From assembly GCA_947074145.1 (NCBI GenBank), contig CAMTOJ010000008.1:32557-96556 (forward strand): DNA of 64,000 nucleotides, read 5' to 3'. Numbering within the stretch: position 1 is the first letter of the stretch; every line of letters begins with the position of its first letter. The DNA comes from an uncultured Bacteroidales bacterium. GTDB lineage: Bacteria > Bacteroidota > Bacteroidia > Bacteroidales > JAUNSR01. The notes beneath the pieces were generated by a model, which ran no database searches, was not told the origin of the DNA, and saw only the letters and a list, made by a program, of their open reading frames with translations. Position numbers and translations under genes: made by a program. This document shows positions 1 through 64,000 of this stretch, one piece after another.

Positions 1-1277
1 ATCATCAAGGGTAAAAACAGATCAAATCCACCGGTCAGTTCGGCACTAAGGAATATTCCCATTAAAGGAGCATGCATCACTCCTGCCATTACTCCCGCCA
101 TACCCATAACAGCAAAATTCTTTTCTGGCAAAAACAAACCGGTATCAAAATAATTGATAGCAAAAGCAAAAAGGAAACCGGCCATATTACCGATGAATAA
201 ACTTGGAGCAAAAGTACCGCCGACGCCTCCTCCTCCGTTGGTGGCTGCGGTTGCAAAGACTTTGAATAATATAATCAGAGATATAAAAAGACAAAATATC
301 CAGAAGTTGTCTTTATATTCATAAAAGAAACTTCCGATGGTCATATTTGTCGAATTACCATTATAAATGTCAAGTATCGCATCATATCCTTCACCGTAAA
401 GAGGGGGAAGAATAAAAATCAGGACACTTAATACAATAGATGCTATGATAAACTTATTCCAATGATTTTTAAGTTTCCCAAGTCTATCTTCAGCCCAGAA
501 CATAATACGGGTGAAGTATAGAGAAACAAATCCGCAAAAAATCCCCAATAGAATAACATATGGGATTCTTTCAGCCATGAAGGGATCGGTCTGTTGGAAA
601 TTGAATTGCGCCAAAGGACCTGAAAATATATAAGAAACCGATGCTGCGGTTACGGCTGATATAAGAAGTGGCATTATGGAAAATGCAGTCAAATCGAGCA
701 TTAAAACTTCAATAGTAAAAAGAAGTCCTGCAATGGGGGCCTTAAATATTCCGGCTATACCGGCTGTAGCACCACAACCCAAAAGAAGCATCATTGTTCT
801 TTGGTCCATGTTAAACAAACGTCCCAAATTGGAGCCTATTGCTGCCCCGGTAAATACTATGGGGGCTTCCGCTCCTACCGATCCTCCAAATCCGATGGTG
901 ACAGAACTGGCAAGTACTGAACTATACATGTTGTGAGGTTTAAGAATACTTTTTCTTTGCGATATAGCATAAAGTATTCGAGTCACACCATGGCTTATAT
1001 TATCTTTCACAATATATTTTACATATATTCCTGCGATAAGAATACCAACTACAGGATACAACAAATAAAGATAATTGGCTTTATCGGCACTGAAATGTGA
1101 AGTAAGAAAGTTCTGAATGAAATGAATAATAAATTTTAATATAAGAGCAGCTCCGGCCCCTAAGAGTCCTGTTATGAAACTTAATATAAGGATGAAGTTT
1201 TTCTCACTTATATTCTTTTCACGCCATAGAATGACTCTTAATAAAATATCATTATTGATAAAAAATTTTTTAAGCAT
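1..1277 (-). CDS. ClC-family chloride channel / H+-Cl- antiporter; 3' end runs off the left window edge
   Basis: Absent from the ORF track because it has no stop inside the window. My reverse-strand translation from the ATG (complement of 1275-1277) reads MLKKFFINNDILL...GFGGSVGAEAPIVFTGAAIGSNLGRLF...GIFKAPIAGLLFTIEVL...GGGGVGGTFAPSLFIGNMAGF...GMAGVMAGVMHAPLMGIFLSAELTGG, which are typical ClC motifs. The frame is consistent at both ends. Confidence 0.85.
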   Translation of the reverse strand, partial: MLKKFFINNDILLRVILWREKNISEKNFILILSFITGLLGAGAALILKFIIHFIQNFLTSHFSADKANYLYLLYPVVGILIAGIYVKYIVKDNISHGVTRILYAISQRKSILKPHNMYSSVLASSVTIGFGGSVGAEAPIVFTGAAIGSNLGRLFNMDQRTMMLLLGCGATAGIAGIFKAPIAGLLFTIEVLMLDLTAFSIMPLLISAVTAASVSYIFSGPLAQFNFQQTDPFMAERIPYVILLGIFCGFVSLYFTRIMFWAEDRLGKLKNHWNKFIIASIVLSVLIFILPPLYGEGYDAILDIYNGNSTNMTIGSFFYEYKDNFWIFCLFISLIILFKVFATAATNGGGGVGGTFAPSLFIGNMAGFLFAFAINYFDTGLFLPEKNFAVMGMAGVMAGVMHAPLMGIFLSAELTGGFDLFLPLM

Positions 1278-1307
1278 AATAAAGTTCTTAGCTATATCTT
1301 TTTTCTT

Positions 1308-2717
1308 TTATATACCTCTTCCGGTCAAAACTGTTCGAATTGTATATATTAATATCTTACAATCTAAAACAAGAGACATGTTTTCAAGATAAAGAATATC
1401 ATATTTTACTCGTCGAATCATCTGTTCGATATTCGAGGCATAACCATATTTAACCATTCCCCAAGATGTAATACCCGGTCGTACTTGCTGCACAAGACAA
1501 TAGTATGGAGCATGTTTAACAATCTGATCAATAAAGTACCCTCTTTCCGGTCGAGGTCCTACAAGTGACATATCTCCTTTAAAAACGTTCCAGAATTGAG
1601 GAATCTCATCAAGACGATATTTTCTTAATGTTAAGCCCAATAGAGTAACACGAGAGTCATTAAGATCTGTAAGCTGAGGTCCATTAGGTTCTGCATCAGG
1701 TTTCATCGTTCTGAACTTATATATTTTAAACGGTTTTCCGAAACGTCCGATTCTTTCCTGAGTATAAATTATCGGACCGTCAGAATCCATCTTCACCATG
1801 ATGGCTATTAAAATATATAATGGAGAGAGAATAGCCATAACTAAAAAGGAGATCACGATATCGCTTACTCGTTTAGTATTCTCTTCGGCATAAGTTAATT
1901 TGGCTCTTGAGATATCTATCATCGGTGGCTCATATAATGAATCCATTTTTATAGTTCCAAATAATATATCATCCATTTCCGCTTGCATTCTAATACCAAG
2001 TTTATATGGAAATAATTTATGAATTATCCTGAAAACATATTTAGAATCTCTCTTTTCAGGGACAAAAATTATACTTTCAATTTTTTCTTGTTTTATTATA
2101 TTGTCAAGGTCATCAATACTTCCCAATATATCCTTTTCATCAATAATTTTCTCGCATAATCCACTATGTACAAACCCCACTATTTTGTAACCGATAGCCT
2201 GTTTATTATTTTTAAGTTCCTCGCGAAATCGTTGTGCATTTTTTCCTGCTCCTATTACAAGCGTTCTATATCCTATTAATCCATGATGAACAAGAATAGT
2301 TGCTCTTCTTGTGATAAGATAACGACAAATATAGATTAAAATAAACTGGGATATAAACAATGCGCATATAAGTTCGAAATACTCCGATGAATTAAGAAGC
2401 ATATCATCAAGGATTATGGCAAAAAAGAAAAACAATGATCCTGTCGCTATGGAAGAGAATGTAGTTTTTAATTCTTCAAATCGGGATTTTAAATATGGTT
2501 TATTATAATATCCTGACAAATAGAAAAAAGAGATCCATAAAAAGGGACATAAAACCTGTCCTTCAATGACCGTTGGCCATAAAAGAAAAGATCCTAAATC
2601 GCCGAATGTCAAATAACCTACCGTATGATAACGAAAGATATTAAACAAAAGCCATGCTATTGAAGAAGCAATGAAATCGGAAAGGATATATTTTAAAATT
2701 TGAAGTTTGTTATTCAC
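1308..2717 (-). CDS. polyprenyl-phosphate glycosyl-1-phosphate transferase (bacterial sugar transferase, WbaP/EpsB-like initiating enzyme)
   Basis: 469-aa ORF with an N-terminal multi-TM region and a C-terminal sugar-transferase domain (KFRTM, DEIPQFWNVFKGDMSLVGPRP, RPGITSWGMV). Confidence 0.88.
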   Translation of the reverse strand: MNNKLQILKYILSDFIASSIAWLLFNIFRYHTVGYLTFGDLGSFLLWPTVIEGQVLCPFLWISFFYLSGYYNKPYLKSRFEELKTTFSSIATGSLFFFFAIILDDMLLNSSEYFELICALFISQFILIYICRYLITRRATILVHHGLIGYRTLVIGAGKNAQRFREELKNNKQAIGYKIVGFVHSGLCEKIIDEKDILGSIDDLDNIIKQEKIESIIFVPEKRDSKYVFRIIHKLFPYKLGIRMQAEMDDILFGTIKMDSLYEPPMIDISRAKLTYAEENTKRVSDIVISFLVMAILSPLYILIAIMVKMDSDGPIIYTQERIGRFGKPFKIYKFRTMKPDAEPNGPQLTDLNDSRVTLLGLTLRKYRLDEIPQFWNVFKGDMSLVGPRPERGYFIDQIVKHAPYYCLVQQVRPGITSWGMVKYGYASNIEQMIRRVKYDILYLENMSLVLDCKILIYTIRTVLTGRGI

Positions 2718-2737
2718 AATAAAATAAAGAAATTGTT

Positions 2738-3304
2738 TTATTCTCTGATAACTTTAAATACGCCTCCACTATCAATTTTTATTATCCCTGAAGGGCTGGG
2801 CTCAGAGGGGTCGTCCTGACGATAATCTACGATATAATCAACCGCATTTAAGATTTCGGGAGATATTTGGGAAAAATTCAATGGAGTTTTTTCGCCACTT
2901 ATATTGGCAGAAGTAGACACTATTGCCTTCTTGAATCTTCTGCATAATTCCTTTGAAAACGCTTCGTTAGTAACTCGAATTCCTACACTTCCATCTTCGG
3001 AAATTAAGTTAGGAGCCAGATTCCTTGCATTAGAATAGATCACCGTAATTGGTTTTTCGGCAACTTCAATTAAATCAAAAGCTATTTCCGGTGCATTATC
3101 TACATAAAAATCAATTTTTACCGGATTGTCAACAAGTACAAGTAATGATTTTGAATCTTCTCTCTTTTTTATTTCGTATACTCTCTTTACACTTTCTGGG
3201 TTTGTAGCATCACATCCGATACCCCATACAGTATCAGTTGGATAAAGAATGATTCCACCTTTTGATAATACCTCACATGCTTTTTTTACTTCTTCTTGAA
3301 TCAT
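2738..3304 (-). CDS. tsaC: L-threonylcarbamoyladenylate synthase (YrdC/TsaC family)
   Basis: 188 aa with a YrdC-domain signature (ILYPTDTVWGIGCDA ... STSANISGE). Confidence 0.9.
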   Translation of the reverse strand: MIQEEVKKACEVLSKGGIILYPTDTVWGIGCDATNPESVKRVYEIKKREDSKSLLVLVDNPVKIDFYVDNAPEIAFDLIEVAEKPITVIYSNARNLAPNLISEDGSVGIRVTNEAFSKELCRRFKKAIVSTSANISGEKTPLNFSQISPEILNAVDYIVDYRQDDPSEPSPSGIIKIDSGGVFKVIRE

Positions 3305-3442
3305 AATAATAAATAAGCTGCATTAAAGTTTCAAATATAATGAAAATTTATATAGCATATATCTAAATCGTTTTTTATGACATATTAGTTAACATTCATT
3401 ATTTTGATTATCAACGTCTTTCTATATCTTATAAAAATTCAC

Positions 3443-3450
3443 TACCTTTG
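3443..3450 (+). promoter_or_regulatory. candidate Bacteroidetes -7 promoter box (TAnnTTTG) for the ABC-F gene
   Basis: tacctttg lies 36 nt upstream of the ATG at 3486. No good -33 TTTG at canonical spacing. Confidence 0.3.
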
Positions 3451-3476
3451 CGCAAAATTCAGATAAAGAAAAATAG

Positions 3477-5102
<1,626 letters not shown>

Positions 5103-5136
5103 TTGATATTATTATAAAATTGAAATTTCAATAATG

Positions 5137-5200
5137 AAATTCACCTTATTTTGACTTAATTTGTTTATGTTTTAAGTTATGAATAAGGTGAATTTTTTGT
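5137..5200 (+). terminator. intrinsic terminator after the ABC-F gene (long-loop hairpin plus T-run)
   Basis: aaattcaccttatt (5137-5150) pairs with aataaggtgaattt (5182-5195), followed by tttgtttt. Confidence 0.55.
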
Positions 5201-5349
5201 TTTCTAAATCCTTACAATTTTATTTTCCGGGAATATTTTTTGTAATGTCGGATATAAGAACTTTTTATATTCTTTCTCTTTACTTAAAATAAGAAGCTAC
5301 TTTCATCTTGATTCTCCCCGAAAGTAAATGTATAACACAATATACTCAT

Positions 5350-6321
5350 ATGAAAAATAAAAGCGATTTCAGAATAATTTTCATGGGTACCCCGGAATTT
5401 GCAGTGGAAAGTCTCAAAGCTCTTGTTAACGATAACTTCAATGTCGTTGCAGTAGTAACTATGCCTGACAAACCTGCAGGAAGAGGCCATAAACTTCAAT
5501 ATTCAGCAGTGAAAGAGTATGCTCTTTCACAAAATCTTCCGGTCTTACAACCTGAAAAATTAAAAGATGAAGAATTTTTAAATACTCTCAGATCATATAA
5601 AGCCGATCTACAGATTGTCGTAGCATTCAGAATGCTTCCTGAAGTTGTATGGAATATGCCGCAATATGGTACTTTCAATCTTCATGCATCTCTTCTGCCC
5701 CAATATCGAGGAGCAGCTCCGATAAATTGGGCTATAATAAACGGAGAGAAAGAAACCGGTGCTACCACTTTCTTTTTGACTCACGAAATAGATACAGGAA
5801 AAGTGATTCTTCAGGAAAAAACAATGATTTCGGAATCCGATAATGTTCGAACTCTTTATGAGCGCCTAATGGTTATGGGTGCAAAAATGGTAGTGAAAAC
5901 CGTTGAAATGATATTATCCGGAGATGTAGAAGCTATTGAACAAAGTGAAATGATAATTGAAGAATCTTCTCTTAAAGCTGCTCCTAAAATTTTCAAAGAA
6001 ACATGTATGATAGACTGGAGTAAATCGTCCGAAGAAATACATAATCTTGTAAGGGGAATGTCTCCATATCCGGCTACATGGAGTAAAGCTATAATTAACG
6101 GAGATGAAGTTCAAACAAAGATTTTTGAAACTCAAAAAATTAATGAAACTCATAACCTTTCTTTCGGTACAATTGTAACAGATAATAAGCATCAGCTTAA
6201 AGTCGCAGTAAAAGATGGATACATTTCTATATTATCATTACAAATGCCAGGAAAAAAAAGAATGGATATAAATAGCTTTCTTAATGGTGTGAAATTATCA
6301 GATGACAGTAAGTTTTTGTAA
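5350..6321 (+). CDS. fmt: methionyl-tRNA formyltransferase
   Basis: ORF 5308-6321. The canonical N-terminus starts at the internal Met (MKNKSDFRIIFMGTPEFAV). HASLLPQYRGAAPINWAIINGE motif present. Confidence 0.93.
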   Translation: MKNKSDFRIIFMGTPEFAVESLKALVNDNFNVVAVVTMPDKPAGRGHKLQYSAVKEYALSQNLPVLQPEKLKDEEFLNTLRSYKADLQIVVAFRMLPEVVWNMPQYGTFNLHASLLPQYRGAAPINWAIINGEKETGATTFFLTHEIDTGKVILQEKTMISESDNVRTLYERLMVMGAKMVVKTVEMILSGDVEAIEQSEMIIEESSLKAAPKIFKETCMIDWSKSSEEIHNLVRGMSPYPATWSKAIINGDEVQTKIFETQKINETHNLSFGTIVTDNKHQLKVAVKDGYISILSLQMPGKKRMDINSFLNGVKLSDDSKFL

Positions 6322-6444
6322 ACTTCTCGAAGTAAAACTTATATTTATCAAGTTGTCGATAAACTGATTATAGTTATTTGATATATTTCTAAAAGGTAGC
6401 GCAATACACTTTTAAAGTCATAAATATCAAATTATAAAACAAAT

Positions 6445-6484
6445 AAATGCTCAGGAATTTCAATATTTCCTGAGCATTTTTATT
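6445..6484. terminator. bidirectional intrinsic terminator between convergent fmt and MBL-hydrolase genes
   Basis: aaatgctcagga (6445-6456) pairs with tcctgagcattt (6468-6479). A-run precedes and T-run follows. Confidence 0.7.
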
Positions 6485-6629
6485 TATATTTTAGTATAAA
6501 TCTTGTACGTTTTGATATAGAAATTTGTAGTTAAATATAGATTCTCATAAAATAATTATCTTCTGAAATAATCTTTATTTATAATTTGGAAATCTCTTTC
6601 TTCCATTTTCGATATCGATAGTTTATTTA

Positions 6630-7274
6630 TCAAAAGAAAGAATTGTATTTCTTCTCATATCCAATTGTAGTTTCGGCTCCATGACCTGAATAAACAATTG
6701 TATCATCCGGCAAAGTCAACAATTTACTCTTTATTCCATTTATTAAGGTATTATAATCTCCTCCCGGAAGATCAGTTCGACCTATGCTCTGACGAAACAA
6801 AACATCTCCGGCAAACATAATCCCTGCTTTAGGAATATAATAAACAATACTCCCCGGTGAATGTCCGGGTACAGAGATTGCGACAATATTATATTCTCCC
6901 AAATGAAGCTCATCTCCGTCTTTTAGAAAATGATCAACTTTAGTATCTTCAATATCTATTTTGAAACCAAAAGAAGCTGCTTGAGATGATGCATTTTTTA
7001 ATAGAAATAAATCCTCTTCTGCCCCATATATAGGAGCTCCAGTCATTCTTTTTATATCTGACAAAGCAAGAACATGATCAAAATGCATATGTGTCAACAA
7101 TACATATTTCAACTTGAGATCATTGGTTTGTATGTAATCTGAGATCAAATTCCGTTCATTATCATTTATATATCCCGGATCAATTATTGCTGCTTGTTTA
7201 GTATCCTCATCAGCAACGATAAAGCAATTAACAGGGAACGGATTTACAGGAAATTTCTTTACTATTATACTCAT
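6630..7274 (-). CDS. MBL-fold metallo-hydrolase (glyoxalase II-like)
   Basis: 214 aa with the HMHFDH (HxHxDH) zinc motif, plus PGHSPGS and later His/Asp ligands. Confidence 0.88.
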   Translation of the reverse strand: MSIIVKKFPVNPFPVNCFIVADEDTKQAAIIDPGYINDNERNLISDYIQTNDLKLKYVLLTHMHFDHVLALSDIKRMTGAPIYGAEEDLFLLKNASSQAASFGFKIDIEDTKVDHFLKDGDELHLGEYNIVAISVPGHSPGSIVYYIPKAGIMFAGDVLFRQSIGRTDLPGGDYNTLINGIKSKLLTLPDDTIVYSGHGAETTIGYEKKYNSFF

Positions 7275-7330
7275 GACTTGTTATGAATATTATTTGAAAA
7301 ACATATTAATATTTTTTGAAAAATATACCA

Positions 7331-7951
7331 TTATAGCTGTACATATACTCCTTTCTTTGTTTCATAAAATTCCTCTTCAAAGAAATCTGAAAGTTCATAT
7401 AAAACACCTGTTTTCTTGAATGGCATCATCTCAGCTTGCAAATCCCCACCTTTCAAACATATAAGACCGTTAGGAAGTGCATTCTTTTGCTCCTTAGATA
7501 CATTTTTTCTTATTAATTTTACAAGATCAGGAAGAGGCATAACGGCACGACTTACTATAAAATCGAACTTTTGTTTCTCCTCTTCTACAGAACATTGTCT
7601 GAAGGTTACATTCTTCAATCCAATAGCGTCAGCTATTTCCATTGCTACTTTAATTTTTTTTCCGATTCTATCTACTAAATGAAAATTACAATCTGGAAAC
7701 ATAATAGCTAGTGGGATTCCGGGAAATCCTCCTCCGGTTCCAACATCCATTATATTTGTGCCTGGTTTGAATTTTAATATTCGGGCTATAGCAAGAGAGT
7801 GAAGTATATGATGTAGGTATAAATTATCTATATCTTTTCTGGATATAACATTTATCTTAGCATTCCAATCCTTATATAAATTTTCTAACTGAGAGAATTG
7901 TTCTTTTTGCAATTCCGTAAGCTCCGGGAAATATTTTTCAACAAGTTGCAT
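7331..7951 (-). CDS. rsmG: 16S rRNA (guanine527-N7)-methyltransferase RsmG (GidB)
   Basis: 206 aa with the SAM motif DVGTGGGFPGIPLAI and typical RsmG length and layout. Confidence 0.9.
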   Translation of the reverse strand: MQLVEKYFPELTELQKEQFSQLENLYKDWNAKINVISRKDIDNLYLHHILHSLAIARILKFKPGTNIMDVGTGGGFPGIPLAIMFPDCNFHLVDRIGKKIKVAMEIADAIGLKNVTFRQCSVEEEKQKFDFIVSRAVMPLPDLVKLIRKNVSKEQKNALPNGLICLKGGDLQAEMMPFKKTGVLYELSDFFEEEFYETKKGVYVQL

Positions 7952-8034
7952 TTATTGTTTTTTTGTTCTTTATAAAATTGTCGTTTTAAGCCTGTTCTCT
8001 GGTACTTGATAATTTAGGTAGTATATAATGATTA

Positions 8035-8871
8035 TTATATGTTATCTACAAACGCTTTTAAAGGAGATTCTTCATTTATTAAGTCCTTTAGGTTTTCCCA
8101 TTTTAAGGAAACTCTTATTTCCCCCAAAGAGAAAACAGCTATTTGGTATGGATTATATATCCACGTCATTCCCTCTTTATTAAAATAGAAATTATCTGTA
8201 GGCATTATCTCTTCAACGCTAAAAAAGCCATCTTCTGTCAATTGCCCAGTAGTCTTTAACTCTCTGTCTTTTATTAATTGAGCCACAATCATTTCACCAA
8301 TTGAAGATAAAGAAGAATATGGAAATATCTCTTCCAAAGTTATAAGATTTGTATTCTTTAGATATATCACATAACAAAAAGTTCCACCCATCCCATGTGC
8401 CCCTCCTGTGTATGAGAAAACATCAAGAGAATAGTTTAGGAATCCATCTTCATTAAAATATATTTTAGATAAAACCGACTCCTCATAATTGAAAGAAAAA
8501 GAATTCATATAATCATCGGAGTCAAATTCTTTACTTAGTTTAAGATAGTCTTCTACATAGGACTTGGCATAAGCATTGGCTGCATCCTTAAAACTCTTAT
8601 TAATATATTGCAAGCCAAGTGATGTTTCAATAAAAATACGCTGTAAGGAGTCTAATTGAGTTGACGATTCCGCCTCTACCGGATATTTAAGAGTCATTTT
8701 CAGACTACATGAAGGTTTTGTAGAGTCATTTTCTAAATGAGCGATAGTATCAACAACAATTTGACTAAATTTTATTTTGTTCTCTCCTGTAGTCACTTTT
8801 TTATCTTTACAAGAGAAAAGAAAAATAATAGATAATAACAATAAAAAAAGATAATTCTTTTTATTTATCAT
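8035..8871 (-). CDS. DUF3298/DUF4163-type lipoprotein (RsiV-like fold)
   Basis: ORF 8035-8931. The likely true start is the internal Met giving a lipoprotein signal MINKKNYLFLLLLSIIFLFSC. YTGGAHGMGG motif typical of DUF3298. Confidence 0.72.
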   Translation of the reverse strand: MINKKNYLFLLLLSIIFLFSCKDKKVTTGENKIKFSQIVVDTIAHLENDSTKPSCSLKMTLKYPVEAESSTQLDSLQRIFIETSLGLQYINKSFKDAANAYAKSYVEDYLKLSKEFDSDDYMNSFSFNYEESVLSKIYFNEDGFLNYSLDVFSYTGGAHGMGGTFCYVIYLKNTNLITLEEIFPYSSLSSIGEMIVAQLIKDRELKTTGQLTEDGFFSVEEIMPTDNFYFNKEGMTWIYNPYQIAVFSLGEIRVSLKWENLKDLINEESPLKAFVDNI

Positions 8872-9214
8872 AACACATATATTTATAGCAACAAATGTAG
8901 CTCTTTTTATTGAACATTTGATATAGCCCAATCTTTTGAACCTCTATATTAAACAGACAAGCTCTAAATTCAATTAGTTCATCAAATTTAAGTTAATCAA
9001 TGATTATTTCAAAACACTTTTTCTTGATTTTATATTTGATTTCTATTCTTTTGAAGTTATATAAAATCGATCAAAAGAAAGATTAATGTATTCCTCCTTC
9101 CCAAAAAACACTCTTTTCTAATTTTTGTTTATTTGTCTTTTACCGGAATTTAAAAAAAAGGAATCAACATACGTAATTAAGATGAAATAATGTCAGTTGA
9201 AAATGTTTATAATC

Positions 9215-9255
9215 AAAAAAGTGCATAATATATTATCCATATTATGCACTTTTAA
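9215..9255 (-). terminator. intrinsic terminator downstream of the GH51 gene
   Basis: aaaagtgcataatat (9217-9231) pairs with atattatgcactttt (9239-9253). The T-run on the minus strand is the A-run at 9215-9220. Confidence 0.7.
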
Positions 9256-9293
9256 AAATGTAAGATAGGTTTATTTTTTAACCCTAAATTATA

Positions 9294-11246
9294 TTATAAT
9301 GTAACTTTATACATTGTAAAACTTTTAGCAGGTAATTCTACTTCAACCTTATTGCCACTTACAGAAAATGATGATTCAACAGGAATTACAGCATTAGGAT
9401 TATCTAATGTATTTTCCACATCAAGATTTTCAGAGATCAAAACAGTTTTTGTACCCTTTGCAGATGCATTTTTTGCAAATCCATTAAAATTAAGAACTAA
9501 ATTCTGAGCTTTATCGGAGGTATTAGCAACTTTTACAATATAGGTTTTTGTGTTTTTATCCAATACTGCTGATGCAAAAAGTCCGTCTTGACCCGATACT
9601 GATTTACCATCCATTGTTAAAGGAAGTACATTTGTTCCGGGATTATGACCATACATTTGTTGAACATAATAATTAATCGATTTTACCGAATTAAGATTAT
9701 CAAACCAAATCATATCCGGTCTCCATTGCCATCCTTCAACATGTGCAAATAATGGAGCATATGTTGCCATATGTACAATATCAGCATTTCTTTCCAGACC
9801 CGTCATAAAGGCTGCTTCTGATAAAGCCGACATAAAGTTGTTTTTTCTATTTTTTGGATGACATGCATATTCACCTGCAAAAACCTTTGGTCCTTTCCTA
9901 TCATATTTATCATATCTTGCTCCCTGATTAAGAAACCACTCTTCGCTTCTATAAAAATGTTCATCAACAAGATCAACTTTTAATTTTTTCATTTCAGGCC
10001 ATAAATAATCAAATTCTTTCCCTTCAGAATTAGGGCCTGAACTTCCAATTATTTGCATCTTAGGATATTTGGATCTTATCGCTTTAACAAATGGCTCCAG
10101 TCGCTCGGGATATTCACTTCCCCATTGTTCATTTCCGACTCCTATATATTTAAGATTAAAAGACGCAGGATGTCCCATATCTGCTCTTAATTTACCCCAT
10201 GTTGTGGTTGTATCACCGTTAGCAAATTCTATCAAATCTAATGCATCCTGAATATAGCCATCAAGATCACACACTGCGACATGAGCAGAAGCATCATCAT
10301 TCTGAAATTGACAGGCAAGACCGCAACTTACAATAGGTAGTGGTTCTGCACCCATTTGTTCGGAAAGAAGAAAGTATTCATAAAATCCCAGACCATAAGA
10401 TTGAAAATAATCAGGATACATTCTGTGCTGGAAAGTATAATTCCATCTGTTTTCGTTAAGAGGTCTGTTTTCTACCGGTCCTACAGATTTCTTCCAGTCG
10501 TATCTTGTTTCAAGATCTGTTCCCTCAACAATACATCCACCAGGAAAACGAAAAACTCCAGGATTAATATCTTCTAAAGCCTGAGCTAAGTCTTTTCTTA
10601 GTCCGTTAACTTCTCCTTTATAAGTATCCACCGGAAATAGAGAAATATGTTCAAGATCCACTCCATTTTTAGAATCAAGGAATATACGAAGTTTTCCTTT
10701 GGCAACAGTCTGAGATGATTTGATTACAACTTCATATTTTTTCCACTCTTTAGAATCTATTTTTATCTCCTGTTTCTCGAATGGATCATTATTCTGATTT
10801 ATAAATTCAACTTTGATCCTTGATTCTCCTTTATCAGATTTTGCCCAAACAGAGAATCTATAATCTTCCCCTTTTTTATATGCAACACCGAAAAAACCTT
10901 CGTTTTCCAATCCCGTTGCCTTATGCCCGTGATTAGCCGAAGTTAACCTAACATAATGAGGGTTCTTTTCAAATGGAGCATTTTGGGTTGTTAATTCTAC
11001 ATTGCCAAATGTGTTCCATCCCATAAAGTTCTGAGGAAATTCGAAAGATCTGTTTTTTATCATTTCAGCATATAAACCACCATCAGCGGCATAATTTATA
11101 TCTTCAAAAAACAAACCATACATGGTGGGTTGAATAGGAGCTCCTATCTTTTTTGTTTGAATTGTTAACTCCTTGTTTTGAGCAGCAGCCGTAATAAATA
11201 ATGATAAGGCTGCACCTGTGATAATTGATTGCTTTAAATTTAACAT
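9294..11246 (-). CDS. alpha-L-arabinofuranosidase, GH51-like, secreted
   Basis: 650 aa with a signal peptide, an N-terminal CBM-like beta domain, and a catalytic region with IGVGNEQWG (acid/base Glu context). C-terminal domain and length are typical of Bacteroides GH51. Confidence 0.8.
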   Translation of the reverse strand: MLNLKQSIITGAALSLFITAAAQNKELTIQTKKIGAPIQPTMYGLFFEDINYAADGGLYAEMIKNRSFEFPQNFMGWNTFGNVELTTQNAPFEKNPHYVRLTSANHGHKATGLENEGFFGVAYKKGEDYRFSVWAKSDKGESRIKVEFINQNNDPFEKQEIKIDSKEWKKYEVVIKSSQTVAKGKLRIFLDSKNGVDLEHISLFPVDTYKGEVNGLRKDLAQALEDINPGVFRFPGGCIVEGTDLETRYDWKKSVGPVENRPLNENRWNYTFQHRMYPDYFQSYGLGFYEYFLLSEQMGAEPLPIVSCGLACQFQNDDASAHVAVCDLDGYIQDALDLIEFANGDTTTTWGKLRADMGHPASFNLKYIGVGNEQWGSEYPERLEPFVKAIRSKYPKMQIIGSSGPNSEGKEFDYLWPEMKKLKVDLVDEHFYRSEEWFLNQGARYDKYDRKGPKVFAGEYACHPKNRKNNFMSALSEAAFMTGLERNADIVHMATYAPLFAHVEGWQWRPDMIWFDNLNSVKSINYYVQQMYGHNPGTNVLPLTMDGKSVSGQDGLFASAVLDKNTKTYIVKVANTSDKAQNLVLNFNGFAKNASAKGTKTVLISENLDVENTLDNPNAVIPVESSFSVSGNKVEVELPAKSFTMYKVTL

Positions 11247-11367
11247 AGCATTTGATTTTCTTAAAAAAAAGGTAATAATTGTTTCGGTGCTAAAAATAAC
11301 ATAAATTATTTAAGCAAACAAAACAATAGAACTAAAGCTATATTAATCATATAACTGATAATATTTT

Positions 11368-11979
11368 TTAAGATTGTTCAGATTTAAATCTTAGTGAATC
11401 CACTTTTTCTAATCTTTTTGTTACCTTCTCTAATATAGAGCGTCTTATCCTTAATGTCATTTGACAATCCATGTCGAAATATTGAGAAATTATCGTCAGA
11501 TTCTCTTCTTTTATAATTCTCATAACCTGATTCATAAAAACATATTCAAAAATTATATCAACATCATCCTCAACAAGGCATTCTTTAATTTTACAATTTT
11601 TTATAGCCTCTGCTGCTGCATCGCGATATGCAACAATAAGTCCGCTTGTTCCAAGTTTTATTCCTCCGAAATATCTGATAACTACAATCAATATATTTGT
11701 CAGATTGTATGAATTTATCTGTCCTAATATAGGTTTCCCGGCCGTTCCAGATGGTTCTCCATTATCATTACTTCTGAAATTTAGTCTTTCATGACCAATC
11801 ATATATGCCCAGCATACATGTCTTGCATCATAATACTCTTTTGAATACATCTCTATATATTCTTTTGCTTCATCAACTGTATTGACAGGAATGGCAAAAG
11901 AAATAAACTTGCTCATTTTTTCTTTATATAATCCCTCTGATATATCCTCTATTGTTAAATATGTATCTTTTATCTCCAT
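11368..11979 (-). CDS. IMPACT-family protein YigZ
   Basis: ORF 11368-12081, but the maeB terminator hairpin sits at 12062-12106, so the internal Met (MEIKDTYLTIED) is the likely start. NGEPSGTAGKPIL motif and ~203 aa match YigZ. Confidence 0.82.
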   Translation of the reverse strand: MEIKDTYLTIEDISEGLYKEKMSKFISFAIPVNTVDEAKEYIEMYSKEYYDARHVCWAYMIGHERLNFRSNDNGEPSGTAGKPILGQINSYNLTNILIVVIRYFGGIKLGTSGLIVAYRDAAAEAIKNCKIKECLVEDDVDIIFEYVFMNQVMRIIKEENLTIISQYFDMDCQMTLRIRRSILEKVTKRLEKVDSLRFKSEQS

Positions 11980-12061
11980 TTTTTCTTTTATTGCTGACAA
12001 ATATAATTTAAAGGATATTTTTAGCAAAAGCCTCATGAACAAAACATTTCTATAATGACTA

Positions 12062-12106
12062 TAAAAAAATACTACCGTCATAAAATTTATATTCTATGAC
12101 GGTAGT
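12062..12106 (-). terminator. intrinsic terminator downstream of maeB
   Basis: actaccgtcata (12071-12082) pairs with tatgacggtagt (12095-12106). The T-run on the minus strand is the A-run at 12063-12069. Confidence 0.75.
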
Positions 12107-12147
12107 AAAATAAACAAATGCTCTATTGTAGAAACTGTTATCGTTTC

Positions 12148-14445
12148 TTATTTCGATTTTGTCATTTTATTTTGTACTGCAGCATCAATCACCGCAACAG
12201 CAACAACATTAACAATATCTCTTACCGAACAATCATTGCCTGTAAAATGGATAGGTTTTTTCAATCCCATTTGGATAGGTCCGATAGACTCGCAAACATC
12301 CATTTCCGACAACATCTTATAGGCTGTATTGGCGCTACTTAGATTAGGGAAGATAAGAGTATTAACATCAAGACCTGTAAGTTTATTAAATGGATATGTT
12401 TTATCTCTTAAGCTTTTATTCAATGCATAATTGACCTGCATCTCTCCATCAATTTTTAGATCAGGATACTCTTTCTGCATAATACTTACAGCTTCATGAA
12501 CTTTCAAAGGACTTCCCTCTGTATCTGCACCGAAGCTTGAATAAGAAACCATTGCCATAACCGGTTCATCAGCAAAGAATCTCACAGCATCCATTGTTAA
12601 TCTTGCGACATCAACAAGTGTATCGGTTGAAGGATGTCGGTTTATTAATGTATCTGCAATATATAGTGATCCTTTCTTTGTATTAAGAATATTAATTGCA
12701 CCGAAATGTTTGAATCCGTCTCTTATTCCGATAACATCTTTAGCTATTTTACAAGTTTCCGAATATTTACTTTGTATACCTGTGATAAATGAATCAGCCT
12801 CGCCTGATTCCACCATCATCATACCAAAATAATTAGCATCATACATTTTCTCAATAGCATCAACATAAGTATAGCCCTCTCTTGCACATTTTTCGGCAAG
12901 TTTACGTGCATATTCCTCTCGTTTAGAAAGATTTGATTCTGAACGGAAGTGAAGAATATCCATGCCTTCAAGCGAAATACCTTCCTCTTCTGCAACTCTG
13001 TGAATTTGATCTACGTTTCCAAGAAGAATCGGATAACATATACCCTCTTCAAGAGCCTGAGCTGCTGCTTTAAGCATATTGACATGAGTCGCCTCAGCAA
13101 AAACCACCTTTTTAGGTTCTGCTTTAGCCATATCATAAAGTCTTCTTACCAATTTATTGTCATATCCCATCAATTGATTAAGACTATCTTCATACGCTTT
13201 CCAGTCAGTAATGTTTTTTCTTGCCACACCCGAATCCATTGCTGCTTTTGCTACAGCCGACGAAACTTTAGTTATCAATCGTGGATCCATTGGTTTTGGA
13301 AGAATATATTCTTTACCAAAATGAAGTTTTTGCATTCCATACGCAGCATTTACAACATCAGGAACAGGTTGCTTCGCCAAATCGGCAATTGCATATACGG
13401 CTGCCAACTTCATATCTTCATTTATAGAAGTGGCGCGTGTATCTAAAGCCCCTCTAAAGATATATGGAAAACCAAGCACATTGTTGATCTGATTAGGATA
13501 ATCACTTCTACCTGTTGCAAAGATAATATCAGGACGAGATGCCATAGCCTTGTCGTATGATATTTCGGGATTTGGATTTGCACATGCAAAGACAAGTGGA
13601 TTATTATTCATTGATCTCACCATATCTTCAGTTAATACATCAGCTACAGAAACCCCAAGGAATATATCTGCACCCTTCATCGCATCAGCTAATGTATTTA
13701 TATCTCTTCTATCGGTAGCGAATTCTGCTTTTTCCGGAGTTAATCCGACGCGATCTGATCTTATCACGCCTTTGGAGTCGACCATTACGACATTCTCCTT
13801 CTTTATCCCAAGTTCCATATATAGTCGTGTACATGAAGATCCTGCAGAACCGGCACCATTTACAACTAATTTGCAATCACCAATATTTTTGCCTGCAATT
13901 TCCAATGCATTCAAAAGGGCAGCTCCTGAAATAATTGCTGTTCCATGCTGATCATCATGCATTACCGGAATATCAAGCTCTGCTTTTAATCTTCTTTCTA
14001 TTTCAAAGCATTCGGGAGCTTTAATATCTTCAAGGTTTATCCCTCCAAAGGTTGGAGATATTGCTTTTACGGTTTCTATGAATTTTTCGGGATCATTTTC
14101 GTTTACCTCTATATCAAATACATCAATTCCGGCAAATATTTTAAACAATAGTCCTTTACCCTCCATTACAGGTTTTCCGGCTACTGCTCCTATATTTCCC
14201 AAGCCAAGGACAGCTGTTCCATTAGAGATTACTGCGACAAGGTTACCTTTAGCAGTATAGTCATATGCTGTTTCTGGATTTTTTTCTATTTCAAGACACG
14301 GAACAGCCACTCCCGGTGTATAGGCTAATGATAAATCCGTTTGAGTCGTGTGAGGCTTTGTTGGTACAACTTCTATTTTTCCGGGTTTTCCACACTTGTG
14401 ATACAGTAAGGCTGCTTCTTCTTTCGAGTTCTTATTATCTTTCAT
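12148..14445 (-). CDS. maeB: NADP-dependent malic enzyme (malic enzyme domain fused to a phosphate-acetyltransferase-like domain)
   Basis: 765 aa. N-terminal half has malic-enzyme motifs (LSLAYTPGVA, FGGINLEDI, VVNGAGSAG). C-terminal ~330 aa is PTA-like. Confidence 0.94.
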   Translation of the reverse strand: MKDNKNSKEEAALLYHKCGKPGKIEVVPTKPHTTQTDLSLAYTPGVAVPCLEIEKNPETAYDYTAKGNLVAVISNGTAVLGLGNIGAVAGKPVMEGKGLLFKIFAGIDVFDIEVNENDPEKFIETVKAISPTFGGINLEDIKAPECFEIERRLKAELDIPVMHDDQHGTAIISGAALLNALEIAGKNIGDCKLVVNGAGSAGSSCTRLYMELGIKKENVVMVDSKGVIRSDRVGLTPEKAEFATDRRDINTLADAMKGADIFLGVSVADVLTEDMVRSMNNNPLVFACANPNPEISYDKAMASRPDIIFATGRSDYPNQINNVLGFPYIFRGALDTRATSINEDMKLAAVYAIADLAKQPVPDVVNAAYGMQKLHFGKEYILPKPMDPRLITKVSSAVAKAAMDSGVARKNITDWKAYEDSLNQLMGYDNKLVRRLYDMAKAEPKKVVFAEATHVNMLKAAAQALEEGICYPILLGNVDQIHRVAEEEGISLEGMDILHFRSESNLSKREEYARKLAEKCAREGYTYVDAIEKMYDANYFGMMMVESGEADSFITGIQSKYSETCKIAKDVIGIRDGFKHFGAINILNTKKGSLYIADTLINRHPSTDTLVDVARLTMDAVRFFADEPVMAMVSYSSFGADTEGSPLKVHEAVSIMQKEYPDLKIDGEMQVNYALNKSLRDKTYPFNKLTGLDVNTLIFPNLSSANTAYKMLSEMDVCESIGPIQMGLKKPIHFTGNDCSVRDIVNVVAVAVIDAAVQNKMTKSK

Positions 14446-14675
14446 AATTTCTATTTATTAAGGCCATAATCTTATTTGATTAAGGCTACAATTTTACAAA
14501 AAATATTTAACTATTATTAGAAATCATTACAATAAAAGCCTTTTTTTTGACAATATATAATTCAATGTGGTTTATGTTATATTATCAAAAGGTAATAGAA
14601 TTAAATTTTCAAAGATCATACATATATTATTTATATCCTTAATAGATTATATTTTCTGTTTAGATACGTATATCC

Positions 14676-14730
14676 ATAAAAAAATATTGATGTCATTAAT
14701 ATGAGATTATCATATTAAGACATCAATATT
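14676..14730 (-). terminator. strong intrinsic terminator downstream of the DUF3244-like gene
   Basis: aatattgatgtcattaatatga (14683-14704) pairs with tcatattaagacatcaatatt (14710-14730), a ~21-bp stem with a 1-nt bulge. The T-run on the minus strand is the A-run at 14677-14682. Confidence 0.7.
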
Positions 14731-14832
14731 TATAGAAATGATGATGATTGGTATATTTATTTTATAACTAACTATCTAAATATTACTCCTAAATTTTTGT
14801 TCTTATCATCATATATATAATCAATAAACCTG

Positions 14833-15216
14833 TTAATTTTTTTCAATTACACCCTCAAATGTTCCTTTACAGCATTCTATCACAAGATCATATTCTCCTG
14901 CTTCAATCTCTCCCAAATAGATATTAAAATTAGCATCATCTTCTACCATAAGAACAGTTTGAAAAACTATTGTTCCATCTTCAGTTGAAAGACTTACTTG
15001 AGTTTCTCCGATTCCTTCAGATAAAGTAAGACTCAGAATATTGTTATCAGGATTGTATGTACATGCAACTTTCATCTCCGTACCCGGATATGCCCTTGCT
15101 TTAAGTGTTCGAGCAAGTCCATTTCCTCTTTTCTTTAACAATACTGAATAATCAAAAGCATAAGCTCCAAAAGTTGAAGAAAATAAAATAGCAAATACGA
15201 ATAAAAGATTTTTCAT
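14833..15216 (-). CDS. small secreted protein, DUF3244-like (beta-sandwich)
   Basis: ORF 14833-15333. The internal Met gives a clean signal peptide MKNLLFVFAILFSSTFGAYA. The ~127-aa mature part (ILSLTLSEGIGETQVSLSTEDGTIVFQTVL...GEYDLVIECCKGTFEGVI) resembles the DUF3244 pattern from memory. Confidence 0.5.
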   Translation of the reverse strand: MKNLLFVFAILFSSTFGAYAFDYSVLLKKRGNGLARTLKARAYPGTEMKVACTYNPDNNILSLTLSEGIGETQVSLSTEDGTIVFQTVLMVEDDANFNIYLGEIEAGEYDLVIECCKGTFEGVIEKN

Positions 15217-15361
15217 AATGTATATATTAAAAGTTGTAAGGCAAAAGTAACCTAAATATAACAAATGGTTCAAAAATGTTAGTTTACAAATACTTTTCAT
15301 CACGAAAACACTAAAATGCTGATTGTCTGACAATAAACATTATTACAGCAAGAAAAAAAGT

Positions 15362-17077
15362 TTACATTTGGTTTACATCTATATATTCATTGAGTATTTC
15401 TTCGATAATTTCGTGCCATTCATTTTCTTTTGAAATATCCATTTTTTCTTTCATTCTGGAAAGTCTCAGAGAAATTGTCGCAGGAGTTCGACCAGTAAAC
15501 TTTGCAATATCTTCTTGTTTGAGCCGCAAAAGTAAAAGGCAAAAGATTCTAATATCTTCAGTAGTCAATCTTTTATATTGATTAGATAACTTTCGCGGTA
15601 GATCATTATATGTTTCACTCACTGTACCTACTATTTTTTCCCAATGATTTTCATTTAACATCAGATTATCGGTAGTATCTGAAAAATTTATTCCAATAAA
15701 ATATTTTAAAAGAACTTGTGAATATTTATTTCTTAAACTAAAATAATCATTCATCTTTTGGGATATTATCATCTGCTCTCTTGCTCTATTTTCCTTTTCT
15801 TTTAAAACTTCGGCTAATAATATTGCTTTCTCTTTATCTTTTTTCATACGATAACTAAAAAACAAGATTATTATAATAACAATTGTAAAAAAACCGAACA
15901 TACAAATAATTAATATTGTCCTTTTCCTAAGGCTGTTTTTTATATTAAAATTAATATTTTCAGTTTCGGATAAATGATATTTTTCTATCATATCGAATGT
16001 ATAACCTACAAGACTTTTCTCCAATTCATTTTTCTTATCTGTCAGAGAATTATAGTTGTAGAGATACTTAATTATGGAATCCTTATTGTGAAATAATTCG
16101 TAACTTTTTAGCAAACCGTAGTTAATAGATATATTACTATAAACATCATTATCACCGGATATACAATCATATAATATTTTACGAGCAGAATCCGGATTAT
16201 TGAGATTATTATATAAATAGGCTCTGTCAATTAAGGTACCGATGATATATTCATCTTTATTATTGATTGAATTTATTGCAATATCTGAATAAAAAAAGGC
16301 AGAATCCTGATTATTTTTAAACATATATGATTGAGCCAATTTTTCATAAATATCAACACAAGAACTATCATCTCTATAATCATAAGCCTGTCTTAAATAA
16401 TATATTGCACTATCACAAAAGGAATTATGTTCATTTTGAATTTTTATATTATTATGGACGGGAAAATCCATTCTTTTTTTAGACAGAATCTCTGACATTT
16501 TATAAAGATATCCGGCACCTATATTTGTTAAAGCAATAGACTTATACAGATTATTATCTGATATATTAGCATACATCAAAGCTTCATGCCAAACTTTTAA
16601 ACCTTCATCGTATTTACCCTGTTCATAATAAGATATACCAAGATAATTAGATATAAGATATCTGTATTTATTGTCATATTTATTATTTATCAAATTATAG
16701 GCCTTTAAATAATACGATGTTGATCTATTATAGATTAATAGATTATGTGAAATTTTACCACAATAAAACAATGATTTTGCGGCATTTATTGAATCATTAT
16801 TTAAAAGAAAATAATTAGCAGTATTATAAATCAAGGTATCTTCTGTGATATCTATATCACATTTATCCATTGCCTGTATCTTTAGAAGAGCATATAGCGA
16901 TTTATCATATTCGGATAATTTATTTGGATTTGGTATTTTATTTATGAGTTCTAAAGCACTTTGGGGATGCTCCTCTACTATTTGTTCTATAAATTTAAGT
17001 TCGGAATTGACATTATCACATTTAATCCAAATAAGGGAAGTTATAACTAAAATTATAGCATATATCGATCTCTTCAT
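15362..17077 (-). CDS. membrane-tethered regulator: periplasmic TPR domain, one TM, coiled coil, C-terminal LuxR-like HTH
   Basis: 571 aa with an N-terminal signal or anchor and repeated TPR-like helices. TM segment ILIICMFGFFTIVIIIILFFSY lies near residue 390. C-terminal LTTEDIRIFCLLLLRLKQEDIAKFTGRTPATISLRLSRMKEKM. Confidence 0.6.
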   Translation of the reverse strand: MKRSIYAIILVITSLIWIKCDNVNSELKFIEQIVEEHPQSALELINKIPNPNKLSEYDKSLYALLKIQAMDKCDIDITEDTLIYNTANYFLLNNDSINAAKSLFYCGKISHNLLIYNRSTSYYLKAYNLINNKYDNKYRYLISNYLGISYYEQGKYDEGLKVWHEALMYANISDNNLYKSIALTNIGAGYLYKMSEILSKKRMDFPVHNNIKIQNEHNSFCDSAIYYLRQAYDYRDDSSCVDIYEKLAQSYMFKNNQDSAFFYSDIAINSINNKDEYIIGTLIDRAYLYNNLNNPDSARKILYDCISGDNDVYSNISINYGLLKSYELFHNKDSIIKYLYNYNSLTDKKNELEKSLVGYTFDMIEKYHLSETENINFNIKNSLRKRTILIICMFGFFTIVIIIILFFSYRMKKDKEKAILLAEVLKEKENRAREQMIISQKMNDYFSLRNKYSQVLLKYFIGINFSDTTDNLMLNENHWEKIVGTVSETYNDLPRKLSNQYKRLTTEDIRIFCLLLLRLKQEDIAKFTGRTPATISLRLSRMKEKMDISKENEWHEIIEEILNEYIDVNQM

Positions 17078-17245
17078 ATTTTATCTTTTGAAAAAACTTT
17101 GAATAAAGTTAAAGCAAAAGAGATAGATATACAATAATTGATTTATTTATTTATAATACAGTTAATTACTGTTAATTGAAAGTGTGAATATTAGCATATT
17201 TTAATAACAAACATTCATTTTTATCTTGGCTAATTCAATGATAAG

Positions 17246-18361
17246 TTAAAACCAATAATTCAGATCATATTCTGATTCTATTTGGTTTTCTATGTTATCC
17301 GGTAGTTGTTGAAAAAAATCAAACCCGGTCAAAGTCTCGAGAGAATCAATCGTGATTGAAAACTCTTTTAATTGTTTCAGGGATCCTTCATTTTTTATCA
17401 CAAACCCTATTGAATGTGGTTTTTCAGAGAAAGGAGAAAGTATTGCTTTGAAAAAATAATTAGGTATTACAATTCCGGTATTTCCAAGTTTTTTCTCTTC
17501 TCCGGAAACAATAGGTCCTGTTACTATTATTATAGCACTATCTCTTTGTGCCCAATTTCTACATTTCTCCTCTAATTCTTTCCAAATGCCTCTGTTAAAC
17601 GAGGGTTCTTGAGGTGTCATATTCGAATAATAAAAGGATTCAAACATACTTTTTTCACTCCATCCCATATCGGCCGCCGGTGCAAGATGTCCTCTATCAT
17701 ACCCTGATTTAAGGTAATCTTTATTAGTTGCTGAATTCATAACATTTGGATCTTTCACAAACTTATTTACTCGTTTCACTTTTGAAACTGTTTCGTCTGC
17801 AGTAAGCTCATATCCTACCCAATTGGCAATCTTAGTATTATTATTATAAGACAAACTAAATCCTGTGTAATGTAATGTCTGACTTGATTGCTCAGGTTTA
17901 AAATCTGGAATATAAAGATCTTTTATCCCTTTTAGGTAATCTTTAGTTGACTTTTTATCTAGAATTTTCGCAGTACTATTTTCAGATTTTTTTTTGGGAG
18001 AACTATTATCAAAATCCTTTTTTTCTACTTCTGATGTTGCTTTTTGCAAAGAAACGGTATGCTCAGTTTTAGGTTTAGTTTCACTCTTTTTCTCTTTTTT
18101 CGGTATTCGATCTCCCGATAAATTAGTTTTTAAAGATGGTTTGGGCAATTCTATTTCTACAGATTTCTTTTTTTGAAAAAACGAAGATGAAATTTGTGGA
18201 AGATTATATTCCGGCAAAGATTTTAATAGATTTTTATCATAAACAAGCAGACAAAGAATTATAACTATAATAGAATATAGTATAATATTCTTAACCGGAC
18301 GTGATTTTTTTTTAGAAGAGTTCTTTTTACGTGATGATTTCTTTTTCTTAGTTTTATTCAT
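17246..18361 (-). CDS. DNA/RNA non-specific endonuclease (NucA/Serratia nuclease family), membrane-anchored
   Basis: 371 aa with the catalytic YDRGHLAP plus SNMTPQ motifs. Lys/Ser-rich N-terminus, a single TM, and a low-complexity K/S/E linker. Confidence 0.88.
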   Translation of the reverse strand: MNKTKKKKSSRKKNSSKKKSRPVKNIILYSIIVIILCLLVYDKNLLKSLPEYNLPQISSSFFQKKKSVEIELPKPSLKTNLSGDRIPKKEKKSETKPKTEHTVSLQKATSEVEKKDFDNSSPKKKSENSTAKILDKKSTKDYLKGIKDLYIPDFKPEQSSQTLHYTGFSLSYNNNTKIANWVGYELTADETVSKVKRVNKFVKDPNVMNSATNKDYLKSGYDRGHLAPAADMGWSEKSMFESFYYSNMTPQEPSFNRGIWKELEEKCRNWAQRDSAIIIVTGPIVSGEEKKLGNTGIVIPNYFFKAILSPFSEKPHSIGFVIKNEGSLKQLKEFSITIDSLETLTGFDFFQQLPDNIENQIESEYDLNYWF

Positions 18362-18401
18362 TTGAGGACAAATTTTCTTTTATCTATCCAAAAATAAAGA
18401 A

Positions 18402-19145
18402 TTATTTATTTATCCTGGGCATCAAAACATCTTTTACAAAAACAAAATTGGGATTTACTTCAAGAGCCTTATTCATCCATAATCTTGCCTTACCGAGATC
18501 TCCTAATTTTTCATTAACAACAGTTAATGTTGATAAAATAAACAGATATCTCCAATCTTCTGAAGCAATATCCGGATGTTGAGTAAAATAGCTATATACT
18601 TTCATATAGTGTTGAAGCGCTTTTTTTCGATCCCCTCCCAAAGCCTCAGGAAAGAAATACAAAAAATTGGCGTAAGAAAGATTTCCAACCGTAGAATTAG
18701 GATCAAGAGAGAGTGATTTCTTTGCTCCCATAAACATAGAAGGAGCAAGAATAGGAGCTTTCATTGGAGAAATTGCTATTTCAAATGCCGTTATTATGGA
18801 TCCATAAGCAACAATATCTGCATTATTTGCAAAGGGTTTACTCAATGATTGATATGTTTTTTTTGCTTTTTTGCACCAAATGTCAGCATCCTTTTTATTG
18901 TTTACATCAAGAAGATGACCTATGTATCCATAATAATATTTCATTATATCAAGCGTGGCAGTACTATCAGGATAATTTTGAAGAGCCTCTTTCTCTAAAG
19001 TTTCTATAATTCGAGGCCAATTGCTAAAATCCCTTGCTGCAAAACTTTCATATGTATAACTTTTGTAAGCATCCTTTCCAAATGCTATACATGTAATATT
19101 AAAAAGGAAACAAAGTGATATAATCCAATACCTCATAATTTTCAA
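18402..19145 (-). CDS. secreted all-helical TPR-like protein (TatT-family-like)
   Basis: 247 aa with a signal peptide. Helical repeats and the GGDRKKALQHY ... LGDLGKARLWMNKALEVNPN pattern are reminiscent of TatT-type TPR proteins. Family assignment is from memory only. Confidence 0.45.
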   Translation of the reverse strand: MKIMRYWIISLCFLFNITCIAFGKDAYKSYTYESFAARDFSNWPRIIETLEKEALQNYPDSTATLDIMKYYYGYIGHLLDVNNKKDADIWCKKAKKTYQSLSKPFANNADIVAYGSIITAFEIAISPMKAPILAPSMFMGAKKSLSLDPNSTVGNLSYANFLYFFPEALGGDRKKALQHYMKVYSYFTQHPDIASEDWRYLFILSTLTVVNEKLGDLGKARLWMNKALEVNPNFVFVKDVLMPRINK

Positions 19146-19180
19146 TAACTAAAACATTCTTAATAGAAAGCTACTTTAAT

Positions 19181-19867
19181 CTATTTTTTTTCAGTCTTCT
19201 CCATATATTCTTCAAGAACTTTCACAGCTTTATCATTCTTAAACACAGGACCAGCATAAAAAAGGATATTGCGTACTTCTTCTCGTGTAAAATTTGAAAA
19301 ATTTTGCAAAAAAACCAATACCCCAGCAAGATTATCATTATTTTTTTCAACAAATTGAAGTGCAAGATCTGTTTTTTCTTTACTATATAACCTATGCCAT
19401 CCCTCAAATGCCATAGATAATGAATCAGAAACCCGTCCCTCTTCAATGTTTCTCTCATGTTGTTGATCAAGATACTTTATCTTTTGATCATAATAATGAG
19501 TTTGTGCATAATACTCTGCGAGGTTATTATTAGCTACGCCGCCTCTTACATATGAAAAAGTATCAATATAAGCTTCCATTTTCCCTTTTTCAAGAATAAA
19601 TACGGCTGGTGAATAATTACTCTTTTTGGTGTCTCCAAAAGTTAATTCGCTAAAAAAAGGCTCTGATAACGCTCCTTTAAATCTAAATTTATCCTCCTCT
19701 ACAAGTGCACTGTCATAAGTAACAAGCTCACTGCCTACAACCTGTTGAAGGTAGATATATCTTCCATTCAATGACGAATCAGCTACTCTTCCGTTTATAA
19801 TATATGTCTTATTATCAGAACATGATACTAAAATTACTGCAAATATACATATTAGAAAATATTTCAT
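19181..19867 (-). CDS. DUF4369-domain lipoprotein (lacks the thioredoxin domain that usually follows)
   Basis: ORF 19181-19891. The internal Met gives a lipoprotein signal MKYFLICIFAVILVSC. YIINGRVADSSLNGRYIYLQQ is the typical DUF4369 start. Confidence 0.6.
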   Translation of the reverse strand: MKYFLICIFAVILVSCSDNKTYIINGRVADSSLNGRYIYLQQVVGSELVTYDSALVEEDKFRFKGALSEPFFSELTFGDTKKSNYSPAVFILEKGKMEAYIDTFSYVRGGVANNNLAEYYAQTHYYDQKIKYLDQQHERNIEEGRVSDSLSMAFEGWHRLYSKEKTDLALQFVEKNNDNLAGVLVFLQNFSNFTREEVRNILFYAGPVFKNDKAVKVLEEYMEKTEKK

Positions 19868-19990
19868 AGTCTTGTTATTGGTGAAAGTCATATTTATAAC
19901 AATGGTATATCTATATTGTTTATAATTCTTTTACAAAAAGAAATACAAGTCAACAAATTCAAAACGCTATGAAATAGGAGATTAAACAAT

Positions 19991-20026
19991 AAAGGCGAAA
20001 TAAAGAAATTTCTTTATTTCGCCTTT
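19991..20026 (-). terminator. intrinsic terminator downstream of the EamA gene
   Basis: aaaggcgaaataaagaa (19991-20007) pairs with ttctttatttcgccttt (20010-20026). Confidence 0.65.
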
Positions 20027-20065
20027 TATTATAACATTACTTGAAGAGAAATATACTTTTATATA

Positions 20066-20944
20066 TTAGGCTATACTTTTCTTGGGAATTATAACAGATG
20101 CTGTTTGTAAAATGACGGATAATACAATAAGTGACAGGCCTAAATAGAATGAGCTATTTAAATCGTTAGCCTCTTTAAACAATATCATAGCAATAAGAAT
20201 ACTATAAACAGGTTCAAGGTTATAGCTGAGATTCATAGTAAATGCCGAAACTTTTTTGAGAACCTGAATCTGAAGCATATATAATCCTATTGTACACACA
20301 AGACAGAAGAATATAAGATACAAAATGTCATTTCCCGTCGGTATAATATTATCGGTTGGAAAAAAATAGAGATAAAAAGGCATAAGAGCCGTTACTCCAA
20401 TAAATCCTCCAATCATTTCGTATTCAAGAACTGTCCCTGAAGGGTGTTTTTTCCCTATTTTCTGATTAACTATTGAAAATAAAGCACATAGAGCAGAAGA
20501 TATTACACCAAGCATTATTCCTAAATGATAACGAACATCAAAATGAAAGATTACAGCTACACCACAAAGTGTTATAACGCTAAACAATAATTCTTTTGCT
20601 GACAGCTTTCGTTTATTTATTATTGGGTCGAATAATGCAGTGAAAAAACCTACAAGCGAGAAACATACCACTCCAATAGATACATTCGCGGTTTTTATAC
20701 TCGCATAAAAGAAAATCCAATGTAGAGCCAGAAGAAATCCGGCCGAACCAATTTTCAAAAATTCTTTTGTAGATACTTTTTTTAATTTTCCTCCTAAAAA
20801 AAGTATCAATCCAAAGATTATTGATGTTGCAAACAAACGATACCAAACAAGCAAACCCTCATTAAGAGTTATCAATTTTCCGAATATACCGGTGAATCCG
20901 GCAATAAAAACAGACAAATGAAGCTTTACAAACGCCTCTTTCAT
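20066..20944 (-). CDS. EamA/DMT-family transporter
   Basis: 292 aa with ~10 predicted TM helices in two EamA-like halves. Confidence 0.72.
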   Translation of the reverse strand: MKEAFVKLHLSVFIAGFTGIFGKLITLNEGLLVWYRLFATSIIFGLILFLGGKLKKVSTKEFLKIGSAGFLLALHWIFFYASIKTANVSIGVVCFSLVGFFTALFDPIINKRKLSAKELLFSVITLCGVAVIFHFDVRYHLGIMLGVISSALCALFSIVNQKIGKKHPSGTVLEYEMIGGFIGVTALMPFYLYFFPTDNIIPTGNDILYLIFFCLVCTIGLYMLQIQVLKKVSAFTMNLSYNLEPVYSILIAMILFKEANDLNSSFYLGLSLIVLSVILQTASVIIPKKSIA

Positions 20945-21075
20945 ACTAAATTATTATTTTAATTTTCCTGGTCTGAATTAATCAGATCCCTTGCGCCGTT
21001 TATTAAAAAATACTTTGTATGCCCCGTTTTCACAGGGCATTATATTATATGCTAACTACTATTAAGATCAATATC

Positions 21076-22002
21076 TTAAAACCATTTTATTCTTCTGAAA
21101 ATTATGAATGCCAAAGCTGAAAGAACAATCGAACATATCACGATATAAAGAAATGCCAATGGATAATTCTCAAGATGTATATCAACGTTCATTCCATAAA
21201 AACTTGCTATCAAAGTGGGAATCATCAATACAATCGAAAGACTAGTCATACGCTTCATTATAGTATTTACATTATTGGATATAATAGAAGCAAATGCATC
21301 CATAGTACCCGTTAAAATATCACTATAAATATTAACCATATTATATGCCTGTCGAAGTTCAATCAAAACATCCTCTATTAGATCTTCATCCATCATTGAC
21401 GCACTCTGAAATATCGATTTCAGTTTTCCTATAAGCATCTCATTTCCCCTGATTGAAGTATTGAAATAAACCAATGTTTTCTGTAGTTTCATCAAGCGTA
21501 AAAGATCTTCATTCTTGATACTGCTTTCAAGGGCTTGCTCTGCTGATCTGACATCAATGTTTATCTGTTTCAGATATTTTAGAAACCATACAGCCGAAGA
21601 GTATATGATACGAAGAATCAAATCAACCTGATTATTTATTTTTACAGACTTTCTCCTTGTATATAGAATGAAATCATCAATCATACTAGCCTTTTGATAA
21701 CAAAGAGAGATTGTATATTTCTCATTTGTTATTATACCTAATGGTATCGTAGTATATGGTATATCATTATTTCCAGTCTGAACAGGAATGCGAACCACTG
21801 TTAGCAACCATCCATCCTCCTCCTCAATACGCGGTCGTTCATCGGTATCTGCAATATCTTTTAAAAATGATTCTGGCACTTTAAGTTCATCCTTCAAATA
21901 CTCGAAGTCGCTTTTATCAGGTACCATTACATTTATCCAGCAATCCTTCTGCCAGTCTTGTTTTTCCACAAAACCGGTTTCACAATAAAGATAAGTTCTC
22001 AT
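21076..22002 (-). CDS. corA: CorA-family magnesium/cobalt transporter
   Basis: 308 aa with a soluble N-domain and two C-terminal TM helices carrying the signature FYGMNV. Confidence 0.9.
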   Translation of the reverse strand: MRTYLYCETGFVEKQDWQKDCWINVMVPDKSDFEYLKDELKVPESFLKDIADTDERPRIEEEDGWLLTVVRIPVQTGNNDIPYTTIPLGIITNEKYTISLCYQKASMIDDFILYTRRKSVKINNQVDLILRIIYSSAVWFLKYLKQINIDVRSAEQALESSIKNEDLLRLMKLQKTLVYFNTSIRGNEMLIGKLKSIFQSASMMDEDLIEDVLIELRQAYNMVNIYSDILTGTMDAFASIISNNVNTIMKRMTSLSIVLMIPTLIASFYGMNVDIHLENYPLAFLYIVICSIVLSALAFIIFRRIKWF

Positions 22003-22472
22003 TATTGTCTCTCCTTTCTTTTTACGCGGAATGAGACATTATCTTATCTTATCTCACAGCCACTTTGTTAATACACTCTAAATACGTTCGCGAATTGGGG
22101 TCGTCCATATTTTCTTTTAATTTTTTAGCGCGACAAAAGTACGCTTTATTTTGCTTTTTATTCATTATTCCGTATGTAAATATTGATATTTAAAGCATAT
22201 TTTTTTAATGAATTAATTTTTAATTTATTTTAACACGAACACCCTTATTGTACTTAATACATATAGTTTGTTTTAATCCAGATACATTATTCTTTTCTGT
22301 ATATTTTATAATAAAAGAACCGTTAATCCTTATGTTAATGTGATAAAAAAGGATTAATAATTAAGAAATAAGAGAACGAAAACAATAAGCTTATTGTATT
22401 ATTTACACGAAGCTTTTCGGAGTTTAATAATATTGCTCATAAATCAGCTCTTGCAACTAAAATAAATACCAA

Positions 22473-22480
22473 TACATTTG
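22473..22480 (+). promoter_or_regulatory. candidate -7 box (TAnnTTTG) for the Nudix-type regulator gene
   Basis: tacatttg lies 75 nt upstream of the ATG at 22555. A cTTG sits ~19 nt upstream. Confidence 0.3.
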
Positions 22481-22554
22481 TATAAGAATTCATTATTCAA
22501 AACAACAAATGGATAAGAATCTGATACCTGAAAACATTATAAATTTTTCTATAT

Positions 22555-23259
22555 ATGACAAACAACAATAAGTATTACCCCCATTTATCTGTTGACTGTG
22601 TGCTAATCGGTTGCGAAGATGACCAACTTAAAATTCTTTTAGTGGAAAGAACAGATGTTGTGTCAAATGAAAAATATAATGATAAAAAACTTCCCGGTCG
22701 ATTAATATATATGGAAGAGGATATTGATGAAGCTGCAATATCTGTACTTAAAGAGTATACTGGTATCGATAATTCATATCTCAAACAATTCAAATGCTTC
22801 GGTTCTCCAAAACGAACATCTGATCCAAGAGATGTCAGATGGCTTGAAAATGCCGTCAATCTTCAAATAGGACGCCTTGTGACTGTTGCATATATGTCAA
22901 TAGTTAAGATTGGAGCCAGAAGCAATAAGATTGATTCAAAATTTAAAGCGAGCTGGGTACCGCTTACAAAACTACCACAACTTGCTTTTGATCATAATCT
23001 CATCATTGAAGAAGCAATCGGAGAGATTAGAAAATTGATTGAAAATGATCCTATTGTACTTTCCGATCTTCTGCCAACCAAATTCACGGCTCTTCAGTTA
23101 AGGAGATTATTCGAACAGATATACAACAAAGAGATTGATGTTCGTAATTTTCACAAGAAGATTAAATCTATGAAATATATCGTTGAGCTTGATGAAAAGG
23201 AGGAAAATGTTTCACATAGGGCTGCTCGATATTATAAATTCGATAAAAAGAAAATCTGA
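22555..23259 (+). CDS. NrtR-family transcriptional regulator (degenerate Nudix domain plus C-terminal winged helix); likely xylose regulon regulator
   Basis: 234 aa. The Nudix-box region GRLIYMEEDIDEAAISVLKEYTGI lacks the RE and second EE residues. C-terminal ~80 aa is wHTH-like. Sits directly upstream of xylB-xylA, as described for Bacteroides AraR/XylR-type Nudix regulators. Confidence 0.72.
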   Translation: MTNNNKYYPHLSVDCVLIGCEDDQLKILLVERTDVVSNEKYNDKKLPGRLIYMEEDIDEAAISVLKEYTGIDNSYLKQFKCFGSPKRTSDPRDVRWLENAVNLQIGRLVTVAYMSIVKIGARSNKIDSKFKASWVPLTKLPQLAFDHNLIIEEAIGEIRKLIENDPIVLSDLLPTKFTALQLRRLFEQIYNKEIDVRNFHKKIKSMKYIVELDEKEENVSHRAARYYKFDKKKI

Positions 23260-23321
23260 TATTTAAGAATATATATAAACACACCAACGCATAAAATCAT
23301 GCGTTATAAAATCAAACTCAA

Positions 23322-24809
23322 ATGTATTTACTTGGATATGATATAGGAAGCTCTTCGGTTAAAGCCTCAATTATTGAAGCAGAAACAGGAAAATGTATCG
23401 CTTCCGATTTTTCTCCAAAAAAGGAGATGCCTATTAAGGCTCTTAAAAATGGATGGGCAGAACAAAATCCTGAAATGTGGTGGGAAAACCTTAAGATTGC
23501 CACAAAAAACATTCTTGATTTAACAAAAATAGATCCTACCGAAATTAAAGCAATAGGAATATCTTATCAAATGCACGGACTTGTGCTTATTGATAAAGAT
23601 TTAAAACCTGTTAGAGATTCTATTATTTGGTGTGACTCTAGAGCTGTAGAGATTGGGAATGATGCATTTGCCAAACTTGGCGAAGATCAATGTCTTTCTA
23701 CTCTTCTTAATTCTCCCGGGAATTTCACTCTTTCCAAACTTGCATGGGTTAAAAACAATGAACCGGAGTTATATGCTAAAACATATAAATTTCTTTTACC
23801 GGGCGATTACATAGCACTTAAATTAAGTGGTATCCCGACAACTACGGTTTCCGGAATCTCTGAAGGAACATACTGGGATTTCAAAAACAATAAGTTATCC
23901 GATGAACTTCTTGATTACTACGGAATAGATAAAAACAAAATCGCAGATATAAAGGATACATTCTCCGTTCAATGTAAAGTTGATAAATCAGCAGCTTTAG
24001 AACTCGGTTTGAATGAGGGCACACCTATCACCTATCGTGCCGGCGACCAGCCCAACAATGCTCTCTCTTTGAATGTACTTAAACCGGGTGAAATTGCATC
24101 TACTGCAGGTACTTCAGGCGTGGTATATGGTGTAATAGATAAAGTTGCTTATGATCCAAAATCAAGAGTTAATATTTTCGCTCATGTAAACCATAAAGAA
24201 GAGGATCCGCGACTTGGAGTTCTTTTATGTATCAATGGTACCGGGATCTTAAACTCCTGGATGAAAAATAATATTATGGATTCAGGCATCTCGTACGCTG
24301 AAATCAATGATATAGCAGCTACTGCTCCGGTCGGTTCGGGAGGTGTAACTATAATCCCTTTTGGCAACGGATCAGAAAGAGTTCTTGAAAATAAAAGTAC
24401 AGGTGCGATAATTGAAGGGATAAACTTCAATAATCACACAAGAGCCAATCTTTTAAGGGCGGCACAAGAAGGTATCGTATTTTCATTCATCTATGGAATA
24501 GAGATTATGAAAGAGATGGGACTTGATGTAAAAGTTCTCAAAGCCGGAAATGCAAATATGTTTCTCAGTCCTTTATTTCGTGAAACTCTTGCCTCAACTG
24601 GAAATGTAGCCATCGAACTATATGATACCGACGGAGCTGCCGGAGCTGCAAGAGGTGCCGGAATTGGAGCCGGAATATATAAAGACGCTGAAGAAGCATT
24701 TTCTAACCTTGAGAAAATTTCAACTATTTTGCCCGATACCGACAAAAAGGATCAATATCTCAAAGCATATAATAAATGGAAAGAGGTACTTGATAAGAAT
24801 AATCGATAA
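23322..24809 (+). CDS. xylB: xylulokinase (FGGY carbohydrate kinase)
   Basis: 495 aa with FGGY N- and C-domains (YLLGYDIGSSSVKA ... GAAGAARGAGIGAG), adjacent to xylA. Confidence 0.9.
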   Translation: MYLLGYDIGSSSVKASIIEAETGKCIASDFSPKKEMPIKALKNGWAEQNPEMWWENLKIATKNILDLTKIDPTEIKAIGISYQMHGLVLIDKDLKPVRDSIIWCDSRAVEIGNDAFAKLGEDQCLSTLLNSPGNFTLSKLAWVKNNEPELYAKTYKFLLPGDYIALKLSGIPTTTVSGISEGTYWDFKNNKLSDELLDYYGIDKNKIADIKDTFSVQCKVDKSAALELGLNEGTPITYRAGDQPNNALSLNVLKPGEIASTAGTSGVVYGVIDKVAYDPKSRVNIFAHVNHKEEDPRLGVLLCINGTGILNSWMKNNIMDSGISYAEINDIAATAPVGSGGVTIIPFGNGSERVLENKSTGAIIEGINFNNHTRANLLRAAQEGIVFSFIYGIEIMKEMGLDVKVLKAGNANMFLSPLFRETLASTGNVAIELYDTDGAAGAARGAGIGAGIYKDAEEAFSNLEKISTILPDTDKKDQYLKAYNKWKEVLDKNNR

Positions 24810-24854
24810 ACATTTATATAAACAAAATCACATAAACTAAATATTTAAAATATT

Positions 24855-26168
24855 ATGGCTAAAACTTATTTCCCGTCAATAGAAAAAATCAAATTCGAAG
24901 GTAAAGAATCTAAGAACCCTATGGCTTTCAGATATTATGAACCTGAAAAAGTTGTAATGGGTAAAAAAATGAAAGATTGGCTTCGCTTTTCTATGGCTTG
25001 GTGGCATACACTATGTGCTGAAGGTGGTGACCAATTTGGTGGTGGAACAATCAAAAGAGACTGGAACACTGCTTCTGATCCTATTGAGGCTGCAAAGGCT
25101 AAAATGGATGCCGGTTTCGAATTCATGCAAAAAGTAGGAATTGAATATTATTGCTTCCATGATATTGACCTTGTAAATGAAGCTGATACTTTAGAAAAAT
25201 ATGAAGAAAACTTCAAAACTATTGTGGCTTATGCTAAACAAAAACAACAGGAAACTGGCATAAAACTTCTTTGGGGAACAGCTAATGTTTTCAGTCACAA
25301 AAGATATATGAACGGAGCTGCTACAAATCCTGATTTCTCAACAATCGCTTATGCTGCTGCTCAAATCAAAAACGCTATCGATGCTACAATCGAGCTTGGC
25401 GGTGAAAATTATGTTTTCTGGGGTGGTAGAGAAGGTTATATGTCTCTTCTTAACACTGACATGAAAAAGGAGAAACAACATCTTGCTACTCTTCTTACTA
25501 TGGCAAGAGACTATGGCCGTTCTAAAGGTTTTAAAGGGAATTTCCTTATCGAACCAAAACCAATGGAACCTACAAAACACCAATATGACGTAGACACTGA
25601 AACCGTTATCGGTTTCCTTAAAGCAAACGGTCTTGAAAAAGATTTTATGGTTAATATCGAAGTTAATCATGCTACTCTTGCCGGCCACACTTTTGAACAT
25701 GAACTTCAATGTGCTGCAGACAATAATATGCTTGGCTCTATCGATGCTAATCGTGGTGATGCTCAAAACGGTTGGGATACAGATCAATTCCCTATCGATA
25801 TCTTCGAACTTACTCAGGCTATGATGGTGATTCTTCGCCATGGAGGTCTACAAGGCGGAGGTACTAACTTTGATGCTAAAATCAGAAGAAATTCTACTGA
25901 TATAGAGGATCTTTTCATCGCTCATATCGCGGGTATGGATTGTTTTGCAAGAGCTCTTATCACTGCTGCTGACATTCTTGAAAACTCTCCGATTGAACAA
26001 CTTCGCGCAGAAAGATACTCATCATTTGATGAAGGAAAAGGTAAACTTTTCGAAGAAGGAAAACTTTCTCTTGAAGATCTTCGTCAATATGCTATCGAAA
26101 CAGGCGAGCCAAAACAAATTAGCGGTAAACAAGAACTTTACGAAGCTATCCTTGCAATGTATGTTTAG
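24855..26168 (+). CDS. xylA: xylose isomerase
   Basis: 437 aa with [31 protein letters not shown] and [14 protein letters not shown] motifs. Confidence 0.97.
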
Positions 26169-26256
26169 TGGAACTAACTATATATATTGAATAAACCTAA
26201 ATGAAATTTTTTAATTACATCTGACTGAACTTAATTAAAAATTTTATTCAAAAATT

Positions 26257-26290
26257 AAAGCCGTGATTTTTTATCACGGCTTTTTTATTT
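26257..26290. terminator. intrinsic terminator after xylA (usable from both strands)
   Basis: aaagccgtgat (26257-26267) pairs with atcacggcttt (26273-26283) around a T5 loop, followed by a T-run. Confidence 0.8.
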
Positions 26291-26313
26291 TTTAGAATTA
26301 AATTCCATTTCGT

Positions 26314-26760
26314 TTATCTTCCAGAGTCTAAATTAATCAATCGTTCAAGAAACTGTGTATATTGTTCGGGAGAAAGAATCTGCTTAATATATGACATATC
26401 CTGTTGCACATAAGCAGATTTGTTTTGCTGTAATCGGTGTACCTGACGCGCATAATATGAAATTGAATCATTCACAGCCTGTTGATTTATCAATCCGGTT
26501 GAACGGGCATTATCCCATCTGTTACTTTGTTCTGTGGTAAGATTTAGAGATGATTTAGTATCATTATTCCAATCGTCATCACCCCAGCATCCCATCATTC
26601 CGGGATAATAACCACTATTATTATATCCGTTATTATAGTAGCCTCCCCACATCATTCCGGGACCCATATAATAACCGTTATCTTCTTCGTTCCATCCACG
26701 TGTTACGGTGAAACCTGATAATATGACTATAATCAAGCAAGCTAATATATTTTTTTTCAT
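26314..26760 (-). CDS. periplasmic Spy/CpxP/ZraP-like protein (LTXXQ motifs) with a G/Y/M/N-rich N-terminal region
   Basis: 148 aa with a signal peptide and the low-complexity stretch GYYMGPGMMWGGYYNNGYNNSGYYPGMMGCWG. Followed by helical LNLTTEQ and ILSPEQ (LTXXQ-type) motifs. Confidence 0.5.
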   Translation of the reverse strand: MKKNILACLIIVILSGFTVTRGWNEEDNGYYMGPGMMWGGYYNNGYNNSGYYPGMMGCWGDDDWNNDTKSSLNLTTEQSNRWDNARSTGLINQQAVNDSISYYARQVHRLQQNKSAYVQQDMSYIKQILSPEQYTQFLERLINLDSGR

Positions 26761-26899
26761 ATCAATATGATTTATACTACATACATTAAGACACTTTTAG
26801 TTTTAATATTTTAAACCATATTGGGTATTTATAGTTTTAAATCCTATTCTTTTTTAGTTTGTTTAATAATTAATGAGTGCGAAGATTTTCTCAATTTTA

Positions 26900-27148
26900 T
26901 TATTCCATCCCTTTTTCCAAAGCGATAGAGAGCTGATCCGGACAAGAAGTCAACCTTGCACCACACTTTATACCCTTTAATTTCGATATTGCCGTTTCTT
27001 TATCCATACCCTCCACTAAAGCACCAAGACCTTTAAGATTTCCGTTACAACCTCCAATAAAAGAGACCTTTCTGATAATATTACCTTCACATTCAATATC
27101 TATTTGTTTTGAACATGTACCCGAAGTTGTATAACTATATTTCTGCAT
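26900..27148 (-). CDS. TSCPD-domain small protein (TIGR03905-like, four conserved Cys)
   Basis: 82 aa: YTTSGTCSKQIDIE...FIGGCNGNLKGLGALVEGM...IKCGARLTSCPDQL. Confidence 0.7.
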   Translation of the reverse strand: MQKYSYTTSGTCSKQIDIECEGNIIRKVSFIGGCNGNLKGLGALVEGMDKETAISKLKGIKCGARLTSCPDQLSIALEKGME

Positions 27149-27276
27149 AATTATGATTTGTAAGTTTTTTCATTTTTAAAGGCATCAAAAATATAAAATC
27201 CGCACGATTATTGATTATGGAGTTATCAATTTATTTAAAAAGACGGCTACGCTATCTTCTCTAAATATATTTTATC

Positions 27277-27284
27277 TAAATTTG
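27277..27284 (+). promoter_or_regulatory. candidate -7 box (TAnnTTTG) for lgt
   Basis: taaatttg lies ~80 nt upstream of the ATG at 27365. Confidence 0.25.
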
Positions 27285-27364
27285 TGACAGAAGCGATATA
27301 TGGATTAACGACACCAATTCATATTAGTAAAGAATTTAAAAATCAATACAAGTAAAATATCATT

Positions 27365-28225
27365 ATGGATTTAATGAATTTCATCACATGGACGGCACAT
27401 CCCGTTCTTTTCTCTTTAGGACCCGTTCAAATAAGATGGTACAGTCTGATGTTTATAATAGGTTTTTGGGTAGGTTTTAAAATTGAAGAAAGAATGTACA
27501 AAAAAGAATCGATACCTATGAAATGGCTCGATTCACTTTTTATATATGTTTTTGTAGGCACTATAGTAGGTGCAAGATTAGGACATGTGTTCTTTTATAG
27601 TTGGGACTACTACTCTCAACACCTTGATGAAATACTAAAAGTATGGGAAGGTGGTCTCGCTAGTCATGGCGGTGCGATAGGAATTATAATAGCGATACTT
27701 ATTCTTTCAAAGAAAATCAAAATGAACCCCCTATTCCTTTTCGATCGTCTTGTTGTACCGGTTGCCCTTGTTGGAGCACTTATCAGAATGGGAAATCTTT
27801 TCAATCATGAGATTTACGGTCACGAAACAACCGTTTCATGGGGATTTCGATTTATTGAAAACATCGGTCAGTGGCAACGTGGAGCAGAACCAATATTTAC
27901 CGCGCCATCTCACCCAACTCAGATATATGAAGCAATAATTTATCTATGTGTTTTTGCTCTTCTTATGTATATGTATTGGATGAAAAACGCACAACTTCGT
28001 CCGGGTCTTATCTTCGGAACATTCTTCCTTGGAATTTTCGGAACCAGAATATTTATTGAATTCGTTAAAAACAATCAGGTTCACTTTGAGGAAACAATGT
28101 TTCTTAATATGGGACAGATCCTTAGTATCCCATTCCTTATCGGTGGAACATGGCTGATTATTCGTGCCCTTATCCGCAAACCGGAACTTCCGTTTGCCGA
28201 AACTCATAAAATAAAAGATTTATAA
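27365..28225 (+). CDS. lgt: prolipoprotein diacylglyceryl transferase
   Basis: 286 aa, polytopic, with VWEGGLASHGGAIG and the HPTQIYE motif. Confidence 0.92.
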   Translation: MDLMNFITWTAHPVLFSLGPVQIRWYSLMFIIGFWVGFKIEERMYKKESIPMKWLDSLFIYVFVGTIVGARLGHVFFYSWDYYSQHLDEILKVWEGGLASHGGAIGIIIAILILSKKIKMNPLFLFDRLVVPVALVGALIRMGNLFNHEIYGHETTVSWGFRFIENIGQWQRGAEPIFTAPSHPTQIYEAIIYLCVFALLMYMYWMKNAQLRPGLIFGTFFLGIFGTRIFIEFVKNNQVHFEETMFLNMGQILSIPFLIGGTWLIIRALIRKPELPFAETHKIKDL

Positions 28226-28258
28226 AAACGATACATTATCTTTTTAATATAAAAAAAT

Positions 28259-28305
28259 AATACGGAGCTGTCTAATTAAACGACAACTCCGTATTTATTT
28301 TTTAT
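28259..28305 (+). terminator. intrinsic terminator after lgt
   Basis: aatacggag (28259-28267) pairs with ctccgtatt (28287-28295), followed by a T-rich tail. Confidence 0.6.
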
Positions 28306-28314
28306 TATATAAAC

Positions 28315-28800
28315 CTATTTAAACCGCTCATCCGAAATAAGCTCTTCCACCGGAAGATCAGGATTCTTCTCAAGCCACCCTGCTTTTGCCTCAAACCTAT
28401 TGTCATAACGAGGATAAAACGGTTTAATATCTATCAATGGAGTACCGTCGAGCATATCTACCTGATCAATAAATACCTTATTTCCCTCTACACCAATCAA
28501 TCTCACCGTTGAGATACCAATTGCATTAGGTCGTTTTGGTGAACGCGTTGCAAATATACCATGCGACACAACATCCATAAAAGGTGTAACCTCCAACATA
28601 TACCCCGATATCTTATGAAATCTGTAAATCAATGTCAGGTGAGAAAAACCCTCTATATCCCTTAATCCGGCTATAAGATCCTCTCTTAACTCAATCCAAC
28701 CTTTTGCTCCCTGAGCTCCCATCGGCTGAATAGGCATACCTTTTACATCATCAAACGGAGTATGAATAACCCCGATAGCTTCAATCTCAATCTTTTCCAT
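28315..28800 (-). CDS. short TsaA/TrmO-family protein (SAM-binding TsaA-like domain only)
   Basis: 161 aa with IGVIHTPF, FSHLTLIYRFH and ATRSPKRPNAIGISTVRL motifs of the YaeB/TsaA (TrmO) fold. Lacks the C-terminal extension of E. coli-type TrmO. Confidence 0.8.
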   Translation of the reverse strand: MEKIEIEAIGVIHTPFDDVKGMPIQPMGAQGAKGWIELREDLIAGLRDIEGFSHLTLIYRFHKISGYMLEVTPFMDVVSHGIFATRSPKRPNAIGISTVRLIGVEGNKVFIDQVDMLDGTPLIDIKPFYPRYDNRFEAKAGWLEKNPDLPVEELISDERFK

Positions 28801-28859
28801 CTTTCTATATTTTTGTCTTTATCATTGTCAATATTTCACATATCCTAAGATATATAATT

Positions 28860-31184
28860 TTAGAAATTCTCTACACAACGAGTCCCGTGCTTTTTCTCCG
28901 AATTGCCAAATTCCATCGTAATCATAAACTTCACATTTCGTCCCATCCCATATATTAATGATTCAAAAGGACGATACCTCTCATTGGTAAGGTTATTGAC
29001 ACTTATCGAGAATTTATAATCATTGTTTTTATAATTCTTCTTTACACCCGCCATACATCCCAAAAGAGAATAAGAACCGGTGGGATAACTATTAGGCGCA
29101 TACTCTGTTCTTCCGTCAAACCATACAAAATTTACTCCTGTATAAACAGACGAACGGTAACCAATATTATATCTATATATCAATTCATGCCGACTATTAA
29201 GGGGCGGAATATTGTTTAAAGGCACATTATCGGATGAAAACCAATCCTTATCCTTTTTCAATTCATAACCTCTCGTATATACAAGAAAACCATTATAATT
29301 AATATTATCTTTTGAATTGAAAACACCCTTTCTATTATATCCTAAAGATATTTCAGCTCCATAAATCAGAGATCTGTCAATATTTTCATATCTGTAATTC
29401 ATACCTTTCTTGGCGGCACTTTTCCACACCTTACGACCAATAAAATCATAAAGAAAATTTGAAAAAGCACTTATATCAAAAGTAACATTACTTATTGACC
29501 CTCGTAATCCAAGATCAAAATTAAGTCCGTATTCAGGCTTCAAATCTATATTCCCAAACACCAGCCCATCTGTCGTTGCTGTCTCAACAAAAAGTTCAGT
29601 AGCATCAGGCATTCTGCAAGCCCTTGCCATATTTAAAGAGATAAAAATATCACTCAACGGATTATACACAAGACCGGTGCTTAAATTGAAGGCATATATA
29701 TTCTCATTCCGCCCCTTATCATCATTAAGATCATGAACATCTCCTTCATTGATATTGGCCATATCACCTCTCACACCTAATACCCATCTTAACCTATTAT
29801 TACAAATCTTCATCTCCGACTCAGCAAATACTCCCCCCATCATTAGCCCCGCATCTTCGGCGACTCTGTTCTTTATAGTAAAATTCTTGAAATAATCAGT
29901 CAACTCTGTCGGTGAATCAATCCTATAAAAAACACCATCACTTCCCACTGTTAATGAAGTATTTGAAAACAATGAAAAAAGAGTATGAAAACGCCATCCC
30001 GAATAATAGTTATCATATCTGACATCCTCCTTATATGATAATTTCCCCGATGCAATATCATAATCATTTCTGATATCCCTCATTCTGTCTTTATCAAAAT
30101 AGAGTGAGAAATCCATCTTTTCAACCACCATTGTAGGCTCCCATTCTCCCCTGACTGAGCAATGATAATTATCATCCTGAAGAGTTGTTTGAAGCACGTA
30201 ATCAGTTCCGTTATATCCTTTTGCCCTTCCCCAAGGCCCACCTATATGAACATTACTTTCAGCCGATAAAACAAAACTCCGGCTAAAACGAAAAGCACAA
30301 AACCCACTTATATCCTTATCAACATGATCACTATTAAAAGCTTTCTCTCCCGTTGCATAACGGAAGTCGGACGCATTCATATATCTGCCTCCAACACCAA
30401 AGGCAACATTATCCTTACTATAAGATATATTGGCAAGTGTAGTATATTCATTATTATTCTCACCATAAGTAGCAAGCACCTTGCCGGCAAGCCCATCACT
30501 CTCAAAAGGGGAACGACGCTCCATATTTATTATTCCAGCAATAGCTCCCGGTCCATATTTAACCGAGGCGGGACCCTTTATTATATCTATCTTTTTAAGA
30601 TCAAATATATTTACAGTCTGCCCGGTAAACCCCGCAGAAGTGCTACCCATTCGTCTGTTTCCGTCAAGAGTGATAAGGAGTCGTTTGCCTGATAATCCTC
30701 TCAATACTATAGGAGAATGATATTCCGCCTTCTTATAAAGTCCGGGCACTGTTTCAAGCACATCAATCAAAGCTGTACTTATATTCTCCTCTATTCTTGC
30801 AGCATAAACCGAAGTTTGAGAGTATTGTTTATTTATATTAATGGGAGTTCGCTGTACACTGATATCAACATTATCGATATTTTGCATCTGCGGCGACATT
30901 GCTATAAGCATAGATGTTGATGCAGATGAGAACTTCATATCATACAATTTATAACCAACGTATGATGCTTTTATCCTAATACTGTCTGATGTACTCACTA
31001 CGATATTAAATCTCCCCTGTTCATCACTCTGACATATCAACCTACCCCTATTATCACAAATATGCGCAAAGGGTAAAGGTTCACCTGTTACGTTATCGAA
31101 TATAAATCCCTCACAAGTATCCGAGAAAGCAACAAAACAATTCATCGCCAGAACAATAATATTTATAAGAGATCTCAATTTCAT
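28860..31184 (-). CDS. TonB-dependent receptor with N-terminal carboxypeptidase-regulatory-like domain
   Basis: 774 aa with a signal peptide, a CarbopepD-reg-like domain (GFIFDNVTGEPLPFAHI), a plug (IVLRGLSGKRLLITLDGNR), a beta-barrel, and a terminal aromatic (ENF). Confidence 0.88.
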   Translation of the reverse strand: MKLRSLINIIVLAMNCFVAFSDTCEGFIFDNVTGEPLPFAHICDNRGRLICQSDEQGRFNIVVSTSDSIRIKASYVGYKLYDMKFSSASTSMLIAMSPQMQNIDNVDISVQRTPININKQYSQTSVYAARIEENISTALIDVLETVPGLYKKAEYHSPIVLRGLSGKRLLITLDGNRRMGSTSAGFTGQTVNIFDLKKIDIIKGPASVKYGPGAIAGIINMERRSPFESDGLAGKVLATYGENNNEYTTLANISYSKDNVAFGVGGRYMNASDFRYATGEKAFNSDHVDKDISGFCAFRFSRSFVLSAESNVHIGGPWGRAKGYNGTDYVLQTTLQDDNYHCSVRGEWEPTMVVEKMDFSLYFDKDRMRDIRNDYDIASGKLSYKEDVRYDNYYSGWRFHTLFSLFSNTSLTVGSDGVFYRIDSPTELTDYFKNFTIKNRVAEDAGLMMGGVFAESEMKICNNRLRWVLGVRGDMANINEGDVHDLNDDKGRNENIYAFNLSTGLVYNPLSDIFISLNMARACRMPDATELFVETATTDGLVFGNIDLKPEYGLNFDLGLRGSISNVTFDISAFSNFLYDFIGRKVWKSAAKKGMNYRYENIDRSLIYGAEISLGYNRKGVFNSKDNINYNGFLVYTRGYELKKDKDWFSSDNVPLNNIPPLNSRHELIYRYNIGYRSSVYTGVNFVWFDGRTEYAPNSYPTGSYSLLGCMAGVKKNYKNNDYKFSISVNNLTNERYRPFESLIYGMGRNVKFMITMEFGNSEKKHGTRCVENF

Positions 31185-31195
31185 AACTGTTTATA

Positions 31196-31960
31196 TTATT
31201 CCGTTGCCACTAACTTCCACAGCACCGAACTTTTCTGAGTATCCGCTCCCGTTCCTTTGAAAAGAGTTACCATAAACAGCGAAAAAGCGCCCTCTCTTGT
31301 CTTTACCAAAAACACAGGTTGCATATTTATCTGCTCGGGATCATCAGTATTACATTCAAATTCACCACCTAAATTTGGTCTGAACTTATTTCCGATTATC
31401 AACTTTGCATACTCCACACGTACCAATGATTGTACCTGAAATCCCTCCTCATGTGAATATGTTCCGTCGCTATTCATTGTACATTTTTCACTATGTCGAT
31501 GCTTTGTACTTTCAAGATCAAGCACGGGATCAACCTTTAGACTATCTGTAAAGTTTGCTATCTCGGCAGCCGTGAAACTGTCAAACCGACCAACTCCATA
31601 CCCTACTATTGCCGCTTTGACCCCTGTATTCATAAATATTACAGGATTACCCGACCCGTTCCAATCACCCGTAAAACTCTGTGTATAAGAAAAATCATTA
31701 TAAAAAAGCAGATCAAAAGGGAAAGTTTTTATTGTTTCCTCTGTCAGATATTGCGAATCAAGTGAATCCGCCCCAAGATTAAGAAGATCCATGCCGAAAC
31801 CATTTCTATTCACGGTAGGATGACGCTCTATTTTATAACTTCTTACATCCCATATACTCTCGGGATATACAATCTCATTCTCAAAAACATCTTCACTACA
31901 TGAAGCCGACAATAAAATTGTCATTAAAAATAAAATCTGTTTTAAACAACTTCTTTTCAT
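31196..31960 (-). CDS. lipoprotein of unknown function, probable surface partner of the adjacent TBDR (weak HmuY-like C-terminal pattern)
   Basis: 254 aa with a lipoprotein signal LLSASC. 11-nt gap to the TBDR gene. The HmuY resemblance is only a loose pattern match from memory. Confidence 0.5.
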   Translation of the reverse strand: MKRSCLKQILFLMTILLSASCSEDVFENEIVYPESIWDVRSYKIERHPTVNRNGFGMDLLNLGADSLDSQYLTEETIKTFPFDLLFYNDFSYTQSFTGDWNGSGNPVIFMNTGVKAAIVGYGVGRFDSFTAAEIANFTDSLKVDPVLDLESTKHRHSEKCTMNSDGTYSHEEGFQVQSLVRVEYAKLIIGNKFRPNLGGEFECNTDDPEQINMQPVFLVKTREGAFSLFMVTLFKGTGADTQKSSVLWKLVATE

Positions 31961-31993
31961 ACCTCTGAATTTTTAATACCTGTAAATTTTTCA

Positions 31994-32992
31994 CTATACA
32001 TCTTGTAAAGAATCATATTCCTTATCACTAAGCTCATATTTATAAAATATCTTATAGAACTCCGTTATTTTATCCTTTGTGCTTAGTGAGGGATGATCTT
32101 TGAATATTTCACAAAACCACAATAAGCCGCACAGCCTGTTTATCGATGGTGGCATATCAAACCAAATAAAAGGATGTGATGGTATATTATATAATCGATT
32201 ATTTTTGACCGCTTTAAGATTTTTCCATATCATGCTATTCTTTACTTCGGAATATGGGTTGGTGTTACCTTTTCCCATACAAAAAATATAATCGGGATTC
32301 ACAGCCATTAATTCTTCAATTGAAATCATTGAGAAACCCTTAGCATCCATAGGAGCTTTTATTGCATTTTCTATTCCTAATAATTCAAATATCTGAGCGT
32401 GAGAACTACCTTCGGGAGCTGTACGTAAACCGGTCTTTGAATTAGCTATATATGCGCTTGCCTTAACAGGATTACTCTTATAACTTTCGACCTGCGAATA
32501 AACCGATCTTATAAAATTCACGCATTTTAATCCGTTTTCTTTCTCGTTGAGAAGTTCACCCAAAAACATATAAGTACTATCCAGATTCATCAACTCCAAA
32601 TCAACAACAACCAACGGTTTATTGATTTTTTCGGCAAACTTGGTATATCTGGTTATCTCTTTTTTTGTATTCTTATTTACAAACGTACCCACTACCAAAA
32701 TATCAGGATTAAGGCGAAGCACCTCTTCGGCATTCTGCAGATCCACTTCAGGCATTTTCAGATAACTTTCCGAAATCATCTTCATTCCGCTATTCTCTCC
32801 TGCCCACGCTTTGGCACACATCTTTGTTTCCGCAACAGGAAATAGCAGCATATTGGTCTTATTATCAAAGGGTACTATTTTCTCTATCTTTTCAGGTATC
32901 TCAACTCTCCTGCCCGCCATATCGGTTATAACTTTCGCATCTAAAATATAAGGGAAGAGAATTAAAAATGATAATATCGATATTCTAAACAT
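31994..32992 (-). CDS. periplasmic binding protein, class III (FhuD/BtuF-type iron-siderophore/corrinoid/heme ABC substrate-binding fold)
   Basis: 332 aa with a signal peptide. ITDMAGRRVEIP...NPDILVV...NPDYIF...LYNIP pattern typical of PBP type-2 (Peripla_BP_2). Confidence 0.78.
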   Translation of the reverse strand: MFRISILSFLILFPYILDAKVITDMAGRRVEIPEKIEKIVPFDNKTNMLLFPVAETKMCAKAWAGENSGMKMISESYLKMPEVDLQNAEEVLRLNPDILVVGTFVNKNTKKEITRYTKFAEKINKPLVVVDLELMNLDSTYMFLGELLNEKENGLKCVNFIRSVYSQVESYKSNPVKASAYIANSKTGLRTAPEGSSHAQIFELLGIENAIKAPMDAKGFSMISIEELMAVNPDYIFCMGKGNTNPYSEVKNSMIWKNLKAVKNNRLYNIPSHPFIWFDMPPSINRLCGLLWFCEIFKDHPSLSTKDKITEFYKIFYKYELSDKEYDSLQDV

Positions 32993-33011
32993 CCTAATAA
33001 CTTTAAAAGTA

Positions 33012-33043
33012 GACGACGGCTAAAGAGCCGCCGTCATTTTTTT
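33012..33043. terminator. GC-rich hairpin with flanking A/T runs, 20 nt upstream of the binding-protein start codon
   Basis: gacgacggc (33012-33020) pairs with gccgccgtc (33027-33035), 8/9 matches. T7 run at 33037-33043 on the plus strand; ctactttt follows on the minus strand. Confidence 0.5.
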
Positions 33044-33133
33044 CATAACACAATTTTTGTAATGATTTCTCTCTTTTAGAAGAGACATGAATACAAATTG
33101 ACCATTAGTGAACAATATGCAAGAACAGAATTA

Positions 33134-34309
33134 TTATTTTCTTATGATTTTTATTGCCATATCCTCAATATTAAGAATATAAACACCCGGAGCAAATGAT
33201 GTAATATCGATACTGTTTGTACCTTTCTCTACAATATCACTTTTTATTACACCTCCGGACAATGAATAAATATCATATTTTGTATCTTTTACTGATAATA
33301 CCAAAAATGAAGATGTCGTACTTGTCGGGTAAACCAAAAAATCATCACTACCGGTAACATTCCCTATTTTTAAAGGATCCTCTTTATCTTCATTTTTACG
33401 CTCAATCCTTTTTATCCCTCTTACAGAAGCGTGAGTCGCTCCGTTGTTCTGCGTAAAGGTCATCTCATTTGTCAAATTTGAAAAATAGACATATCGTCTT
33501 CCGTTTTGAATCGAATCTTTATGAACAAACTGATCTGTCCAAAACCATGTATAACTATTTAATCCCGGTGCAGGGAATGAAAAATCCTCATTTAAATCTC
33601 CTCCAATCTTTCCTGCTCCAACAATATTCATACCTGTCTTATTCCATAACTTATCGTCTGCTACTGATAATGATGCATCTTCATTCCATCCGTTACCAGG
33701 AGCCGTTTTTAAATATAATCCTATATTTATCACATAACTCTTATCAAAAGTTGCTTCACTTGTACTATTATTTTCTATCCATTTGCCTATAACAATCTCT
33801 TCACTTTCCATGCGTTTGGCAAGATCATACCAAGCTGTAGTATCGGCAATTTTCCATCCTTCGGGCAATAATCCTCCGTTTACATTATATGCATATTTAT
33901 AAGTTGCGGTAGCAGGTTGCTTTTTTGAATTTGTTGCTGCCGTCCATGTATAAAGCAGTCCATATTTATCAACATTCTTCTCATCAAAAGAGGGATAACC
34001 GTAAGATGCGGTATTAACAAACCACGTAAAATAATTGTAAGAATCATCTTTTGGTCTTTTCTCATCTATATCTTTATAAAACGGAACAGGAGTACCATCA
34101 TTAAAATGTTTACATTTCAGATTCTCAAGCATCCACCAGGTATCACCGAATCGCGCCGTTTGATATACATTCCCGTCATAATCTTTTACTGTTCCCAGCT
34201 CATCCGGTACATACACCGATTCTGTCGCTGCATCCGGTTTCCAACTTTGTCCATTCACTGAAGAAAGACTAAGTAAAATAGATGGTAATAATAGTAAACT
34301 CTTTCTCAT
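33134..34309 (-). CDS. secreted protein with a Fibrobacter succinogenes major paralogous (FISH) domain and a T9SS C-terminal sorting domain
   Basis: 391 aa with a signal peptide. DGNVYQTARFGDTWWMLENLK ... GLLYTW ... LPEGWKIAD are FISH-domain hallmarks. The last ~75 aa (FLVYPTSTTSSFLVLS...SFAPGVYILNIEDMAIKIIRK) look like a type A T9SS CTD. Confidence 0.68.
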   Translation of the reverse strand: MRKSLLLLPSILLSLSSVNGQSWKPDAATESVYVPDELGTVKDYDGNVYQTARFGDTWWMLENLKCKHFNDGTPVPFYKDIDEKRPKDDSYNYFTWFVNTASYGYPSFDEKNVDKYGLLYTWTAATNSKKQPATATYKYAYNVNGGLLPEGWKIADTTAWYDLAKRMESEEIVIGKWIENNSTSEATFDKSYVINIGLYLKTAPGNGWNEDASLSVADDKLWNKTGMNIVGAGKIGGDLNEDFSFPAPGLNSYTWFWTDQFVHKDSIQNGRRYVYFSNLTNEMTFTQNNGATHASVRGIKRIERKNEDKEDPLKIGNVTGSDDFLVYPTSTTSSFLVLSVKDTKYDIYSLSGGVIKSDIVEKGTNSIDITSFAPGVYILNIEDMAIKIIRK

Positions 34310-34415
34310 AACACCTCAAATAATTATTGTTTGTAAAATGTCGTTATCATTTCTTCAAATAACGAATCTCAAAAAAAATCAAAACTATATCCTTTAACAG
34401 ATGATTTTGTAGTAA

Positions 34416-35372
34416 CTATACAACTACAAAATCACCCGCAAAAGATTCAAAAAATTTGTTCTGCATCACAGATTTCATCGCTCCTGTATCCGTGGAATAA
34501 ATATTATTCCATCCTAACCAGTTTAGCGGTTGTAACTCATTATCATCTGATGCAGGAAAACTTAAAGACAACAACATCTGAGTCATCTCTTCGCTCTTTA
34601 TATAATCTATTACCTCTTTATATTTTTCATAAGCTCCCTTTTTGACAAGCATCTGCACCGGGCTAACAATTGCTCCGTCTTTAGGCCATATCAACCTAAA
34701 GTTTTCACGTTTTCTTACATTCTTGTAGAAAGTATATGGCATAACGAAAGCTGAGATACCTTCCGTTTTTTCACTATTTATCATTTTAACCATTTGAGAT
34801 GGATGAAGCCCCACAGCCGTATTGCGAGCCAAAAGAGAAAGTGACTCAAGACCATAGTCACGAACAAAAGGAAAAAATACTGCATTACAGAAAAAGTCTT
34901 TATCTCCTCTAAGTATAAGTTTCTTTTCAAGCGAAGGATCCAACAGATCACTCCAATACTGAGGTAAACTTTCGTTATTGAATTTGCGTATATCGGCTAC
35001 TATAACAAGAGCATTACAAGGAAGCATAGTAAACAAGTTTTCGGGATGTGAATAACCTGCTATCGTATAAGATTCGTTTATTTCATGTCCTATCACATCG
35101 AAATTGTCACTGTTTAGAAACTTGTCAAGAAATCGTTTATGATGCAATGAATTGATATCCGATGTAATAAGAATATCGGGTAACATATCCAATGATTCCG
35201 TTTTATCTATTTCACCATAAAAACTTTTTTCATAGTTAAGATTTCCCTCAACTATCATACTTTCAGACTCTCCGTTCTCCTCAACATATTGAGGAAACTT
35301 CTTATAAAGAGAATCTTTAAACGGATTTCTTAATCCGCAAGGCATTAAAGCAAGTAAAAACGGTGATGCCAT
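34416..35372 (-). CDS. solute-binding-protein-fold protein (PBP2, iron/thiamine/polyamine class) without a signal peptide
   Basis: 318 aa. WPKDGAIVSPVQMLVKKGAYEKYKEVIDYIKSEEMTQMLL matches the C-lobe pattern of this SBP class. The N-terminus MASPFLLALMPCGLRNPFKD has no n-region or lipobox, and I saw no in-frame extension with a signal. Confidence 0.5.
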   Translation of the reverse strand: MASPFLLALMPCGLRNPFKDSLYKKFPQYVEENGESESMIVEGNLNYEKSFYGEIDKTESLDMLPDILITSDINSLHHKRFLDKFLNSDNFDVIGHEINESYTIAGYSHPENLFTMLPCNALVIVADIRKFNNESLPQYWSDLLDPSLEKKLILRGDKDFFCNAVFFPFVRDYGLESLSLLARNTAVGLHPSQMVKMINSEKTEGISAFVMPYTFYKNVRKRENFRLIWPKDGAIVSPVQMLVKKGAYEKYKEVIDYIKSEEMTQMLLSLSFPASDDNELQPLNWLGWNNIYSTDTGAMKSVMQNKFFESFAGDFVVV

Positions 35373-35567
35373 AAGCTTTTGTTTTTTATTGTTTCTGATT
35401 TTTATAATACCATAATCGTGCCAAAAATAATAAACACCTAACTATCAACCCATTAAGCAAAAGAAGATATAAATAAAAATTACATTATTGTAACTAAAAG
35501 TGTAAAATAAAGACAAAAATGAAATTTTATTTTAAACGATAATCCTAATTATCAATACAATAAAAAA

Positions 35568-36659
35568 CTATATGTAACGTGTTTTTCTGAAATATTTCTT
35601 TTTTATCTGATGAATCAAAGCCATAACCGATACATAAAATATCATTGCGAATTGAGGAAGCATATATAACATATTTTTATACCATGATGTATTGGTAAGC
35701 CTGGAAATAAACGACTGTGTGATAAACAGTATTATAACGCCCCAAAACAATTCTCTATAAAAGCCGAAAAACAGAAAAAATAACCACCATGTAATCAGTA
35801 CAAAAGAGTATAATATCACAAACGGAAGAATCCACGTTCTTACATAAAGAAGAATCTGTGTAATCAACTCACTGAGACATCTTTTCATTTTAAGTTCACC
35901 AAGAAGTTTTACTCTTTTATCGGCAATAAAGAAATCAATTTTGACACCCTCTTGTTTAAAATAACGAGCCACGTCATAAGCATTTTTTAAATTCAACTCC
36001 TTATCAAAGGGTTGATATTGACGATAAGCATTCCCGTCGAAAAACATAAAATAATCTGAGGCAAGTGCATAATTAAAATTTGATGAATTCATAATTTTCC
36101 AAAAAGGGAAAGATGACAAACAGATGTTATTAAGAATAGGCAGAGTGAGCCATTCGGCATCTTTATGCAGATCATAATAAGGAAAGAGAGTAAGAAATTT
36201 TATTTTTTGGTACTTCATTAATGAAACCAACTGCTCAAGAATTCCGCCTCTTAACTCAATATTTTGATCAAGAAAAAGAATATAGTTTCCTCTTGCATAA
36301 TTTCCTATCTTATAATTTACCTGATAGTGCTCTTTCCACCCCTTCTTCAGACTCTTTATCTCAATGATACGCAATCTTTTATCAGCCGCAGCCCTTTTCT
36401 TTAGATTATCGATATTGAATTGGACAGGATTATACATACCAACCAATATCTCCATATTATCATTATTTATCTTACTTAATAGTTCGAGTAGAAAATTTAG
36501 TTTAGGCGATTCGTTGTCCGCTCTTATCACTACCGATATAAGAATATCATCCTTAAGTCTTTTTCCCGGAGGTACCACCGGATTGGTTATAAAATTGACA
36601 GCCACTATTATCAATCTTATGATAAAAAGAGCAAGAATGAAGTATGCTATTATTTCCAT
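35568..36659 (-). CDS. membrane-bound family-2-like glycosyltransferase
   Basis: 363 aa with an N-terminal TM, a GT-A-like core (ISVVIRADNESP, ILFLDQNIEL in place of DxD) and C-terminal TM helices. Confidence 0.5.
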   Translation of the reverse strand: MEIIAYFILALFIIRLIIVAVNFITNPVVPPGKRLKDDILISVVIRADNESPKLNFLLELLSKINNDNMEILVGMYNPVQFNIDNLKKRAAADKRLRIIEIKSLKKGWKEHYQVNYKIGNYARGNYILFLDQNIELRGGILEQLVSLMKYQKIKFLTLFPYYDLHKDAEWLTLPILNNICLSSFPFWKIMNSSNFNYALASDYFMFFDGNAYRQYQPFDKELNLKNAYDVARYFKQEGVKIDFFIADKRVKLLGELKMKRCLSELITQILLYVRTWILPFVILYSFVLITWWLFFLFFGFYRELFWGVIILFITQSFISRLTNTSWYKNMLYMLPQFAMIFYVSVMALIHQIKKKYFRKTRYI

Positions 36660-36817
36660 ATATGCATTTTTAATATGCAGTAAGTCTCACTGTATATTTC
36701 ACCATATTATAACAACATAATAAATTAAGAGTTTGAATATAGAGTGTGCAACTTTCAGCTTTTGAGCTTTTTAAGCTAAAAATTCATATACATAAAAAAA
36801 TGATCATTTAAAATTTA

Positions 36818-36825
36818 TATTTTTG
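36818..36825 (+). promoter_or_regulatory. candidate -7 box (TAnnTTTG) for the cyclophilin gene
   Basis: tatttttg lies 37 nt upstream of the ATG at 36862. Confidence 0.3.
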
Positions 36826-36861
36826 TCATATTAATATTTCTACAACACATTATATACATAT

Positions 36862-37662
36862 ATGAGAATCATCACAATAATATCTTTTTTAATAGCTTTT
36901 AGCGCTATCTCTTTCTCTCAGGAAAGAATAGTATTAATAGAAACTACCGAAGGCAATATGAAAGTTAAACTCTATGACGATACACCTCGTCACAGAGATT
37001 ATTTCCTTGATCTGATACGAAAAGGATATTTCGACGGCACTCTTTTCGGGCGTGTAATTCAACAGTTCATCATCCAGGGAGGTTCTCAGGATAGTCGCGG
37101 TGTAAAACCGGGTTCTCCAATCGGTGATGGTGATAAGACGATGGAAATTCCTCATGAAATAAGAAAAAACCGTATCCCTAAAAAAGGTGCAGTGGGATGC
37201 CCTCGTCGTGACGAGAAAAATAATCCAAATAAAGATTCCGATATGTCGATGTATTTCATCGTTCTTGGAAGACCTTATACCAGCGGACAGCTCGACACTT
37301 TAGAGCTTGTGCAAAATGTTCCTATCAAAAAAGAGGTAAGAAAAAAACTTTATACTCCAATAAAACCGATGCTTGACTCTATTAAACGTGTAAATCCAAA
37401 AGAGTTTAACCGAAGAGTTGTAGAGCTTAACCATAAAATAGATTCGGTCACAAGAGCAACACCCGGCTCTCTTACATTTACACCGGAGGAGCGCGAGGCT
37501 TACACAACTGTGGGCGGGTCTCTTCATTTGGCTAATGAATACACTTTCTTTGGTGAGGTTATCGAAGGACTGGAAGTAATTGATAAGATTTCTGATATTC
37601 CGACAAATTCGGCAGACAGACCTATTAAGGATGTTGTGATGAATGTCAGGATTTTGAAATAA
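36862..37662 (+). CDS. cyclophilin-type peptidyl-prolyl cis-trans isomerase, secreted, with a large internal insertion
   Basis: 266 aa with a signal peptide. FGRVIQQFIIQGGS and FFGEVIEGLEVIDKI cyclophilin motifs are separated by an extra ~85 aa. Confidence 0.85.
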   Translation: MRIITIISFLIAFSAISFSQERIVLIETTEGNMKVKLYDDTPRHRDYFLDLIRKGYFDGTLFGRVIQQFIIQGGSQDSRGVKPGSPIGDGDKTMEIPHEIRKNRIPKKGAVGCPRRDEKNNPNKDSDMSMYFIVLGRPYTSGQLDTLELVQNVPIKKEVRKKLYTPIKPMLDSIKRVNPKEFNRRVVELNHKIDSVTRATPGSLTFTPEEREAYTTVGGSLHLANEYTFFGEVIEGLEVIDKISDIPTNSADRPIKDVVMNVRILK

Positions 37663-37743
37663 AGCTATTTATAACATTATCGTTTCATATAGTAACATGA
37701 TGCTATATTATGTTTCCTCTTTGAAAAAATATATTTACAACTT

Positions 37744-37781
37744 TACCGCCCGATTAAATACTATCGGGCGGTATTTTTTTT
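37744..37781 (+). terminator. intrinsic terminator after the cyclophilin gene
   Basis: taccgcccgat (37744-37754) pairs with atcgggcggta (37763-37773), followed by T8. Confidence 0.85.
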
Positions 37782-37865
37782 ATCCCTTGCCACTTAATAC
37801 CTTTTCAATAAGCTTTCTAATATAATCCTTAGAATACTCTTATACTTTTCAATTTATCGATTTTC

Positions 37866-37907
37866 AAAGACTCCTACCCTTTTTTGAAAACTCTCTACCC
37901 TTTTTTC
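37866..37907. repeat. 2 x 21-nt tandem repeat
   Basis: aaagactcctacccttttttg / aaaactctctacccttttttc. The 12-nt core ctaccctttttt is exact at 37874-37885 and 37895-37906. Confidence 0.8.
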
Positions 37908-37990
37908 ATTCCATAGAATTGAGCAAAAGTTAGTTTGCTAAAACAAAATTATTTATCTGCTACGACCGCATAGTTTGTCAGTTATGAACG

Positions 37991-38032
37991 TAAACACCAA
38001 AGCTATGGTCAAAAACACCAAAGCTGATGGAC
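37991..38032. repeat. 2 x 21-nt tandem repeat
   Basis: The 13-nt core aaacaccaaagct is exact at 37992-38004 and 38013-38025. Confidence 0.8.
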
Positions 38033-38547
38033 GATCTAGCCATAGCTGATGTACAACGCGGTCATAGCTTGCCTATTTTCCGATCATAGAATTGGTTACA
38101 AAAAAGGGTTGAGGGAGATTTAAAAACCTCTTTTCGAGTTGGGAAAACAGTATAGGATATAAATTATAGGGAAACAGACCGGATGGATATAACGGGAACT
38201 AATGTAAAAAATTAACATCAAAAATGTTAATTAATTTACCTATAATTATGGGGAATAATTAAAAAAAATTTCATACAATACATATTGTCATTAATTAGAA
38301 ATATTGAACGATATACACTTTATTAAGTAACCTATTTATATATTGTAATTATGCCAATATCTCTCATATTTTTCAATATTGTGTTATTAAATACAGATCT
38401 GATGTGGTAATGCGTTATTGTCAAACACACCAACACAAACAGCACGCTATAAGACACTTAGCCTACCAAACCTGCTATTTTATTATAATTTTCAATTAAA
38501 CTTTTACTATATTTAGAGTCAAACAGATAAATTATTACACATAATAA

Positions 38548-39726
<1,179 letters not shown>

Positions 39727-39813
39727 GAATCAATTTTGGATATTGATACGATAACAACGTGACTTATGAAGAAATAAATAATTTTTAAGCAGGATAATAC
39801 ATCGATTTAAATA

Positions 39814-40347
39814 CTAGGAAGGATAACAAAAGAAGTAACCGAAAGCTCCGGAGATAACAATCATCAAGATTGGGTGTAGCTTAATAAATTTAACGGCTAT
39901 AAAAACAACTCCGAAAATCAAAAAACTCTTCCAATCCTGAAAGTTCTGTGAGTTCATTAGCATTAAACCGGCTGATGCAACAAGTCCGACAATTGCGGGA
40001 CGAAGCCCTGAGAATATGGTATCTACCCAAAGATTGTCTTTGAATTTTAGTATTATTCTGCTTACAAAAAGCATAAGTATGAATGATGGTAAACAGACTG
40101 AGAATGTCGCTATTACCGATCCCCAAACTGAACCGCTGGCGGTATATCCTATATATGTTGCACTGTTGATGCCTATTGGCCCGGGGGTCATCTGTGAGAC
40201 TGCGACGATATCGGTAAATTGTGCATCTGAAATCCATTGATGTTTTTCAACAACTTCGTGTTGTATAAGTGAAAGCATAGCATAGCCTCCACCGAAACCA
40301 AAAATGCCGATTTTGAAGTAAACCCAGAATAATTGAAGAAATATCAT
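39814..40347 (-). CDS. chromate transporter, short-chain CHR family (second half of a pair)
   Basis: 177 aa with IGIFGFGGGYAMLSLIQHEVVEKHQW, the typical CHR domain start. Confidence 0.88.
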   Translation of the reverse strand: MIFLQLFWVYFKIGIFGFGGGYAMLSLIQHEVVEKHQWISDAQFTDIVAVSQMTPGPIGINSATYIGYTASGSVWGSVIATFSVCLPSFILMLFVSRIILKFKDNLWVDTIFSGLRPAIVGLVASAGLMLMNSQNFQDWKSFLIFGVVFIAVKFIKLHPILMIVISGAFGYFFCYPS

Positions 40348-40365
40348 AGTTTTTTATTTTTTAAT

Positions 40366-40468
40366 AATGTTGCTCGTGTTGCTTCGCTGGTAATGTCGCT
40401 CGCGTTGCTTCGCTAGTGATGTCGCTTGCTGCGCTTTGCTGGTAATGTCGCTCGCGTTGCGAGCTGGT
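40366..40468. repeat. tandem array of four 26/25-nt G+C-rich units
   Basis: Units at 40366-40391, 40392-40417, 40418-40443 and 40444-40468. Approximate consensus aATGTCGCTCGCGTTGCTTCGCTgGT. Confidence 0.9.
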
Positions 40469-40529
40469 AACGAGTTAAATATACTTCATGTAATAAATAA
40501 TAGTTAACTCATCCCCTTATCACTTTGTC

Positions 40530-40612
40530 ACTAGCGCAGCGTATCACTAGCGCAGCGTATCACCAGCGAAGCGACATCACTAGCGAAGCGACATCACCAG
40601 CGAAGCGACATC
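40530..40612. repeat. tandem array of five 16/17-nt units, inverted relative to the 40366-40468 array
   Basis: actagcgcagcgtatc x2 (40530-40561), then accagcgaagcgacatc / actagcgaagcgacatc / accagcgaagcgacatc (40562-40612). The reverse complement gatgtcgcttcgctggt equals the left unit minus 9 internal nt. Confidence 0.9.
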
Positions 40613-41159
40613 ACCCCCTCCTTTTCAATAACATCCTAAACACCGCCAAAGCCGCAGCACCAAGAATAATATAAACCGGAGAAACGCCAACAAGCCATAT
40701 CAATAAAGCTCCGACTATTGGGATCCAGCAATTACGCCATGTTATTTTAGAAGATTTAGCGGTTGTAAATACAGGGATTACGATAAGCGCCACCACAGCC
40801 GGACGAATTCCGTTGAATATCGCTATCATATAAGGTTCGTTATATATACGAGTAAAAAACAGAGCAATTGCAAGAATCATTACGAATGAAGGTAGTACTG
40901 TACCAAGAGTTGCAGCAAGAGCCCCTTTAAAACCGGCTTGCTTATTTCCTGTAAAAATTGAAATATTAACAGCCATGATACCGGGTAATGACTGAGATAC
41001 CGCCAATGCATCAATAAACTCCTCTTTACCGAGCCAGCTTTTCTTTTCGACAACCTCTTTTTCTATTATCGAAATCATTGCCCATCCCCCTCCGAAGGTG
41101 AATGCACCGATCTTGAAGAAAACTGAAAACAGATCCCAGAGTACTTTTAATCCTTTCAT
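40611..41159 (-). CDS. chromate transporter, short-chain CHR family (first half of a pair)
   Basis: 182 aa with IGAFTFGGGWAMISIIEKEVVEKKSW, the CHR domain start. Confidence 0.88.
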   Translation of the reverse strand: MKGLKVLWDLFSVFFKIGAFTFGGGWAMISIIEKEVVEKKSWLGKEEFIDALAVSQSLPGIMAVNISIFTGNKQAGFKGALAATLGTVLPSFVMILAIALFFTRIYNEPYMIAIFNGIRPAVVALIVIPVFTTAKSSKITWRNCWIPIVGALLIWLVGVSPVYIILGAAALAVFRMLLKRRG

Positions 41160-41628
41160 TCTTAGTTATGCTATTAATTTAGATTAATCATATATCGAAT
41201 CATAATAATGTCTATTTACATAAATAGAGATTATTATGACAATTAAAGATTTTGCAGAGACAAAAATAATCAAAAACTTACTCGTCACAGACCCATTAGA
41301 TTATTTAGTCACTTTATGTCTATATTTAACAATAATAATTATAAATATGTTTCGTATTAAAAAACATATTTTATCGTTTTAATTTTGAATAATCAATTGG
41401 CGATATATTAAATATCATTTTAAAGTCTTTTGGGAAATATTTAGGATAAAAGAATCACACATTATATTTCTTATCCTAACATAATTCAATAAGTAGAATC
41501 CGTTATTATTATCTTAACTCTTAAATATCACATAAACTTCAAGAGTAACAGAATCGTCAAAACAGGTAATAATTTAGTCAAATACATAGAGTACTATTAT
41601 GTCGTTTTTGTTTATCATTCAATATGGC

Positions 41629-41636
41629 TATATTTG
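41629..41636 (+). promoter_or_regulatory. candidate promoter for the GH97 gene (-7 TAnnTTTG with -33 TTTG)
   Basis: tatatttg at 41629-41636 with TTTG at 41607-41610 (18-nt spacer). ATG at 41685. Confidence 0.4.
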
Positions 41637-41684
41637 TAATATACAAATTCACATAATTATTTTAAAACTATTTATTAACAATCA

Positions 41685-43628
41685 ATGAAAAACTATCTCT
41701 CTTTACTTTTGGCCGTAGGAGCAGCTATGCCTCTTTCTGCAAAAACTATCTCAGAAATTACCGGACCTAACGGAAACCTTATGGTTAAGGTTGATCTAAA
41801 ATCCGGAAAAGCATCTTATACGGTGCAATATAAAGATCAAACTATACTTGAACCATCTCCACTTGGACTTATCACATCACTTGGCAATTTGTCAGAGGGT
41901 CTTGAATTGAATGGAGAGATAAAGACAAAGAGTATTGAAGATACATATAGTATTCCGACAGCAAAATTCAGCACAATCAATTATGTAGCCAATGAGGTTA
42001 TTATCCCTTTAAAAGATAAAAAGAACAATCGTTTTGAAATCGTATTCCGTCTTAGCAATAATGATATTGCTTTCAGATATAACCTTCTTCCATCTAACGG
42101 AAAAAGTTACTGCAGAATAGAACGTGAAAATACAGGTTTTGATTTCCCTTCTAATACCACAACTTATATAACACCTCAGGCTCCTGCCCTTATTGGATGG
42201 GAAGAGACAAAACCAAGTTATGAAGAGGAATACACAAAGAATGAGCCTGTGGGCAGCGTTTCCCTTTATGGTGTAGGATATACATTCCCGGCTTTATTTA
42301 AAATAGGAAATGATTGGGCTCTTGTTTCTGAAACAGGTGTTGATAGTCGTTACGCAGGATGCCGTCTTGGTGAATCATCTAAAGACGGTCGTTATATGAT
42401 TGAGTTTCCTCAAGAGGGAGAGAATAACGGGTTAGGCTCTTCAGAAATAGGAATGACTCTTCCGGGACATACTCCATGGAGAACTATCACGGTGGGTGAT
42501 AATCTAAAACCGATAGTTGAAACTACAGTTGCTCTTGATGTCGTAGAACCGCTTTATGAGGCATCACAAGAGTATAAATATGGTAAAGGGACATGGAGCT
42601 GGATTGTATGGCAAGATGAAAGTTGTAATTACGATGATCAAGTGAAGTTTATCGATCTTGCTTCAAAAGTTGGAATAGAATTTATTCTAATTGATGCACA
42701 CTGGAATTATCAGATTGGTTACGACAGAATGCCCGAACTTATAAAATATGCTCAATCGAAAAATGTTGATGTTTGGTTGTGGTATAATTCAAACGGTTAT
42801 TGGAACAATGCACCTCAAGGGCCTAAAGGTAAGATGGATAAATCATATATTCGTCAAAGAGAGATGCAGTGGATGAAAGATCTTGGAGTAAAGGGTATCA
42901 AGGTGGACTTCTTTGCAGGAGATAAACAGGAAACAATGAAACTTTATGAAGATATACTTAACGATGCTAACAACTATGGTTTGATGGTGGATTTCCACGG
43001 AACTACTCTTCCTCGCGGTTGGGAAAGAATGTTTCCTAATTTCATAGGAAGTGAAGCGGTTCTTGCATCTGAGAATGTTTATTTCTCAGAATACCATGCA
43101 AAAAAACAAGTTGAATGTAGCACCATTATTCCGTTCATACGCGGTGCAGCAGCCTCAACTGAATATGGTGGCGTTTTCCTTAATGAATATTTCTCAAAAG
43201 ATAATAAAACCAGACATAAACGTTATTCTACAGATGCTTATGAGTTGGCAACATTGATTCATTATTTCTGTCCGATACAGTTTCTTGCAATAACACCTAA
43301 CAATCTTGATGAGAAACCTCAATATGTGTTCGATTTTATTCGTGACGTACCGACTACATGGGATGAAACAAAATTTGTTGATGGTAAGATTGGTGAATAT
43401 TGCGTTCTGATGCGTCGTAAAGGTGATAAATGGTATCTATCAGGTACAAATGCGCTTAATAAACCTTTAGTTTTGACTGTTGATGTTCCTGAACTTGCAG
43501 GCAAAAGCGTTAAGATGATTGCTGATGCAAAAGATCGTACATCAACTCTTAAAGATGTAAAAGTAGCTAAGAACGGAAAACTAAAACTTGAGATGCTTAA
43601 TGAGGGTGGTATCGTAGTTTTTGAATAA
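41685..43628 (+). CDS. glycoside hydrolase family 97 (alpha-glucosidase/alpha-galactosidase type)
   Basis: 647 aa with a signal peptide. N-terminal beta-sandwich, central TIM barrel (GKGTWSWIVW, EFILIDAHWN, GIKVDFFAGD, MVDFHGTTLPRGWERMFPN) and a C-terminal beta domain. Confidence 0.78.
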   Translation: MKNYLSLLLAVGAAMPLSAKTISEITGPNGNLMVKVDLKSGKASYTVQYKDQTILEPSPLGLITSLGNLSEGLELNGEIKTKSIEDTYSIPTAKFSTINYVANEVIIPLKDKKNNRFEIVFRLSNNDIAFRYNLLPSNGKSYCRIERENTGFDFPSNTTTYITPQAPALIGWEETKPSYEEEYTKNEPVGSVSLYGVGYTFPALFKIGNDWALVSETGVDSRYAGCRLGESSKDGRYMIEFPQEGENNGLGSSEIGMTLPGHTPWRTITVGDNLKPIVETTVALDVVEPLYEASQEYKYGKGTWSWIVWQDESCNYDDQVKFIDLASKVGIEFILIDAHWNYQIGYDRMPELIKYAQSKNVDVWLWYNSNGYWNNAPQGPKGKMDKSYIRQREMQWMKDLGVKGIKVDFFAGDKQETMKLYEDILNDANNYGLMVDFHGTTLPRGWERMFPNFIGSEAVLASENVYFSEYHAKKQVECSTIIPFIRGAAASTEYGGVFLNEYFSKDNKTRHKRYSTDAYELATLIHYFCPIQFLAITPNNLDEKPQYVFDFIRDVPTTWDETKFVDGKIGEYCVLMRRKGDKWYLSGTNALNKPLVLTVDVPELAGKSVKMIADAKDRTSTLKDVKVAKNGKLKLEMLNEGGIVVFE

Positions 43629-43650
43629 TTTAATTACACATTTAATATAT

Positions 43651-43690
43651 AAATCCGCTTATAAGATAAATTCTTATAGCGGATTTTTTT
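43651..43690 (+). terminator. intrinsic terminator after the GH97 gene
   Basis: aaatccgcttataag (43651-43665) pairs with cttatagcggattt (43673-43686), followed by a T-run. Confidence 0.85.
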
Positions 43691-43910
43691 ATGCTGATTT
43701 TTTATGTAAAACTTAAATAACCCACATAATATTTTAAACTGCTGAGGAATTCAATTTTATGAGTAATTATTTTATGATGAAAAAGAACTCATCAAAAAAT
43801 GGATTTGTTATATATCATAGAAATAACAATAAATAGATTTTCTAAATTGATCATTATTGAAAAAAATATTGATCATTATAAGATTCTATTCATATACTGA
43901 TATATAACAT

Positions 43911-44330
43911 ATGAAGAATTTCTTATTTCCTTATAACAATTACGATACAAGAACCTCAATACTTTTACTTGCAGTAAGATTGGTTGTTGGAATAATGTTC
44001 ATAACAAATGGTATTGAAAAAATAGAAAACTTCAAAACTCTTAGTGATACATTCCCAAACCTTATTGGATTGGGAAGCGAATTGTCATTAATCCTTTCGA
44101 TATTCGCTGAATTTGTTTGTACCCTTGGGTTTATCACAGGATTTCTATATAGGTTATCTTTGATTGCTATCATATTTAATATGTTTGTTGCAACATTTTT
44201 ATATGCACCTCATTCCAGCTTTCATCATAGAGAACTTGCCATGTTGTATTTTGTGGTATTTATTTTTATGTTCTTTGCCAAAGCTGGACGTTATTCACTT
44301 GACTTCTTATTCTTTCAAAAAAAGCGATGA
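43911..44330 (+). CDS. DoxX-family membrane protein
   Basis: 139 aa with four TM helices and the RLVVGIMFITNGIEK pattern. Confidence 0.72.
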   Translation: MKNFLFPYNNYDTRTSILLLAVRLVVGIMFITNGIEKIENFKTLSDTFPNLIGLGSELSLILSIFAEFVCTLGFITGFLYRLSLIAIIFNMFVATFLYAPHSSFHHRELAMLYFVVFIFMFFAKAGRYSLDFLFFQKKR

Positions 44331-44366
44331 AATAACCGGTATTTATCGGTTATTTCATCGTTTTAT
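44325..44366 (+). terminator. intrinsic terminator overlapping the doxX stop codon
   Basis: cgatgaaataaccg (44325-44338) pairs with cggttatttcatcg (44347-44360), followed by ttttat. Confidence 0.75.
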
Positions 44367-44428
44367 ACTTATTGACTTAGTTATACTGACTCAATTTTAT
44401 TTATAGGTAATACTATTGCTTTCAATTA

Positions 44429-46885
44429 TCAGTTTGTTTTAATAACAGTTGTCGCCTCTTCAAATCCCTCAGCCGATACCTTTAGAAGTATCTCCCCTTT
44501 TTCACCATTTGGCTGAACTATCGCAATTGCATTGCCACGGAATGTTTTCGGATTCATTGATCTGAAACTATGCATATCTGCATAAGCACCATTACCGGAA
44601 GCTATAACATTACCATTACCCGAGCAGCTGATCTTTATAGGTATTTCGGCATCAGGAACAATATTTCCCTCTTTATCAAGAATCTCAATTTTGACATAAG
44701 AAAGATCGCTTTTTGATGCCCGGATATCAATTCTGTCAGCAATAAGACGTATTGAAGCAGGCTCTCCAGAGGTTTTCAATATAAATGATTCTCTTTTTTT
44801 ATCCACATTTTCAGCTCTCAATTCACCCGGAGAATAATCGACTTCAAACGTTGCCGTATAAGATTCGGGATCGGTCTGTTTCTCGCCAATAAGATTTCCA
44901 TCTTTATAAAGACGAACTTTAGGAGCTCGACTATATACATTAACTCTCATTGGTTGATTTTCATATCCCGGCCAGTTCCAGGTAAGTAGTTCATCAGTCC
45001 ATCCCCATCCGTTAACCACCTCATTTTTTCCGGGAGCCACGGGACGTCTAACAGCCATGACAATCGGTCGCTCACGCCAAACTATATCCCTATAATATGA
45101 TTGAGGTTTCTTATCACCACAAAAATCGATATCACCGCACCATGCATTGTACCATGGCCAACCCATGAACTGAGAATCATGCTCTCCAGGAGCAAGCTCA
45201 AGAGCATGTCCCAATCCGGCTTCTCCGATATAGTCAATTGCTGTCCATACGAAATCCCCTATTATGTAAGGATGTTTCTCTACAAGATTCCAATTGATAG
45301 CGGCATCCTTTGGATAAGATTCACTTCCGTAAATCACTCTTTCAGGATATGACTTATGATCACTTTCATATTTCCACCATACATAGTTATACCCTGCAAC
45401 ATCGACGTTCTGAAAAGCACGATAAGAATCATTATCCCATTTGAAGTGACGTCTATCCCAGAAATCATTAGCACCAATTGTTGTATATCGGGATTTATCA
45501 TAATTTTCAATTGTGGAAACAAGTCTTTTGGAGATGATATCACCTTGAGGGATATCTGCTCTTTGCTCAATTTCATTACCTATACTCCACATAATAATAG
45601 ATGGATGATTTCGATCACGACGAATAGAAGCAATCAAATCGCGATCGCTCCATTCATCGAAAAACTGTGCATAATCATTCTCTCTTTTTGGCTTTTGCCA
45701 TTGATCGAAAGTTTCATGAATTACAAGCATTCCAAGACGGTCGCAGGCATCAAGAAAAGCTTCCGACACCTGATTGTGGGCACATCTGACAGCATTATAA
45801 CCATTCTTTTTAAGCAGTTCAACCTTCTTTTCCTCTGCTCTGTCGAATGCGGCTGCTCCTAAAAGACCATTGTCGTGGTGTACACAACCACCTTTGAGCT
45901 TCATTGATTTACCGTTTAACAGAAACCCTTTATCAGCCGAAAAAGAAATTGAACGAATACCGAAAGGTATTGTAATTGAATCAAGTTTTTGGTCAGATAT
46001 GGAACTTAATGTAATTTCTGCACTATATAATTGAGGAGAATCTACCGACCAAAGTTCCGGGCGGGATATATTGAATTTTGTCTCAAACGTAGTTTGTCCC
46101 GATTGTACAAGATTTAATTTCTGATTGGAAGAATATACCTCTTTACCCTTAGGAGAGAAGATTTTCAGATTAATATTTGCTTGTTGCAAAGATTTATCGC
46201 TGCTATGAAGTATAGTAGAGAAGTTTACGATAGCTTTTTTATCTTTTATCTCTGAGGCATCGATATAGGTATCCCACTCTTCAATATATGATTTTTCGGT
46301 TTTTATGATTCTTACATTTCTAAAGATACCCGAACCACCATACCAACGACTATTTTCTCCCACGTTAAGCACACGAACTGCAATACTGTTTTTTACTCCC
46401 GGGTCATTGCAATAAGGAGTCAGATCAATTTTATATGAAGTATAACCGTAAGGATTGAAATACACCTTTTTTCCGTTTATATAAACTTCGGAATTATTGT
46501 AAACTCCTTCAAAATAGAGTGTAATTATCTTCTCTTTATCGTCAGAGTCGAGTGTAAATTCTTTTCTGTACCATCCCTCACCTCCTAATGTTTGTCCAAG
46601 ATCAATACCACCGGCGCCACCTTCATTAACTACGCAGAAAGGGCCTACCGTGATTCCCTGTTTTTGAATAGGAGCCGGCTCGACACTCCAGTCGTGCGGA
46701 ACATCAAGAACTCTCCATTTTGAATCATTGAAATCAGGCATCTCCGCATTGGCAATACTACCACGCCAAAATTTCCAGTTTTCATTAAAAAGCATGTTCC
46801 TCTCAGATGCTTCGGCTAAAAACGGATTACCGAGAGCTATGAGCATAATGAATTTTGCTAATCGATTCTTTTCTATCACTTTCAT
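44429..46885 (-). CDS. glycoside hydrolase family 2 (beta-galactosidase-like), secreted
   Basis: 818 aa with a sugar-binding domain (WRVLDVPHDWS) and TIM barrel with NHPSIIMWSIGNEI (acid/base Glu). C-terminal Ig-like/DUF4982-type domains. Confidence 0.85.
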   Translation of the reverse strand: MKVIEKNRLAKFIMLIALGNPFLAEASERNMLFNENWKFWRGSIANAEMPDFNDSKWRVLDVPHDWSVEPAPIQKQGITVGPFCVVNEGGAGGIDLGQTLGGEGWYRKEFTLDSDDKEKIITLYFEGVYNNSEVYINGKKVYFNPYGYTSYKIDLTPYCNDPGVKNSIAVRVLNVGENSRWYGGSGIFRNVRIIKTEKSYIEEWDTYIDASEIKDKKAIVNFSTILHSSDKSLQQANINLKIFSPKGKEVYSSNQKLNLVQSGQTTFETKFNISRPELWSVDSPQLYSAEITLSSISDQKLDSITIPFGIRSISFSADKGFLLNGKSMKLKGGCVHHDNGLLGAAAFDRAEEKKVELLKKNGYNAVRCAHNQVSEAFLDACDRLGMLVIHETFDQWQKPKRENDYAQFFDEWSDRDLIASIRRDRNHPSIIMWSIGNEIEQRADIPQGDIISKRLVSTIENYDKSRYTTIGANDFWDRRHFKWDNDSYRAFQNVDVAGYNYVWWKYESDHKSYPERVIYGSESYPKDAAINWNLVEKHPYIIGDFVWTAIDYIGEAGLGHALELAPGEHDSQFMGWPWYNAWCGDIDFCGDKKPQSYYRDIVWRERPIVMAVRRPVAPGKNEVVNGWGWTDELLTWNWPGYENQPMRVNVYSRAPKVRLYKDGNLIGEKQTDPESYTATFEVDYSPGELRAENVDKKRESFILKTSGEPASIRLIADRIDIRASKSDLSYVKIEILDKEGNIVPDAEIPIKISCSGNGNVIASGNGAYADMHSFRSMNPKTFRGNAIAIVQPNGEKGEILLKVSAEGFEEATTVIKTN

Positions 46886-47053
46886 AGATATATGTTTTAA
46901 TTGTTTTAAAGTCGAGAGAATAAATCTACACGATTATGATAAAACAAATAAAAGCAATCTACACTCAATCAGAGAGTTTATCTATTATTATATGGTTGTA
47001 AAAATGATTCATGACACTTTAGAATACCAAAATGGCACAAATTAATACCCTCT

Positions 47054-49849
47054 TTAAAGGTTATTTTTCTGCTGATATTCCGATGGTGTGATATTGAATT
47101 CCTCTTTAAAACATTTACTGAAATACTTCGGATTTGAGAATCCCAGAGAATAAGCAATCTGTGAAATATTGAGTTCTCTTTCCTTTAATAATACACATGC
47201 ACGTTGAAGTTTGATACGTCTGATATAATCAAGTGGTGTAAGACCATTTATTGATTTTAGTTTTCTATATATAGTAGATTTTGACATATTCATCTCTTCA
47301 CAGAGAATCTCAATATCAAAATCCGGACTATCGATATGATTATTTATTGATCTATTCAACAAGTGAAGAAAATGATTGTCTTCAGAAGATGTGTCATTTA
47401 AATCATCCTGAGAAAATGCTTTATTCTCGATATTTAAAGGTTTAGGAACTCTTTTAAAGATGAAAAGACGACAAACTAAATAGATTATTATCATTATTAT
47501 AATGACATAAATAATATAAGCATAAATTGTACGGAAAGCAGAAGCCTCTTTTTCAATCACCAGAAGCAGAACGGGAAGAGTTGATTTATCTTTATTATTC
47601 TCTGTTTTTACATATAATTCATAACGTCCTGCTGAAAGATTTTCATATATGATCTTATTATCATTCTTTATATTACAATTCCACTCCCGCTCTTTGCCCT
47701 TAAGTATATATGAATAATTGATAACTCCTTCTGAATTATATTTTAGATCAGAAATATTGATCTCTATATTCTTTGCAGATTTATCAATTACAATCTTATC
47801 TAAACTGTTTGGAGAATTGTTGTTCTTATCAAAAAAGATAGTTTTACTATCAATCTTAATGTCACTTATCACGATTATGCTATTCTTATTCCGATTTGCC
47901 ATAAAGCTATCAGGGCGAAAATATGTAAACCCCCCATGGCCGCCTGCGAATAAACCACCCTTGGAATCGGTATGAAAAGCTTTATGACGAAACAGATCGA
48001 CACAAATATTCTCATCATTAGTATTATAAAGTTTTATATTTTCAGTGTCAACATTATATTCAACAATTCTTTTATTAGTAGCAATACGTATTATCTCTTC
48101 ATATATTTCAAGAGATAATACAGAACAGTCGACAATCTCCTTTTCTAATAGGGAGAGATTTGTAAATCTATATTCCTGATCAGATTTAAATATCCTATCT
48201 AATGAGGTAATGAGCCAAAATGTACCTTTATATCCCATTTTAAAATAAGAGATTTTTTCTTTACTATTAAGTAAATCAAATTTTGCTATAGACTCATTCA
48301 CTATATTCTTACCCGATAGACTTACCTTATAAATAAAAGAATCTTCGGCAACAATATAAATATCACCGGTATCAGATAAAGTAACAGCATTAACCTCTAT
48401 TTTTTCATCTAAAAGATTTATTGTTTCGGGATCACTTTTTGGTCTTACAAAAAGATGTTGATTTGCTATGATCCAGAGATTTCCACAACGATCTTCAACG
48501 AAAGAAGAAATTTCACCAATATGCGGAATTTTGGATCTTAATCGGATCTCTTCCTCTACATTTATTTTCTTATTCTTTTGAGTAAGTCTTAGAAGGTTAG
48601 ATGTGCCACGTGGATTGATCCAAACTCCGGATGAATAAGAAGAACTTGTCATAAGAGCTGCTTCGGTGGAACCTGAATAATCTTCAATATTAGAGAAAGA
48701 TATTGTTTTCGTATTTAGATCATAAAGACATAAACCATATCTATCCTGACTCAACCATATCACATTATCATCATCGGGACATATATTTAATATATTAGCA
48801 TCCCACCCCAGCTTTTGTTTTATGGATGACAAAGGATAATTGTCAGTTACAGGAGGCTTAAAGAAGATTTTATATGATCTATCATATGAGCTTAACCAAA
48901 GATTCCCTGTGCGATCTTTAAAAATACGAGTGAACATCATATTGGGATCAAGAATATGATCTATTTCAAGCAGTTCGACATTATTATTATCTTTTATACG
49001 CAAAGCATATAATTCATTATAAGACAGTGCCCAAAGATATCCGAAGGTATCATCTTTTGTAAGACTAAAAAATATGGGTTCCTCTTTTTTTGTTCGTCGG
49101 TTTTTTACTGATATCTTTTTATATGGATTATCAATGTTTTTAGAGGAAAAATGCCACAATCCATTACCCCATGTTCCTATATAATAATCTGACCCATTAT
49201 TATGATACATAACAAAAGGGGATTCTGTCTCGTGAATTAAAGGATAAGCGATAAAATTGTCTGCTTGTTTATCATAACGTAAAGGTCCTGAACCTGAGGC
49301 AATCGCCCATAATGTAGAGTCATTATCTATATAAAGAGAATTTATATTCCCCACTTTTTTCTTTTCAAAAGAGATTAACGGATACTCTTTAATCTGCTTT
49401 AAACTTTTAGAATAACGATAAAGCACACCTTCCGCTACAATCCATGTATTTAAATCAGAATCGGATATAAGCAACGAAATATGCTTATTAAAAAATTCTC
49501 CGGCTGTGAATGATGATATGGTACACTTTTTTTTATCATAAAGATTTATCCCTTTTCTTGTGGCAATCCATATATGAGAGCCATCGTCAGATATAGCTCC
49601 CGTTGAATTGTCACAAAGTAGATCCGGATTATGTTGATCAGATTTAAAATTACGTAATTCATAGCCATCATATCTGGCAAGACCATTAGTGGTACATATC
49701 CATAAAAATCCATCTTTATCCTGATTGATATCCCATATTTCATTAGACGGGAGCTGATAAAAAAATGGTATCTGTTCTGCAATTATTTTTTGAGCTTTCG
49801 ATGGAGTGAAAAGGAATAGAAAAAATAATATGGTATATAGTAATTTCAT
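47054..49849 (-). CDS. HTCS-like sensor/regulator: periplasmic two-component-regulator propellers plus YYY domain, one TM, then directly an AraC-type HTH (no HisKA/HATPase/receiver)
   Basis: 931 aa with a signal peptide and repeated propeller motifs (DGFLWICTTNGLARYD, GNLWLSSYD, GNLWIIAN). YYY-like RYELYVK, and a TM AYIIYVIIIMIIIYLVCRLFIF near residue 780. Only ~35 aa separate the TM from the HTH (STIYRKLKSINGLTPLDYIRRIKLQRA ... GFSNPKYFSKCFKEEF). Confidence 0.8.
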   Translation of the reverse strand: MKLLYTILFFLFLFTPSKAQKIIAEQIPFFYQLPSNEIWDINQDKDGFLWICTTNGLARYDGYELRNFKSDQHNPDLLCDNSTGAISDDGSHIWIATRKGINLYDKKKCTISSFTAGEFFNKHISLLISDSDLNTWIVAEGVLYRYSKSLKQIKEYPLISFEKKKVGNINSLYIDNDSTLWAIASGSGPLRYDKQADNFIAYPLIHETESPFVMYHNNGSDYYIGTWGNGLWHFSSKNIDNPYKKISVKNRRTKKEEPIFFSLTKDDTFGYLWALSYNELYALRIKDNNNVELLEIDHILDPNMMFTRIFKDRTGNLWLSSYDRSYKIFFKPPVTDNYPLSSIKQKLGWDANILNICPDDDNVIWLSQDRYGLCLYDLNTKTISFSNIEDYSGSTEAALMTSSSYSSGVWINPRGTSNLLRLTQKNKKINVEEEIRLRSKIPHIGEISSFVEDRCGNLWIIANQHLFVRPKSDPETINLLDEKIEVNAVTLSDTGDIYIVAEDSFIYKVSLSGKNIVNESIAKFDLLNSKEKISYFKMGYKGTFWLITSLDRIFKSDQEYRFTNLSLLEKEIVDCSVLSLEIYEEIIRIATNKRIVEYNVDTENIKLYNTNDENICVDLFRHKAFHTDSKGGLFAGGHGGFTYFRPDSFMANRNKNSIIVISDIKIDSKTIFFDKNNNSPNSLDKIVIDKSAKNIEINISDLKYNSEGVINYSYILKGKEREWNCNIKNDNKIIYENLSAGRYELYVKTENNKDKSTLPVLLLVIEKEASAFRTIYAYIIYVIIIMIIIYLVCRLFIFKRVPKPLNIENKAFSQDDLNDTSSEDNHFLHLLNRSINNHIDSPDFDIEILCEEMNMSKSTIYRKLKSINGLTPLDYIRRIKLQRACVLLKERELNISQIAYSLGFSNPKYFSKCFKEEFNITPSEYQQKNNL

Positions 49850-49957
49850 AGAAAAAAGCGGATATGTTCTTTGAGTATAATGTGTCGATAGACAAATATA
49901 ATATATTCCATAAACAGATTAAAAAATATGTTGTTAAGAGCTTATTTTATAAACGAC

Positions 49958-49994
49958 AAAACGCCGAAGAGATATAATAATCTTTCGGCGTTTT
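49958..49994 (-). terminator. intrinsic terminator downstream of the 800-aa TBDR gene
   Basis: aaaacgccgaaga (49958-49970) pairs with tctttcggcgtttt (49981-49994), with a 1-nt bulge. Confidence 0.6.
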
Positions 49995-50044
49995 GGTTTT
50001 CAAATACCATACCTTTTGAAAAAAAGAATCATAATATATACGTC

Positions 50045-52447
50045 TTAGAAACGTACAATCAATTCACCTCCGAATGTAAGAGGATTGCCTTTTTGTGCAA
50101 GTTTGTTTCCCATGCTTTGGAAGTAGAAAGCCTGATATTTCTCGTTTGTCAGGTTTCTTCCGTAAGCTGCTATTTCCAATATTCCTTTACGGGCACTCAC
50201 ACGTCCGTTTATCGTTCCGTAAAAATCCTGATAAGCGGAATTATCTTCTATCCAATAGATTCGGCCTGCGCCGGAATAATTGATATTGAAGTTCATATTA
50301 TCGATGAATTTATTGTTAAAATTCACAGAGTAGTTGGCAGTGAATGAGAAAGTATGTTCCGGAGCAAATGGAACATAGTTATCTTTATAATCAACAGTTT
50401 TAATTTCATTGCCCACCATTACTTCGTTTTCATTTTTGATAAATTTTGCATTAGTATATCCGTAGTTTGCAATAAGAGAAAGATTACTTATTGGGAAAAA
50501 ACGTATTCCTGCCTCAGCACCTATACTTCTTGATTTTCCTGAATTTTTAGTGATACGTCCAAGTCCGGTTGCGGAAAAGGCAGAAACCTGCTGATCAGTA
50601 ACGTCAATGTAGAATGCTGATGCTTCTATCATAAGTCGCTTATTGAAAAGATCCATTCTTGTTCCGATTTCGTAGTTCCAACTAAATTCAGGTTTATATT
50701 GAATCTGATTTTCTATATCAATATCATAAGTTTGCGCCATCTCTTTTACAGATTCAGGGATGCGATCACCCATATTTGCTTTTTCTGCCTGGTCTATAAA
50801 AGCTTGTATCATCGAGCCTTTAAGTTGGTTGCTTACTATATCAGAAAACATTTGAAAATTATATCCTCCTGCTCTATATCCTTTTGAGATATTACCGTAA
50901 ACCATAAATGCACTACAAGGAGAATAAACAATATCAAAACGGGGAAGAACTTCAAAATCTTCCATAGATTTTTTCCCTTTAAAACCAATATTAAGAGTAT
51001 CTGAAAATGAAAAAAGAGGGATAGCCATTTGAGGAGTAATCATTTTCACACCTCCATCTGCATAAGCCGTTGTAGATGTGTTGTAATCAAGACAAGAATG
51101 TTCGTAGTTGAGTCTCGCTCCTGCTGAAATAGATAATCCGTCAATTATAAAATTGTCATAAGTAAGTTTTGAAAAGAGAGCCGCTCCCCAAACAGGTGTT
51201 TTGAATACTCCTTTTATAAGCATATTGTCGTTCCTTAAAGAATCATACATAGCAATTTTATTCGGATTAGTAGGTCCCATTGAAATTTCAGGAATCTTTA
51301 TATTGGCATTTATCATATTCTGAATACCATCTTTTTTCAGATTAACCGGCGCATCAGTATGCATATTCTGATAAAATCCGAAAAAACCTGCCAACCATTT
51401 AAAATTCTTATTATTTTGAGATTTTAGTATTATCTCCTCTGATATTGAGTTTTGACGCTGTTTCTGATTAAGTGTAAAAATTTGAGACGGAGTAAAATCC
51501 TGATCCAATTTCATATCATCGTCAAAATATTGATAACCGGTTGCACTTGTAAACAACATATTATCAAATTTTTTCTCAATGAAAATACTTGATGCGCTCA
51601 TAAGTCTTTTATATGATGCTGGATCATTGTAGTTTACATCCTTTATATCATTTGTCTCTTCATCGATTATCCCATAGGCATAACCAGCCTGACAACTATA
51701 TTCTATATTTGATGATAAATTTATCTTTAATGTGCTATTTGGTTTATAATAGAATTGAATCCTTCCGTTAGTTGAAGAAGAAGAGTCAGCCGGAGCATCA
51801 TTATAGATATTTTTGAAATATCCGTCATGTGACTGATATTGACCACTTAGAGAATAGGCCAATTTATCATTAATCTTACCGTATCTCGATAGATTTACCC
51901 GAAAAGAGTTGTAATTACCATATGATACGGAAGCTCTTGTAAAATGATGATCAAAAGGAGATTTAGTATATATATTAATCAACCCGGCCATCGTATTGCG
52001 ACCGTAAAGAGTGCTCTGTGGACCTCTTAGTATCTCCATTCTTTCAATCTCCAATAGATCGAAGTCAAAAATACTCTTATCAAGATAAGGGATATTATCA
52101 ACATAAAGTCCCACTACTGAGTTGTTGGTTCTTGTTCCGATTCCTCGTATGTATATGGCAGTAGTCAACTTGGAACCATAGTCAGGAATAAAAAAGTTTG
52201 GAGCCAATGAAGAGAAATCTTTTATTGAAGTAAGATTCTCCTTTTCTATAATAGAAGAATTAAATAGCGAAATAGAGGATGGCGTTTGAAATGCATTTAC
52301 TGCAGCTTTAGGATTGGATATTACTATAACCTCGTCAAGACGAAGATTTTTATAGTTAGCAGTGTCGGCTTCTGATGCCGTAGCTTTTGCATAAATGCTA
52401 AATGTTATTAAATAACACAACAACAATAATATTTTCTTTATTTTCAT
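50045..52447 (-). CDS. TonB-dependent receptor (siderophore/metal-chelate type, not SusC-like)
   Basis: 800 aa with a signal peptide, a plug (IEILRGPQSTLYGRNTMAGLINIYTK), a 22-strand-type barrel and a C-terminal LIVRF. Confidence 0.88.
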   Translation of the reverse strand: MKIKKILLLLCYLITFSIYAKATASEADTANYKNLRLDEVIVISNPKAAVNAFQTPSSISLFNSSIIEKENLTSIKDFSSLAPNFFIPDYGSKLTTAIYIRGIGTRTNNSVVGLYVDNIPYLDKSIFDFDLLEIERMEILRGPQSTLYGRNTMAGLINIYTKSPFDHHFTRASVSYGNYNSFRVNLSRYGKINDKLAYSLSGQYQSHDGYFKNIYNDAPADSSSSTNGRIQFYYKPNSTLKINLSSNIEYSCQAGYAYGIIDEETNDIKDVNYNDPASYKRLMSASSIFIEKKFDNMLFTSATGYQYFDDDMKLDQDFTPSQIFTLNQKQRQNSISEEIILKSQNNKNFKWLAGFFGFYQNMHTDAPVNLKKDGIQNMINANIKIPEISMGPTNPNKIAMYDSLRNDNMLIKGVFKTPVWGAALFSKLTYDNFIIDGLSISAGARLNYEHSCLDYNTSTTAYADGGVKMITPQMAIPLFSFSDTLNIGFKGKKSMEDFEVLPRFDIVYSPCSAFMVYGNISKGYRAGGYNFQMFSDIVSNQLKGSMIQAFIDQAEKANMGDRIPESVKEMAQTYDIDIENQIQYKPEFSWNYEIGTRMDLFNKRLMIEASAFYIDVTDQQVSAFSATGLGRITKNSGKSRSIGAEAGIRFFPISNLSLIANYGYTNAKFIKNENEVMVGNEIKTVDYKDNYVPFAPEHTFSFTANYSVNFNNKFIDNMNFNINYSGAGRIYWIEDNSAYQDFYGTINGRVSARKGILEIAAYGRNLTNEKYQAFYFQSMGNKLAQKGNPLTFGGELIVRF

Positions 52448-52512
52448 TAGTCTATCTATTATAGAATGATTTTTTTGACACTACAAAATTGGTATATAAT
52501 AATTATGCCGGC

Positions 52513-52532
52513 AATCACTATTAATAGTGATT
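52513..52532. promoter_or_regulatory. perfect 20-bp palindrome in the divergent TBDR / ECF-sigma intergenic region (candidate operator)
   Basis: aatcactatt|aatagtgatt. Confidence 0.4.
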
Positions 52533-52610
52533 TATCATTTTTGATTATTATTAAACCCAAAAGTTTTAAATATTGTTTTATTTTAGTATAAAAATTACAA
52601 GATCAATCAT

Positions 52611-53165
52611 ATGACTGAAATTAATGAAGAAACTTTAATTCTTCAGCTTCAGGACGAAAAGACAAAGCGAAAGGCATTTACCGAGATAATAAATCTGTAT
52701 AAAGAGCGGCTTTACTGGCAAATCAGAAAGATGGTGATTTCTCATGATGACGCAGATGATGTACTACAGAACTGTTTTCTCAAGGCTTGGCGTAACATAG
52801 ATAGTTTCAGAGGGGATTCAAAATTATCTACTTGGCTTTTTCGTATAGCTGTTAATGAAAGTATCACATTTATAAATAAACAAAAACAAGATTTACAATT
52901 ATCCGTAGACTCAGATGATAGTTTTCTTGCTGACAAACTAAAGGCAGACGATTATTTCGATGGTGATCAAATTGAGCTACTTCTTCAAAAGGCTATTCTT
53001 TCTCTTCCTGAAAAACAACGAATTGTGTTTAACATGCGTTATTTTGATGAGATAAAATATGAAGATATGTCGGAAATCCTTCAAACCAGCGTTGGCGCGT
53101 TGAAAGCATCTTATCATATAGCCGCAAAAAAAGTTGAAGAGTATGTATTAACAAACTCCGTCTGA
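52611..53165 (+). CDS. ECF-type RNA polymerase sigma-70 family factor
   Basis: 184 aa with region 2 (DADDVLQNCFLKAWRNIDSFRGDSKLSTWLFRIAVNES) and region 4 (LPEKQRIVFNMRYFDEIKYEDMSEIL). Confidence 0.9.
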   Translation: MTEINEETLILQLQDEKTKRKAFTEIINLYKERLYWQIRKMVISHDDADDVLQNCFLKAWRNIDSFRGDSKLSTWLFRIAVNESITFINKQKQDLQLSVDSDDSFLADKLKADDYFDGDQIELLLQKAILSLPEKQRIVFNMRYFDEIKYEDMSEILQTSVGALKASYHIAAKKVEEYVLTNSV

Positions 53166-53263
53166 TTAGTGAATATTTTATTAAACCATTTGAATTTACT
53201 TTAGTCTAACTACTAATTAAAGTGATAACTCCAAAATGAGTTATTTTACTAAAAAACCTACTT

Positions 53264-53653
53264 ATGAACGAATTTGAAGAAATAAAAGATTTTGGCACAA
53301 AGAAAACAGGAATGAAAGTTCCGAATCATTATTTTGATGATTTTACTGCCAGGATGGATTCTCTGATAGATCAGGAGGAAAATTCTACTCAAAATGAAAT
53401 AAATGATGAAGAGAAGGTTAAAAAGATTTCGTTTAAATCCACTATTGTTAAAGTAAAACCTTTCTTATACTTGGCTGCTATGTATATAGCATTGTTTATT
53501 TGTTTTAAGTTTTTCATAAAAGAAACAGATCATTCTCAAGTTATAGTTCAAAATGAACAATTAGTTGAAGAACAATATATCATTGAAGATGCAATGTATG
53601 CATCAATTAATGATTATGATATTATAGAATATTTATATGCTAATGCTGAATAA
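53264..53653 (+). CDS. single-pass membrane protein, candidate anti-sigma factor
   Basis: 129 aa with one TM (PFLYLAAMYIALFICFKFF). Positioned between the ECF sigma gene and a periplasmic LTXXQ protein gene. No recognisable ZAS or FecR motif. Confidence 0.45.
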   Translation: MNEFEEIKDFGTKKTGMKVPNHYFDDFTARMDSLIDQEENSTQNEINDEEKVKKISFKSTIVKVKPFLYLAAMYIALFICFKFFIKETDHSQVIVQNEQLVEEQYIIEDAMYASINDYDIIEYLYANAE

Positions 53654-53655
53654 TT

Positions 53656-54183
53656 ATGAAGATTGAAAAATATATAAAACCATTACTTCTTGCTTTTGCA
53701 ATAGTTTTCTCATTTAATATTTTTGCCCATGATTGCAATGCTGATCAAAATGAGAGACGTAAATGGCATGAGGATTTTAAAATTAAAAAGCAGGAATTTC
53801 TAATTAAAAAACTTGATCTTACTCCCTCTCAGGCAGAAGCTTTTTTTCCTGTTTATGATGAACTTCAGAAAAAGAAGATGGAGATTCAGAGAAAAGTCAG
53901 GACTCAATTTAAGAAGATAATGGATAATCCTAAAGAACATACAGATAAGGATTATTTTGAGATGGCTAGTGCAATGGCTAATGCAAAGGTTAAAGAGGCT
54001 GAACTTGAGGCTGAGTATTTAAAGAAGTTTCAACCATTAATTCCGGCTAAAGCTTTAATGAATTTACAGTTTGCTGAGCTTGAATTTAATAAATCAATGA
54101 TGCAAAAGGGTCCCGGTCCTCATCAACCACGAAATAATAAAGATGGTAAATCCGAAGGTAATCAGAATAAAACAAAGAAATAA
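53656..54183 (+). CDS. periplasmic Spy/CpxP-like (LTXXQ motif) protein
   Basis: 175 aa with a signal peptide, an LDLTPSQAEAF motif, helical Lys/Glu-rich sequence and a basic tail. Start lies 3 nt after the upstream stop. Confidence 0.5.
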   Translation: MKIEKYIKPLLLAFAIVFSFNIFAHDCNADQNERRKWHEDFKIKKQEFLIKKLDLTPSQAEAFFPVYDELQKKKMEIQRKVRTQFKKIMDNPKEHTDKDYFEMASAMANAKVKEAELEAEYLKKFQPLIPAKALMNLQFAELEFNKSMMQKGPGPHQPRNNKDGKSEGNQNKTKK

Positions 54184-54202
54184 TTTATAAAAACTCTTTT
54201 AT

Positions 54203-54251
54203 AAGCCATTATAAAAACTTTATTTAAAGTATTTATAATGGCTTTTTTTGT
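54203..54251 (+). terminator. intrinsic terminator after the sigma/anti-sigma/LTXXQ operon
   Basis: aagccattataaa (54203-54215) pairs with tttataatggctt (54232-54244), followed by T6. Confidence 0.8.
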
Positions 54252-54436
54252 GCCTGAAAATTCCTTTTTCTAACAGATTTATATCGTTATAGTCTTTTAT
54301 ATCATACCCACTATTTGAATATTTTTCACTTCTTCAATCTTTACTCTTTTTGATTATAGACAATCTCTTTTTTAATAAACTTGTTTGTTTTTAATCCACA
54401 ACGGGCAAGGTGTTGATTGAAAACTTGCAAAAATTT

Positions 54437-54462
54437 TCTTTACACCTTGCAAGGTGTAAAGA
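54437..54462. promoter_or_regulatory. perfect 26-bp palindrome (candidate protein-binding site)
   Basis: tctttacaccttg|caaggtgtaaaga. An extra half-site copy gcaaggtgt lies at 54405-54413. Confidence 0.45.
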
Positions 54463-54672
54463 AAATGGAAGAACCAAAAGTGATTACACTGAAACATTTC
54501 TTTTTTATTTGTTAGAATCAATCTCTTACACACTGATTTTATGCAATAGATTACATTTTTAAAAGAGAAGTTATAAATGTCATAAATACATTTGATTATT
54601 TTTGCATAATCTTAATAATCAATTTCTATATTATTGATTGAAATGATCTTATATAAAAGTTAAATAAAAGGT

Positions 54673-54680
54673 TATCTTTG
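54673..54680 (+). promoter_or_regulatory. candidate -7 box (TAnnTTTG) for the DPP-IV gene
   Basis: tatctttg lies 23 nt upstream of the ATG at 54703. Confidence 0.3.
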
Positions 54681-54702
54681 TTATCCTCATAAAATTTTAA
54701 AG

Positions 54703-56880
54703 ATGCGAAAAAGACTTTATTCATTCATTATACTGATTAGCGGAATCTCTGTGGCTAATGCCGATAATATTAAACTTGAAGATATTATAGGTGGTAATTA
54801 TTCTCAAAAATCTTATCCTCAACTCTTATCATCGATTGACGGACAAAGTTATATAGCTCCAAATGAGGAGAATTCATGTATCATAAGATTTTCTTATAAA
54901 ACTGGCTCTCCTATTGATACACTCTTTAATACAGCTAAAGCTAAAGGATGCGAATTTAAAACCTTTTCAGGTTTTGAAATGAGCCCTGATGAGAATAGAA
55001 TTTTGGTTTATACCGATAAAGAGATGATCTATAGAAGATCATTCTTAGCAAAATATTATACGTTTGATGTACGTAGAAATTTGGTAAAGCCCCTTTCTGA
55101 GGGAAAACAGCAAGCGGCAAGTTTCTCGCCTGACGGTAGATTGGTAGCTTTTACAAAAAATAATAATATCTATCTCAAACGATTGGATTATGACACTGAA
55201 TCTGCTATAACAACTGATGGAGAAAAAAATAAGATTATAAATGGTATTCCTGACTGGGTTTATGAGGAGGAGTTTTCTATGAACAAAGCATTTAGCTGGT
55301 CGCCCGATAATAATACTATTGCTTTTATAAGATTTGATGAATCTGATGTTAAGGAGTATCCAATTCAGATGTATAACGGTTTAGCTCCGGAATTGAAAGA
55401 GAATGAGCTTTATCCGGGAACATTTTCATATAAATATCCTGTTTCGGGAGAGGTGAATTCAAAAGTTGCCGTGTATACCTATGACATCACCACAAAACGA
55501 ACAAAAAAGATGGACGTTGATGTTACATCGGAAGATTATATTCCTCGTGTAGTGTTTACAACTGATCCTGAAAAACTTGCTGTAATGAGTTTTAACAGAC
55601 ATCAAAGTGAGTTTAAATTACATTTCGTGAATCCAAAATCAGGAGTTAGTAAGATTATTATCACAGATAAAAACAATGCTTACATTAATACAGAAAATAT
55701 GGATATGATAGAGTTTTATCCTGATTTCTTCACATTCATAAGTGAGAAAGACGGATACCGTCATTTATATCAATATTCTCTTAATGGAAATCTTCTAAAA
55801 AGAGTTTCTTCCGGCAATTGGGATATAACCGATTATTACGGATATAATCAAAAAAATAAAAGTTTCTATATACAGGCTGCAAAAAATTCGCCTCTCTCAA
55901 GAGAGGTCTATAAAATAGACTCTAAAGGTATTATGACACCTTTATTTGCAGAGAAAGGAACAAACAGCGCTACTTTTAGCTCTGACTTTAATTATATGCA
56001 ACATTATTTCTCTGGAATCAATTCTCCAATGGTTGTCAATGTGACAGATTCTAAAGGAAAAGTTTTAAGAACTCTTGAGAATAATAAAGGTTTAAAAGAT
56101 AAACTGAAAAACATCAATCTCTCTGAAAAAGAGTTTTTTGTTTTTGAAAATTCCTCAGGTGATAAATTAAACGGTTTTATTATTAAGCCTGTTGATTTCA
56201 AAAATGGTAAAAAATATCCTGTGGTGATGGTTCAATATGGAGGTCCGGGCTCACAGCAAGTTCTTGATCGCTGGCGGCTTGACTGGACGCGATATTTATC
56301 TGCCAATGGTTATGTTGTTGCTTGTGTTGATGGTCGCGGAACAGGAGCCCGTGGTGCCGAATTTGAAAGAACAACTTATATGAATGTGGGACTTAAGGAA
56401 TCAGCAGATCAGATTGATGGAGCAAAATACCTATCGACTCTTTCATTTGTTGATCCATCAAATATCGCTATTTGGGGTTGGAGTTTCGGAGGCTATAACA
56501 CATTAATGTCAATGACTGGAAGTGATGTTTTCAAAGCAGGAATTGCAGTAGCTCCTGTTACCGATTGGAAATTCTATGATTCTGTTTATACAGAAAGATA
56601 TATGAGAACTCCAAAAGAAAACAGCGAGGGATATCAGAAAACTTCAGCTCTGAAAAGAGCAAAAAACCTAAAAGGAAATCTTTTGATTATCTCCGGTTCT
56701 GCTGATGATAATGTACATCCACAAAATACACTTGAGTTTACAGAGGAACTTGTTCAGAATAATATTGATTTCGATATGCTATATTATACCAATAGAAATC
56801 ATTTTATAAATGGTGGTAATACAAGCAAACATCTATATAAACAAATGGTGCGTTTCCTTGATAGAAATTTGAAAAATTAG
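54703..56880 (+). CDS. dipeptidyl-peptidase IV (S9B prolyl oligopeptidase family)
   Basis: 725 aa with a signal peptide, a DPPIV N-terminal propeller (IPDWVYEEEF) and a catalytic domain with GWSFGGY, plus later Asp/His. Confidence 0.92.
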   Translation: MRKRLYSFIILISGISVANADNIKLEDIIGGNYSQKSYPQLLSSIDGQSYIAPNEENSCIIRFSYKTGSPIDTLFNTAKAKGCEFKTFSGFEMSPDENRILVYTDKEMIYRRSFLAKYYTFDVRRNLVKPLSEGKQQAASFSPDGRLVAFTKNNNIYLKRLDYDTESAITTDGEKNKIINGIPDWVYEEEFSMNKAFSWSPDNNTIAFIRFDESDVKEYPIQMYNGLAPELKENELYPGTFSYKYPVSGEVNSKVAVYTYDITTKRTKKMDVDVTSEDYIPRVVFTTDPEKLAVMSFNRHQSEFKLHFVNPKSGVSKIIITDKNNAYINTENMDMIEFYPDFFTFISEKDGYRHLYQYSLNGNLLKRVSSGNWDITDYYGYNQKNKSFYIQAAKNSPLSREVYKIDSKGIMTPLFAEKGTNSATFSSDFNYMQHYFSGINSPMVVNVTDSKGKVLRTLENNKGLKDKLKNINLSEKEFFVFENSSGDKLNGFIIKPVDFKNGKKYPVVMVQYGGPGSQQVLDRWRLDWTRYLSANGYVVACVDGRGTGARGAEFERTTYMNVGLKESADQIDGAKYLSTLSFVDPSNIAIWGWSFGGYNTLMSMTGSDVFKAGIAVAPVTDWKFYDSVYTERYMRTPKENSEGYQKTSALKRAKNLKGNLLIISGSADDNVHPQNTLEFTEELVQNNIDFDMLYYTNRNHFINGGNTSKHLYKQMVRFLDRNLKN

Positions 56881-57227
56881 TATCTCTGACTTTAGGAATT
56901 ATTGGTTTTATGTTTTATAACTATGACTATAAATCAAATTTTTCAGAGAAATTTTCTTAAGTTTATTCATAGGATATATTATTGCGTTAGTTAGTTTATT
57001 GTTTATTTTTTCATAAGATATACACATTAATCGTTCTACTATTTATAAATATAAATCAAACTATCACATTTATTTAATTCTGACAATTAAAGTTAAATTA
57101 CTAATTTGTCGAAAACTTTATACCAATTCATTTGTTTGTTATTAAGATTGTAATTAACAGATAATAACATAATTTCGCAAAGAATTAGGGTATTAAGATT
57201 ACTTGCTTATTTTAATAAAATGAAATT

Positions 57228-58403
57228 ATGAAAAATGGAATAAGGTATAAAAGTTCTTTGAATCCGGCTTTATCGCTGATTCCCCTTCTGTTTTTTGTAT
57301 TCTTTGAAATATTTTCTAATAGCACTATATCATTATTGTCAGGTCTTGTGATCTCAATAATTATGACTCTTATAGATAGTCATAAATCGAAAAGTGACAC
57401 ACATCCGATAATAATGTTGTCAATAACGATATCATTTTTATGCTCCTTCTTAGTTTCTTTGATTAGTATGAAGTTGCATTATATAATAGTTGAGATATTC
57501 ATTCTTATTCAAATGATATTAATAATTTCAAATAAGAAGAGTGCTATTAAAATAATATGTAGAAATGAAAACAAAACGATAAACAGAAGTTATAGAAATT
57601 TTGTCTATGAATTTTTTAATTTCAGTAATCGTCTGATTGTCTATATAGCTATTTATATAATATCTGCGGCAGTATTTATTTATAATAGCAAACCACAACA
57701 ATATGCAGAGTCGATTACTTTAGTTAACTATGTCAGATTGGGAATGTATTTTCTTCTTTTCATAAATGAAAGTATAAGAATCATTCTTATATCAAAAAAG
57801 TTTGAAAGTGAAACGTGGCTTCCTATAATTGATAACAATATGAATGTAATCGGAAGAGTAGCTAGATCGATAAGTAACGATACCAGAACCAGATTTCTTC
57901 ATCCTCGTCTAAGAGTACTTGTATTCTATAAAGGACGAATATTGTTGAAACCGATTGAAGAGATGAAATTGGAAAAGGAGAAATATGATTCTCCCCTTTT
58001 TCGTGATATGGCGTACGGAGAGACATTGCCAAAAAGTTTAAGCAAATTGCTTGATCGATATGAATTAAAAAATGAAAAGGCATCTTTTATAACGCGATAT
58101 TTTTATGAAGATGATTCAATAAGACGAATTGTGTTTCTTTACATCGTTCATATAAAAGATGAAAAGGAGTTCAAAAAGCATATCGCTTATAAAACTAAAT
58201 TTTGGACAGAATCTGAAATAAGAAATAATATAAATAAAAATATTCTTGGTGATTTTCTGGAACAGGAATATGAATTATTGGATACCATAATATATCCTTC
58301 AATTAAAATAATGAATGATGACGGATTTAATAACGATACTTGGGCCAACAGCATCGGGGAAGACATCTCTATCGGTAGCTCTGGCTCACAACTTGAAAAC
58401 TGA
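57228..58403 (+). CDS. polytopic membrane protein with a C-terminal degenerate Nudix/Idi-like domain
   Basis: 391 aa. The N-terminal ~190 aa have 5-6 TM helices. The C-terminal part (NDTRTRFLHPRLRVLVFYKGRILL ... YDSPLFRDMAYGETLPKSLSKLLDRYEL) aligns by eye to type-1 IPP isomerase/Nudix but lacks the Cys/His/Glu catalytic residues. The last 89 nt overlap miaA. Confidence 0.5.
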   Translation: MKNGIRYKSSLNPALSLIPLLFFVFFEIFSNSTISLLSGLVISIIMTLIDSHKSKSDTHPIIMLSITISFLCSFLVSLISMKLHYIIVEIFILIQMILIISNKKSAIKIICRNENKTINRSYRNFVYEFFNFSNRLIVYIAIYIISAAVFIYNSKPQQYAESITLVNYVRLGMYFLLFINESIRIILISKKFESETWLPIIDNNMNVIGRVARSISNDTRTRFLHPRLRVLVFYKGRILLKPIEEMKLEKEKYDSPLFRDMAYGETLPKSLSKLLDRYELKNEKASFITRYFYEDDSIRRIVFLYIVHIKDEKEFKKHIAYKTKFWTESEIRNNINKNILGDFLEQEYELLDTIIYPSIKIMNDDGFNNDTWANSIGEDISIGSSGSQLEN

Positions 58404-59241
58404 AATAATTAGCGCCGATTCTCGTCAGATATATAAAGGAATGGATCTTGGTACAGGGAAGGATCTTGATGAATATTCAATAAATGGAGAAAGGATAAAT
58501 CATCATATAATTGATATAAGGGAGGCAGGTTATAAATATAATCTTTTTGAATTTCAGCATGATTTTATTCATGCTTATGATGAAATTAAAAGTAAGGGTA
58601 AAATTCCAATTCTGTGCGGTGGAACCGGTATGTATATCGAATCTGTTCTTAAAGGATATAAACTTTTAAGTGTACCCGAAAATAAAGAGTTAAGAGAGAG
58701 TCTGGCTGGAAAATCTCTTGAAGAGCTTGCCGTAATCCTTTCATCTTATAAAAAGCTTCATAATACAACTGATATAGACACAGCTAAAAGGGCTATACGA
58801 GAGATTGAAATTCAGGAGTATTATAAACATGCCACTCCTGATGAAACTGAATTATCGCCTCTTAATTCACTTATTATTGGAGTTGATATTGAGAGGAATG
58901 AGAGAAGAAGAAAGATTTCAGTTCGCCTTAAAGAGCGTCTTGAGAATGGAATGGTTGAGGAGGTAAAAACTCTTCTTGATTCCGGAATACCGGCTGAAGA
59001 TCTGATTTATTATGGTCTTGAATATAAATATCTCACTCTTTATTTGACTAATCAGTTAAGCTATGATGAAATGATCTCTTCTCTTGAGATTGCTATTCAT
59101 CAGTTTGCCAAAAGACAAATGACATGGTTTAGAGGTATGGAAAAAAGAGGATTAAAGATCAATTGGATTGATTATAATCTATCGATGGATGAAAAGGTAG
59201 CTGCTATAAAGGAGCTGATAAATGATGCAAATAAGGCTTGA
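58315..59241 (+). CDS. miaA: tRNA dimethylallyltransferase
   Basis: 308 aa with ITILGPTASGKTSLSV, ISADSRQIYKGMDLGTGK and YAKRQMTWFR-type motifs (FAKRQMTWFR). Confidence 0.95.
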   Translation: MMTDLITILGPTASGKTSLSVALAHNLKTEIISADSRQIYKGMDLGTGKDLDEYSINGERINHHIIDIREAGYKYNLFEFQHDFIHAYDEIKSKGKIPILCGGTGMYIESVLKGYKLLSVPENKELRESLAGKSLEELAVILSSYKKLHNTTDIDTAKRAIREIEIQEYYKHATPDETELSPLNSLIIGVDIERNERRRKISVRLKERLENGMVEEVKTLLDSGIPAEDLIYYGLEYKYLTLYLTNQLSYDEMISSLEIAIHQFAKRQMTWFRGMEKRGLKINWIDYNLSMDEKVAAIKELINDANKA

Positions 59242-59436
59242 TTATGCTCTTGCTTGTAAATGTTTAAATTATAAATAAGCTTGTAAATGCTTTTATAATT
59301 TCAGTCTTTTCAAGTTGTAAGGAATTAATTAAGAATTTGACTGTAACAGATTATTTCATATCGATAGACTATTTAAGATTAAAACAGGATCATTCAGATG
59401 GAAATAATCTAATAGAAATTATTTCGATTAAAATAA

Positions 59437-59519
59437 AAAAATCTCTTTGCTTATGATAAATATATCATTTAGCAAAGAGATTTTTTATTGAATATATTGT
59501 CGGTTAAACCGACAATATA
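59437..59519. terminator. two consecutive hairpins between convergent miaA and ntpK (bidirectional termination region)
   Basis: aaaaatctctttgct (59437-59451) pairs with agcaaagagattttt (59471-59485), with A/T runs on both sides. tatattgtcgg (59493-59503) pairs with ccgacaatata (59509-59519). Confidence 0.75.
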
Positions 59520-59529
59520 AAATGTTTAT

Positions 59530-59991
<462 letters not shown>

Positions 59992-60087
59992 TTAATCGTT
60001 ATTTTTTTATTAATTTTTTTCTTTAAACACGGGCTATTTCCGTGATAGTGATTGTGGCGTATATTGCCAAAGTTTAATTATTTTCTT

Positions 60088-61926
60088 TTAATCTTCTTCT
60101 TTAGTTCTTCTTGCAAAAGGACTGTATTTCTTACCTCCTCCTTCAAATCCGGCATTCTTGTAGAATTCTACAAATGTCAGACGCATAGGATGCACAAATG
60201 CTCCAAGACCTGCCATAAATATATTCATAGAGTGTCCGAAAAGAAGTATTATAGCTGAAACTATAAATCCTACTACCGGAATATCAGGACTCATTTTAAT
60301 TGCTAAGTCATTGAATACTAAACCAAGTACTGCACCTGAAATTCCCAAAGCGAAAAGACGTACATATGAAAGAAGATCACCCATAAGACCTGTAGCCATA
60401 TTATAAGTATCCCAAAGACCGGCTCCGACATTTATGAAAACATTTCTCTTCATATCATTGAAAACAAATATTCCAATTGCGCCTAATCCTCCGGCAACAT
60501 AATATATGATACGTGCCACAGATTCTTCGATAATTCCAAAGTGTTGAAGAATTGCAGCTGAACCGCATCCTACAATACCCACAAACCATCCCCAAGCAGA
60601 AAGAGCATTAAGGAATCCGAATCGGATTGTATAACCTATTGCCTTTATTCCCATACCAAAAATGATCTGAATTCCTCCTACAATCAAAGAAAGAGTAAAC
60701 AATTTATCCGGATCAAGCATGAATTTCTTCATATTTTGTATCCAAGGCCAATCAACTTTCAAAAGCTCGATACCAAAGAAAGTTCCGCTGACAAATCCAA
60801 AGATTACCGTTCCTACTCCTAAAATTGCGACAAGAGAAAGCATTGGTTTGATACTCTCTTTAACAAATCTACGGCCAATAAGAGCGGCTGCTATTAGAAT
60901 CAATCCATAACCTGCATCTCCCAAACAAAGACCGAAGAACATTACGAAGAATGGTGCAAAAAACGGTGTTAAATCAAGTTCCGAATAGGATGGAAGCTGA
61001 TAAAGCTCCGCTATTGGATGAAACAGTGCCGCAAACTTATTATTATGAAGTTTGATAGGCGCAGGATCCTCTTTCTTAGCTTTTTCATTAACATAGAATA
61101 TTCCCAGATTATCAAGGTATGTATTCACCTCTTCTGTATTCTGAGTTGGAATCCATCCCTCTAGGAATATAAGTTTATTCTCAGCTTGTGAGTCGGAATT
61201 AAGATTAACCTTTGTCAGATCTACTGCCTCAAGTGATAAATTGTATCCTTCCTGAAGAGAATGATAAGAATCAAGACAAAATTGATTGATTGATTCTTCA
61301 TTATCTTTTTCCTCTTTTAGGATATTATTCATTAAAGTAGTAAGATCTGAAAGTGATTCTTTTGGAAGTTTTACCCTTTCGGTTTCTTCCATATCGGTCA
61401 CTTCCCCCTGAGGAGTTACTGTGATGAAGAAATTTTGTGAATTTTGTTCACTTATAATGATAGCATTATACTTCTCAATCCATTCATCATTAAAATTTCT
61501 TACCGCACAAGTAAAGAATCTAACTATATGACCTGCATCACGGAGTTTATAAATCTTATCCCAATCAAAATCACCCCAAGGAGCAAAACGTTCAATTTCT
61601 TTTTGAACGAATACTTTTCTTTGAGCAATTTTTCCTTTTTCTTCATGTAAAGCTTCATATTCGCCAAGAGCTTTCAGATAATCAAAACCTTCTATTGCAG
61701 GTTTACATTTATCTTTCTCCTCTCCCACGATTATTGCCATCTCTTTTAAAATACGTTCAAAACGAGCACTTGTTGAGAGTTGGCTCTGTAAATCAGACCC
61801 ATCTTCTACTATCCCACTTTGACGTTCAATCACATGACAAAGACCAAGATCTCTTAGTTTGATCAAAAAATCGCTATATTCCTTATGATAAACAAGGAAA
61901 CTATATTTCGACATTCCTACAACCAT
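60088..61926 (-). CDS. ntpI: V-type ATPase subunit I (a-subunit)
   Basis: 612 aa with a soluble N-terminal half and a C-terminal polytopic half. Contains the conserved Arg context LSYVRLFALG. Confidence 0.9.
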   Translation of the reverse strand: MVVGMSKYSFLVYHKEYSDFLIKLRDLGLCHVIERQSGIVEDGSDLQSQLSTSARFERILKEMAIIVGEEKDKCKPAIEGFDYLKALGEYEALHEEKGKIAQRKVFVQKEIERFAPWGDFDWDKIYKLRDAGHIVRFFTCAVRNFNDEWIEKYNAIIISEQNSQNFFITVTPQGEVTDMEETERVKLPKESLSDLTTLMNNILKEEKDNEESINQFCLDSYHSLQEGYNLSLEAVDLTKVNLNSDSQAENKLIFLEGWIPTQNTEEVNTYLDNLGIFYVNEKAKKEDPAPIKLHNNKFAALFHPIAELYQLPSYSELDLTPFFAPFFVMFFGLCLGDAGYGLILIAAALIGRRFVKESIKPMLSLVAILGVGTVIFGFVSGTFFGIELLKVDWPWIQNMKKFMLDPDKLFTLSLIVGGIQIIFGMGIKAIGYTIRFGFLNALSAWGWFVGIVGCGSAAILQHFGIIEESVARIIYYVAGGLGAIGIFVFNDMKRNVFINVGAGLWDTYNMATGLMGDLLSYVRLFALGISGAVLGLVFNDLAIKMSPDIPVVGFIVSAIILLFGHSMNIFMAGLGAFVHPMRLTFVEFYKNAGFEGGGKKYSPFARRTKEED

Positions 61927-62528
61927 GGATTTTCCTCCTTTCTTTTCTCCTGTTGAGCACGCATTATTTTCTGTGATGATTTAGAAAGATTTTCTTCATC
62001 CTCCATAAAGCGTTTTATTTTACGTATTGCATCTTGATAGCCCGGAATCTGTACTTTCTCAAAAAGATTAACTTTCTGAGTTGTCTTTTTTCTTGCAACT
62101 TCAAGAAGATTTAATTTCATATCTGTAAAATCGCGTTCTATTGCAGTACGTGACATCCGAATTAATATTGTCAATCCGTCAACATACCAACTAGGAGCGG
62201 AAAATAGACTGAAAGGAGGTATATCGAATTCAATATTCGACAACACCGGAACTCTTACACCTGCAATTTTTCTTACGTTAAGTTCAACATCTTTCACCTT
62301 AATAAGTGTTGGATCGAACTCACTCCAAAGAGCCATCATCTTGTCGTAAGCGGCAATCTCCTGTTCGAGCTTTATCTCCAGATCTTTGGCCTCATCTTTC
62401 GATTTCTTAACCTCCATACGCAGCGCACTCTCCTTATTTTTAATAGTCGGCAGAGTACGAACACGCATTTTCAGATTCTTTTCCAAATCCTGAAGCGAGG
62501 TCTTATTATATTGAAATTTTATAGCCAT
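61917..62528 (-). CDS. ntpD: V-type ATPase subunit D
   Basis: 203 aa, coiled-coil, with an N-terminus (NKTSLQDLEKNLKM) and length typical of subunit D. 10-nt overlap with ntpI. Confidence 0.88.
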   Translation of the reverse strand: MAIKFQYNKTSLQDLEKNLKMRVRTLPTIKNKESALRMEVKKSKDEAKDLEIKLEQEIAAYDKMMALWSEFDPTLIKVKDVELNVRKIAGVRVPVLSNIEFDIPPFSLFSAPSWYVDGLTILIRMSRTAIERDFTDMKLNLLEVARKKTTQKVNLFEKVQIPGYQDAIRKIKRFMEDEENLSKSSQKIMRAQQEKRKEENPWL

Positions 62529-62609
62529 TATTTTATTATTTAATTTTTAAACCGTGTCTATCTTTTTCAAGATAGATTTATTACGTATGATAAATATAAG
62601 AATCAATTA

Positions 62610-63929
62610 TTATTCTTTCCAATATTTATCTACAAGAGATTTTTTCAGATTTACCTCATCCGGTTTAAAATGTTTGGAAAACAATCCCCAAGTCACATCA
62701 AGCATCTCTGTAATATCAAGATTCACATCAATAGCCAAGATATCATTCGCATACTCTTTAGCAAAAGCCAAAGTACGTTCGTCATAATTTGTAAGATCGA
62801 AACCATTCTCCATCTTAGTTCTTGCATTTGCAGCATCAGAATAAAGACGAACAGCAGCATTCATTACCTGTGGATGATCTTCTCTTGTTTTCTTTCCTTG
62901 TACAAGCTGTTTCAAACGAGACAATGAACGGAAAGGGTCAACAATTACTTTACCAATTTCAGAGTCACGGCGAAGGAATAACTGTCCTTCTGTGATATAA
63001 CCTGTATTATCAGGCACGGCATGAGTGATATCGCCACCTGAAAGAGTAGTAACGGCAATAATTGTGATTGAACCACCTGAAGGGAACTGTACTGCTTTTT
63101 CGTAGATCTTTGCAAGGTCTGAATAAAGAGAACCTGGCATTGAGTCTTTTGAAGGGATCTGATCCATACGGTTAGATACAATCGCAAGCGCATCTGCATA
63201 AGATGTCATATCTGTCAAAAGAACAAGTACCTTTTCATTTTTCTCAACTGCGAAATATTCAGCAGCTGTAAGAGCCATATCAGGTACAAGAAGACGTTCA
63301 ACAGGAGGATTCTCTGTAGTATTAACGAAACTTACGATACGGTCAAGAGCACCAGCATTACTAAATACATTCTTGAAATAAAGGAAGTCATCGTTTGTCA
63401 TACCCATCGCGCCAAGGATAATCTTATCAGCCTTCGCACGAAGTGCTACAGTTGCCATAACCTGGTTGAAAGGTTGATCGGGATCGGCAAAGAAAGGAAT
63501 CTTCTGACCTGATACAAGAGTATTATTAAGGTCAATACCCGCAATACCTGTTGCAATAAGTTCAGAAGGCTGTTTACGTCTTACCGGATTTACCGATGGA
63601 CCACCAATCTCAACTCTTTTACCCTCTACTTCGGGTCCACCATCTATCGGCATACCGAATGCGTTAAAGAAACGCCCGGCAAGTTGTTCACTAACATTAA
63701 GCGAAGGAGCTTTACCGATAAAGACAACTTCTGCATTTGTTCTGACACCACCTGTACCACCAAACACCTGCAAAGTCACCTCATCACCCATTACTTTTAC
63801 CACCTGTGCAAGCTGTCCGTCAATCAATGCAAGTTCATCATTACCCACATTTTTTGCTCTCAAAGAACATGTTGCCTTAGTGATAGCGGTGATTTTTGTA
63901 TATATTTTTTGAAAAGCCGTATTTGTCAT
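62610..63929 (-). CDS. ntpB: V-type ATPase subunit B
   Basis: 439 aa with SLSRLK, PGSLYSDLAKIYE and TVALRAKADKIILGAMGMTNDD motifs typical of the non-catalytic B subunit. Confidence 0.95.
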   Translation of the reverse strand: MTNTAFQKIYTKITAITKATCSLRAKNVGNDELALIDGQLAQVVKVMGDEVTLQVFGGTGGVRTNAEVVFIGKAPSLNVSEQLAGRFFNAFGMPIDGGPEVEGKRVEIGGPSVNPVRRKQPSELIATGIAGIDLNNTLVSGQKIPFFADPDQPFNQVMATVALRAKADKIILGAMGMTNDDFLYFKNVFSNAGALDRIVSFVNTTENPPVERLLVPDMALTAAEYFAVEKNEKVLVLLTDMTSYADALAIVSNRMDQIPSKDSMPGSLYSDLAKIYEKAVQFPSGGSITIIAVTTLSGGDITHAVPDNTGYITEGQLFLRRDSEIGKVIVDPFRSLSRLKQLVQGKKTREDHPQVMNAAVRLYSDAANARTKMENGFDLTNYDERTLAFAKEYANDILAIDVNLDITEMLDVTWGLFSKHFKPDEVNLKKSLVDKYWKE

Positions 63930-63932
63930 AGC

Positions 63933-64000
63933 CTATTTTACAATAATTCGTTCGCTAATCAATTCTTTAATTTCGTTCTCATATTTGTAGAACTCGTCTG
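63933..64000 (-). CDS. ntpA: 3' end of the upstream V-ATPase gene (by operon order, catalytic subunit A); 5' part lies beyond the window
   Basis: My translation of the minus strand gives ...DEFYKYENEIKELISERIIVK*, with the stop at the complement of 63933-63935, 3 nt before the ntpB start. Identity is inferred only from the conserved A-B-D-I-K order. Confidence 0.55.
   Translation of the reverse strand, partial: DEFYKYENEIKELISERIIVK

Follow-up and report, generated by a model that had tools for sequence, protein, structure and literature searches.

Small interspersed repeats are well studied in the Proteobacteria and the streptococci and hardly at all in the Bacteroidales. The sole Bacteroidales example found in the literature was BrickBuilt, a MITE of Porphyromonas gingivalis that is present as 19 elements in one genome, with 1 to 22.8 repeats (PMC4596501). 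There are a number of better described families outside this order. REP units that end with GTAG often provide the TAG stop codon of the adjoining gene (PMC3733652). REP, Correia elements, ERIC, and BOX do influence the mRNAs with which they are co-transcribed (PMC3049150). MIRUs, as summarised in PMC12548453, are inserted at start codons and hardly alter expression.

The repeat described here separates two chromate-transporter half-genes, chrA1 and chrA2, in a 64-kb stretch of Bacteroidales DNA (the window, which is the whole stretch that was analysed). It is a small interspersed intergenic repeat that lies outside all of the named families with which it was compared. The feature probably belongs to a dispersed family of foldback repeats, as a single non-coding, G+C-rich copy that was inserted and tolerated, and it is probably not a dedicated regulator.

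The element between chrA1 and chrA2

The halves of a split transporter pair are normally 20-40 nt apart. The sequence-only reading had placed two G+C-rich tandem arrays in a 263-bp gap between such halves, and its coordinates and unit sequences all agree with the sequence. Both ORFs belong to PF02417 Chromate_transp (Table 1). The spacer is 263 nt (40348-40610), with 247 nt of repeat at 40366-40612. Four units of 26/25 nt (40366-40468) and five units of 16/17 nt (40530-40612) make up the arrays. Tandem Repeats Finder reported them with a period of 26 at 40365-40460 (3.7 copies, score 129) and a period of 17 at 40528-40614 (5.2 copies, 91% matches, score 118), and these scores are by far the top two in the window. 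The 17-mer GATGTCGCTTCGCTGGT, with <=3 mismatches, has 3-4 occurrences at the element and none elsewhere in the window. By chance, 0.01 would be expected in shuffles, and 0 of 100 shuffles attained 4.

Table 1. Features of the chrA1-chrA2 region, in window positions.
Feature	Position	Strand	Basis
chrA1, upstream chromate-transporter half-gene, 182 aa	40611..41159	-	ORF list; PF02417 Chromate_transp, E ~1e-50 to 1.1e-49
Short-unit arm	40532..40614	-	Tandem Repeats Finder period 17
Short arm, 17-nt units GTGATGTCGCTTCGCTG/A	40614-40598, 40597-40581, 40580-40564	mRNA strand	unit parsing
Short arm, 16-nt units GTGATACGCTGCGCTA	40563-40548, 40547-40532	mRNA strand	unit parsing
"Head-only" 8-nt unit GTGACAAA	40524..40531	-	unit parsing; 8-mer also in locus-2 element
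AT-rich core containing an imperfect hairpin (40472-40489 / 40493-40510)	40469..40523	.	inverted repeat I9; BLAST
Long-unit arm, head-first on the + strand, inverted vs the short arm	40363..40468	+	Tandem Repeats Finder period 26; I1-I8
Long arm, outermost unit, degenerate: AATAATGTTGCTCGTGTTGCTTCGCTG	start of 40363..40468	+	unit parsing
Long arm, units GTAATGTCGCTCGCGTTGCTTCGCTA, GTGATGTCGCTTGCTGCGCTTTGCTG, and GTAATGTCGCTCGCGTTGCGAGCTG	40390-40415, 40416-40441, and 40442-40466	+	unit parsing
A-rich leader AAAAAAUAAAAAACU, intact, which separates the element from the chrA2 start codon	40348..40362	-	sequence
chrA2, downstream chromate-transporter half-gene, 177 aa	39814..40347	-	ORF list; PF02417, E 2.3e-55

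The two arms are mutually inverted, with 24-nt pairs that are 96% and 92% complementary (inverted-repeat pairs I1-I8). This is what had been claimed for inverted copies of one motif family. The proposed 9-nt difference (cgcgttgct) also holds, and the long unit aatgtcgct[cgcgttgct]tcgctagt is the short unit gatgtcgcttcgctagt with 9 internal nt added. When read from the outer end to the centre, the units have the heads GTGAT, GTGAC, GTAAT, GTAAG, or GTAAC (GTGAY/GTAAY/GTAAK) and the tail GCTR (GCTG/GCTA), and the body between them consists of two to three NCGCT-like blocks. The arms have a G+C content of 60-62%, vs 33% for the window, so the earlier description of G+C-rich arrays in an AT-rich window is borne out. 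On the mRNA strand, the short arm reads GG-GTGATGTCGCTTCGCTG, GTGATGTCGCTTCGCTA, GTGATGTCGCTTCGCTG, two copies of GTGATACGCTGCGCTA, and GTGACAAA. It is followed by the AT-rich core, four inverted 25/26-nt units, and AAAAAAUAAAAAACU-AUG. The ends of the element are inverted, with GTGATGTCGCT... on one side and a degenerate ...AGCAACATTAT on the other.

The element is extragenic. It lies between two ORFs, its overlap with them is limited to a stop codon, and its description as a non-coding repeat is supported. The TGA stop of chrA1 (40611-40613) forms bases 2-4 of the first unit, inside its GTGA. It had been stated that the last unit ends on this stop codon. The contact is there, and the unit overlaps the codon rather than ending on it. 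The start of chrA2 is conserved, with MIFLQLFW here and MIYLQLFW in a relative (L169). Public gene calls put the chrA2 start later, which gives a protein of 154 aa that is 23 codons short.

The 7-bp inverted repeat that had been noted in the core (40472-78 / 40504-10) is present, and it can be lengthened to arms of 18 nt with 78% complementarity. BLAST matches of the core are to this locus only. The core is therefore not a common part of the family.

Relatives indicate what the spacer looks like without the repeat. The chrA halves are 19 nt apart, with an AT-rich spacer, in L169 (ChrA1 87% identical) and 42 nt apart in L170 (ChrA1 76% identical). Since these spacers are short and have no repeat, the repeat is an insertion between the chrA halves, as the sequence-only reading had held. 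ChrA1 ends with ...RKFFRR* in the relative and with ...LLKRRG* here, at nearly equal length, and the A-rich stretch past the element resembles the short spacer of the relative. On both of these grounds, the extra 245 nt lie essentially at the old stop codon. No target-site duplication is visible in the flanks, which are AGGAGGGG and TAAAAAAT in the window and GGAAGAG and TTTTTACC at a second locus (see below). No empty site was seen within the species.

Short-read assemblers do break or mis-join at these arrays (L032-L037), which raises the question of an assembly or chimera artefact at chrA. Such an artefact is extremely improbable, since the element and its 263-nt spacer are identical in four independent assemblies, with a chrA gene on each side, and a 126.8-kb contig matches the window at 100% identity.

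A second locus and related arrays

Many short-read contigs stop 25 nt into the array (L032-L036), and one contig (L037/L161) fuses the upstream region of another locus to the chrA element via common units. This other locus, locus 2, was reached by tracing the DUF4254 gene of the L037/L161 join to its native site. There, a ~600-nt element lies between DUF4254 and Glyco_transf_9 genes (L159, L160, L162, and L163). It begins in the upstream TGA stop codon as GAG-GTGATTCGCG... and its first arm contains 8-, 16-, 17-, and 19-nt GTGAY units, including 4-5 copies of GTGATGTCGCTTCGCTG. A tandem GTGACAAA GTGACAAA is found in the element in L159/L160. The centre is short, GC-containing, and, unlike the chrA core, not AT-rich. 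The second arm has 10-14 inverted 25/26-nt units (reverse complement GTAAGTCGCTCGGCTACGCTCGCTG) and ends with ...GCGACATCAC, 37 nt ahead of the next ATG. The element has inverted ends, GTGAT(T/G)... and ...GCGACATCAC, and TTTTT follows it. It folds with z = -9.1.

At both loci, short units are found beside the upstream stop and long inverted units beside the downstream start. The upstream gene takes its TGA stop from the first GTGA, and the downstream leader and start are intact. In a co-occurring relative with a DUF4254 that is 89% identical, the spacer is AT-rich, 126 nt long, and free of any array. One organism therefore has the same two-arm design in two operon-internal spacers that are unrelated to each other, and in both places the design is lineage-specific. 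The search for further copies thus gave an identical 17-mer within a two-arm element at an unrelated locus. Two loci are documented in the organism, and ~83 kb of contiguous sequence contains one copy, so the copy number may be low.

Unit number and order at locus 2 vary between samples (L159, L160, and L162), and short-read collapse may contribute to this variation. The chrA locus, unlike locus 2, has no unit-number difference among four samples. Short-read assembly artefacts could account in part for the L037 join as well as for the sample differences at locus 2. Locus 2 offers a hypervariable strain marker. Elements of this kind break short-read assemblies, can yield chimeric contigs, and shift gene-start calls.

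Inverted direct-repeat arrays on both sides of an AT-rich core could possibly be inverted iterons, and thus a protein-binding array that is origin-, partition-, or operator-like. This reading is very unlikely. It is weakened because the AT-rich core is unique to the chrA locus, and the centre of locus 2 is GC-containing. The element also lies within a unit of two genes, its neighbourhood has no gene for replication or partition, and there is no plasmid or phage match. Its mixed unit lengths of 8, 16, 17, 19, 25, and 26 nt are unlike iterons.

Related arrays were found in other taxa. A genome scan with the unit-junction 20-mer gave 26 matches, most of which are a coding motif conserved in P-type ATPase and other genes and are not repeats. 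The arrays among the matches come from Ruminococcus and Prevotellaceae only. Prevotellaceae RUG378 has seven 17-nt units of GCTTAGCTGGTGTTGTC. Two Ruminococcus genomes have arrays, one of them at three loci; all of these start with GTGATTCGCTTCGCTAGTGATGTCGCT, and two start at or beside a stop codon. Among the metagenome matches listed, most are unrelated 16/17-nt tandem repeats that contain GCTRGTGAY, and ~6 loci are family-like. The latter are GTGAC/GTGAT-NCGCT-NCGCT-G arrays on contigs L039, L082, L104, L105, L124, and L130 (62-67% G+C). Three of them (L082, L104, and L130) start in a TGA stop codon, two of the six have an inverted ATCAC/GTCAC arm, and L105 contains the 17-mer of the window exactly. 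A unit-dimer profile recovers exactly the Ruminococcus, RUG378, and high-GC contig loci. With a second locus in the organism and relatives in other taxa, the earlier suggestion of an undescribed REP/BIME-like intergenic repeat family has held up.

Could the array have been born by slippage in place at the chrA spacer, as an immobile VNTR that is unrelated to the other loci? Its units are head-to-tail, and the sister locus differs in unit number and order between samples. This origin is nevertheless quite unlikely. The same 17-mer and two-arm architecture are present at an unrelated locus, the arms are 60% G+C in 33% G+C surroundings, the AT-rich spacers of the relatives have no seed sequence, and related units are found in other taxa. 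The sequence-only reading had listed randomly varying unit number among the findings that would together reduce the feature to an incidental microsatellite. Variation does occur at locus 2. The reduction to a microsatellite does not follow, because the family is dispersed.

Other searches were without a match. BLAST of the element against plasmids, phages, and all complete E. coli genomes gave no match, and a viral contig scan gave 0 matches. A literature search for the unit sequences returned one unrelated primer only. The Pfam-annotated gene calls, which cover the window and a further 19 kb, include no transposase or RAYT. The element is not a CRISPR array, since its units abut and there are no spacers between the repeats. 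The junction GCTGGTGA matches 7/8 bases of the E. coli Chi hotspot; GCTGGTG has only 3 copies in 64 kb and is not enriched elsewhere in the window, and a role as a recombination hotspot was rejected.

Units of the form GTGAY-NCGCT-NCGCT-G/A are thus found in a 33% G+C Bacteroidales organism, Prevotellaceae, Ruminococcus, and 62-67% G+C bacteria. The GTGAY arrays tend to start in a TGA stop codon and are often paired with an inverted array. It is possible, although doubtful, that GTGA-headed arrays are an undescribed cross-phylum class of REP-like elements. If so, they could have a common mobilising enzyme, e.g., an unrecognised HUH/RAYT-like nuclease that cuts at GTGA. Alternatively, they could reflect a common constraint tied to translation termination, since GTGA heads give serial stop/start overlaps and stops in three frames. 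A real similarity across phyla would suggest either a mobilisation system that has so far gone unrecognised or a landing-site rule for such elements.

Folding, the transcript, and a possible origin

The spacer folds on the mRNA strand with -125.7 kcal/mol, vs -78.5 +/- 5.2 for shuffles (z = -9.1). The proposed comparison with shuffled sequence therefore came out far better than the shuffles. The opposite strand of the spacer has a similar folding strength, as any inverted repeat does. The predicted hairpin in the mRNA opens 1 nt past the chrA1 UGA and closes ~26 nt ahead of the chrA2 AUG, and therefore the insertion would be largely looped out. Looping out might be thought to keep the two genes coupled. 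This idea is weak, since strong structure directly after a stop codon is reported to reduce translational coupling (PMC12548453).

Each GTGA head is an overlap of a GTG start and a TGA stop. The short arm encodes a chain of mini-ORFs (VMSLRW*), and its GTGA heads place stop codons in all three frames. A complete ribosome "relay" along these mini-ORFs from chrA1 to chrA2 was rejected; the chain halts at the core and the long arm is without start codons. Another idea was that GGTGAT might pair with the 16S rRNA 3' end, and it is weakened by the AGTGAT/GTGAC variants.

A large GC-rich hairpin between the chrA genes could act as an attenuator or intrinsic transcription terminator, and the TTTTT after the locus-2 element would suit this. 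For the chrA element it is highly improbable, as the mRNA tail in the window, AUUAUUAAAAAAUAAAAAACU, is A-rich and not U-rich. Promoter and terminator scans were at chance level, with no terminator site at the element. Both half-genes of short-chain CHR pairs are also expected to be needed jointly.

It is unlikely that the hairpin is a selected cis-regulatory RNA structure that processes, stabilises, or translationally uncouples the chrA cistrons. Such a role would agree with a very stable mRNA-strand hairpin (z = -9.1) that has its base next to the stop codon and is identical in four samples, and with the action of the other repeat families on co-transcribed mRNAs (PMC3049150). The element is missing from the orthologous spacer of the relatives, so chrA pairs do not share it as a conserved regulatory feature. 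Folding is equal on both strands, and a sister element is present in an unrelated operon. Rfam gave no match in the whole window at the gathering score, and at E <= 10 the element had only matches at chance level (E 0.36-9).

The preferred reading is that of a dispersed foldback element, and it is putatively mobile. A small non-autonomous element may have inserted where chrA1 ends, or the repeat may have come in by recombination with another copy. HUH/RAYT-type single-strand mechanisms leave no target duplication, and the flanks of the element are consistent with an insertion of this type. The arms could then expand and contract by slippage and unequal recombination. Selection may have retained an element that supplies TGA and leaves the A-rich leader of chrA2 free. 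Tolerance of the insertion would come from the stop codon that it supplies and from its foldback structure. A split transporter pair can thus tolerate a structured insertion of 245 nt.

Most likely, the element is a passenger, selfish or neutral, and its effects on the chrA1-chrA2 transcript would be secondary. It could guard the 3' end of the upstream cistron as a barrier to 3'-exonucleases, be a target for double-stranded RNases, or weaken translational coupling. Such effects are likely by analogy with REP, BOX, ERIC, and Correia elements (PMC3049150).

Comparison with known repeat families

The head-to-tail units, and the copy-number differences at locus 2 (for which a short-read artefact is possible), resemble those of VNTRs and minisatellites. 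There are terminal inverted repeats at both loci, as in MITEs. MITEs differ in that no target-site duplication was seen here. As to a parent insertion sequence with the same ends, the element had no match in plasmids or phages.

MIRUs are dispersed minisatellites between operon genes, and insertion at a gene boundary limits the damage to expression (as summarised in PMC12548453). These features are similar here, and the overlapping GTG-start/TGA-stop mini-ORFs of the GTGA heads recall a MIRU that bears an ORF. A MIRU lies at a start codon, and its ORF is coupled to the downstream gene (PMC12548453). Here, the insertion is at a stop codon, the units have lengths that three does not divide, and no chain of ORFs reaches chrA2. 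The pneumococcal BOX element is also modular, with an inner tandem module of variable number, a predicted stem-loop, and co-transcription with operons (PMC3049150). It differs in its boxA-boxB(n)-boxC order, in which A and C form the stem and the repeated module is not part of it (PMC3049150), whereas the repeats form the arms here.

The closest families in behaviour are REP/BIME/REPIN. They have short G+C-rich extragenic units with a conserved head of 4-5 nt, and direct and inverted clusters of units that form long hairpins; inverted pairing is present here (I1-I8, z = -9.1). The head supplies a stop codon, with GTAG giving TAG in REP and GTGA giving TGA here, and there is no target duplication. 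A few locus-2 units also consist of a head and a 5-bp hairpin (GTGACT-CGCGC-TTT-GCGCG). Among the units that were folded, the single-unit 5-bp hairpin was found only in the locus-2 unit GTGACTCGCGCTTTGCGCG; the 17-, 16-, 26-, and 25-nt units of the window gave 0 to -1.7 kcal/mol, no better than shuffles. REP units are 20-40-nt imperfect palindromes, whereas the window units are not palindromic. The heads are GTGA/GTAA here and GTAG/CGTC in REP, and the arms here are true head-to-tail minisatellites. REPs have tens to hundreds of copies per genome, and two loci are documented here among the contigs covered. REPs are mobilised by RAYT transposases, and no RAYT is among the gene calls of the window and its flanks. 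REP families are usually lineage-specific, whereas near-identical units are found here across phyla. The earlier label of REP/BIME-like therefore suits the family and its inverted hairpin. It does not extend to REP proper, as palindromic units are missing and GTGA stands in the place of the GTAG tag.

Like BrickBuilt, the element is a dispersed, intergenic, spacer-less minisatellite of the Bacteroidales, with a variable number of units and small inverted ends (PMC4596501). BrickBuilt has one 23-nt unit in one orientation between leader and tail segments, and it lies 49-591 nt from genes (PMC4596501), whereas the element here starts inside a stop codon. Two inverted arrays of 16/17- and 25/26-nt units, with no leader or tail, are found here instead. 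Within the Bacteroidales, no closer precedent for a dispersed element of minisatellite type was found than BrickBuilt.

Genes and reading frames around the element

Public gene calls give chrA2 as 154 aa, beginning 23 codons late, versus a length of 177 aa. The start of the 177-aa form, MIFLQLFW, is kept in L169, a relative with an 87% identical ChrA1. The late public start is probably caused by the repeat that lies upstream. The 48-aa ORF on the other side of chrA1 had no Pfam match. In the short-unit arm, each GTGA head is an overlap of a GTG start and a TGA stop, which creates a chain of overlapping mini-ORFs directly 3' of the chrA1 stop codon. These encode VMSLRW, VMSLR, VMSLRW, VIRCASDTLR, and VTK, each ending in a stop.

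Features and their coordinates
Feature	Contig	Positions	Strand	Remark
chrA2	window	39814-40347	-	
GTGA heads	window	40531-40614	-	
48-aa ORF	window	41236-41382	+	Just upstream of chrA1, opposite strand; gene call in all public contigs
AT-rich two-copy direct repeats	window	7282-7327, 14443-14486, 37861-37908, 53771-53810, 54183-54238		Tandem Repeats Finder
Ruminococcus element	L005	~985-1200		
Ruminococcus element	L010	~4405-4700		
Ruminococcus element	L022	~2262-2560		
Ruminococcus element	L008	~1-105		
GTAG-headed REP-like hairpin	L176	3215-3270		One copy
GTAG-headed REP-like hairpin	L177	2615-2725		Two copies
GTAG-headed REP-like hairpin	L178	2745-2795		One copy

The second element of this organism, after DUF4254, is linked to the first in one contig (L037/L161; Logan SRR7610129 contig 7020). 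There, GH3-DUF4254 is joined directly to chrA2 through shared repeat units and chrA1 is skipped. Either the assembly is chimeric at this join or the two elements have truly recombined.

Other repeats and coding matches

The AT-rich direct repeats found elsewhere in the window have periods of 21-24 nt and scores of 59-75, and their sequence is unrelated to the element. The Ruminococcus elements have a common beginning, GTGATTCGCTTCGCTAGTGATGTCGCT, after which small GC hairpins follow one another in strings; the hairpin loops are 4 nt long, for example TTAC, TGAC, TAAC, and TTGC. At the end of one element stands GCATCAC-TTTT. The elements look like a dispersed repeat family of that genome.

The 20-mer GCTTCGCTGGTGATGTCGCT also occurs within conserved coding sequence of a Planctomycetota/Verrucomicrobiota gene. 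Judged by sequence, this gene looks like a P-type ATPase, because a GDGxND motif is encoded nearby. Such coding occurrences are false positives in pattern scans. Among the 26 matches of the species-genome scan (L001-L026), they include L003, L004, L006, L013-L015, L019-L021, and L023-L025.

In a single metagenome, at least dozens of contigs (Ga0126342_ prefix; 40-47% G+C) are packed with 17-nt arrays, GTGATGTTGTTGTGCTG, which match the unit profile only weakly. These include L043, L051, L054, L064, L089, L091, L098, and L102, along with others. Their source organism may be non-bacterial.

A REP-like hairpin in a Bacteroidales relative

A Bacteroidales relative with an 84% identical DUF4254 has a classic REP-like hairpin with a GTAG head in the spacer that follows this gene. 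The reverse-strand sequence of the hairpin is GTAG-AGACGGAC-RGTC-TGTCCGTCT, and 8-nt units, GTAACAAT or GTAATAAT, precede it. These head-only units are reminiscent of GTGACAAA in the window's element.
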